Positions 1 through 41,246 of a stretch of DNA of 41,246 nucleotides are shown here, in pieces. Numbering within the stretch: position 1 is the first letter of the stretch; each line of letters starts with the position of its first letter. The DNA is taken from positions 1-41,246 of the forward strand of contig JANYCH010000226.1 of assembly GCA_025360395.1 (NCBI GenBank). Reading direction: 5' to 3'. A model generated the notes under the pieces. The model was not told the DNA's origin and did not search any database. It saw only the letters and a list, made by a program, of their open reading frames with translations. The stretch is from Cytophagales bacterium. Its GTDB lineage: Bacteria > Bacteroidota > Bacteroidia > Cytophagales > UBA9547. The position numbers and the translations under genes were made by a program.

Positions 1-272
1 GAATGGACATACTTTCTAAGACCTGGTTTACTAATTCGCTCTAAGTTTAATATAGCTGGCTTTTTCGTCATAGGATCGTATTTTAAAGCGATCTTTATAA
101 CACCTTGTACAGTGCTTTCTTCGAATTTGTAACTGAAGATAAAGCCTTTATCGTAAAGTACTTTCGTTATCTCCTTTTTAAGATTAGAAGCTGGAATTTC
201 CACAACTCTATGACGAGCTTTAGAAGCATTCCTTATTCTAGTCAAATAATCTGCTATTGGATCTGTTAACAT
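1..272 (-). CDS. rpsH: 30S ribosomal protein S8 (3' end runs off the window start)
   Basis: Reverse-complement translation from the ATG at 272 gives [44 protein letters not shown]..., a canonical S8 N-terminus. It follows rpsN in spc-operon order. It is absent from the ORF track because it is truncated. Confidence 0.93.
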
Positions 273-306
273 CTTGTAATCTGTTCTCTATTTTTCAAAA
301 GGGCTG

Positions 307-314
307 CAAAGATA
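307..314 (-). promoter_or_regulatory. Bacteroidota -7 promoter motif TAtcTTTG upstream of rpsH
   Basis: The plus strand reads caaagata. The motif lies 35 nt upstream of the rpsH ATG, inside the 66-bp rpsN-rpsH gap. It shares the extended TTTGCA..CCC.TTTT context with the motifs at 6624 and 10066. An 8-mer like this is expected by chance dozens of times per window, so the support is positional. Confidence 0.4.
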
Positions 315-338
315 TGTAATTGTTATTTAATAAACAAA

Positions 339-608
339 TTACCAGCTCGCTTTAGTTATGCCTGGTATTTTTCCGTCTGAAGCCATTTCACGGAACACAT
401 TTCTGCATAATCCGAATTTCCTCATGTATCCTCTTGGACGACCTGTGATTTTGCATCTGTTATGCAATCTTACAGGAGAAGCATTCCTAGGTAATTTATC
501 TAAACCGATGTAATCACCTTTCGCCTTTAGTTCAGCTCTCTTAGTTGCATATTTAGCAACTATTTTTTGTCTTTTAAGCTCTCTAACTTTTACTGATTCT
601 TTTGCCAT
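339..608 (-). CDS. rpsN: 30S ribosomal protein S14
   Basis: 89 aa ending in [28 protein letters not shown]...ASW, typical of S14. It sits between rplE and rpsH. Confidence 0.96.
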
Positions 609-610
609 GA

Positions 611-1165
611 TTATTTCTTTTGATTGGCGAAGGGCATTCCAAATGCTTTTAACAACTCTAAACTTTCTTCATCAGAACCAGCAGTTGTCACAATAGTTAT
701 ATCCATTCCAGTGATCCTGGAAACCTTATCAATACTAATTTCTGGGAAAATAATTTGCTCTTTAATACCTAGAGTATAATTTCCTTTTCCGTCAAATCCT
801 TTATCATTCACACCCTTGAAATCCCTAACACGAGGAAGAGCAACAGACATTAATCTATCTAGAAATTCATACATTCTATCGCCGCGAAGAGTTACTTTCG
901 CCCCAATTGGCATGTTTTCTCTCAACTTAAAGTTAGATACAGCCTTTTTGGATTTAGTTGCAACTGCTTTCTGACCAGTTATAGTTGTAAGTTCTTCAAC
1001 TCCAACATCAACCAATTTTTTGTCGGTTACTGCAATACCAATCCCTTTATTGATGCAAACCTTTGTAATTTTAGGAACTTGCATAATAGAAGAGTAGTTA
1101 AACTTCTCTTTTAGAGAAGGAACTATCTCGTTCAAATAAGTTTCTTTTAGCCTAGGATTTGCCAT
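611..1165 (-). CDS. rplE: 50S ribosomal protein L5
   Basis: 184 aa starting RLKETY...IVP.L, with [28 protein letters not shown]. spc-operon order. Confidence 0.97.
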
Positions 1166-1166
1166 A

Positions 1167-1484
1167 TTAAGATAAGAATGTATTTGTCTTCTTTGAAAAT
1201 CTTTGAAGTTTTCCTTCCTTGTTCAGTTTTCTACCTATTCTTGTTGGAAGACCATTTGTTGGGTCAATCACCATTAGGTTGCTGATGTGGATAGTAGCCT
1301 CTCTCTTCTCAATGCTACCGTTAGGATTTTGAGCCGTTGGTTTTAAATGTTTTGTAACAACATTAACACCCTCAACGACAGCTCTTTGTTTGTCAGGAAG
1401 CATTAAAGAAATTTTACCTTCTTTGCCTTTTGAGTTGCCTGATAACACTTTTACTAGATCGCCTTTTTTTACGTGAAATTTCAT
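1167..1484 (-). CDS. rplX: 50S ribosomal protein L24
   Basis: 105 aa with a KOW motif ([22 protein letters not shown]). Lies between rplN and rplE. Confidence 0.96.
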
Positions 1485-1495
1485 CTCTATAAATA

Positions 1496-1864
1496 TTATA
1501 GTACTTCAGGAGCTAAAGAAACGATTTTCATGAATTGTTTTTCACGAAGTTCTCTTGCAACAGGCCCGAAAATACGGGTACCTCTTGGCTCATCATTGTT
1601 ATTTAGAAGGACTGCAGCATTATCGTCAAAACGAATATATGAGCCATCAGGTCTTCTGATCTCCTTTTTAGTTCTAACAACAACTGCTTTAGAAACAGTA
1701 CCTTTTTTAATGTTACCTGAACTTATAGCAGATTTAACAGAAATAACGATTTTATCGCCTACAGAAGCATAACGCTTACCTGTACCACCCAAAACCCGGA
1801 TACAAAGTACTTCTTTAGCACCGCTATTATCGGCCACTGTAAGTCTTGATTCTTGCTGGATCAT
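1496..1864 (-). CDS. rplN: 50S ribosomal protein L14
   Basis: 122 aa starting [27 protein letters not shown], a highly conserved L14 N-terminus. Confidence 0.98.
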
Positions 1865-1866
1865 GG

Positions 1867-2121
1867 TTATTTAACTTTTTCGATAATTTCTACTAATCTC
1901 CACCTCTTATTTTTACTAAGCGGACGTGTCTCACTTATTTTAACAGTATCTCCGATACTGCACTCATTCTTGTCGTCATGGGCCATCAGCTTAGAAGTTT
2001 TTTTCATGAATTTGCCATACATGCCATCCATTACTCTTCTCTCTATAGCTACAGTAATAGATTTTTCCATCTTATTACTTACCACTTTACCGACACGTTC
2101 CTTTCTAGAGTTCCTTTCCAT
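1867..2121 (-). CDS. rpsQ: 30S ribosomal protein S17
   Basis: 84 aa with [18 protein letters not shown]...[24 protein letters not shown], the S17 pattern. Confidence 0.96.
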
Positions 2122-2129
2122 TGAAATCC

Positions 2130-2324
2130 TTATTTTGTTCTTGCACTAAGTTCTGTAAGCATTCTTGCGATGTCTTTTTTCAAGAACTTAATCCTCATCG
2201 GGTTCTCAATTGGAGATACAGCATGAGCAAATTTTAATTTTGCCAGAACCTCTTTATCTACTTTCACTTTAGACTGAATCTGTTCAGCTGTAAGTGTTTT
2301 TATATCATTACTATTGGATTTCAT
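2130..2324 (-). CDS. rpmC: 50S ribosomal protein L29
   Basis: 64 aa, helical and K/E-rich. Its start overlaps the rplP stop by 4 nt, suggesting translational coupling. Position is correct between rplP and rpsQ. Confidence 0.93.
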
Positions 2325-2743
2325 ACTCCCTGTAATTCTCTTTTAACTAAAAACTTGGTTTTTAACGGCAGTTTCATTGCAGCTAATCTTAATGACTCCT
2401 GAGCAGTTTCTAAATCTACACCTGTAGATTCAAAAAGAATTGTTCCTGGTTTCACTACTGCTACCCAATATTCCGGAGCACCTTTACCTTTACCCATACG
2501 AACTTCTGCAGGTTTCTTTGTAATTGGTTTGTCCGGAAATATTCTCACCCACATTTGACCCTCTCTTTTCATTGCACGAGAGATGGCAATACGAGCAGCT
2601 TCGATTTGCCTGCTTGTGATCAATCCTGGCTCTAAAGCTTTAATTGCATAGCTACCAAAAGATATATCAAAACCTCGGGTTGCAATACCCTTATTTCTAC
2701 CCTTTTGCGCTTTTCTGTAAACTGTCCTTTTAGGCTGTAACAT
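2321..2743 (-). CDS. rplP: 50S ribosomal protein L16
   Basis: 140 aa starting [16 protein letters not shown], with ...[12 protein letters not shown]...[23 protein letters not shown]. Confidence 0.98.
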
Positions 2744-2761
2744 GACCCCGAAGTAATTAAA

Positions 2762-3532
2762 CTATTTATTACCTTTATTATTGTTATTATTATTACTTCT
2801 CTTTTTCGGACCATTATTATCTGGTCTTCTTTTTCCCTGGTTTTGATTATTTGAAGGTTGTTGACCAGTAGCACTTACTACGCCGATATTCGGAGACAAA
2901 TCTCTTTTACCGTAGACTTCACCTTTAAATATCCAAACTTTGATTCCAATTTTACCATACACTGTTTGTGCTTCTGAAATAGCATAATCAATATCAGCTC
3001 TTAAAGTATGTAATGGAATCCTACCTTCTTTATATTGTTCAGTACGAGCCATCTCTGCTCCAGCTAAACGTCCTGATAACTTAATCTTTATACCTAATGC
3101 TCCTACTCTCATTGTTCCAGCAATAGATTGTTTCATAGCACGACGATAAGAAATCCTTGCTTCCAATTGTTGAGCTATAGATTCACCAACTAATTTAGCA
3201 TCAAGCTCAGGTCTTTTAATTTCAAAGATGTTAATTTGAACTTCTTTTGCAGTAAGCTTCTTTAACTCTTCTTTAATTTTATCAACCTCTCCACCACCTT
3301 TCCCAATAACAACACCTGGTCTAGCAGTATTTATAGTAAGTATAATTCTCTTTAAAGTTCTTTCAATAACAATTTTAGCAATTCCTCCTTTTGGAATCCT
3401 GGCCATGATATACTTACGAATTTTTTCGTCTTCAATAAGTTTTACATCAAATGTTTTACCACCGTACCAGTTAGATTCCCATCCTCTGATTACACCAAGA
3501 CGGAACGCTACGGGATTAATTTTTTGTCCCAT
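2762..3532 (-). CDS. rpsC: 30S ribosomal protein S3 with a low-complexity Asn/Lys-rich C-terminal tail
   Basis: 256 aa starting [14 protein letters not shown]..., with a KH domain ([18 protein letters not shown]). The last ~35 aa are [33 protein letters not shown]. Confidence 0.97.
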
Positions 3533-3534
3533 TT

Positions 3535-3894
3535 TTATAAATTAACAGAAGTGTTTACTGAATCTACAATTATTGTAACATGGTTAGAGCGCTTTCTGAT
3601 TCGGTAAGCTCTACCTTGTGGAGCAGGTCTGAATCTTTTAAGGATTCTACCACCGTCAACAAAAATGGTTTTAACAAAAAGATCTGAGTCTTCCATTCTT
3701 TTGCCATCATTTTTTTGTTGCCAGTTTGCTATAGCAGAAAGTAATAACTTTTCTACTTTTGCAGCCCCAACTTTTGGTTCATATTTAAGAAGTCCTAAGG
3801 CAATATTTACCTTTTTCCCCCTGATCATGTCCGCAACCTGCCTCATCTTACGAGGGGATGTTGGCACATTATTAAGTTTTGCAACAGCTTCCAT
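3535..3894 (-). CDS. rplV: 50S ribosomal protein L22
   Basis: 119 aa with [26 protein letters not shown]...[20 protein letters not shown]. Confidence 0.96.
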
Positions 3895-3899
3895 CTTAA

Positions 3900-4181
3900 T
3901 TATCTTTTAGCAGACTTATCTTTTTTAGCTGCATGTCCCCTAAAATTCCTGGTTGGTGAAAATTCACCAAGTTTGTGACCTACCATATTTTCAGTTACAA
4001 AAACAGGAATAAACTTATTTCCGTTATGTACTGCGAATGTGTGTCCCACAAAGTCAGGAGATATTGTGGATCTTCTTGACCAAGTTTTTACTACTGATTT
4101 CTTTGCAGAATCATTAAGTGCAAAAACTTTGTTTTCTAGCCTAAAATCTATATAAGGCCCTTTTTTTATTGAACGTCCCAT
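3900..4181 (-). CDS. rpsS: 30S ribosomal protein S19
   Basis: 93 aa starting [12 protein letters not shown], with ...[42 protein letters not shown]. Its start overlaps the rplB stop (TAATG). Confidence 0.98.
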
Positions 4182-5005
4182 TACTTCTTCTTAGAAATAA
4201 TTAATGAATCTGAATACTTATTTGGTTTTCTGGTTTTAAGACCTTTGGTATATAAACCATTTCTAGATCTTGGATGTCCTCCTGAAGCTCTACCTTCACC
4301 ACCACCCATCGGGTGATCAACAGGGTTCATAGCTACTGCCCTTACCCTTGGGGTTCTTCCTAACCAACGACTTCTTCCTGCTTTTCCAATTGTGGTGTTG
4401 ATATGGTCTGCATTGGAAACAGTTCCAACAGTTGCCTTACAAGTACCCAATACCAAACGAATCTCGCCTGAAGGCAATTTTATACTAGCGTACTTCTCGT
4501 CACGGCCAACTAATTGACCATAACCACCTGCACTTCTAGCTAGAACACCACCTTTACCTGGTTTTAATTCAATGTTGTGAATAAAAGTACCGAGAGGAAT
4601 TTGAGATAATATTAAAGCATTTCCTAATTCAGGAGGAGAACCGGTTCCAGACAACAAAGTCTGACCAACTTTTAATCCTGAAGGACAAATGATATATCTT
4701 TTTTCTCCATCAACATAAGATAGTAATGCTATCCTTGCTGAACGGTTAGGATCGTATTCAACAGATTTTACTTTAGCCGGAACACCATCCTTATCTCTTT
4801 TGAAATCGATGATACGGTACATTTGTTTGTGACCTCCACCGATATAACGCATAGAGCGTTTTCCATCACTATTTCTTCCACCAGATTTACCAATAAATGT
4901 CAATAAACTCTTTTCAGGTTTAGATTCAGTTATCTCATCGAAGGTAGGAGCTATCCTATGTCTTTGACCAGGAGTAGTGGGTTTTAATTTTTTTATAGCA
5001 GCCAT
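4181..5005 (-). CDS. rplB: 50S ribosomal protein L2
   Basis: 274 aa with PGQRHR..., [15 protein letters not shown], and [14 protein letters not shown]. Confidence 0.98.
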
Positions 5006-5016
5006 TATATTGCTAA

Positions 5017-5307
5017 TTAAATGCTGGAGTAAATGTCAATCATTTCACCTTTTGACACAGTAACTACAGCTCTTTTTACCGGAGATACTCTACCAGCAAG
5101 AACTTTTGTTTTTGTCATCTTACTTTTGGATTTTCCAGCAGTAACATAAGTGTTTACACTTTCTACATTAACACCATATTCTTTTTCAATGGCATTACGT
5201 ATTTCAATTTTATTGGCATTGCGATCTACCACAAATGCATATCTACCATTTTCGGTAAACTTGGCATATTTTTCAGTGATAATCGGCTTTATTATGATAG
5301 CTGACAT
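5017..5307 (-). CDS. rplW: 50S ribosomal protein L23
   Basis: 96 aa with IIKPIITEK...[29 protein letters not shown]. Confidence 0.95.
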
Positions 5308-5311
5308 TACC

Positions 5312-5944
5312 TTAGCTTATTAAGTCAATTAATGATTCCAAAGCAGTTTCACCAATTACAAGCTTTTCAGCATTCATAATTTCATAAGTGTTAAGATCAC
5401 TTACATTGATTACTTTGGCATTAGGAAGGTTTCTAGAAGAGAGGCTGATATTTTTAAGATTATCAGAACCCGCAAGCAAGAACAAAGTTTTGGAAGAGTC
5501 TAAGCTTAAATTTTTAAGTATAGAATTAAACTCTTTTGTTTTAGGGACTGCAAGTGAAAAATCTTCAAGAAAAATCAAAGAATTATCTTTCAACTTATAT
5601 GCAATGGCAGATCTTCTTGCCAGCTGCTTAACTTTCTTATTTAATTTAAAACTGTAATCTCTAGGTCTTGGACCAAAAATACGGCCTCCTCCAACAAAAA
5701 CACCAGATTTTATACTACCAGCACGGGCACCACCTGTACCTTTTTGTTTTTTTATCTTTTTAGTAGAATAAGCCATTTCGCTTTTCTCCTTTGCTTTATG
5801 TGTACCCTGACGCTGAGCAGCTAAGTAATGCTTAACATCTAACCATATTGTATGGTCATTAGGTGCTGATTCTGAAAGCAAAACCGGAACCGAAACTTTT
5901 TTACCAGTTTCTTTACCTTTTATATTTATTACTGCGATATCCAT
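5312..5944 (-). CDS. rplD: 50S ribosomal protein L4
   Basis: 210 aa with QRQGTHKAKEKSEMAYSTKKIKKQKGTGGAR.GS..SGVFVGGGRIFGPRPRDY. Confidence 0.96.
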   Translation of the reverse strand: MDIAVINIKGKETGKKVSVPVLLSESAPNDHTIWLDVKHYLAAQRQGTHKAKEKSEMAYSTKKIKKQKGTGGARAGSIKSGVFVGGGRIFGPRPRDYSFKLNKKVKQLARRSAIAYKLKDNSLIFLEDFSLAVPKTKEFNSILKNLSLDSSKTLFLLAGSDNLKNISLSSRNLPNAKVINVSDLNTYEIMNAEKLVIGETALESLIDLIS

Positions 5945-5945
5945 T

Positions 5946-6566
5946 TTACTTCTCTAGAATAACGTAACTATTTTTAGAACCAGGCAAACTACCACTGATA
6001 ATTACCAGATTTTTGTCTGCTAGTACTCTTAGAACTTTCAAATTTTGAACTGTAACCCTTGCATTTCCAAGTCTACCTGCCATACGTATGCCTTTAAATA
6101 CGCGTGAAGGGAACGAACAAGAACCAATAGAACCAGGGTGACGAGCCCTGTTATGCTGACCGTGAGTTTGTCCACCAACCCCAGCAAAACCATGTCTTTT
6201 TACAACTCCTTGAAAACCTTTTCCAATAGAAGTTCCAATGACATCAATCATATCACCATCAGCAAATATATCTGCAGCTGATAATGTATCTCCTAAAGAA
6301 ACTGATTTATCAAAAGACCTGAACTCAACAAGTTTACGTTTAGGTGTAGAGTTTGCTTTTTTAAAGTGACCTAACATAGAAGATGACACACTTTTTTCTT
6401 TTACATCTCCATATCCCAATTGAACGGCTTCATAACCATCATTTTCAATCGTTTTCACCTGGGAGACAACACATGGACCTAGTTCTACGACTGTACAAGG
6501 AATTGCTTTTCCTTCAGTTTCGTATATCCTGGTCATCCCAATTTTTTTCCCAATAAGACCTAACAT
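5946..6566 (-). CDS. rplC: 50S ribosomal protein L3
   Basis: 206 aa starting [15 protein letters not shown], with ...[15 protein letters not shown]. First gene after the rpsJ-rplC gap. Confidence 0.97.
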
Positions 6567-6623
6567 AATTTTTTAAGAATTAGGTATTTAGTTAATCTAA
6601 AGACCCCCTCTAAAAAGGGAGTG

Positions 6624-6631
6624 CAAAGTTA
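6624..6631 (-). promoter_or_regulatory. -7 promoter motif TAacTTTG upstream of rplC
   Basis: The plus strand reads caaagtta. It lies 58 nt upstream of the rplC ATG, within the 137-bp rpsJ-rplC gap. The extended match CTTTGCACTCCC is identical to the rpsL copy. Confidence 0.5.
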
Positions 6632-6653
6632 AGATATTTTTTTTATTTGCCTA

Positions 6654-6694
6654 TTAATAAGGGGAAATATTATTTAAATATTTCCCCTTATTAA
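6654..6694 (-). terminator. Perfect 17-bp stem / 7-nt loop hairpin immediately downstream of rpsJ (terminator or attenuator; no U-tract on the transcribed strand)
   Basis: The arm ttaataaggggaaatat (6654-6670) pairs with atatttccccttattaa (6678-6694), and the loop is tatttaa. It starts 9 nt after the rpsJ stop. On the minus strand an A-run follows it rather than a T-run. Confidence 0.5.
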
Positions 6695-6703
6695 GAAGAG
6701 AAA

Positions 6704-7009
6704 TCAGACTTTGATTTCAACATCCACACCACTAGGTAACTCCAACTTCATCAGAGCATCTACGGTTTTAGCACTAGTTGAATAGATATCAACTAATCTC
6801 TTATAAGTACAAAGCTGAAACTGTTCTCTTGCTTTTTTGTTAACGTGAGGAGAACGCAATACTGTGAAGATTTCCTTCTCAGTAGGTAGCGGAATAGGAC
6901 CGCTTACAATTGCTCCTGTAGCTTTTACAGCTCTGACAATTTTTTCTGAAGATTTATCAACCAGGTTATGGTCGAAAGACTTCAATTTGATTCGGATTTT
7001 CTGACTCAT
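6704..7009 (-). CDS. rpsJ: 30S ribosomal protein S10
   Basis: 101 aa starting [18 protein letters not shown], with ...[39 protein letters not shown]. Confidence 0.98.
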
Positions 7010-7015
7010 TTTGTA

Positions 7016-9118
7016 TTATGCTTTAACAGCGCCTTTAGACTTAGCTATAATAGCTTCTGCCATGTTATTTGGAACAGGTTCGTAATGTGAAAAAGAAAGT
7101 GAAGCTGATGCACGACCAGAAGTCAAAGTTCTTAGGTCTGTAATGTATCCGAATAATTCTGACAAAGGAACGTTAGCTCTTATTATAGAAGCTGTACCCC
7201 TAGAATCCATTCCTTTCATTACACCTCTTCTTCTATTAAGGTCGCCAGTAACTGATCCTGTATATTCATCGGGAGTTACAACATCCACATTCATGATTGG
7301 CTCAAGAAGTTGCGGACCAGCGGTTTTTGCTGATTCTTTAAAACCTATTCTAGCTGCTAACTCAAATGATAATGAATCTGAGTCAACATCATGGTATGAA
7401 CCGTGAAAAATTCTAACTCTGTAAGAATCAATTGGGAAACCAGCCAACGGACCATTCTTTTTAGATTCTTCAAAACCTTTTTGAATTGCAGGGATAAATT
7501 CACGAGGAATAACACCACCTACAATTTCATTTACGAATTCAAGTCCTTCTTTATCATCGTTACGTGGACCGATTTCGAATACGATATCGGCAAATTTACC
7601 ACGACCACCAGTTTGTTTTTTGTAAACCTCACGGTGTTCAACAGTTTTAGTAAGTTTCTCTTTGTAAGCAACCTGAGGCGCACCCTGGTTGATCTCAACT
7701 CCGAACTCACGTTTTAGCCTGTCGATGATAATCTCTAAGTGAAGCTCACCCATTCCACGAAGGATAGTCTGACCAGTTTCCTGATCTGTGTGAACTCTTA
7801 ATGTTGGATCCTCTTCAACAAGTTTGGAAATACCCATTCCTAATTTGTCAACATCGGCTTGTTTTTTAGGCTCTATCGCGTATCCAATTACAGGTTCCGG
7901 GAAGTCCATTGACTCAAGAATAATTTTTGCTTTTTCATCGCAAAGAGTATCTCCTGTTTTAATATCTTTAAATCCAACCACAGCTCCGATGTCACCAGCA
8001 GGTAAACGATCGATCTGGTTTTGTTTGTTGGCATGCATTTGGAAAATACGAGAAATACGCTCTTTACTTTCTGAACGTGTATTGTATACATATGAGCCAG
8101 ACTCTAATACTCCAGAATAAGCTCTTACGAAACATAGGCGACCTACGAATGGATCAGTTGCGATTTTGAAAGCTAAACCACAGAATGATTCAGATTCTGA
8201 CATTTTTCTTGTTACTTCAAGACCAGTATCTGGATCTGTTCCAGTAATCCCTTTTTTATCAAGAGGTGATGGAAGTAAAGCCATCACATAATCAAGCATA
8301 GTTTGTACTCCTTTGTTTTTAAAAGAAGAGCCACAAAGCATTGGAACAATTTTCATGTCAATAGTTGCTTTGCGAAGTGCATCAAGGATTTCCTGTTCTG
8401 TAATTGATTTAGGATCGTCAAAAAATTTCTCCATTAATGACTCATCATAATCAGCTACAGCTTCAAGAAGTTTCTCTCTGTATTCTAGAGCTTCTTCCAT
8501 CATATCCTCTGGAATTGGCACTTCCTGGAATGTCATTCCTTTGTCATGCTCATTCCACTGTATTCCGCGGAAGTTAACCAAGTCTACAACTCCTGTGAAG
8601 TTGTCTTCAGATCCGATAGGCAATTGCAACGCAACTGCATTACTTCCTAGCATTTCTTTAACCTGTTTTACCACGTTCAAGAAATCAGCACCTGAACGGT
8701 CCATCTTGTTTACAAAACCTAAACGGGCAACACTGTAATTATCAGCTAGCCTCCAGTTAGTTTCTGATTGTGGTTCTACACCATCAACAGCACTAAAAAG
8801 AAATACCAAACCATCAAGTACACGTAATGAACGGTTTACTTCTACAGTAAAGTCAACGTGACCTGGTGTATCAATTATATTAACGTGGTAACTATTGTCC
8901 CTCCACTTCCAGTCTACAGTTGTTGCAGCCGAAGTGATAGTAATACCCCTCTCTTGCTCTTGTGCCATCCAGTCCATTGTAGCAGCACCTTCATGTACTT
9001 CTCCAATTTTATGACTTACACCAGCATAGTAAAGAATACGTTCAGTAGTCGTAGTTTTACCGGCATCAATGTGAGCGGCAATTCCGATATTTCTGGTGAA
9101 TTTCAGGTCGCGTGCCAT
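7016..9118 (-). CDS. fusA: Elongation factor G
   Basis: 700 aa with the GTPase motifs [14 protein letters not shown] and NKMD. Lies between rpsG and rpsJ. Confidence 0.98.
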
Positions 9119-9120
9119 TC

Positions 9121-9588
9121 TTAGAACCTAAAATGTGAATATGCTTTATTTGCCTCAGCCATACGGTGAGTATCATCTTTTTTCTTCACGGCAGCACCTT
9201 CACCTTTAGAAGCAGCAATTATTTCGCCTGCTAATTTTTCTTTCATAGATTTCTCATTACGCTTACGAGCATAATTGATCATCCATTTAATACCTAAAGA
9301 CTGCTTGCGTTCCGGACGAACCTCAGTAGGAACCTGGAAGTTAGCTCCACCAACACGGCGACTTTTTACTTCTACAGATGGAATAACGTTATTTAAACCA
9401 CGTTTCCAAACTTCAAGTCCGCTTTCAGTAGTTTTCTTTTCTACTATTTCAAGGGCATCATAGAAGATACCAAATGCAAGGCTTTTTTTGCCTTCCAACA
9501 TTAAGTTATTTACAAACTTAGTAACCAAAGTATCTTTGAACTTTGGATCTGGAAGAACATATCTTTTTTTAGGCTTAGCTTTTCTCAT
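9121..9588 (-). CDS. rpsG: 30S ribosomal protein S7
   Basis: 155 aa with VLPDPKF.D..V.KF.N.LM..GKKS and [16 protein letters not shown]. Confidence 0.98.
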
Positions 9589-9609
9589 CGCTATATTTTG
9601 AAACTTTAA

Positions 9610-10026
9610 TTATTTTTTACCGCCTTTACCTTTGGTAGGCGCTGCTACCTGCCCTGGCTTAGGACGTTTTGTACCGTATTTAGATCTTGCTTGTTTTCTG
9701 CCAGTAACACCAGCAGTATCAAGTGCACCACGAATGATGTGGTAACGAACTCCCGGAAGGTCTTTTACCCTTCCACCGCGAATTAACACGATTGAGTGTT
9801 CCTGTAAATTGTGACCTTCTCCCGGAATATAAGCATTCACTTCCTTTCCGTTTGTAAGCCTTACCCTTGCTACCTTACGCATTGCTGAGTTAGGTTTTTT
9901 AGGTGTAGTAGTGTACACACGTGTACATACACCTCTGCGTTGAGGACAAGAGTCTAGAGCAGGAGACTTAGATTTCCAAGTCATTTTTTCTCTTCCGACC
10001 CTTACTAATTGCTGAATAGTAGGCAT
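9610..10026 (-). CDS. rpsL: 30S ribosomal protein S12 (extended Lys/Gly-rich C-terminus)
   Basis: 138 aa starting MPTIQQLVR, with ...[54 protein letters not shown]. Confidence 0.98.
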
Positions 10027-10065
10027 TTATAACAAATTTATTGAGTACCCTTCAAAATGGGAGTG

Positions 10066-10073
10066 CAAAGATA
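10066..10073 (-). promoter_or_regulatory. -7 promoter motif TAtcTTTG upstream of rpsL (str operon promoter)
   Basis: The plus strand reads caaagata. It lies 40 nt upstream of the rpsL ATG, at the head of the whole ribosomal cluster. A TTTG-type upstream element is possible ~18 nt further up. Confidence 0.55.
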
Positions 10074-10413
10074 GATAATTTACCTAGCAAACAAAAAAAA
10101 AATTAAAATATGTTTAAGGAAATATACTTTAGTAAAATCTATTGTTTAGGGAAATAATCAGAAGACTTCTATTATATAATACCTTAATGTTTTTTGAAAC
10201 TCCAATGGAGTTAAGTTACAAACGAGCCAATCTAAAAAAATGACATTTTAAAATTTGATTAATACAATATTGAAATTCTTACATCAACACCATCAAACTA
10301 AAAAACTAATAATAAAATAAATCGTTACCTTAATACAATGGGATATCGAAACGGGCAAAAATCTTAAAAAGATAATTTCCAGCCATTTAAATAAGGTTTA
10401 AAAATAATTCCAA

Positions 10414-13400
10414 ATGAGATCATTTCACAGAATTATAGTTTCGGGTCTGTTAGTCCTACTATCACATTGTGTAAATGCTCAAAATTGCTTTTGGAAATTA
10501 ATTTCTGCTAAAAACCATCATACACTTGCCATTAAGTCTGATGGAACACTTTGGGGCTGGGGAAATAATGAATATGGCCAATTGGGAGATGGGTCAACTA
10601 TTAATAAAAACAGCCCGGTTCAAATCGGGAATGAGAATAAATGGATACAAATTGCAACAGGCTACAACCACAGTTATGGAATAAAATCTGATGGGACACT
10701 TTGGTCATGGGGTAATAATTATTATGGTCAATTAGGCGATAAATCTTACATCGACAAAACCAGCCCTGTAAGGGTTGGTACAGATTCCAACTGGATTTAT
10801 ATTTCTTCAGGCTGGCATCATGGAATTGCTGTTAAGTCTAATGGAACAATTTGGGGATGGGGTTTAAATAATTATGGACAAGTGGGGGATGGTTCTGTTG
10901 ACAACAAAAACCAGCCAACACAAGTAGGTTCTGATAATACATGGTCTTTAATCAGTTGTGGAAATTCCCATAGTATAGCTTTAAAATCTAACGGCTCGCT
11001 TTGGGCATGGGGTTTAAACAGCAATGGGCAAATAGGTGACGGTACAAATGTTGAAAAACATATACCTACTCAGGAAACCAGCGGATCGAGCTGGAAAAAA
11101 ATCATTACTTCTTCTGAACATAATCTGGGTATAAAGTCTGACAATACTTTATGGGCCTGGGGATCAAATTATTCTGGTCAGCTTGGTGATGGTACAAAGA
11201 CCAGCAAACTTAGCCCAGTTCAAATCGGACTTCCAGAATGGAAAAATATTGCAACAGGTGAGGAAGGGAGCTTGGGAATCAAATCTGACGGAACACTATG
11301 GGGTTGGGGATCGGACCAATATGGTCAAATAGGTGATGGAAGCTCTGTCGGAAAGAGAAATCCCGTACAAGTAGGCGTTGATAATAACTGGGCTAACATT
11401 TTTTCAGGATCGTTTCATTCACTGGGATTAAAATCGGATGGTACTTTTTGGGCATGGGGTAACAATGATCTTGGTGAAGTGGGTGATGGAACGAATGTAA
11501 ACAAATATTATCCTACTCAAATTGCAAATGGAAACTGCATTAGCTCTAATCTTTTTTGGATACCTGATGGTAATTTGCGCCTTTATTTAAAAAATCAATA
11601 CCCAGCATGTTTCACCAGTTCGGATTACTTGAATACTGATTGCGCAAACAATGCTGCTATAAATTCTATTTTAATTTCCGGGAAGCAAATTTCAAATTTG
11701 GATGGGATCCAATATTTTTCAAATCTCACTTCTATTGATTGCAGAAGTAATAATCTTACATATTTGCCTGCACTGCCTCCTGCTCTAAACACTTTTATTT
11801 CAAGTCAAAATTGTTTCTGTTCTCAAATCCCTAACCGGCCAGTATCATTTCCAGCATCCGGAACCTGGCAGATTACACCGAACAAGGTAAGTTGTACCAC
11901 CCATTTAAGTTTGCCCATAAGTCCGATTGTTACAGATATCAATACACCGACAACTCTTTTAATCGGAAAAGCTATTTATTTCAATGGAACAAACTCCCAT
12001 ATTGATTTTCCTTCCTTTGCGATGGCAGAATCTCCAGTCACGATTGAATTTTGGGCTAAACCTGAGGTTTCTAATTCATCAAAATCTGTCATCTTAAACA
12101 TTGGCGGAGCAAATGGTATCATCATTTCAAAACCAGATGCTATTAACAATCTAAATTCTACGAATTTTACTTATGGTTCAGGAGGGGATGTTCCGGTAAT
12201 AAACGTTCCAGAATCTTCTAACTGGAACCATTATGCATTTACCTGTACAGGAAAGGCGGGTACCTATAATTTTTATCTTAACGGTGAGCTTATTAAATCA
12301 GGTAACCTTTCAAATTTAAGTATTAGTTTGTCTGGTTTAATCATTGGATCAGGTAATACATTAACAGATTTTTACAAAGGTTATTTACATGACATGAGAA
12401 TCTGGAAAAAAGTAAGGACTCAGGATGAAATTGTTTCCACAATAAATTCATTTAATGACTTCACTAATAATGACCTGATAGGGGCTTACAAATTAAATGA
12501 GGGAAATGGATTTGTTCCTAAAGACTATTCCACTAAAAATATCGGTGGCAGCATTTCGAATTGCTCCTGGGGCGATATTGATAATCAAGCTGTTTATGCC
12601 TGGTCTCCGGGAACTTATCTTTCAGGTTCTTCCGGTCAGAATGTTAATTTCAATTCTTCTGTTCCCAACAATTATTCTTATACCATAACTGCCAGCAAAC
12701 AAGGTTCTTGTCAAAGCTCACAAACTATCAGCATAACAGCAAAAAATAATATCGGAAGAGATTTTGCCAGCCCTATCCAAATTGGAAATTTAAACTATGG
12801 TGCTAATTACAGTAATACTCAGAATAATAGCCCATCAAATGGTTTTAGAAACGATGTAGGTCAGCCTAGCGACGACATATTTTATTCATTTACGATAAGC
12901 CAGAGCTCTAATGTTACAATTAGCCATTGCAATTCTGGCTTGTCGGACACTTATTTACACCTGTTTAATTCTAGCAGGACTTTGATAAATTCAAATGACG
13001 ATTATGGGCCTTCCTGTCAAAATTATAGGGCTTCCCTAACCAACAACTTAGCACCGGGAACATACTATATTGCAAGTGAGGGATATAATCTGAATGCCGG
13101 AGATATAACAACTGAAGTAAAAGTTCAGGAATGCGTTTCAATGCCAGGTACTAATTATTTAAATCCTATTGTGATCAGTAATAACATAGGATCGTGCTTT
13201 TCTTATAATGATGTTAAAAATAATGCTGCTTGTTATGGTAATGATTATGGTCAGCCAAGTGAAGATATATTTTACAAATTCACATTAAACTCAACGCAGA
13301 CAGTCACAATATCAAATTGCGGATCAGAAATTACTGATTCATACATGACTTTGCTAGATGCAAACGGAAACTATTTTGATTCAAATGATGATAGCCCTAA

Positions 13401-13830
13401 TTGTTCAGCCAGTTTACAATCTTATTTAAAAAGAGACTTGCCTGCAGGAACGTATTATATTGTTGAGGAAGGTTATGGCAGTTCTTCTGGTTTTATTAAA
13501 GTAACCTTTAAGACTGGTACTAATTGCAGAACTGAAGATCCTGAAGTTTCAAATGAAAAAAATCCAGTCAACAAGGAGTTAGAAATTATCTCCACCTCCA
13601 TTTCTCTTTTTCCAAATCCGGCAAATGGAGTCGTGACGTTAAATATTCCGGATAATAATGAAAATACTTTGGTAGCAATTAAAGATATTTCCGGTAAAAT
13701 TGTCCAATCAATTCAAACCAGTTCAATCCTAACAGAGATCAACACTTCTGAATTAAACAGTGGGATGTATTATGTTTCTTTCCAATATAATAACCGAATA
13801 GAAAACTTAAAGCTTCAAATTACCAAGTAA
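10414..13830 (+). CDS. Secreted multidomain protein: signal peptide, 7-blade RCC1-like beta-propeller, LRR-like segment, LamG/concanavalin-like domain, two PPC (pre-peptidase C-terminal) domains, T9SS C-terminal sorting domain
   Basis: The N-terminal signal is MRSFHRIIVSGLLVLLSHCVNAQ. Seven repeats of ..SDGTLWGWGNNxYGQLGDG.. follow. The LamG-type motifs are FNGTNSHIDFP...IEFWAKPE...NWNHYAFTC...YLNGELI...GYLHDMRIWKK. Two paralogous ~120-aa modules (GQPS.DIFY.FT....VTIS.C......D.Y..L......NS.NDD...C......L.PGTYYI..EGY) come next. The terminal LFPNPANGVVTLNI...GMYYVSFQYNN...LQITK matches the Por/T9SS tail pattern. Confidence 0.9.
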   Translation: MRSFHRIIVSGLLVLLSHCVNAQNCFWKLISAKNHHTLAIKSDGTLWGWGNNEYGQLGDGSTINKNSPVQIGNENKWIQIATGYNHSYGIKSDGTLWSWGNNYYGQLGDKSYIDKTSPVRVGTDSNWIYISSGWHHGIAVKSNGTIWGWGLNNYGQVGDGSVDNKNQPTQVGSDNTWSLISCGNSHSIALKSNGSLWAWGLNSNGQIGDGTNVEKHIPTQETSGSSWKKIITSSEHNLGIKSDNTLWAWGSNYSGQLGDGTKTSKLSPVQIGLPEWKNIATGEEGSLGIKSDGTLWGWGSDQYGQIGDGSSVGKRNPVQVGVDNNWANIFSGSFHSLGLKSDGTFWAWGNNDLGEVGDGTNVNKYYPTQIANGNCISSNLFWIPDGNLRLYLKNQYPACFTSSDYLNTDCANNAAINSILISGKQISNLDGIQYFSNLTSIDCRSNNLTYLPALPPALNTFISSQNCFCSQIPNRPVSFPASGTWQITPNKVSCTTHLSLPISPIVTDINTPTTLLIGKAIYFNGTNSHIDFPSFAMAESPVTIEFWAKPEVSNSSKSVILNIGGANGIIISKPDAINNLNSTNFTYGSGGDVPVINVPESSNWNHYAFTCTGKAGTYNFYLNGELIKSGNLSNLSISLSGLIIGSGNTLTDFYKGYLHDMRIWKKVRTQDEIVSTINSFNDFTNNDLIGAYKLNEGNGFVPKDYSTKNIGGSISNCSWGDIDNQAVYAWSPGTYLSGSSGQNVNFNSSVPNNYSYTITASKQGSCQSSQTISITAKNNIGRDFASPIQIGNLNYGANYSNTQNNSPSNGFRNDVGQPSDDIFYSFTISQSSNVTISHCNSGLSDTYLHLFNSSRTLINSNDDYGPSCQNYRASLTNNLAPGTYYIASEGYNLNAGDITTEVKVQECVSMPGTNYLNPIVISNNIGSCFSYNDVKNNAACYGNDYGQPSEDIFYKFTLNSTQTVTISNCGSEITDSYMTLLDANGNYFDSNDDSPNCSASLQSYLKRDLPAGTYYIVEEGYGSSSGFIKVTFKTGTNCRTEDPEVSNEKNPVNKELEIISTSISLFPNPANGVVTLNIPDNNENTLVAIKDISGKIVQSIQTSSILTEINTSELNSGMYYVSFQYNNRIENLKLQITK
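10534..11530 (+). repeat. Seven in-frame tandem RCC1-blade coding repeats with a 150-nt period (one spacing is 147 nt)
   Basis: The motif aa(a/g)tc(t/g)(g/a)a.gg.ac..t.tgg...tgggg recurs at 10534, 10684, 10834, 10984, 11134, 11281 and 11431. Confidence 0.9.
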
Positions 13831-13868
13831 GAAGCTGGTTATTTAAACAACTATTACCCTAAAATAGC

Positions 13869-14465
13869 TTATTTTTTATTTCTGGCTTCCAATACTTCTA
13901 TTACTTCATTTAGAGAATATCCTTTTGCTTCAAGCAGGACGAAGTAGTGATAAAGCAAATCTGCAGCTTCCCCAAGGAACAATTCCTTGTTATCGTCTTT
14001 GGCTTCAATAACCAATTCAACAGCCTCCTCCCCTACTTTTTGTGCTACTTTGTTAATCCCCTTTTTAAATAAGGATGCAGTGTAAGAAGAGTCGTTCGGC
14101 TGGTTTTTTCTATCTGAAATGGTTTTGATTAAAGTTCTTATAAAAGAAATGGGATCGTGATTACTTTCATTAAAACATGTATCAGCGCCGGTATGGCAAG
14201 TAGGGCCAATTGGTTCGGCTTTAATCAGAATAGAATCACTATCGCAGTCATGGATGATTTCTTTCAAAATCAGGAAATGACCTGAGCTTTCGCCTTTGGT
14301 CCAAAGCCTACCTTTAGTCCTGCTAAAAAAGGTAACTTTTCCTGAATCGACAGTAGTTTGAAGTGCTTCCTTATTCATGAAGGCAACCATTAAAACAACC
14401 CTTGTTTTTACATCCTGGACCACTACCGGAACCAAGCCACCGTGTTTTTCGAAATCAATCTCCAT
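13869..14465 (-). CDS. hisIE: Bifunctional phosphoribosyl-AMP cyclohydrolase / phosphoribosyl-ATP pyrophosphatase
   Basis: 198 aa. The HisI part is LVPVVVQD..T..VLM.AFMN.EAL..T...G...FSR.....W.KGE.SG......I..DCD.D..L....P.GP.CHTG. The HisE part is YT..L...G...V.QKVGEEA.E..IEA, then ...E.ADLLYH..VLL. Confidence 0.93.
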   Translation of the reverse strand: MEIDFEKHGGLVPVVVQDVKTRVVLMVAFMNKEALQTTVDSGKVTFFSRTKGRLWTKGESSGHFLILKEIIHDCDSDSILIKAEPIGPTCHTGADTCFNESNHDPISFIRTLIKTISDRKNQPNDSSYTASLFKKGINKVAQKVGEEAVELVIEAKDDNKELFLGEAADLLYHYFVLLEAKGYSLNEVIEVLEARNKK

Positions 14466-14482
14466 TAAAAATCAATAAGAGT

Positions 14483-14490
14483 CAAAGGTA
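14483..14490 (-). promoter_or_regulatory. Possible -7 motif TAccTTTG upstream of hisIE
   Basis: The plus strand reads caaaggta. It is only 18 nt from the hisIE ATG, which would give a very short leader. Confidence 0.3.
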
Positions 14491-14501
14491 AGATTTAATA
14501 T

Positions 14502-15329
14502 TTAGGCTGTCACAGGATTAGCAAAAACCTGGTCAAAAAATCCTTTCAGGAACAGGGTGCATTCAATTTTCCGCTCAAACATACCCATATGGCCAGTCTG
14601 GGCTAAAAATAATACCGAACTTTGTTTAGGTAAATGACATTGGGCCAGACTTTTTTCAAAAGGTACAGCTGTGTCATCTTTGCCAACAATAAATGCAACT
14701 GGCAATATTGTTTCCTCCAAAACATTAATTCTCTCCTTTCTGTCACGCATAGCCAGTATTGTATTGACTATGTTTTCCGCTTTCATTTTCAAGGCAATTT
14801 TGGTAGCAAAGCTTATACTTTCATTTAATTCTTCTTTTCTACGCCCAAAAAACAATCCGGGAACAAATGGGTTAGAAAAAGCTTCTACACCATGCTTTTT
14901 TACATATTCTGCTGTTTTATTCCTGTTTTCCTTTTTATCAGGAGCATCACTATAAGCAGATGAATGAAAAAAGCAAAAACCTGCCAAAGTCTCTGGAAAT
15001 TTTTCAGCGTAAGCTATTGTAACATAACCTCCTAACGAATGTCCCACCAAAATAAATTTATCTGAAGTGACAGAGACAATGGTTTTATTTACCAACTCTG
15101 CCATTCCTTCTATTGTTGTGGAAGTTCCTAAACCTATAGATTTACCATGTCCAGACAAATCAATGCACACAATATGATAATCTTTTGTAAATGGCTGAAC
15201 GAAAGGCTCCCAAATTTCGCTGCTTTCACAGAAACCATGGAGAAACACAATGGTCTTGCCTTTTCCTGATGAAGTAAAATTTAATAGGTTGTCCATATCC
15301 AAATCTTTAGACAATATACAGAAGTCCAT
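14502..15329 (-). CDS. Alpha/beta-fold hydrolase
   Basis: 275 aa with TIVFLHGF (oxyanion region) and the nucleophile elbow GHSLGG. The true start may be the internal Met at 15296 (MDNLLNF...). Confidence 0.85.
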   Translation of the reverse strand: MDFCILSKDLDMDNLLNFTSSGKGKTIVFLHGFCESSEIWEPFVQPFTKDYHIVCIDLSGHGKSIGLGTSTTIEGMAELVNKTIVSVTSDKFILVGHSLGGYVTIAYAEKFPETLAGFCFFHSSAYSDAPDKKENRNKTAEYVKKHGVEAFSNPFVPGLFFGRRKEELNESISFATKIALKMKAENIVNTILAMRDRKERINVLEETILPVAFIVGKDDTAVPFEKSLAQCHLPKQSSVLFLAQTGHMGMFERKIECTLFLKGFFDQVFANPVTA

Positions 15330-15426
15330 TAAAAAGAATCAGAGAAAAATGATAGTGTTCAATTTTTTTTGGACTAAAAAATCTGAAACTATCTGAAATT
15401 CACTTGGTATAACCAATATAGACTCC

Positions 15427-15434
15427 TATTTTTG
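15427..15434 (+). promoter_or_regulatory. -7 promoter motif TAttTTTG upstream of lysC
   Basis: Lies 25 nt upstream of the lysC ATG, in the divergent intergenic region. Confidence 0.5.
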
Positions 15435-15458
15435 CGACCCTAAATTCAATTCAGATAG

Positions 15459-16790
15459 ATGAAAGTTTGGAAATTCGGAGGAACATCTGTAGGTGCACCA
15501 GAAAGGATGCATTCAATTGCCAATCTTATTAATGATGGCGAAAAAAAGATCGTTGTACTTTCTGCTGTATCAGGAACCACCAATTCTTTAGTTGAAATTT
15601 CAAAATTAAGTTTAAAAAAAGAGTTCGAAGCAGCGAAAGGAAAGGTCCAGGAGTTACAAAATAAATATTTACCATTTGTTGAGAATCTTTACTCAACTGC
15701 AGAAGGTAAATCTAAAGGTCTTTCCATTTTGGAAGAACATTTTGGTTTGCTTAAATCCCATATTAGAGAGGGATTTTCTGAAAAAGAAGAAAAACTCTTC
15801 CTTGCCCAGGGAGAATTAATTTCAACCAAGCTTTTCACCTCTTATTTACAAGAAATAAATAGGAAAGCAGCATTATTGCCTGCTTTGGATTTTATGAAGA
15901 TTGATGAAGAGAACGAGCCTGTTATCTCTTTTACCGAAACAGAACTTAGTAAAATCATCAAACAACATGCTGATATAGAATTATTTATTACTCAAGGATA
16001 TATCTGCCGGAATTTCAGAGGCGAGGTTGATAATTTACAACGAGGTGGAAGCGATTTTACTGCAACCCTTATCGGAGCTGCTTTATATGCCGAAGAAGTT
16101 CAGATTTGGACAGATATTGACGGGATGCATAATAATGATCCACGTGTAGTTAAACGTACATATCCTATTGCAGAAGTATCTTTTGACGAAGCTGCAGAGT
16201 TGGCCTACTTTGGAGCTAAGATCCTGCATCCAACTTGTATACGCCCGACCCAGGAAAGAAAAATTCCGGTAAGGCTTTTAAATACTATGGCGCCTAAAGA
16301 AAAAGGCACTGTCATTACGCAAAAAGGTTCAGGAAATGCTTTTACGGCGGTAGCAGCGAAGGATGGCATTACTGCTATCAAGATCAAATCGACCCGTATG
16401 CTAAATGCTTATGGATTTTTAAGAAGGGTTTTTGAAGTTTTTGAGAAATTTAAAACTTCAGTGGACATGATTACAACTTCTGAAGTGGCCGTTTCACTTT
16501 CTGTGGATAATTCAAAACATCTGGACGCTATTCTTGCTGAGCTTTCAACTTTTGCCGTTGTAGAAGTTGACCATGAACAAACAATAGTTTGTGTTGTGGG
16601 AAATTTCACAGCTGAGCAGCCAGGAATGGCAATAAAAGTTTTTGCTGCCCTGAAAGAAATACCAGTCAGGATGATTTCTTATGGCGGAAGTGAGAACAAT
16701 ATCTCGGTTCTGATAGATTCAAAATATAAGAACGAAGCATTGAATGCAGTAAATGAGGGCGTTTTCTTCGCTGAAAATGTGAGCGTTTAA
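15459..16790 (+). CDS. lysC: Aspartate kinase
   Basis: 443 aa starting MKVWKFGGTSVG, with VVLSAVSGTTN, GGSDFTA..IGAAL, WTDIDGM...DPR, and a C-terminal ACT-like region. Confidence 0.93.
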   Translation: MKVWKFGGTSVGAPERMHSIANLINDGEKKIVVLSAVSGTTNSLVEISKLSLKKEFEAAKGKVQELQNKYLPFVENLYSTAEGKSKGLSILEEHFGLLKSHIREGFSEKEEKLFLAQGELISTKLFTSYLQEINRKAALLPALDFMKIDEENEPVISFTETELSKIIKQHADIELFITQGYICRNFRGEVDNLQRGGSDFTATLIGAALYAEEVQIWTDIDGMHNNDPRVVKRTYPIAEVSFDEAAELAYFGAKILHPTCIRPTQERKIPVRLLNTMAPKEKGTVITQKGSGNAFTAVAAKDGITAIKIKSTRMLNAYGFLRRVFEVFEKFKTSVDMITTSEVAVSLSVDNSKHLDAILAELSTFAVVEVDHEQTIVCVVGNFTAEQPGMAIKVFAALKEIPVRMISYGGSENNISVLIDSKYKNEALNAVNEGVFFAENVSV

Positions 16791-16805
16791 ATACCATCTT
16801 TTATA

Positions 16806-16840
16806 ATGCAAAAAGCCACCTTATGGGAGGCTTTTTGCAT
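16806..16840. terminator. Bidirectional intrinsic terminator between convergent lysC and gatB
   Basis: atgcaaaaagcc (16806-16817) pairs with ggctttttgcat (16829-16840). The A/T runs inside the arms give a U-tract in both orientations. Confidence 0.75.
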
Positions 16841-16861
16841 TTACCGATCTGCTAAATTTAA

Positions 16862-18319
16862 TTATTCTATTGAATCCAATTCTTTTATAACCAATTCGCT
16901 GGCAAGCTTAGGGTCCGCTTTTCCTTTGCTTCTTCTCATCACTTCACCCATAAACAACCCGAGAATTCCCTTCTTCCCACCTCTGTATTCAGCCACTTTT
17001 GCCGGCATTTCTGCCAATACTGATTTGATTATAGGTAAAAGAGAATCTGAATTACTGTCCTGAAGAATATTTAATTCCTTTGCTAACTGCAACGGAGTTT
17101 TTGCCGGAGAAATAAGCATTTCAGGATAAATAGTTTGCTGTGCAGCTGTATGGCTCACTTTCCTGCTGTCAACCAGTTCTATTAATTCCGCTAGTTTGGC
17201 AGGTGTGACAGGATAATCTTTAATATGAAGTGTCAGTTCATTTAAAAATGATTTAACCGGCCCCATAACCCAATTTGATGCAGCCTTATAGTTTGTTGTT
17301 TTGCCACATATTTCCTCAAAGAACAAGGCAATCTCTTTATTGTCTGTCAAGACGTAGGCATCATATTCTGGCAAACCGTATTGTTTTTGAAACTTGTCTA
17401 ACAAATAGTTAGGCAAAGGAGGCATAGCAGACCTAATATTGGTTAACCATTCTTCAGATACAATAATAGGTTGAAGGTCTGGCTCAGGAAAATACCGATA
17501 ATCGTTCATTTCCTCTTTTGTACGCATGCTGGCAGTTTTACCGGTTCCAGCATCAAAAGTTCTTGTCTCAGAAATAATAGTTTCACCCTTTTCAAGCTGA
17601 TCGATCTGGCGGTCTATTTCATGTTCTATTGCACGCTGCACATTTCGGATAGAGTTCATATTCTTGACCTCCACCTTTTTACCCAAAGTTTTACTGCCCT
17701 TCAACATGACGGAAATATTAGCATCACAACGAAGTGATCCTTCTTCCATATTTCCATCGCATATTTCTAAATATCTCACCAGTTTCCGTACTTCTGTCAG
17801 AAACTGGTAGGCTTCATCAGAAGAAAAAAGATCTGGTTCAGAAACCATTTCTATAAGTGGAACGCCCGCCCTGTTGTAATCAACAAGCGTATCAGTTTCT
17901 CCATCTATATGGATTGATTTGCCTGCATCTTCTTCCATGTGGATCCTGTTCAGTTGAACTTCACGGTAGCTACCATCATTTAACTTAATTTTTACTTTTC
18001 CCCCAATGCAAATAGGATGCTTGTCTTGTGTGATCTGGTAACCTTTGGGAAGGTCAGGGTAGTAATAATTTTTGCGTGCGTATTCGTTGTACCTTGAAAT
18101 CTCACTTCCGCAAGCGAGCCCAATTTTCATCGCAAATTCTACAGCGGTTTTATTCGCTTTGGGCAATGCACCCGGATGGGCCAAAGTAATCACGGAAACA
18201 TTTGTATTTGGCAAATCCCCGAATTCTGCCGAGTCCCCAACAAATGCCTTACTAATTGTAAGCATCTGACAATGAACTTCTAATCCTATAACAGGCTGGT
18301 ACTTATCTCTTAAAGACAT
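16862..18319 (-). CDS. gatB: Asp-tRNA(Asn)/Glu-tRNA(Gln) amidotransferase subunit B
   Basis: 485 aa with YQPVIGLEVHCQM.T.SK.F and ..YPDLPKGYQITQ....RIHMEEDAGK....RCDANISV, plus a C-terminal GatB/YqeY domain. Confidence 0.95.
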   Translation of the reverse strand: MSLRDKYQPVIGLEVHCQMLTISKAFVGDSAEFGDLPNTNVSVITLAHPGALPKANKTAVEFAMKIGLACGSEISRYNEYARKNYYYPDLPKGYQITQDKHPICIGGKVKIKLNDGSYREVQLNRIHMEEDAGKSIHIDGETDTLVDYNRAGVPLIEMVSEPDLFSSDEAYQFLTEVRKLVRYLEICDGNMEEGSLRCDANISVMLKGSKTLGKKVEVKNMNSIRNVQRAIEHEIDRQIDQLEKGETIISETRTFDAGTGKTASMRTKEEMNDYRYFPEPDLQPIIVSEEWLTNIRSAMPPLPNYLLDKFQKQYGLPEYDAYVLTDNKEIALFFEEICGKTTNYKAASNWVMGPVKSFLNELTLHIKDYPVTPAKLAELIELVDSRKVSHTAAQQTIYPEMLISPAKTPLQLAKELNILQDSNSDSLLPIIKSVLAEMPAKVAEYRGGKKGILGLFMGEVMRRSKGKADPKLASELVIKELDSIE

Positions 18320-18361
18320 TGAAAAACAATTGTTCAGGTGATTTATACACTAAAATAAACG

Positions 18362-18369
18362 CAAAGATA
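18362..18369 (-). promoter_or_regulatory. -7 promoter motif TAtcTTTG upstream of gatB
   Basis: The plus strand reads caaagata. It lies 43 nt upstream of the gatB ATG, in the 71-bp gap after the histidine kinase stop. Confidence 0.5.
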
Positions 18370-18390
18370 GTATCTATATCCAAACATAAA

Positions 18391-20163
18391 TTACGATTCC
18401 TTTCTAAAATATACCTTAAATGCACTTCCCTTATCTATTTCACTTTCAACCTCAATTTTTCCTCCGGCATTTTCAACTATTTTCTTCACCATATAAAGTC
18501 CAACTCCGGTACCTTCAACATGGTTATGTAACCTGCCGAACATGGCAAATAGTTTATTCTTTTTGCTCATATCTATTCCCAGACCATTGTCTTTTACTGT
18601 AATGGTCTGGAAATTGTCTTCATGTCCACACTCAATTGTAATTTCAGGCCTTCTTTCAGGATGTGAGTATTTTATGCTGTTTGACAAAAGATTATAAATT
18701 ATACTTCTGATGTTTTTTCTTGAAGTAAAAATTGAATCACAATGATCCACATCAATATTTATTAATGCATTTGATTTTCTGACACTAGTGGAAAGGTCTA
18801 ATAATACTTCATCAATAATTTCATGAACAATTACAACGTTCATTTCCTGTTCACTTGCCTTTTGTATCCGGCTGATGTCTGTTAAGTCTTCGATGGTTTT
18901 CTTGAACCTATCTACCGAAGTTTCTATGAAACCTAATAGCATATTTGAGGTATCGTCCTTTTCGTTTTGATTTAGATTTTCCTGTAATGCCGTAACCAGG
19001 CCTTCTATATTGGAAATTGGCGCCTTTAAGTCGTGAGACGCAGTGTAAATAAAGTTATCCAGATCATTGTTTATAGTTATCAATTGCTGGTTTGTTTCTT
19101 CCAATTCCTCAATAGTTGTCCGTAATTCCTCGTGGGCAGTCTGCAATTCCTCATTTGATGTTGCTAATTCCTGGTAAAGCGATTCCAGTTCCTTTTTGGT
19201 TTTAACCTGGGCTGTGACCTCAAATACAAATGCCAAAACTCCATCAACTATGCCATTATCATCCCGGCGGGGATGGTAAATAAAATTGAAATACCTGTCT
19301 TCCAGGTTATTATTAATATGATTGGTGAGAGGTACATGGATTTCTTTGCCTTCAAAGGGCTGCCCCGATTCCTGAACCTGTTTAAGTATTTGATAAATAT
19401 CCTGTTCCCTTATTTCCGGCAAAGCTTCCAGAATTGGTTTATTCATAAGATCACGACCAGGCAATAATTGCTGATATAGAGGATTAACAAGTTCAAACAC
19501 AAGTTCCGGTCCATCTAATACACAAATGCCTGCAGGTGCCTGCATAAAAAACCTTTCCAGTTTGTCCTTTACCCTTTTAATACCCGATTGGGCTTGCAAC
19601 AATTCTACCGTTCTTTCTGTGACTTTAATTTCAAGATCGTTGTTTAGCGATTCAAGTAATTGTTTGGTAGCCAATAGTTCCGAATTCAGGTCAAAGGCTT
19701 TTTCCTTTGCTTGCTTTTCTTCGTAATGGGATATTGTTAATTCTTTGGCAACATTATTCAGCCTTTCCTCTAGCAGTTTTTCCTCGTGAATATCTGTATT
19801 GGTCCCTACCCAACGCAATAAATTACCATTATTATCTTTCACCGGTAAAGCATGTATAACATGCCAACGATATGTATGGTCATGCTTTAAAATGCGTGCA
19901 TTTACCCTGTATGGTTCAAAGGTTTTTAGTGAATGGGTCCATAAAATGACTAATGCTGGCAAGTCTTCCGGATGTATTGCACCTGCCCATCCTTGTCCTT
20001 TAGATTCGTCATAAGTCCAATGTGAATACTTATACCATTGCTCATTAAAATAATCCAGACTTCCATCTGGTTTTGCTGTCCATACCTGGTGAGGTATAAC
20101 ATCCATTAAACCTGAGTTTAAGGTTTCCTCAATATTAATATTAGTGTTTGAGCCCTGGGACAT
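18391..20163 (-). CDS. Cytoplasmic PAS-PAS sensor histidine kinase with no adjacent response regulator
   Basis: 590 aa with no obvious transmembrane segment. It has two PAS-like modules (..W.A.PDGSLDYFN..W; FFMQAPAGICVLDGPELVFELVNP) separated by coiled coils. The H-box is ASHDLKAPISNIEG, and the HATPase motifs are NLLSNSIKYS, DNGLGID and GTGVGLYMVKKIVE. Confidence 0.9.
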   Translation of the reverse strand: MSQGSNTNINIEETLNSGLMDVIPHQVWTAKPDGSLDYFNEQWYKYSHWTYDESKGQGWAGAIHPEDLPALVILWTHSLKTFEPYRVNARILKHDHTYRWHVIHALPVKDNNGNLLRWVGTNTDIHEEKLLEERLNNVAKELTISHYEEKQAKEKAFDLNSELLATKQLLESLNNDLEIKVTERTVELLQAQSGIKRVKDKLERFFMQAPAGICVLDGPELVFELVNPLYQQLLPGRDLMNKPILEALPEIREQDIYQILKQVQESGQPFEGKEIHVPLTNHINNNLEDRYFNFIYHPRRDDNGIVDGVLAFVFEVTAQVKTKKELESLYQELATSNEELQTAHEELRTTIEELEETNQQLITINNDLDNFIYTASHDLKAPISNIEGLVTALQENLNQNEKDDTSNMLLGFIETSVDRFKKTIEDLTDISRIQKASEQEMNVVIVHEIIDEVLLDLSTSVRKSNALINIDVDHCDSIFTSRKNIRSIIYNLLSNSIKYSHPERRPEITIECGHEDNFQTITVKDNGLGIDMSKKNKLFAMFGRLHNHVEGTGVGLYMVKKIVENAGGKIEVESEIDKGSAFKVYFRKES

Positions 20164-20355
20164 ATAATCAAAAAACAGGTTTTAACAATTTTGTTTATAT
20201 CCTAAGGAGTAAATTGGATTGTTGAAGTTATGTATTTTAAAATCAGATTAAAATAAATATCTAATATAAGCGAGTGAACATGGTAAACCGGTTTTTATGC
20301 TTTAAGCTATTACACTTAGATTCTATGAAAATTATATTTAACATTTAATATTTTC

Positions 20356-20363
20356 TACCTTTG
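20356..20363 (+). promoter_or_regulatory. -7 promoter motif TAccTTTG upstream of the gp25-like gene
   Basis: Lies 17 nt upstream of the ATG at 20380, in the 216-bp divergent region shared with the histidine kinase. Confidence 0.45.
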
Positions 20364-20379
20364 AAATATTTGTATCCAA

Positions 20380-20817
20380 ATGGAAAAAGAATTCTATCAA
20401 TATCCAATCCATCTATCAAGAATATTGCAAAATAAGGAATTGCCACTTTGCAGCATTGGAGAGTCCATATCACAAAATCTTCAACTCATTATTATCAGTC
20501 ATCACGGCGAACACCGCTATAACCTAACTTTCGGTTGTGAAATATGGGATATGGATTTCGATCTTATCATGAGTTTAAAATTATGGGAAGAAAAACTGAG
20601 AAAATCGCTGGAACATTCAATTAAGGAAAATGAGAAGCGGATCGAAAAAACAGACATAGAGATAAGGATTTCAGAAGTTGAAAAGGTTTTTGGTAATGCC
20701 AAGTATGCTTCTGTAAAACGTAAAGTCGATATTTTTATTAAGGCTCAGATAGTTGATAGTGGAGAATCCTACAGATTTAATACTGATCTATATTTAAGTC
20801 CAATTTCTTATAATTAA
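20380..20817 (+). CDS. GPW/gp25-family baseplate wedge protein (TssE-like)
   Basis: 145 aa. SIGESISQNLQLIIISHHGEHRYNLTFGCEIWDMDF parallels T4 gp25 SIKNSLLGIITTRKGSRPFDPEFGCDL. The downstream SIKENEKRIEKTDIEIRISEV parallels the gp25 E(P)RI...V.V segment. Confidence 0.75.
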   Translation: MEKEFYQYPIHLSRILQNKELPLCSIGESISQNLQLIIISHHGEHRYNLTFGCEIWDMDFDLIMSLKLWEEKLRKSLEHSIKENEKRIEKTDIEIRISEVEKVFGNAKYASVKRKVDIFIKAQIVDSGESYRFNTDLYLSPISYN

Positions 20818-20822
20818 GGTCT

Positions 20823-22631
20823 ATGAGTGTCCAAACAAAAGAAGACATAAAAGGAAGAATATTAAAACATATTTCGGCAATCTGGGGTGTAAAAAATACA
20901 GATTCGCTTGATCCACTTGTAAGAATGCTAATTGAAGCATTATCAGGAGAACTTCATAAAACAAACCAGGAGATTATTGAATTTGAAAAAAGGATATTAG
21001 AAAAAATTTCCTTCATCATGACGCCTTCTTTGTTATCGACGCCACATTGTGCACATGGTATTATGCATGCTTATCCTACAGAAAGCATTCAATACATTAA
21101 TGCAACTACATCTTTTGTCATAAAAAAGAAATTAGCAGAGCAAGAATCAGGAATAGATTTATTTTTTACGCCAATAGGCAAAGTAAAACTTGTAGATGGC
21201 ATGGTTAAATATGTCATCGCTGGAAACTCGATATTTGAATATGATCAAAACATGCAAAAATCGATTCTGGCCAACAGTATAGATAATACTTCAGAAAAAT
21301 CGAAGATATGGATCGGATTGCAAATTGATAAGCCAACTGTTTTAAGTTTTTATATTGACTTTTTAAATGTAGAAAATAAAATCCCTTTGCTTTCGGCAAT
21401 AAAAACTGCTGAATGGAAAATGGAAGATAAGCTCCTGAAAGTTGGTTTAGCTGAAGAGAGTTTCGAAGTCACAAGGTCAGTTCAGAACATATTTGAGGTT
21501 AATGACCCTATGTTTATGATCGAAAAAGAGGTTAATAACTTCTATGAAAAGCAATTTACAACAGTCAGTTTTCCAGAGTTCGCGTCTTATAAATCTATTT
21601 TTCCCACAAGTTTTGAAGGAGCCTTTTCTAAAACTGAAATGAGTATTTTCAAAGAAGAACTTATCTGGATAAGTATAGAAACACAAATTCCAATAGAGGA
21701 AAAGTTGCTTAAAAGCTTTTTTGTCAGCCTAAATTCTTTCCCCATACTAAATAGAAGCCAAAAAGAAAGCGTCCACCGTTTCAAAGGAATTTCTAACATA
21801 ATCCCTGTTCGAACGGATCCTTTTGAATTATTTCTTTCTGCCAATCATTTAAAAAATAGTTCTGGAAAAGAGTACAAACAAATAACTTTTTCAGATTCAG
21901 ACAATATCAAAAAAGGAACTTATTCTATCAGAAAAGGCGGGGCAGAGAAAATGGATCCCCGTTCTGCCAAAGAATATTTAGATAATCTGATAGAACTGGT
22001 TAGAGACGAATATGCCACATTTTCTGGTTTCGGACAAGATACTGTTGGGACATTGTTAAAAGACCTGGACAAAATCCTTGTTCAGATTTCACAGAGGATA
22101 AAACTAAATAATAATTTTAACGCAGATACTACCTCATACATTTCATTAGATTCTATTGACAATAATGAGGCAGTCTTTTTGAATTACTGGACTACCAACG
22201 GTCTTTATGGCAATGGCCTATTTCAAGGTTCCAGGTTCAAATTGGCAAAAGGAAGTGAAATAAAAAAGGATTCGATGGTATTGCTGACGGCAACATCCGG
22301 AGGCAAAAAAGACCTAAAGCCTTCAAGGCATATAGAAGCGTTTAAATATGCCATGCTTACCCATGACCGGCTTATTACAGCAGAAGATTTGAAAGCGTTT
22401 TGCTTTTATGAACTCGGGGAAAAAATTGACAAGGTCGAAATCCAAAAAACCTATATCACAAGTGATAATTTAAAGGAAGGATTAGTTAAATGCATAGAAA
22501 TAATATTGTTTAAAAAATCCGGGAAATCTTTAACATCAGATCAGGAATGGGAAATTTTACTTTCGGAAGTCCAATCAAAAATGGAACTAAGGTCTGCTCT
22601 AAATTTGAAACTTAAACTTACAGTTAAATAA
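20823..22631 (+). CDS. Putative baseplate wedge subunit, TssF/gp6-like. The assignment rests on size, synteny and N-terminal resemblance only.
   Basis: 602 aa. The start is 5 nt after the gp25-like stop. The N-terminus KEDIKGRILKHISAIWGVKNTDSLDPLVRMLIEALSGELHK resembles my recollection of Bacteroidota T6SS-iii TssF N-termini. In known contractile systems a gp25-like gene is followed by a gp6/gpJ/TssF gene. Confidence 0.45.
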   Translation: MSVQTKEDIKGRILKHISAIWGVKNTDSLDPLVRMLIEALSGELHKTNQEIIEFEKRILEKISFIMTPSLLSTPHCAHGIMHAYPTESIQYINATTSFVIKKKLAEQESGIDLFFTPIGKVKLVDGMVKYVIAGNSIFEYDQNMQKSILANSIDNTSEKSKIWIGLQIDKPTVLSFYIDFLNVENKIPLLSAIKTAEWKMEDKLLKVGLAEESFEVTRSVQNIFEVNDPMFMIEKEVNNFYEKQFTTVSFPEFASYKSIFPTSFEGAFSKTEMSIFKEELIWISIETQIPIEEKLLKSFFVSLNSFPILNRSQKESVHRFKGISNIIPVRTDPFELFLSANHLKNSSGKEYKQITFSDSDNIKKGTYSIRKGGAEKMDPRSAKEYLDNLIELVRDEYATFSGFGQDTVGTLLKDLDKILVQISQRIKLNNNFNADTTSYISLDSIDNNEAVFLNYWTTNGLYGNGLFQGSRFKLAKGSEIKKDSMVLLTATSGGKKDLKPSRHIEAFKYAMLTHDRLITAEDLKAFCFYELGEKIDKVEIQKTYITSDNLKEGLVKCIEIILFKKSGKSLTSDQEWEILLSEVQSKMELRSALNLKLKLTVK

Positions 22632-22770
22632 AAAGATATTAACAGCTACATTTTAATATTTGAAACCAAATTATATTCATAACTATAATTCGGTTAATGC
22701 GTAATTACCTTTATAAATTTTTAAATAATCTAAAATATCCTTCCATTCTTTTTATAGTAATCCCAATTCC

Positions 22771-24342
22771 ATGAGAAAACTTTGTATTGCAATTATCGCG
22801 ATAATCGGCCTGTCCAGTTCAGCATTTAGCCAGGTAGTAGAAACAGAAAAAACGTATGAAATATCCCGAAAATCCAAAAGAGGATATCTTGCAGGTGTTG
22901 ATTATGACGAAAATGTTAAAACATACCAGCTAACCTATATCACGAAATTAACAGACCGTAAACTGAAGTATGAGTTTTACAAATTCGATAACAATTTTAA
23001 TTTCTTAAATGACGGGGAGGGCGAGGAAAAGTTTGAACAAATGAAAGCAAAGTTCAATTGGTTTAAATTCAGGGAACTTCTTTATACAGTAGAAGGGGTA
23101 AGTGTTGAAAACAACATAACAGGAACCCTGGTAATGAAAAGGAAAAAAGTAGATTTTAAATACGATTTCTGGATTGCTGGCTACCACAAGGAAACAACAA
23201 TCCTGGAAAAGTTAAAGCCAAAAACAGATGATGGAAGAAAAATGACCCTCATTACTTATGCTGAAGACGAAAAGACGGGTGAAGTACTTGTTCTGGCTGG
23301 CATCAAATATAAGATAGGAAAAAATATGGCTGAGAAAAACCCAAGACCATACGACCTGCATTTTATAAAGTTTAACAAAGACCTGGACATAGTGGCTGAA
23401 ACTATTATTCCTTTTGAAGACGCGGAATCAAAAACTGCAGCAAGGATCATTTATGAAAAAAATGAAGAAGATCCTGAAAATCCCGGTATACAATCGTTTG
23501 TGGTGGTAATGTCTTCTTTTGGTGATAAAAACACTAAACCAACATGCACCTACCTTCGTTTAGGTTCTGATACTAAAATATTGCATCGCGAAAGCTTTGG
23601 TTCCCTGGCTAACTATTGGAACATTGATGAAATAATCCATAATCAGGATAAAGACGAAATGTATTTATTCGGACCTTCTGTAAATGAACTTGGAAAATAT
23701 ACTAATGGCAAATTTAAAGCAGTACAGCTGGTAAAAATAAATCCGATGGGAAAGAAAGAGTATTTAACAGAAACCAACCTGGAAGAGTTTTCTTCCAAAC
23801 TTAAAACTCCACCTTCACAGAAAAAAACGCCAGAGTATGAAGGTAAAAAGTTTGAATTCAGCACTTATAAGGTTGCATCGAATGGAGACTTTTATGTTTC
23901 AGGCCAAAACTTTAAAATTGATGCTTCAGGTGACGACAAAGGTGGAAAAAATTTCAAAGATATTATGGGCTTCCAATTTGATGCAAAAGGTGTTTTAAAA
24001 TCTCAATATGGCATTGATACCAAGGAGAACGGCAAAGAAGCCAATGACAATGGAACTCCTCAGGCCTTTATAGAATCCAGCGATGGTAACATGTTTTGGT
24101 TGTTAAGGGAAATTAAAGACTATAATTCTACATATAACAAGCTTTTGACTTACCCAAGACTTGGCAAGATATCGACCAAGGAAGGTACAATTTCCGATTT
24201 CCTAACTGTTGGCAAATCTGAAGGATATTATCTAGATCCCAAATATCCATATCTTGAAACGGACAAAGGGAACAGTGTTGTCTTTTTCGGTGCAAATAAA
24301 TCCGGGAAATCTTTGTGGTTTTGCAGGGTAAATTTAAAATAA
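22771..24342 (+). CDS. Secreted protein of unknown function (Lys-rich, predicted beta-rich)
   Basis: 523 aa with a signal peptide (MRKLCIAIIAIIGLSSSAFSQ) and no recognisable catalytic motif. Same strand as the gp25/TssF-like pair, across a 139-bp gap in which I see no hairpin terminator. Confidence 0.8.
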   Translation: MRKLCIAIIAIIGLSSSAFSQVVETEKTYEISRKSKRGYLAGVDYDENVKTYQLTYITKLTDRKLKYEFYKFDNNFNFLNDGEGEEKFEQMKAKFNWFKFRELLYTVEGVSVENNITGTLVMKRKKVDFKYDFWIAGYHKETTILEKLKPKTDDGRKMTLITYAEDEKTGEVLVLAGIKYKIGKNMAEKNPRPYDLHFIKFNKDLDIVAETIIPFEDAESKTAARIIYEKNEEDPENPGIQSFVVVMSSFGDKNTKPTCTYLRLGSDTKILHRESFGSLANYWNIDEIIHNQDKDEMYLFGPSVNELGKYTNGKFKAVQLVKINPMGKKEYLTETNLEEFSSKLKTPPSQKKTPEYEGKKFEFSTYKVASNGDFYVSGQNFKIDASGDDKGGKNFKDIMGFQFDAKGVLKSQYGIDTKENGKEANDNGTPQAFIESSDGNMFWLLREIKDYNSTYNKLLTYPRLGKISTKEGTISDFLTVGKSEGYYLDPKYPYLETDKGNSVVFFGANKSGKSLWFCRVNLK

Positions 24343-24420
24343 TAAAAAATACAGAAAGGCCGGTGCAATAATCCTACCTTTTATATTCTGCTGAAAGTTT
24401 CTTTAATTAATAGGCATAAA

Positions 24421-24445
24421 AAAGCCCGGACAAGAGCCGGGCTTT
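24421..24445. terminator. Bidirectional intrinsic terminator between the convergent 523-aa gene and sdhB
   Basis: aaagcccgg (24421-24429) pairs with ccgggcttt (24437-24445). An A-run lies upstream and tttctatttt lies downstream. Confidence 0.8.
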
Positions 24446-24466
24446 CTATTTTACTGAAGCTAAAAG

Positions 24467-25240
24467 TTATTTCAGGTCAACATGCTCTGAAGTAGCCATA
24501 GCTGAATAATATTCCCTATTCATTCTTGCAATATTTGAAATAGAAATACCTTTAGGACATTCTGCTTCGCAGGCACCTGTTACGCTGCATGCTCCAAAGC
24601 CTTCTTCATCCATCTGGGCCACCATGTTCTCAACACGCGTTTTCCTTTCAACCTGTCCTTGTGGCAAAAGTGCAAGCTGCGATATTTTGGCTGAAACAAA
24701 CAACATGGCCGATGCATTTTTACATGCGGCAACACAAGCCCCACATTGAATACATGTGGCAGCATCAAACGCCTGATCTGCAATTTCTTTAGAGATAGGA
24801 ATTGCATTTGCATCAGGGACACCGCCTGTACCAACAGTTACGAAACCTCCTGCCTGCTGAATTCTATCCAGTGCCGAACGATCGGTAACAAGGTCTTTTA
24901 TAACAGGGAAAGCTTTGGCTCTCCAAGGCTCAATTACTACAGTATCACCGTCTTTGAATGAGCGCATGTGAAGCTGGCAAACAGTTACACCTTTCAATGG
25001 ACCATGTGGCCTGCCATTGATGTGTAAACTGCAGCTTCCGCAAATACCTTCACGGCAATCGTGGTCAAAAGCAATAGGTTCGTCACCTTTCCTTATCAGG
25101 CCATCGTTTACAACATCCAGCATTTCAAGAAATGACATGTCCGGAGATATTCCTGGAGCATCGTAGTCTACCATTTTACCAGGTGTTTTAGCATTTTTCT
25201 GACGCCACACCTTTAACTTAAGATTCATTGAGCCTGACAT
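24467..25240 (-). CDS. sdhB: Succinate dehydrogenase/fumarate reductase iron-sulfur subunit
   Basis: 257 aa with Cys clusters CREGICGSC...[12 protein letters not shown] and C...GACEAECP. Confidence 0.95.
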
Positions 25241-25241
25241 A

Positions 25242-27155
25242 TTACTTATAGCTTCTTTGTGTAAGTTTCACGTATTCAAAATTCAAAGCTTCTTTGTGAA
25301 GTGTTTCAGGTTGATTATCGCCTTTGTACTCCCAAGCTGCTACATAACAATAGTTTTCATCGTCACGTTTAGCTTCATTTTCTTCGGTCTGGCTTTCTTC
25401 ACGGAAATGCCCTCCGCAAGATTCCTTCCTGTCCAAAGCATCGTCCACCATCAGTTCTCCTAATTCAAGGAAATCTGCTACCCTGCCTGCTTTTTCAAGA
25501 GACTGGTTCAACTCTTCGTTTTCGCCAGTCACTTTTACGTTCTTCCAGAAATCGGCACGAAGATCACTGATCATTTTTTTGGCTTTCAATAATCCAGCCT
25601 CATTTCTGGCCATTCCGCAGTAGTCCCACATGATATGGCCTAACTCGCGGTGATATTCAGATACCAGTTTTGTACCGTTAATTGAAAGGAGTTTTTTTAC
25701 TCTTTCTTTTACATCATTTACAGCTTTGGCAAATGCTTCATGGCTGCTATCTACCTTACCTGGACCAATAGTAGCCAGATAATCACTTACTGTAGAAGGG
25801 CCAACAAAATAACCGTCAGCCAAACCTTGCATTAGTGCACTTGCCCCTAGCCTGTTGGCACCATGGTCTGAAAAATTTGCTTCTCCAAGCGCGTAAAGAC
25901 CTGGTATTGTAGTCATTAAATTATAATCAACCCAAAGTCCACCCATTGTGTAGTGTACCGCAGGATATATTCTCATTGGGCTTTTATACGGATTTTCACC
26001 GGTGATCTGGGCATACATATCAAACAGATTACCGTATCTCTCAGCTACTGCACTTTCTCCTAATCTTTGGATAGAATCTGCAAAATCCAGATAAACTGCC
26101 AGTCCGCTTGCTCCAACACCTTTCCCGGCATCGCACATTTCTTTGGCGTTCCTTGAAGCAACATCTCTTGGGACAAGGTTACCAAAAGACGGATATTTCC
26201 GTTCAAGAAAATAATCTCTTTCATCTTCGGGAATTAATTCCGGAGCACGTTTGTCTCCCACAGCTTTTGGCACCCAAACACGCCCATCATTTCTAAGTGA
26301 TTCTGACATTAAGGTCAGTTTAGACTGATGGTCTCCTGAAACAGGTATGCAAGTTGGGTGAATTTGTGTAAAACAAGGATTACCGAAGTAAGCACCTTTT
26401 TTATGGGCTCTCCAGGCAGCTGTTACATTACATCCCTGTGCATTTGTTGAAAGGTAGAATACGTTTCCATAACCACCTGTGCATAATAATACTGCATGAG
26501 CTGCATGGCTTTCAATTTCTCCTGTAACCATGTTTCGTGTTACAATACCTTTTGCATGACCTTCAATTGTCACCACATCCAGCATTTCATGTCTTGGGTA
26601 CATTTTAACGGTACCTTCGGCAATCTGACGGTTTAGGGCACTATATGCCCCTAATAATAATTGCTGTCCGGTCTGTCCACGTGCATAAAATGTACGGGAT
26701 ACCTGGGCACCACCAAAAGAGCGGTTATCCAAAAACCCACCATATTCACGGGCAAAAGGAACACCCTGAGCCACACACTGGTCAATGATGTTAACACTTA
26801 CTTCTGCAAGACGGTGAACGTTCGCCTCTCTTGCACGGTAGTCTCCACCTTTAACAGTATCATAAAACAGTCGATAAACACTGTCACCGTCGTTTTTATA
26901 ATTCTTAGCCGCGTTGATACCACCCTGAGCTGCAATACTATGAGCTCTTCGTGGGCTATCCTGGTAGCAAAAACATTTTACATTATAGCCCATCTCGCCT
27001 AGAGTAGCAGCTGCTGCTGATCCTGCAAGGCCAGATCCTACAACAATAATGTCGTATTTTCTTCTGTTAGCCGGGTTTACCAGCTTAAGATTGAATTTGT
27101 GATTTTTCCATTTATCAGCCAGTGGACCAGCCGGGGCTTTAGATTCTAATAACAT
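25242..27155 (-). CDS. sdhA: Succinate dehydrogenase/fumarate reductase flavoprotein subunit
   Basis: 637 aa with [15 protein letters not shown] (FAD Rossmann fold), the [13 protein letters not shown] site typical of covalent FAD attachment, and HYTMGG. Confidence 0.96.
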
Positions 27156-27179
27156 AGATCTTCTAAGGTTATTATTTTT

Positions 27180-27890
27180 TTAGTTAAAGAAAACATTTCC
27201 AAGATCGAGATAAACCCAAATTGGAATTAAGGCAAAAGCTGCCGGTATAATGATCGCGAAGATAAATCCGAAAGATTTTACCAACGGAGTATATTTTTTG
27301 TGGTTTAAACCAAGAGTCTGGAAACCACTTTGAAAGCCATGAAGTAAGTGATAAGCCATTGCAATCATGGAAATCACATAGAAAGCGACAATCCATTCAG
27401 TTTTGAAAGCAAACATTACCATTCCATAAAGATCCTTTAAGACTTGTGGAGAACCGAATTCAGAAGCATAGCTTTTATATGGAATTGTATTATCATTATG
27501 ATATCTCCACCAGAAGTCAGCCATGTGAACAGCGATAAAGACAAGAAGCATGGTACCTAAAATTGCCATATTGCGAGAAGACCAGGTGCTCTGGTTGTCT
27601 GTAGTATAATAGTCTACAGGGCGGGCTTTTTTGTTGTTAAAGGCAAGGTTCAAACCATAAAAAGCATGGCCTAAAATGCTTGCATACAAAAGGTAAGAAA
27701 TGGTTTTAATTAAAGGATTATGGGTCATAAACTTGGCATAAATATTAAATGCCTCGCCCCCATCATTTTTAAGCAACTGGAGGTTACCAATTAAGTGTAT
27801 AACCAAAAATGAACATAAAAATAGGCCTGTAAGGGCCATAATTAGTTTTTTCCCAATGGAGGAATTAAAAGATTTTGTAAACCAACTCAT
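27180..27890 (-). CDS. sdhC: Succinate dehydrogenase cytochrome b subunit (single-subunit membrane anchor)
   Basis: 236 aa with about 5 hydrophobic helices carrying conserved His residues (..VIHLIGNL.., ..GHAFYGL.., ..AVHMADFW.., ..AYHLLHGF..). Directly upstream of sdhA-sdhB. Confidence 0.9.
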   Translation of the reverse strand: MSWFTKSFNSSIGKKLIMALTGLFLCSFLVIHLIGNLQLLKNDGGEAFNIYAKFMTHNPLIKTISYLLYASILGHAFYGLNLAFNNKKARPVDYYTTDNQSTWSSRNMAILGTMLLVFIAVHMADFWWRYHNDNTIPYKSYASEFGSPQVLKDLYGMVMFAFKTEWIVAFYVISMIAMAYHLLHGFQSGFQTLGLNHKKYTPLVKSFGFIFAIIIPAAFALIPIWVYLDLGNVFFN

Positions 27891-27919
27891 AGTTTAAGTA
27901 ATTATACTCAATTTGATCG

Positions 27920-27927
27920 CAAATTTA
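27920..27927 (-). promoter_or_regulatory. -7 promoter motif TAaaTTTG upstream of sdhC
   Basis: The plus strand reads caaattta. It lies 30 nt upstream of the sdhC ATG. Confidence 0.5.
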
Positions 27928-28128
27928 AATCTAACCTTGCATTATTCAATGTTAGATTTTTTATTTAGATACTGTCTAAATAAAAAACTTCGGATTCATA
28001 TAAATATAAAAGCAGTTTTAGTTGAAAATGTTTCCTAATATCCTGATATTTTAAAATTATTGCTCCGTAAGCTACCTAAGCTGCAGCAATATAGATATTC
28101 TTCAAAAATAAACCTTAAAAATACTATT

Positions 28129-28401
28129 ATGGAACCTAACAAAGGAATTGAGATAAAACTTCAGGATCTTAAAAAAGAAGAGAATGGAAAACTGACTTTA
28201 TTCATTCATCTTGAAGACCTGGTAGCTAAAAATCATCAGAGAAGTAAGGTAAGTTTAAACTATACCCTGTTTGATAAATACGATAGTTTGGTCATAACGC
28301 CTGAAGACAACATTCAGGGTGTGAAAAATAAAAAGACCATTAATATTGAAAGGGTGAGCGGTGCATTTAAAGCGGTGCAGCAGATGTTTGCCGGAGGATA
28401 A
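28129..28401 (+). CDS. Small hypothetical protein (90 aa from the ATG; the ORF track extends it to a TTG at 28060)
   Basis: Open frame starting MEPNKGIEIKLQDLKKEENGK... It is followed 20 nt later by a perfect 12-bp hairpin. No recognisable family. Confidence 0.55.
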   Translation: MEPNKGIEIKLQDLKKEENGKLTLFIHLEDLVAKNHQRSKVSLNYTLFDKYDSLVITPEDNIQGVKNKKTINIERVSGAFKAVQQMFAGG

Positions 28402-28420
28402 TTTATTTTCAAAACCAATT

Positions 28421-28450
28421 AACAGATCACCAGCATTCTGGTGATCTGTT
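28421..28450. terminator. Hairpin terminator between the convergent small ORF and the SRPBCC gene
   Basis: Perfect 12-bp stem: aacagatcacca (28421-28432) pairs with tggtgatctgtt (28439-28450), followed by ttataatt. Confidence 0.7.
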
Positions 28451-28464
28451 TTATAATTACATCC

Positions 28465-29376
28465 CTAGAAAACTTTCATCCCTTTACCAGTTGTAATCAG
28501 ACTGAACAGACTTTGTTGAATTAGTGCTTCCCAGCCTTTAGAACATCCATCGTAACATTCAATTTGAGGTACTAAACCGTAATGAGTAAAGCGGAGTTGC
28601 GTTTTGTTATTTATTTCAGAAATTTCAAAACTAATTTTCGTCCCATTCCACTCATTCTTTTTATCAATAAAATTTAGCTTACTATCAGTTACCATCCAAA
28701 CAACTTTTTTGTCCGGTATTAATTCCACGATTTGTTGTTTTGAATAATGAACATCTTCCATTTTGTAACTAAATTCTTCATTTATTTTTTCTGTATTGCC
28801 TGTAATTTCCCCCTGCCACCATCCCCGAACATTCATTATTGCATTGTAGACTTCTTTGGGAGTTTCATTTACAAACATTGTGGTCGTAAAATTTGAATTG
28901 CCCAATTCCTTTTCTGTTTCTGTTCGAGGCTTGTCTTTTCCGTTTGGCTGTCCTTTGCCGGTTGTGATCAGGCTGGATAAACTTTTTTGAATGTAGGTAT
29001 CCCAGGCATTCTGACAAATATCATAGCATTCGTATTGAGGTGTTAATCCGGTCTGGGTAAATTTTAGTTGGGTTTTATTTCCCTTTTCTGTGATTTCAAA
29101 TATTAATTCATTGCCCTTCCATTCATTTTTATCTTGTGTAAAACTGAAGTAATTATCAAGGACAAGCCAAACCACCTTTTTTCCAGGATCTAAGCTTGTA
29201 ATTTTCATTTTGCATTTATGCACATCCTGATAGTGGTAGTTCCACTCAGAATTCAATTGGTTTGTATTGCCTTCAATTTCTTCGCTCCACCAATCCCGAA
29301 CATTGTTAATTGCATTATAGACTTCTATTGGTGATCTATCTACTTCAAAAGATTTAGTATAATTTGAAACTGCCAT
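28465..29376 (-). CDS. Tandem SRPBCC / AHSA1 (Aha1-like) domain protein
   Basis: 303 aa made of two clearly paralogous halves: ..P.EVYNAI.NVR.WW..EI.GNT...N.E........DVH......I..L.P.KKVVW.V.D....F...KNEW.G....FEI.E..NKTQL.FT..GL.PQ.ECYD.C...W...IQ.SL.SLITTGKG. Confidence 0.85.
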   Translation of the reverse strand: MAVSNYTKSFEVDRSPIEVYNAINNVRDWWSEEIEGNTNQLNSEWNYHYQDVHKCKMKITSLDPGKKVVWLVLDNYFSFTQDKNEWKGNELIFEITEKGNKTQLKFTQTGLTPQYECYDICQNAWDTYIQKSLSSLITTGKGQPNGKDKPRTETEKELGNSNFTTTMFVNETPKEVYNAIMNVRGWWQGEITGNTEKINEEFSYKMEDVHYSKQQIVELIPDKKVVWMVTDSKLNFIDKKNEWNGTKISFEISEINNKTQLRFTHYGLVPQIECYDGCSKGWEALIQQSLFSLITTGKGMKVF

Positions 29377-29450
29377 ATTGATTGATGTTTAAATTGAATA
29401 TTGGATTGAGTATGCTGATTTTTGCTAAAGTGCCCTGAGCTAACTTTACA

Positions 29451-29458
29451 CAAATTTA
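29451..29458 (-). promoter_or_regulatory. Possible -7 motif TAaaTTTG upstream of the tandem-SRPBCC gene
   Basis: The plus strand reads caaattta. It lies 75 nt upstream of the ATG at 29376, in the divergent region shared with the GlxA-type regulator. Confidence 0.35.
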
Positions 29459-29550
29459 TATCGGCAAAAACGAATATTCAGGGTGCCAAATAGACATTAT
29501 GACGGGTTGATTTGGACAATCACTATTCTTATCTTTACCAAAATTCCTAA

Positions 29551-30528
29551 ATGAAACAGTTAACCATATTAGTACCTGAAGGAGAAAATAATTTAAGCAG
29601 CATTGTAGGGTCTTACAAAATTTTCGCAAAAGCTAACGCATTCTGGAAAGAGAGAAATGTAAGCGAAAGGTTCAACATCCAGCTGGCAGGGCTTTCTAAA
29701 AAAGTCGCATTTCACAACGGTTTGTTTAGTGTACAACCGCACACCAATATTTCCTCGATAAAAAAAACCGACCTTATTATCATTCCTTCGTTAAATCATA
29801 ATTATAAAAATTCAGTTAAGTGCAATGAAAAATTGGTTGACTGGATGGTGAAACAATATGAGCAGGGAGCAGAAATAGCAACCATTTGTACAGGTGCCTT
29901 CCTGCTGGCATCAACTGGTTTGCTGGATGGCAAAAGCTGTTCTACACATTGGTCGGCCGCTGTTGATCTTCGGAAAATGTATCCCAAGGTTAATCTTCAA
30001 CCAGACAAATTTATAACAGATGAAAATCGTATTTATACCAATGGAGGTGCTTATTCCTTCCTGAATCTTATTATTTACCTGATAGAGAAGCATTTCGACA
30101 GGCAAACTGCCATTTATTGTGCTAAAGTATTTCAGATAGAGATTGACAGAAATGGCCAATCGGAATTTACAATTTTCACCGGTCAAAAATTACACGGAGA
30201 CGATATGGTAGTAAAAGCTCAATCGTATATAGAAAGTAAACTGTACGAGAAATTTTCCATTGAGGAGCTATCAGCGAGGTTTGCAGTTGGGAGAAGAAAT
30301 TTTGACAGGAGATTTATCAAAGCAACAGGAAATACACCGGTTGAATATCTCCAAAGAGTAAAAGTAGAATCAGCTAAAAAAGCTTTTGAAAGCAGCCGCA
30401 AAAGTGTAAATGAGGTAATGTATGAAGTTGGTTATTCTGATGTAAAAGCCTTCAGGGAAGTATTCAGGAAAATTACAGGCATGTCGCCTTTGGAATATAA
30501 AGGGAAGTATAATAAAACGGTTGTTTAA
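29551..30528 (+). CDS. GlxA-family transcriptional regulator (DJ-1/PfpI-like domain + AraC-type HTH)
   Basis: 325 aa. The N-terminal part has IATICTGAFLLASTGLLDGKSCSTHW. The C-terminal part has a double AraC HTH (..SIEELSARFAVGRRNFDRRFIKATGNTPVEYLQRVKVE.AK..., ..VMYEVGYSDVKAFREVFRKITGMSPLEYK). Confidence 0.9.
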   Translation: MKQLTILVPEGENNLSSIVGSYKIFAKANAFWKERNVSERFNIQLAGLSKKVAFHNGLFSVQPHTNISSIKKTDLIIIPSLNHNYKNSVKCNEKLVDWMVKQYEQGAEIATICTGAFLLASTGLLDGKSCSTHWSAAVDLRKMYPKVNLQPDKFITDENRIYTNGGAYSFLNLIIYLIEKHFDRQTAIYCAKVFQIEIDRNGQSEFTIFTGQKLHGDDMVVKAQSYIESKLYEKFSIEELSARFAVGRRNFDRRFIKATGNTPVEYLQRVKVESAKKAFESSRKSVNEVMYEVGYSDVKAFREVFRKITGMSPLEYKGKYNKTVV

Positions 30529-30754
30529 AAAATTGAATTAATCTGATATCAATTCAACTTGAATAATTATTGCTTGTTTACTTCATAATTCAAGAACAGC
30601 AACATATAACATTAAAATAGTAGAATATAGACTCATGGCTTTCAATAAGAAACATTTTATATCGAAATTAAGCTGAGTAAACTACCTTGCGGATCTAAAT
30701 GGTACTCATACCCAAAACTTTGACTGCCAGGTCCTGATTAATAACAATTACCCA

Positions 30755-32512
30755 ATGAAAAAACTATTCCTTTCTGCTATTTTAACTGTTGTATGTATTA
30801 TTGGTGCCCTTGCACAAAATGCCGGTAATCTTTTAATTGAAAATTTCGAAGATGGCAATCTTCAAAACAATCTTGGAGGTTATTGGTACAGTTACAATGA
30901 TAATCGGGATGGTGGTAAAAGCAGTTTAAAACAATCAGACTGGACTAAATTCCCAAATGGAGGACACCAATCTGATCGTATGCTACAGGTGGATGTAATA
31001 CTCGACAAGGGAACTTACCAATGGAGCCCCTATTTTGCATTTGGTACTTCTATAAATGCTACGTCTGATTTTAATCCTTCAAATTTTAAAGGTATATCTT
31101 ACTGGCACAAAGGAGTGGCGCACAAGATCAGGGTAGAGACACCCGAAATACAGGATTATGATTATTATCAAATTCCTGTACCTGCCAGTGAAGAATGGAT
31201 ACTTGTTACTGTTGATTTTTCTATGCTTACGCAGGAAGGTTGGGGGAAAAAAGTACCATTGCAATTAAACAACAACATCAAATTGGCATGGAACCTGAAT
31301 GAAACATCTGGCAATTTCCAGCTGGACGATATTCAGTTTGTGAAGGTGATTACCTATGAGAAAAAAAATGATATGCGCATTTTACCTGCTCAGATACCAG
31401 CTCCGATTGCCGTTAAGGGCAATGTAAAGAGTCCTTTGAATGACATGTCAAAAAAATACCTAACCAAAGGGATGAATTTTACAAATTGGGGAGAGTCAGG
31501 TAAAATTGTTTCCTCAAACCCTAAAGATTGGAAATACAACGAAGCATCAGTCAAAAAGCAGGCAGACCAAGGCATGCTGGGTATTCGTTTCCCTATCGAC
31601 CTGGATTTGTATGTAGTAGACAGGCTAAATGTTTTGAATGGCACCAATAAAAAGATAGAAATAGAGGCTCTCCTTTATACAGTTCTTGACTCTATGAATG
31701 TCTGGACAAAGCGACATGGACTTTCCTATACCATTGATTACCATGCTTATGATGGAACTTATACCCGCGCTGCCTCTAAAGATCCAAAATTCAGGGCGGC
31801 AGCTTCTTGCATATGGAGGGTCATTGCTGAACATTTTGTAAAAGAAAAGAGACCTGACCTTTTCTTTGAACTGACAAATGAACCTGGCCTCAGCTTGCCG
31901 GATGGTGAATTTATCGACCAGGCTGACTGGAACATCCTGGCTCAATCTATGATAGATTCAATACGGAAAGTGGATAAAACGCGACCCATTATTTTTGGCG
32001 ACACCAAATGGTACAGCATAGACGAGTTGATAAAAAACAAACCGCTTAAAGATAAAAATGTGATCTACTGCTTCCATACATATGATCCTTTTGTTTTTAC
32101 ACACCAGGGCGCATCCTGGACGAAGATGGGAACAATGAAAAACGTTCCTTTTCCATATTCACCGGAACGGTGGAGTACTGAGTTCAGAGACTTTGGAATT
32201 ATGAAGGGAACACCGGAATGGGTAAAGGATCAGATGACCAGGTATTATAAAGAAGGAAACAAGCAACACGTTAAAAACAGAATAGCCCTTGCTAAGAATT
32301 GGGCCTTTGAAAACAACGTTCCATTAATCTGTAATGAGTGGGGCGCCTTGTCAAACACTTCCAAAATGGAAGACCTTAATGCCTATTTCAAAACTATGGC
32401 AGAAATTTTCAAAGAATTAGACGTCTCCTGGCAAGTATGGTTTGGCATTTTTGACTCTGAAAATACATTACTACCGGGTATGGCAGAAGCTTTGGATTTA
32501 AAAAAGAAATAA
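30755..32512 (+). CDS. Secreted glycoside hydrolase family 5 (cellulase-type) with an N-terminal carbohydrate-binding-like domain
   Basis: 585 aa with a signal peptide (MKKLFLSAILTVVCIIGALAQ). The first ~200 aa look like a CBM (IENFEDGNLQNNLGGYWYSYND). The GH5 catalytic signatures are FELTNEPG (acid/base Glu) and LICNEWGA (nucleophile Glu). Confidence 0.85.
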   Translation: MKKLFLSAILTVVCIIGALAQNAGNLLIENFEDGNLQNNLGGYWYSYNDNRDGGKSSLKQSDWTKFPNGGHQSDRMLQVDVILDKGTYQWSPYFAFGTSINATSDFNPSNFKGISYWHKGVAHKIRVETPEIQDYDYYQIPVPASEEWILVTVDFSMLTQEGWGKKVPLQLNNNIKLAWNLNETSGNFQLDDIQFVKVITYEKKNDMRILPAQIPAPIAVKGNVKSPLNDMSKKYLTKGMNFTNWGESGKIVSSNPKDWKYNEASVKKQADQGMLGIRFPIDLDLYVVDRLNVLNGTNKKIEIEALLYTVLDSMNVWTKRHGLSYTIDYHAYDGTYTRAASKDPKFRAAASCIWRVIAEHFVKEKRPDLFFELTNEPGLSLPDGEFIDQADWNILAQSMIDSIRKVDKTRPIIFGDTKWYSIDELIKNKPLKDKNVIYCFHTYDPFVFTHQGASWTKMGTMKNVPFPYSPERWSTEFRDFGIMKGTPEWVKDQMTRYYKEGNKQHVKNRIALAKNWAFENNVPLICNEWGALSNTSKMEDLNAYFKTMAEIFKELDVSWQVWFGIFDSENTLLPGMAEALDLKKK

Positions 32513-32613
32513 GACTTTACTCTTTGTGGGGGGCTGATTTTCTGATCAACTAATGTGATTTTTTAAAAATCTGATTTCAACTTTTAACAAAAAGGGAATG
32601 AAGTCAGCTTTTG

Positions 32614-34074
32614 CTAATCTTGTTTTCTCTTTAAACCCCTTCCTTTCGGTCCATCACCTTCCCGGAGAACACTTTCTGAATGAAGAAGCTCTGCCGCCTC
32701 TGCTGAATCTTTTACTTTGTTTGCACTTCGTTCCAACATTTCTGATTCAAAATCTGTTAAAACGCTTTTCCTTACTCCAGCTTCTCTCCATTTAGAAAAC
32801 GGCCCGCATGCTGTAGAAATAATCCTGGCAAGAGCGAGTGCGTCCAATAAGGCCTGATTAGCTCCCTGTCCCTTGAAAGGACTCATTGGGTGAGCCGCAT
32901 CTCCTATGAAGGTTACCGGACCTCCTTTCTCTAATACTTCTGACTGGAGTACTTCACGGTCATATACAGGATAGCCTGAAATTTGTGCTTCCATGGTTTT
33001 AATTAAAATCTGGGGAATGGGTTCATGCCACTGAGTTCTGCGACATGCTTCTTCTTTTAATGCCTGAGCGCCTTTGGCACTCAGGGCCTTCGCTTCTTTT
33101 TCTTTCATAGGAAAGCTAAGTTGCCACATGACCGAGTCTGAAGAAAAAGGCATCATGTAGATCCGATCATTGCCATTAACCGTTTGAAAAACAGTGGCCG
33201 AGTCTAGCAAAGGACTCTGGAGCCCTTCTAATTTTTCCAAAGGACAAATCCCCAGAATCACCATATAACCTAAATATCGCAGTGGAGAATCTTTTTCCCC
33301 GATCGACAACCTGCGTACAGAACTCCGGATACCATCTGCTCCCACGATAAGATCGGCTTTTGCGCTCTTCATTTCTCCATTTACCTGAAAGTTTAAATCA
33401 ATACTTTGATGATCAGTTACCTTAAAATCTACTAACTGATGACCCCACTGTACTGCATCAATTCCTCCGAGTTGCTCAAGCAAAGCGGTGCGCAAAGACT
33501 GCCGGGCGATATGCACATTTGTGCGTTTAGGTGAAGATTTAGAATCTGCCTGTTTGCTTATTCTCATTCCCCATTCTACAATCACTTGTCCATTTGTAGT
33601 AAGCACCACATGGCGGGTAGAATATACGCTGTGTTTCAATGAAAAAAGACCAAATCCTTTGATTGCATTACTGGCCTGTTGCAAAGTTAGTCCATATCCC
33701 TGCGAACGGGAATCGAAGCAGCTATCGCGTTCATAAAGTGTAAATGGAATCCGGCGATGCAAACAAGCTACTGCGAGGGCCACTCCACCTATACCACCGC
33801 CAATAATGGCAATATGAGGATAGTTTTCTTTGTCAGGTATCGGATAGATTTTAGACGGAATCAATCCTGATCCGCCACAATTCAGGCATGGGTATAGGTT
33901 ACCCAATGGTCTAACAGGAGAAGGCTCTTCCCCATTTGACTTTTCAAACTGGTCGAATGCTAACTGGTAGCTTCGGCGCACTTTCTTTACCGGCCTCTGC
34001 CTTTTTTTGCCTCGTCCCTGACATTCATTACAAGCAATCCAGCTAGCTCCTTCAATTACCATTTTGCTGTTCAA
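32614..34074 (-). CDS. FAD-dependent (class A flavoprotein) monooxygenase with an N-terminal double-CxxCxGxG zinc-finger extension
   Basis: 486 aa. CNECQGRG sits at aa 15-22 and CLNCGGSG at aa 63-70. These are followed by IAIIGGGIGGVALA (GxGxxG), DLIVGADGIRSSVR (DG motif) and FIGDAAHPMSPFKGQGANQALLDA (GD motif). Confidence 0.88.
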   Translation of the reverse strand: MNSKMVIEGASWIACNECQGRGKKRQRPVKKVRRSYQLAFDQFEKSNGEEPSPVRPLGNLYPCLNCGGSGLIPSKIYPIPDKENYPHIAIIGGGIGGVALAVACLHRRIPFTLYERDSCFDSRSQGYGLTLQQASNAIKGFGLFSLKHSVYSTRHVVLTTNGQVIVEWGMRISKQADSKSSPKRTNVHIARQSLRTALLEQLGGIDAVQWGHQLVDFKVTDHQSIDLNFQVNGEMKSAKADLIVGADGIRSSVRRLSIGEKDSPLRYLGYMVILGICPLEKLEGLQSPLLDSATVFQTVNGNDRIYMMPFSSDSVMWQLSFPMKEKEAKALSAKGAQALKEEACRRTQWHEPIPQILIKTMEAQISGYPVYDREVLQSEVLEKGGPVTFIGDAAHPMSPFKGQGANQALLDALALARIISTACGPFSKWREAGVRKSVLTDFESEMLERSANKVKDSAEAAELLHSESVLREGDGPKGRGLKRKQD

Positions 34075-34125
34075 TACTAACTATTTTATTTCATGACTAT
34101 AAACAGCCATTTAATCTATATTAAA

Positions 34126-34133
34126 CAAAGTTA
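34126..34133 (-). promoter_or_regulatory. Possible -7 motif TAacTTTG upstream of the FAD monooxygenase
   Basis: The plus strand reads caaagtta. It lies 52 nt upstream of the ATG at 34074. Confidence 0.4.
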
Positions 34134-34218
34134 AGCTGAAAGCTTATAAAATGATGGCTTAGGGATGGATCAGAAGAACCGAGAAGTATCATTCCACAAT
34201 TCAAAGCATCGAACATTT

Positions 34219-34779
34219 TTACTGATTTAATTTATAACTGACCATAACAGTTCCACACGGAAAAGGCATGGATTTCAAAAACGAAAATGTTAAAATGCTT
34301 TCATTTTTTTTAAATATGGTCATTCCTTTACCCAAACAAAATGGATTTAAGAGGAAGTAAAACTCGTCAACCAGGTTATTTTGAATTAAGGAAGAAGCAA
34401 ATGAGGCACCGCCATAGACCAAAATATCCTTTCCTTCCGATTGTTTAAGTTTGTTTACAGCCTGATTAATTTCACCCTTGATAATGGTTGTATTTTTAAA
34501 ATTATTTGGAGCGAGCGTATTTGAAAGGACCGCTTTTGGAAGTTCAGAAATCCGTTTTCCAAGTGAGAAATCAGGATGGCCTGGATTTGTTGCTACATCG
34601 TCCCAGAACGGGATCAAATCCTTAGCGGTATTTTTCCCAAGTAAAATAGTATCTACACTTTCAAGATTACCGACACAGAATTTTATTACTTCCTGATCCC
34701 ATTTGAAGTTTAGGCCACCCGCTTCCATGTTCACATAGTTGTCCAATGAAAGATGCATTTGAAGTTTTAATTTTCTCAT
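34219..34779 (-). CDS. Dihydrofolate reductase-family protein (RibD C-terminal-like)
   Basis: 186 aa starting MRKLKLQMHLSLDNYV, with ...ILLGKNT......W.........LS.T........I......V.KLK...GKDILVYGGASFASSLIQNNLVDEF.F.LNP, the typical pattern for this family. Confidence 0.8.
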   Translation of the reverse strand: MRKLKLQMHLSLDNYVNMEAGGLNFKWDQEVIKFCVGNLESVDTILLGKNTAKDLIPFWDDVATNPGHPDFSLGKRISELPKAVLSNTLAPNNFKNTTIIKGEINQAVNKLKQSEGKDILVYGGASFASSLIQNNLVDEFYFLLNPFCLGKGMTIFKKNESILTFSFLKSMPFPCGTVMVSYKLNQ

Positions 34780-35059
34780 TTTATGTTATTAGCTTAAGGA
34801 TCTGGCACTGTGTATAGTACATGGATCGGCAGATTATCACAAAAGATATGCCAGTAAAATCGTAAAATCTTCTTACAATATTCCCTTTGAGGTAAAAGCG
34901 GCACGTATAAGTATAGCCTGCCTTGATCTTGAAATTTGTATTTACGCCCTTACTTTAGATAGGAAATACAGAAAAGGTTATGTATAAGAGTTTCTTAGTA
35001 CTGAAGATAAGAATTTGCAAACACTGGATACAATCCAGCCCAGGAGGGTTATTAAAAAT

Positions 35060-35099
35060 GCAAAAAACCCTCATTGAAGCCAAGACTACAATGAGGGTT
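35060..35099 (-). terminator. Intrinsic terminator downstream of the DJ-1-family gene
   Basis: aaccctcattg (35066-35076) pairs with caatgagggtt (35089-35099). On the minus strand the stem is followed by TTTTTTG. Confidence 0.75.
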
Positions 35100-35116
35100 A
35101 ACATTAAATTTTCGTT

Positions 35117-35929
35117 TTATTTCTGTGACTTAAAAAATTTAATAACTAATTCAGCAGTTTCTTTTCCGCTACTTCCTTGTTGTCCACTTATCAAATTGCC
35201 ATCAGCAACAGCAAAAGATTTGTAAGGACTTTCACCAGTTACATATTTTGTATTCAGTTTTTTTGCTTCGTCCTCAATGCGAAAAGGCTGCATTTTCTTA
35301 CCTGCACCTTTATCAACAATGTCTTCTTCGGCATTGCAAAAACCTGTCCATTTTTTACCTTCAGCCAATAGTTTACCGTTACTCAGTTTGGTTTTTAGCA
35401 AAATAGAAGAACCATGGCAAATGGTTGCCGATGCTTTTCCTGCTTCGTAAAATTGGGCAAACAATTTTTCTAATTTTTCATTGTTATAAAATGTTTGCAT
35501 AGGGCCCAGGCCACCAACTACAAAAATCCCATCAAAATTTTCAGCTTTTATTTCGTCTAATTTTACTGTGCTTTCCATTAAGGCCACAGTTTTCGGATTG
35601 TGTTTAAAACCCGTACTTACCAAATCTAATTCTCTTGCGTTTGGACTTTCAGGATCGCTCCAACTATCAAAAACTATTTTTCCACCTTCGGGTGAAGAAA
35701 TGGTTATATCATAACCGGCTTCTTTAAATTCATTAAAAGGTTGTGCCAATTCAGATAACCAAAATCCGATAGGATAACCTGTGGTTTCTGATTTTACTTG
35801 ATTAGATACTACAAATACAATTTTCATCTTATTGTTTGTTTTTATTTGTGAATTGCTTTTTGTTTGAGCAGCTGAAATGCCTAAAACTGACAAAATTACT
35901 ATTGCGGTGATTAAAATTTTGTGTGTCAT
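35117..35929 (-). CDS. Secreted DJ-1/PfpI-family (type 1 glutamine amidotransferase-like) protein
   Basis: 270 aa with a signal peptide (MTHKILITAIVILSVLGISAAQ). FDGIFVVGGLGP and the nucleophile-elbow Cys in ATICHGSSIL are present. Confidence 0.85.
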   Translation of the reverse strand: MTHKILITAIVILSVLGISAAQTKSNSQIKTNNKMKIVFVVSNQVKSETTGYPIGFWLSELAQPFNEFKEAGYDITISSPEGGKIVFDSWSDPESPNARELDLVSTGFKHNPKTVALMESTVKLDEIKAENFDGIFVVGGLGPMQTFYNNEKLEKLFAQFYEAGKASATICHGSSILLKTKLSNGKLLAEGKKWTGFCNAEEDIVDKGAGKKMQPFRIEDEAKKLNTKYVTGESPYKSFAVADGNLISGQQGSSGKETAELVIKFFKSQK

Positions 35930-35947
35930 ACTTACTGATTTGATATA

Positions 35948-36532
35948 TTATTTTAATTTTCTACTAACTGAAATTCCGTTTTGTGATGCTCTGATAATTG
36001 AGGTTTGATAAGTACCCAATTTTTCTAAATACTTAAAAAACCTACCATCGTCGCCATAACCATCTGTTACATTATGCATAGTGTAAAGACCATTAATTGA
36101 GAGCTTTGGTTCAGTTGCCTGAAAAAATAACAAATAGCTCTCTTTGGGTTGCAAGGTAAGGGTAGCATCTGAAAATACAAAATCAAAAGTTTGATTTAGA
36201 GTCGGGATAATAGATAAGGCGTCCCCCAATTTTAAATCTATCAAATGGCTTACTCCGGCTCTTTCAAAATTTAATTTTGCCTGTTCGTATCTTTCTTTGT
36301 CAATTTCAATGCTTGTGATTTTTCCATCAGTTTTTGCAACCGCTTTTGCCAACCAAATGGTAGAATGCCCAGTTGAAGCTCCTATTTCTAAAATAGATTG
36401 GGAATTGTGCTTTAATACTAAATTTTCTAATGCTTGCCCATCTTCAAAAGGCACATTAAAAAAAGTCCATTTGTTTCTGTGTTGAAGTAAAAAATCCTCA
36501 ACAGTTTCTTTTTCTGTGATTATTTCATTCAT
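35948..36532 (-). CDS. Class I SAM-dependent O-methyltransferase
   Basis: 194 aa with SAM motif I (ILEIGASTGHSTIWLA) and a downstream FDFVFSDA (motif post-II/III). Separated by 18 nt from the DJ-1 gene on the same strand. Confidence 0.82.
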   Translation of the reverse strand: MNEIITEKETVEDFLLQHRNKWTFFNVPFEDGQALENLVLKHNSQSILEIGASTGHSTIWLAKAVAKTDGKITSIEIDKERYEQAKLNFERAGVSHLIDLKLGDALSIIPTLNQTFDFVFSDATLTLQPKESYLLFFQATEPKLSINGLYTMHNVTDGYGDDGRFFKYLEKLGTYQTSIIRASQNGISVSRKLK

Positions 36533-36616
36533 CCTTTTTTATTTAAATTTATTAATGCAAAGATGTGATGATTGAGAGCTATTTAGTTAGGACAAATAGT
36601 TGCTTTATCGGTACTT

Positions 36617-37462
36617 TTAGGATACCAATTTCCTAAAATCCAAAGGCGAATAAGTGGTGTGTTTTTTAAAGTATCTGGCGAAATAACTGCTATCTTCAAA
36701 CCCCAATTTGTAGCTAATCTCGCTTATATTATCATCTGAAAATTGAAGTAACTGCTTGGCTTCTAGAATTATTCTCTCGTTAATAATTTCACTTGTTGTT
36801 TTATTACAAACTGATTTTACGATGCTGTTTAAATGATGAAGTGTGATATTAAGTTGATTTGCGTATTGGGTCAAAGCCCAATTTTTAGTAAAATTTTCGT
36901 AAACTAAATTTTTAAATTGTTTAAATATTACAATTTGCTGTTTTGAATTAGAATTTCCCTTTTCTGAAAACTGGCTTTGGATTTGTTTTAAAAGCACAAA
37001 CAAAAGCGCTTGTATAGTTTCCTTTTCATTTTCATTTATTAGTAAATCAACTACTGCTTTCAGTTTCGATTTATCTTCTCCCCTGATTTTTATAAATGGA
37101 TTTTCATACAAATTATCTAAATATGACAATTCAAAAAGCATGTTCTTGTTTTGAAAAATCTGCAAAAAGAATTCTTCTGTAAAGACGATACAAAACCCTT
37201 CAATATCTTTCCATTCTTCAAACAAATGCAATTGCCCTGGCGAAATAAAAAAAAGCATATCTGCTTCTATTTCATATGTTTTATAATCAATAGTATGTTT
37301 GCTTTTTCCGTTTGTTATCCATAGTATTTCATAAAAATTATGCTTGTGTGGAAACTCAATATTCTCGGGTTCTTCCATTTCTTCAAACCTGTCCACGTCA
37401 AACTCTATATTTTCAAGGGTTTGGTTTAAGAGGTCTGGGATTGAAATGGTTTTGATCATCAT
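36617..37462 (-). CDS. AraC-family transcriptional regulator (cupin sensor + HTH)
   Basis: 281 aa. The N-terminal cupin-like region has HKHNFYEILWITNGK..H..D. The C-terminal AraC HTH has YANQLNITLHHLNSIVK...., SEISYKLGFEDSSYFARYFKKHTTYSPLDFR. Confidence 0.9.
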   Translation of the reverse strand: MMIKTISIPDLLNQTLENIEFDVDRFEEMEEPENIEFPHKHNFYEILWITNGKSKHTIDYKTYEIEADMLFFISPGQLHLFEEWKDIEGFCIVFTEEFFLQIFQNKNMLFELSYLDNLYENPFIKIRGEDKSKLKAVVDLLINENEKETIQALLFVLLKQIQSQFSEKGNSNSKQQIVIFKQFKNLVYENFTKNWALTQYANQLNITLHHLNSIVKSVCNKTTSEIINERIILEAKQLLQFSDDNISEISYKLGFEDSSYFARYFKKHTTYSPLDFRKLVS

Positions 37463-37621
37463 TTTAAAAAAATATTGATTTTGTAAGCGTGGAAGGCCCT
37501 GATACTATTGTCGCTATGAATCTTGCAGTGTGTCTGTTAGGAGTTTCAGCTAACTTTTTGCAGCTTGACGAAGTAGCAATTTTCCATGTACTGTCTTTTA
37601 ACATTGAGCCAGGTACAGTTT

Positions 37622-37972
37622 TTAATATTTCCTTTGTTCAATAATTAGAGCTTTGTCCTTTTCATCAACCTGTATTTGTCCTGCAAACACATGACAATTT
37701 AATTGCTTTTTTATTGAAAGGGCTATTTCTGATTCATTTAATATATCCCCGATATTTGATTCCACTATTATCATAATTGGTTCATTATATTCCCCTCTTT
37801 CCCAATTGTGGATCCGGCTGATATTTAAATAGAAATTAGATTTACGATCAACTGATTCTAACCATTCCCATACATTTTCATAGTCATGGTACAAATTGTT
37901 AACTCCAAAAATTATTTCAAAATCTGATTGCAATTCAGATAATTCCCTATTTATAAAAATCCAAAATTTCAT
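37622..37972 (-). CDS. Hypothetical protein, 116 aa (acidic, Trp-rich; no recognisable family)
   Basis: Clean ATG-initiated ORF, with a TAgcTTTG promoter-like motif 29 nt upstream. Flanked by 159- and 146-bp non-coding spacers. Confidence 0.6.
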   Translation of the reverse strand: MKFWIFINRELSELQSDFEIIFGVNNLYHDYENVWEWLESVDRKSNFYLNISRIHNWERGEYNEPIMIIVESNIGDILNESEIALSIKKQLNCHVFAGQIQVDEKDKALIIEQRKY

Positions 37973-38000
37973 TATTTCTAAAATTGCGCAACGGCTTGCC

Positions 38001-38008
38001 CAAAGCTA
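38001..38008 (-). promoter_or_regulatory. Possible -7 motif TAgcTTTG upstream of the 116-aa ORF
   Basis: The plus strand reads caaagcta. It lies 29 nt upstream of the ATG at 37972. Confidence 0.4.
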
Positions 38009-38118
38009 TACTTTCAAAGCCCAAATTTCAATGTACTACAAAAGTTAATTAAATGCCAAAAAGTTTCTGAAACACGTTCGCCCTCATTTGGTAAGGTGCT
38101 GTTGTTTGCAGAAATTTT

Positions 38119-39132
38119 TCAACTTTTCATTATCTCAGTCGTGTTCCTAATTAAATCTTCCACCATTGGCGAGAAGTTTCTATACTGTTTCTGTTGAGCT
38201 TTAATAATATGATATGATTTCTTGGATATCTCGTCTGATGAGGTATTTGTTATAATAATTATTCTGCAAAGTTGCTCAACACAATCTCTTACAATATTTT
38301 TATTCTCAGTTCCTTTTAATACCCTCTCAAGGATTTCAAAAGCCTTATCATTTTCACCAGTCTCTGCATATAACTCTGCCAATTGTCTGTTGTAGATGTC
38401 CGTTAGGAAATCTTTATCATTTTTCTTGAGTGTCAATTTAAGTGCTTCAATCTCTAAAGCCTTGTCGGCAACATATTTTGTGTATGTCCTATATAAACCT
38501 AGCTCTTCGTAAGTCCAAGCTCTTTCCTGTTTTATCCATTCAGGTAATTTCGTTAGAAATAATTCCCTTTCATTTGTCGAATAAAGAAAATACAGTTCAT
38601 CCAGAATTGGGAATTTGTAACTTCTGAAATAGGATTTTTTATTTTCTTTCCAAGTGTCTATGTCTGCTTGCGAATAATTACAATTTCCTACTGTCTCTCC
38701 AAGATATCTTAACAATTCAGTTTTTATTGGATTGTCTACTGTTTTTAAATATTGGTAGGTTTCTTTAATGCCTGCCGAAACTAGGTATTCTTCATCAAAT
38801 CCAATTCCGCTGTCAAAATCTATATTTTTAGTTTCAAAAAACAGCCAAATGATTTCAGGTGAATTGAAAAGTGTCAGAATGAAGGCACAGAAGTATAAAT
38901 TATCAACTTCACCGTCTTTCGCATATTTTCTCCATTCCTTCTCTTCTGTAAACAGGAATCTGACTATTTCATAGTCCTTCTGTTTAAGGTCATTGTAAAT
39001 TGCAATATTTAGTCTTAAACGGTCAAAGTGTTTTGAATTTATTGCTTCTTTATCAAAGCGATAATTGTCCAAGAGTTTTAAGTTCTCCCGGACTAAGTCA
39101 AGTTCTGTTTTATATTTTTCTGTTAATGTCAA
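38119..39132 (-). CDS. Hypothetical protein, 337 aa (predicted all-alpha; no recognisable family)
   Basis: Long uninterrupted ORF in AT-rich DNA. The only possible initiator is the TTG at 39130-39132: an in-frame TAA lies 5 codons upstream, and there is no early in-frame Met downstream of it. Confidence 0.65.
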   Translation of the reverse strand: MTLTEKYKTELDLVRENLKLLDNYRFDKEAINSKHFDRLRLNIAIYNDLKQKDYEIVRFLFTEEKEWRKYAKDGEVDNLYFCAFILTLFNSPEIIWLFFETKNIDFDSGIGFDEEYLVSAGIKETYQYLKTVDNPIKTELLRYLGETVGNCNYSQADIDTWKENKKSYFRSYKFPILDELYFLYSTNERELFLTKLPEWIKQERAWTYEELGLYRTYTKYVADKALEIEALKLTLKKNDKDFLTDIYNRQLAELYAETGENDKAFEILERVLKGTENKNIVRDCVEQLCRIIIITNTSSDEISKKSYHIIKAQQKQYRNFSPMVEDLIRNTTEIMKS

Positions 39133-39209
39133 GGTGTCTTGGTATTATTTCACGGTTTGGGGCTTGCGTTCGCGGCGGGAAATCGAATCACAAAAGCCGA
39201 TTTTATTAC

Positions 39210-39217
39210 CAAAATTA
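39210..39217 (-). promoter_or_regulatory. Possible -7 motif TAatTTTG upstream of the 337-aa ORF
   Basis: The plus strand reads caaaatta. It lies 78 nt upstream of the TTG start at 39132. Confidence 0.3.
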
Positions 39218-39661
39218 ATTGAAAAACTGCCGTTGAAATTTTAACATCATCCCACCTTATGCAAACCCTTGTTGTGTGCTGCTTTCATACTGACCTACCC
39301 CAAATAATACTGAAGCTATAAACCGGTACCCTTCCATCTTCAACACAAAATCTTAAACTCTCAATTATAACACTCTCGTATTTATCTTATTTTAACAAAT
39401 GTTTCCACAATATAGTGGAAGTAAAACTGTGGATAAATACAGGAAATTCCGTTCGTAAAAATAAAGGTTTCCCTTAAGATTGTCCGCATAAATGTTGATG
39501 GTGACCTGCTTTTAGGCAGCGAGGAACACAACAACAGCGAAGGGCCTCTGTTCTCTTTTGAAGTTACTTCCACAATAAAACCTCTTTAAAATGTATTTAT
39601 CACCAATCACTTAAATCAAACCTTCCTTCAGTTTCCCGTCAGCAAATCCCCCAACATGAAA

Positions 39662-39698
39662 CAAAAAAGCCCCGACCTTTGCAGATTGGGGCTTTTTG
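39662..39698 (-). terminator. Intrinsic terminator downstream of groEL
   Basis: aaaaagcccc (39664-39673) pairs with ggggcttttt (39688-39697). On the minus strand the stem is followed by a T-run. It starts ~23 nt after the groEL stop. Confidence 0.8.
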
Positions 39699-39720
39699 AT
39701 ATTTAGTAAAGAAATCCGGC

Positions 39721-41246
<1,526 letters not shown>

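What the first reader, a model, noticed from the sequence alone, without database searches (positions are those of the whole stretch)
20380..22631. Orphan gp25/TssE-like + TssF/gp6-like baseplate-wedge pair with no other contractile-machine genes nearby
ORF 20380-20817 carries a clear gp25/GPW signature (..SISQNLQLIIISHHGEHRYNLTFGCEIWDMDF.. then ..E.RIE..DIEIRISEV). It is tightly coupled (5-nt gap) to a 602-aa ORF whose size, position and N-terminus fit the TssF / phage gp6-gpJ wedge subunit. In described contractile systems (phage tails, T6SS i-iv, eCIS and tailocins) these two proteins are encoded together with sheath, tube, spike, TssG/gp7-like and TssK-like partners. Here the pair is embedded among housekeeping genes, with gatB and lysC on one side and sdhCAB on the other. 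Nothing within 20 kb on either side looks like a sheath, tube, VgrG, ClpV or TssG/K gene. The only non-housekeeping neighbours are a divergent orphan PAS histidine kinase and a same-strand 523-aa secreted protein of unknown fold. The pair could be the stray end of a split T6SS-iii locus, a decayed remnant that still has intact ORFs, or a wedge module repurposed for something else.
Basis: partly seen in the sequence, partly recalled or inferred. Interest (0 to 1): 0.7.

Follow-up and report, generated by a model that had tools for sequence, protein, structure and literature searches.

The report
Split-off T6SS baseplate gene pair
These two genes are the TssE and TssF baseplate-wedge subunits of a Bacteroidota type VI secretion system, sitting apart from the system's other genes, which is a scattered layout already described for this phylum and therefore ordinary.

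Summary
ORF 20380-20817 (145 aa) matches Pfam GPW_gp25 above its cut-off. ORF 20823-22631 (602 aa) has no direct Pfam or NCBIfam hit, but it is a real, divergent TssF: 18 of 27 aligned homologues match PF05947, and its AF2 model matches E. coli TssF (6n38) best, at E 4e-17. Nothing else in the 41-kb contig resembles a T6SS gene.

The pair is not a stand-alone module. Its orthologues (70% and 49% identity) lie at the edge of a complete T6SS-iii locus in a related contig. In other relatives they lie at the other edge, inside the locus, or 4 kb from it. Three close relatives keep the same gatB / histidine kinase / tssE-tssF / sdhBAC synteny. There the pair is intact and under strong purifying selection (dN/dS 0.04-0.09). 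One of these relatives is a Cytophagales MAG that also carries tssR-tssG on other contigs.

Bongiovanni et al. 2024 already report that T6SS-iii genes are often split over several loci and that tssF-tssE stay together. The best reading is an ordinary split T6SS-iii locus. The adjacent 523-aa gene encodes a secreted beta-propeller from a separate, widespread family and is missing in one syntenic relative. The main caveat is that the rest of this genome could not be read.

The parts
20356..20363 (+). Candidate Bacteroidota-type promoter -7 element (TACCTTTG, fits TAnnTTTG), 16 nt upstream of the tssE ATG, in the 216-bp divergent intergenic region shared with the histidine-kinase gene
   Evidence: Pattern search; sequence. 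This is an inference from the published Bacteroidota promoter consensus (my own knowledge). It was not tested and has no statistical support on its own.
20380..20817 (+). tssE, 145 aa, gp25-like baseplate wedge subunit of a T6SS-iii
   Evidence: Pfam GPW_gp25 at 33.9 bits, above the cut-off of 27.2. 70% identical over 142 aa to the TssE encoded at the edge of a complete T6SS-iii locus in L015. About 90% identical to the syntenic orthologues in L004 and L005, with dN/dS 0.039 between L004 and L005.
20823..22631 (+). tssF, 602 aa, gp6-like baseplate wedge subunit of a T6SS-iii (divergent; no direct Pfam hit)
   Evidence: 27 homologues, nearly all full-length; 18 of the 27 aligned sequences match PF05947 T6SS_TssF. 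49% identical over 600 aa to the TssF of the complete L015 locus. The AF2 model has pLDDT 80.6 and pTM 0.77. Its best PDB matches are TssF chains 6n38_H and 6n38_I (E 4e-17 and 2e-15), followed by gp6-like baseplate proteins of CIS and phages. dN/dS is 0.092 between L004 and L005.

Best explanation
The two genes form a tssE-tssF operon encoding the gp25-like and gp6-like wedge subunits of a Bacteroidota type VI secretion system (T6SS-iii). In this uncultured Cytophagales-like lineage, a rearrangement has moved the operon away from the rest of the T6SS genes and into a housekeeping neighbourhood between a PAS histidine-kinase gene and sdhBAC. By analogy with solved baseplates, the products would assemble in trans with TssG and TssK encoded elsewhere. 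Two TssF copies and one TssG form the wedge core, TssE joins the wedge to the first sheath ring, and six wedges surround the VgrG hub and dock on the TssN-R membrane complex. What is shown: the identity of both proteins, their orthology to subunits embedded in T6SS-iii loci, the conserved synteny, purifying selection, and the presence of tssR-tssG on other contigs of a sister MAG. What is inferred: that the window's own genome carries the remaining genes, that the two genes are co-transcribed, and the assembly mechanism.
For: 1. Identity of the proteins.
- TssE matches Pfam GPW_gp25 above its cut-off.
- TssF has homologues that match PF05947 and a TssF fold, with 6n38 as top match at E 4e-17.

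2. Orthologues belong to bona fide T6SS-iii loci.
- L015 encodes TssD, TssD, TssC, a 150-aa TssB-sized protein (no Pfam hit), ClpV, TssN, a 388-aa protein, TssO, TssP, TssR and TssG, then TssF and TssE at the locus edge. Its TssE and TssF are 70% and 49% identical to the window's.
- In L016 the pair lies at the opposite edge of the locus, after TssD.
- In L002 and L003 it lies inside the locus.
- In L001 it is 4 kb from TssG-TssR-TssP-TssO, with tssE inverted.
- The pair therefore behaves as a mobile sub-unit of the locus.

3. The separated arrangement is stable and selected.
- L004, L005, L006 and L007 share the window's synteny with intact ORFs.
- Between L004 and L005, dN/dS is 0.039 for TssE and 0.092 for TssF at dS about 0.83.

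4. The rest of the system exists in the lineage.
- MAG GCA_014376535.1 holds the syntenic pair on contig JACMRH010000023.1 (L004).
- The same MAG has TssR fragments on three other contigs, two of them followed by TssG. Their GC content is 0.36, like the window's.
- The MAG's TssR is 46% identical to L015's TssR. This matches the 49% TssF divergence, as expected for parts of one system.
- A further TssR-TssG scaffold, 84% identical, comes from the same sample series as L006.
- Downstream of the MAG's tssG there is a 110-aa ORF followed by non-coding DNA, not tssF/tssE as in L015.

5. Literature.
Against: - The window is a complete 41-kb contig, and the rest of its genome could not be read. The presence of tssB, C, D, G, H, I, K and tssN-R in this organism is therefore unproven.
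- The link in the sister MAG rests on binning of 1.5-3 kb contigs. These contigs occur in two or three sequence variants, so the bin mixes strains.
- Only TssR and TssG were recovered from that lineage. No sheath, tube, spike or ClpV was found.
- The window's TssF is divergent. It has no direct Pfam hit and is only 75-77% identical to orthologues whose housekeeping neighbours are 94-97% identical. This could also fit relaxed or altered constraint.
Confidence: 0.8

Rival explanations
1. Relic pair. The lineage, or at least the window's organism, has lost the rest of its T6SS-iii. tssE-tssF survive as the last intact pieces and have no current function.
For: No other T6SS gene lies in the 41 kb. 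TssF is the fastest-evolving gene of the syntenic block at 75-77% identity. Only short TssR/TssG fragments were found in the sister MAG. PMC10781749 notes that genomes may encode defective secretion systems.
Against: The ORFs are intact in the window and in L004-L007, despite synonymous divergence that is near saturation. dN/dS values of 0.04-0.09 indicate continuing purifying selection. The TssR and TssG reading frames on the sister-lineage contigs are uninterrupted, and both TssG copies are full-length.
Confidence: 0.1
2. Repurposed wedge module. TssE-TssF act outside a T6SS, possibly with the downstream secreted 523-aa beta-propeller and/or under the control of the divergent PAS histidine kinase.
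For: The HK-tssE-tssF arrangement is conserved in the window and four syntenic contigs, and the 523-aa gene follows the pair in the window and in three of those contigs. All three genes are under purifying selection.
Against: The 523-aa gene is cleanly absent from L004, where tssF and sdhB are 86 bp apart. It belongs to a much larger family, with 240 representative clusters. It is a signal-peptide-bearing propeller with no match to any T6SS or CIS component, whereas TssE and TssF are cytoplasmic. Neither the kinase nor the propeller accompanies the pair in L001, L008, L015 or L016. No TssE/TssF function outside contractile machines is known to me.
Confidence: 0.04
3. Remnant of a prophage tail, tailocin or extracellular contractile injection system rather than a T6SS.
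For: gp25-like and gp6-like proteins also occur in phages and eCIS. The PDB hits include such proteins, and PHROGs matches the 145-aa protein to a phage baseplate wedge family.
Against: The best structural matches are T6SS TssF chains. Every homologue whose context was retrieved lies in or beside loci with the T6SS-iii-specific genes tssN, O, P and R. The 602-aa protein has no PHROG hit. No integrase or other phage gene lies nearby.
Confidence: 0.02

Closest known systems
T6SS-iii of Bacteroidota (Flavobacterium johnsoniae / Bacteroides fragilis type), TssE and TssF baseplate subunits
   Same: There is full-length sequence homology to TssF proteins that match PF05947 and are named TssF by NCBI. 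The orthologues lie in loci with the T6SS-iii-specific genes tssN, O, P and R. The tssE-then-tssF order and tight coupling are retained.
   Different: Here the pair lies at least 18-20 kb from any other T6SS gene, in a housekeeping context. The TssF sequence is too divergent to hit the Pfam or NCBIfam models directly.
Multi-locus T6SS-iii organisation, e.g. Chryseobacterium, described by Bongiovanni et al. 2024 (PMC10781749)
   Same: The system is split into several genomic loci while tssF-tssE remain contiguous. That is exactly the pattern seen here.
   Different: That survey used complete RefSeq genomes. This lineage is an uncultured Cytophagales-like organism known only from metagenome contigs, so the other loci are seen only as fragments.
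Enteroaggregative E. coli T6SS-i TssF in the TssK-TssF-TssG wedge (PDB 6n38, 6giy)
   Same: It is the best structural match over the full length: E 4e-17, TM 0.43-0.48, 644 aligned columns.
   Different: Sequence identity is only 10-11%. The T6SS-i membrane complex (TssJLM) is replaced by TssN-R in Bacteroidota (PMC10781749).
Phage T4 baseplate wedge proteins gp25 and gp6
   Same: The fold family is shared. The TssE sequence matches gp25 at E 0.01. The TssF profile matches gp6 at E 0.017, and the model matches gp6 at E 2e-8 to 2e-5.
   Different: The homology is distant. No phage genes are present, and the relatives sit in secretion-system loci.

Membership tests
GPW_gp25 / TssE (gp25-like baseplate wedge protein) | Match to Pfam PF04965 above the gathering score | tested here: met
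   33.9 bits against a cut-off of 27.2, E 2.7e-8, residues 27-110.
GPW_gp25 / TssE (gp25-like baseplate wedge protein) | Match to the NCBIfam TssE equivalog TIGR03357 above its cut-off | tested here: not met
   19.5 bits against a cut-off of 53.2, E 5.9e-4. I read this as reflecting the model's training mainly on proteobacterial T6SS-i sequences (my own knowledge). It does not count against the gp25 fold.
GPW_gp25 / TssE (gp25-like baseplate wedge protein) | Orthology to a TssE encoded inside a complete T6SS locus | tested here: met
   70% identity over 142 of 145 residues to the L015 TssE, which lies next to TssF, TssG and TssR.
TssF (PF05947, gp6-like wedge subunit) | Direct match of the protein to the Pfam or NCBIfam TssF models | tested here: not met
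   No family at E <= 1 in Pfam or NCBIfam.
TssF (PF05947, gp6-like wedge subunit) | Full-length homology to proteins that do match PF05947 | tested here: met
   The 27 homologues have E-values from about 1e-298 to 1e-20, and all but one cover 93-100% of the query. 18 of the 27 aligned sequences hit PF05947, best E 4.2e-10. The NCBI name 'TssF' is given to P0004, P0014 and P0022.
TssF (PF05947, gp6-like wedge subunit) | TssF/gp6 three-dimensional fold | tested here: met
   AF2 model with pLDDT 80.6 and pTM 0.77. Foldseek top hits are 6n38_H and 6n38_I (TssF) at E 4e-17 and 2e-15, followed by 19 further baseplate gp6-like chains at E <= 1e-3.
TssF (PF05947, gp6-like wedge subunit) | Gene immediately downstream of tssE | tested here: met
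   5-nt gap on the same strand. The same order is seen in L002, L003, L015 and L016.
T6SS-iii (complete system) | Same genome encodes TssB, C, D, G, H, I, K and the Bacteroidota-specific TssN-R membrane complex | tested here: inconclusive
   None of these is in the window, and the window's genome is not available. The sister MAG GCA_014376535.1 has TssR and TssG on other short contigs. Sheath, tube, spike, ClpV, TssK and TssN-Q were not recovered for the lineage.
T6SS-iii (complete system) | TssE/TssF assemble with TssG/TssK into a wedge and are required for sheath assembly and firing | not testable with these tools
   This needs genetics or biochemistry.
Extracellular contractile injection system / phage tail | gp25/gp6 homologues accompanied by sheath, tube, tape-measure and tail-fibre genes, without tssN-R | tested here: not met
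   No such genes lie in the window. All relatives whose context was retrieved lie beside tssN, O, P or R genes.

The most novel reading that the evidence does not exclude
In this Cytophagales-like lineage, the relocated tssE-tssF operon may have been uncoupled from the T6SS. It might then serve another purpose, for example a wedge-derived scaffold controlled by the adjacent PAS histidine kinase, or a shared baseplate module supplied in trans to more than one contractile machine. This would explain why it is kept under purifying selection among housekeeping genes and why its TssF evolves faster than its neighbours.
Probability: 0.04. Interest if true: 0.6.

Novelty: new member of a known kind. 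Interest (0 to 1): 0.12.

Why it matters
It matters little beyond annotation. The window's 602-aa protein escapes the Pfam and NCBIfam TssF models, so automated T6SS detection that requires clustered genes and direct HMM hits would miss or mis-score this system. Homologue-mediated or structural searches recover it. The case also illustrates, in an uncultured Cytophagales-like lineage, the multi-locus T6SS-iii organisation already reported for Bacteroidota, with tssE-tssF as the unit that moves. It opens no new biological question unless a closed genome shows that the pair exists without a T6SS.

Tried and rejected
1. Direct HMM searches of the 602-aa protein against Pfam, NCBIfam and PHROGs gave no hit. 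Its identity had to be established through homologues and structure.

2. I tried to retrieve the 29.9-kb NCBI contig that encodes P0049. This is a full-length TssR, 70-81% identical to the sister MAG's TssR, and is the best candidate for the main locus of the window's lineage or even of its own genome. All attempts failed. The look-up of encoding contigs had no record. The genome-contig scan returned only the three MAG fragments. The listing of cluster members gave no accession or name. The metagenome-contig scan found nothing.

3. I tested whether the 523-aa neighbour is a T6SS part.
- It shows no similarity to the 513-aa gene that flanks tssF in L001.
- It has no Pfam hit in any of 46 family members.
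- Foldseek finds only generic beta-propellers at TM about 0.3.
- It is absent from L004.
It was rejected as a component.

4. I considered the PAS histidine kinase as a dedicated regulator. It is syntenic only in the closest relatives and absent next to the pair in L001, L008, L015 and L016. There is no support for this role.

5. The sigma-70 promoter and terminator scan of 20100-24500 found no more sites than shuffled sequence, so it says nothing about operon structure. The only terminator-like hairpin of note (24421-24445) follows the 523-aa gene.

6. Composition: the pair sits in a 31-33% GC stretch against 36.7% for the contig. Other parts of the window are equally AT-rich, so this is not evidence of recent transfer.
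Full report
**Observation**

The two ORFs exist as described. ORF 20380-20817 (+, 145 aa) and ORF 20823-22631 (+, 602 aa) both start with ATG and are 5 nt apart.

The 145-aa protein:
- It matches Pfam GPW_gp25 above the curated cut-off (33.9 against 27.2 bits, E 2.7e-8).
- It matches a PHROG baseplate-wedge family.
- It weakly matches T4 gp25, Pvc9 and other gp25-like PDB chains.
- It falls below the cut-off of the NCBIfam TssE equivalog (19.5 against 53.2 bits).

The 602-aa protein has no direct hit in Pfam, NCBIfam or PHROGs.

**Identity of the 602-aa protein**

- A database search found 27 homologues, nearly all full-length, at 20-77% identity. Several are named TssF by NCBI.
- Of the 27 aligned sequences (the window's protein plus 26 homologues), 18 match PF05947 T6SS_TssF when scanned individually.
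- A profile of the family weakly matches T4 gp6 by sequence (E 0.017).
- An AlphaFold2 model built on this alignment is of usable quality (pLDDT 80.6, pTM 0.77).
- The model's best PDB matches are the two TssF chains of the E. coli TssK-TssF-TssG wedge, 6n38_H and 6n38_I (E 4e-17 and 2e-15, about 640 aligned columns). Next come gp6-like baseplate proteins of Streptomyces, Photorhabdus, Anabaena and Algoriphagus contractile injection systems and of phages T4, P1 and phiKZ.

The protein is a divergent but genuine TssF.

**Surroundings**

I ran Pfam on the larger remaining ORFs of the window and read the precomputed annotations of the syntenic orthologues. From left to right the window holds:
- a ribosomal-protein operon with fusA;
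- an RCC1/Laminin-G protein with a T9SS sorting domain;
- hisIE, a hydrolase, lysC and gatB;
- a PAS histidine kinase, divergent from tssE;
- the pair, then a 523-aa ORF;
- sdhB, sdhA and sdhC;
- AraC-type regulators, a GH5 enzyme and GroEL.

A tblastn of every T6SS-iii protein taken from related loci hit only tssE (4e-69) and tssF (E 0.0). The queries were TssB to TssD, ClpV, VgrG, TssG, the putative TssK, and TssN to TssR. No other query scored better than E 0.1. The window is an entire contig, so "nearby" means 20.4 kb to the left and 18.6 kb to the right.

**What the relatives show**

The contexts of homologues form a graded series.

| Locus | TssF identity to window | Position of the pair |
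|---|---|---|
| L002, L003 (Flavobacteriia genomes) | 27-32% | Inside complete T6SS-iii loci with ClpV, TssC, TssD, VgrG, TssN, PKD/TssP-like and TssO |
| L016 | 40% | At one edge of a complete locus, after TssD |
| L015 | 49% (TssE 70%) | At the other edge, convergent with TssR-TssG and next to a housekeeping AdoHcyase gene |
| L001 | 47% | 4 kb from TssG-TssR-TssP-TssO, with two unrelated genes between and tssE inverted |
| L008 | 47% | tssE and tssF divergent next to isocitrate dehydrogenase, as in L001; the contig ends before any further T6SS gene |
| L004-L007 | 75-77% | Same synteny as the window: RCC1, hisIE, hydrolase, lysC, gatB, kinase, then tssE-tssF, then sdhBAC |

The L015 locus contains TssD, TssD, TssC, a 150-aa TssB-sized protein without a Pfam hit, ClpV, TssN, a 388-aa protein, TssO, TssP, TssR and TssG.

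The tssE-tssF unit is thus a separately transcribed module that sits at varying positions in or beside the locus. In the window's lineage it has been separated from the locus altogether.

**Not a decaying remnant**

Both ORFs are intact in the window and in all four syntenic contigs. Between L004 and L005, where synonymous sites are not saturated (dS about 0.83), Nei-Gojobori dN/dS is 0.039 for tssE and 0.092 for tssF. Housekeeping neighbours give 0.016-0.054. TssF is the fastest-evolving protein of the block (75-77% identity to the window, against 94-97% for gatB, lysC and sdh), but it is clearly constrained.

**Rest of the system in the lineage**

I searched with the TssR of L001 and found a partial TssR from MAG GCA_014376535.1. 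This is the same MAG whose contig JACMRH010000023.1 is L004, the syntenic orphan pair.
- Follow-up searches found three short contigs of this MAG with TssR fragments. Two continue into a full-length TssG and a 110-aa secreted protein.
- An 84%-identical TssR-TssG scaffold comes from the same sample series as L006.
- GC content of these contigs (0.36-0.37) matches the window's (0.367).
- The MAG's TssR is 46% identical to L015's TssR. This parallels the 49% TssF divergence, as expected if TssR/TssG and TssE/TssF belong to one system.
- Downstream of tssG in L013 there is a small ORF, about 600 bp of non-coding DNA and a heptamer repeat at the contig end. tssF/tssE do not follow, unlike in L015.

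Caveats:
- The contigs are short.
- They occur in two or three variants, so the bin mixes strains.
- Only TssR and TssG were recovered.
- The window's own genome could not be examined.
- A full-length TssR on a 29.9-kb NCBI contig (P0049, 70-81% identical to the MAG's) would probably settle the matter. It could not be retrieved by any route.

**Literature**

Bongiovanni et al. 2024 (PMC10781749) surveyed 1,253 complete Bacteroidota genomes. [quoted passage not shown] They also report that tssFE, tssBC and tssDI are the conserved co-localised pairs, matching physical interactions. Abby et al. 2016 (PMC4793230) also noted T6SS-iii components, including TssE, outside the main locus.

**The third gene and the kinase**

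The 523-aa ORF (22771-24342) has a signal peptide.
- It is 90% identical in L005, with dN/dS 0.03.
- It is cleanly absent from L004, where tssF and sdhB are 86 bp apart.
- It belongs to a large family, with 240 representative clusters at E <= 1e-3. No Pfam model matches any of 46 members tested.
- A confident model (pLDDT 90, pTM 0.88) is an all-beta propeller. It resembles only generic propellers at TM about 0.3, such as CylK, WDR91 and carotenoid oxygenases.
- It is unrelated to the gene flanking tssF in L001.

I treat it as an independent neighbour. The PAS histidine kinase is syntenic only in the closest relatives and is not linked to the pair in L001, L008, L015 or L016. A motif fitting the Bacteroidota -7 promoter element (TACCTTTG) lies 16 nt upstream of the tssE start. 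This is suggestive only.

**Mechanism**

The mechanism is inferred from solved baseplates and from PMC10781749. TssF is expected to form the (TssF)2-TssG wedge core with a TssG encoded elsewhere. TssE binds the wedge and connects it to the first sheath ring. TssK links the wedge to the cytoplasmic domain of TssN in the TssNQOPR membrane complex. None of this was tested here.

**Verdict**

This is an ordinary, functional-looking tssE-tssF operon of a split T6SS-iii locus in an uncultured Cytophagales-like bacterium (confidence about 0.8). The rivals are:
- a relic pair after loss of the system (0.1);
- a repurposed module (0.04);
- a phage or eCIS remnant (0.02).

It is a new member of a known kind, and interest is low. 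The one useful point for annotators is that this TssF clade escapes the standard HMMs and would be missed by cluster-based T6SS detectors.

Noticed in passing
window 22771-24342 (+): A 523-aa secreted protein of a large uncharacterised family: 240 representative clusters at E <= 1e-3, and no Pfam model matches any of 46 members. The AF2 model is confident (pLDDT 90, pTM 0.88) and shows an all-beta propeller that resembles known propellers only weakly (TM about 0.3). The gene is present in L005-L007 but cleanly absent from the syntenic L004.
   Followed up: yes
window 18391-20163 (-): A 590-aa cytoplasmic histidine kinase with PAS, PAS, HisKA and HATPase domains and no adjacent response regulator, transcribed divergently from tssE. 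It is conserved in synteny (80-83% identity) only in the closest relatives. Any regulatory link to the T6SS genes is untested.
   Followed up: partly
window 10414-13830 (+): A 1138-aa protein combining seven RCC1 repeats, a Laminin_G_3 domain, PPC domains and a C-terminal T9SS sorting domain (Por_Secre_tail). It is conserved at the same position in L004-L006.
   Followed up: no
window 38119-39132 (-): A 337-aa ORF with a TTG start and no Pfam match at E <= 0.001. It also has no similarity to any T6SS-iii protein by tblastn.
   Followed up: partly
L004 / L009-L013 (GCA_014376535.1, JACMRH01): The sister MAG is labelled 'Opitutaceae bacterium' (Verrucomicrobiota) in protein records but 'Cytophagales bacterium isolate LF-bin-49' in the genome record. 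Its gene content (T6SS-iii, T9SS-sorted proteins) fits Bacteroidota. The bin holds two or three sequence variants of the same tssR-tssG region, which indicates mixed strains.
   Followed up: partly
L013 2930-3029: A perfect heptamer tandem repeat (TATTAAC, 14.3 copies) runs to the end of the contig, about 600 bp downstream of the ORF that follows tssG. It probably explains why assembly of the main T6SS locus broke here.
   Followed up: partly
L012 2035-2367 and L013 1973-2305: A conserved 110-aa protein with a signal peptide is encoded immediately downstream of tssG in both variants of the sister MAG. Its function is unknown, and it occupies the place where tssF/tssE lie in L015.
   Followed up: no
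L003 15176-16981: A 601-aa protein with Gasdermin_protease and TIR_2 domains, followed by a type I restriction-modification system, lies directly next to the T6SS-iii locus of Pareuzebyella sediminis. This looks like a defence island abutting the T6SS.
   Followed up: no
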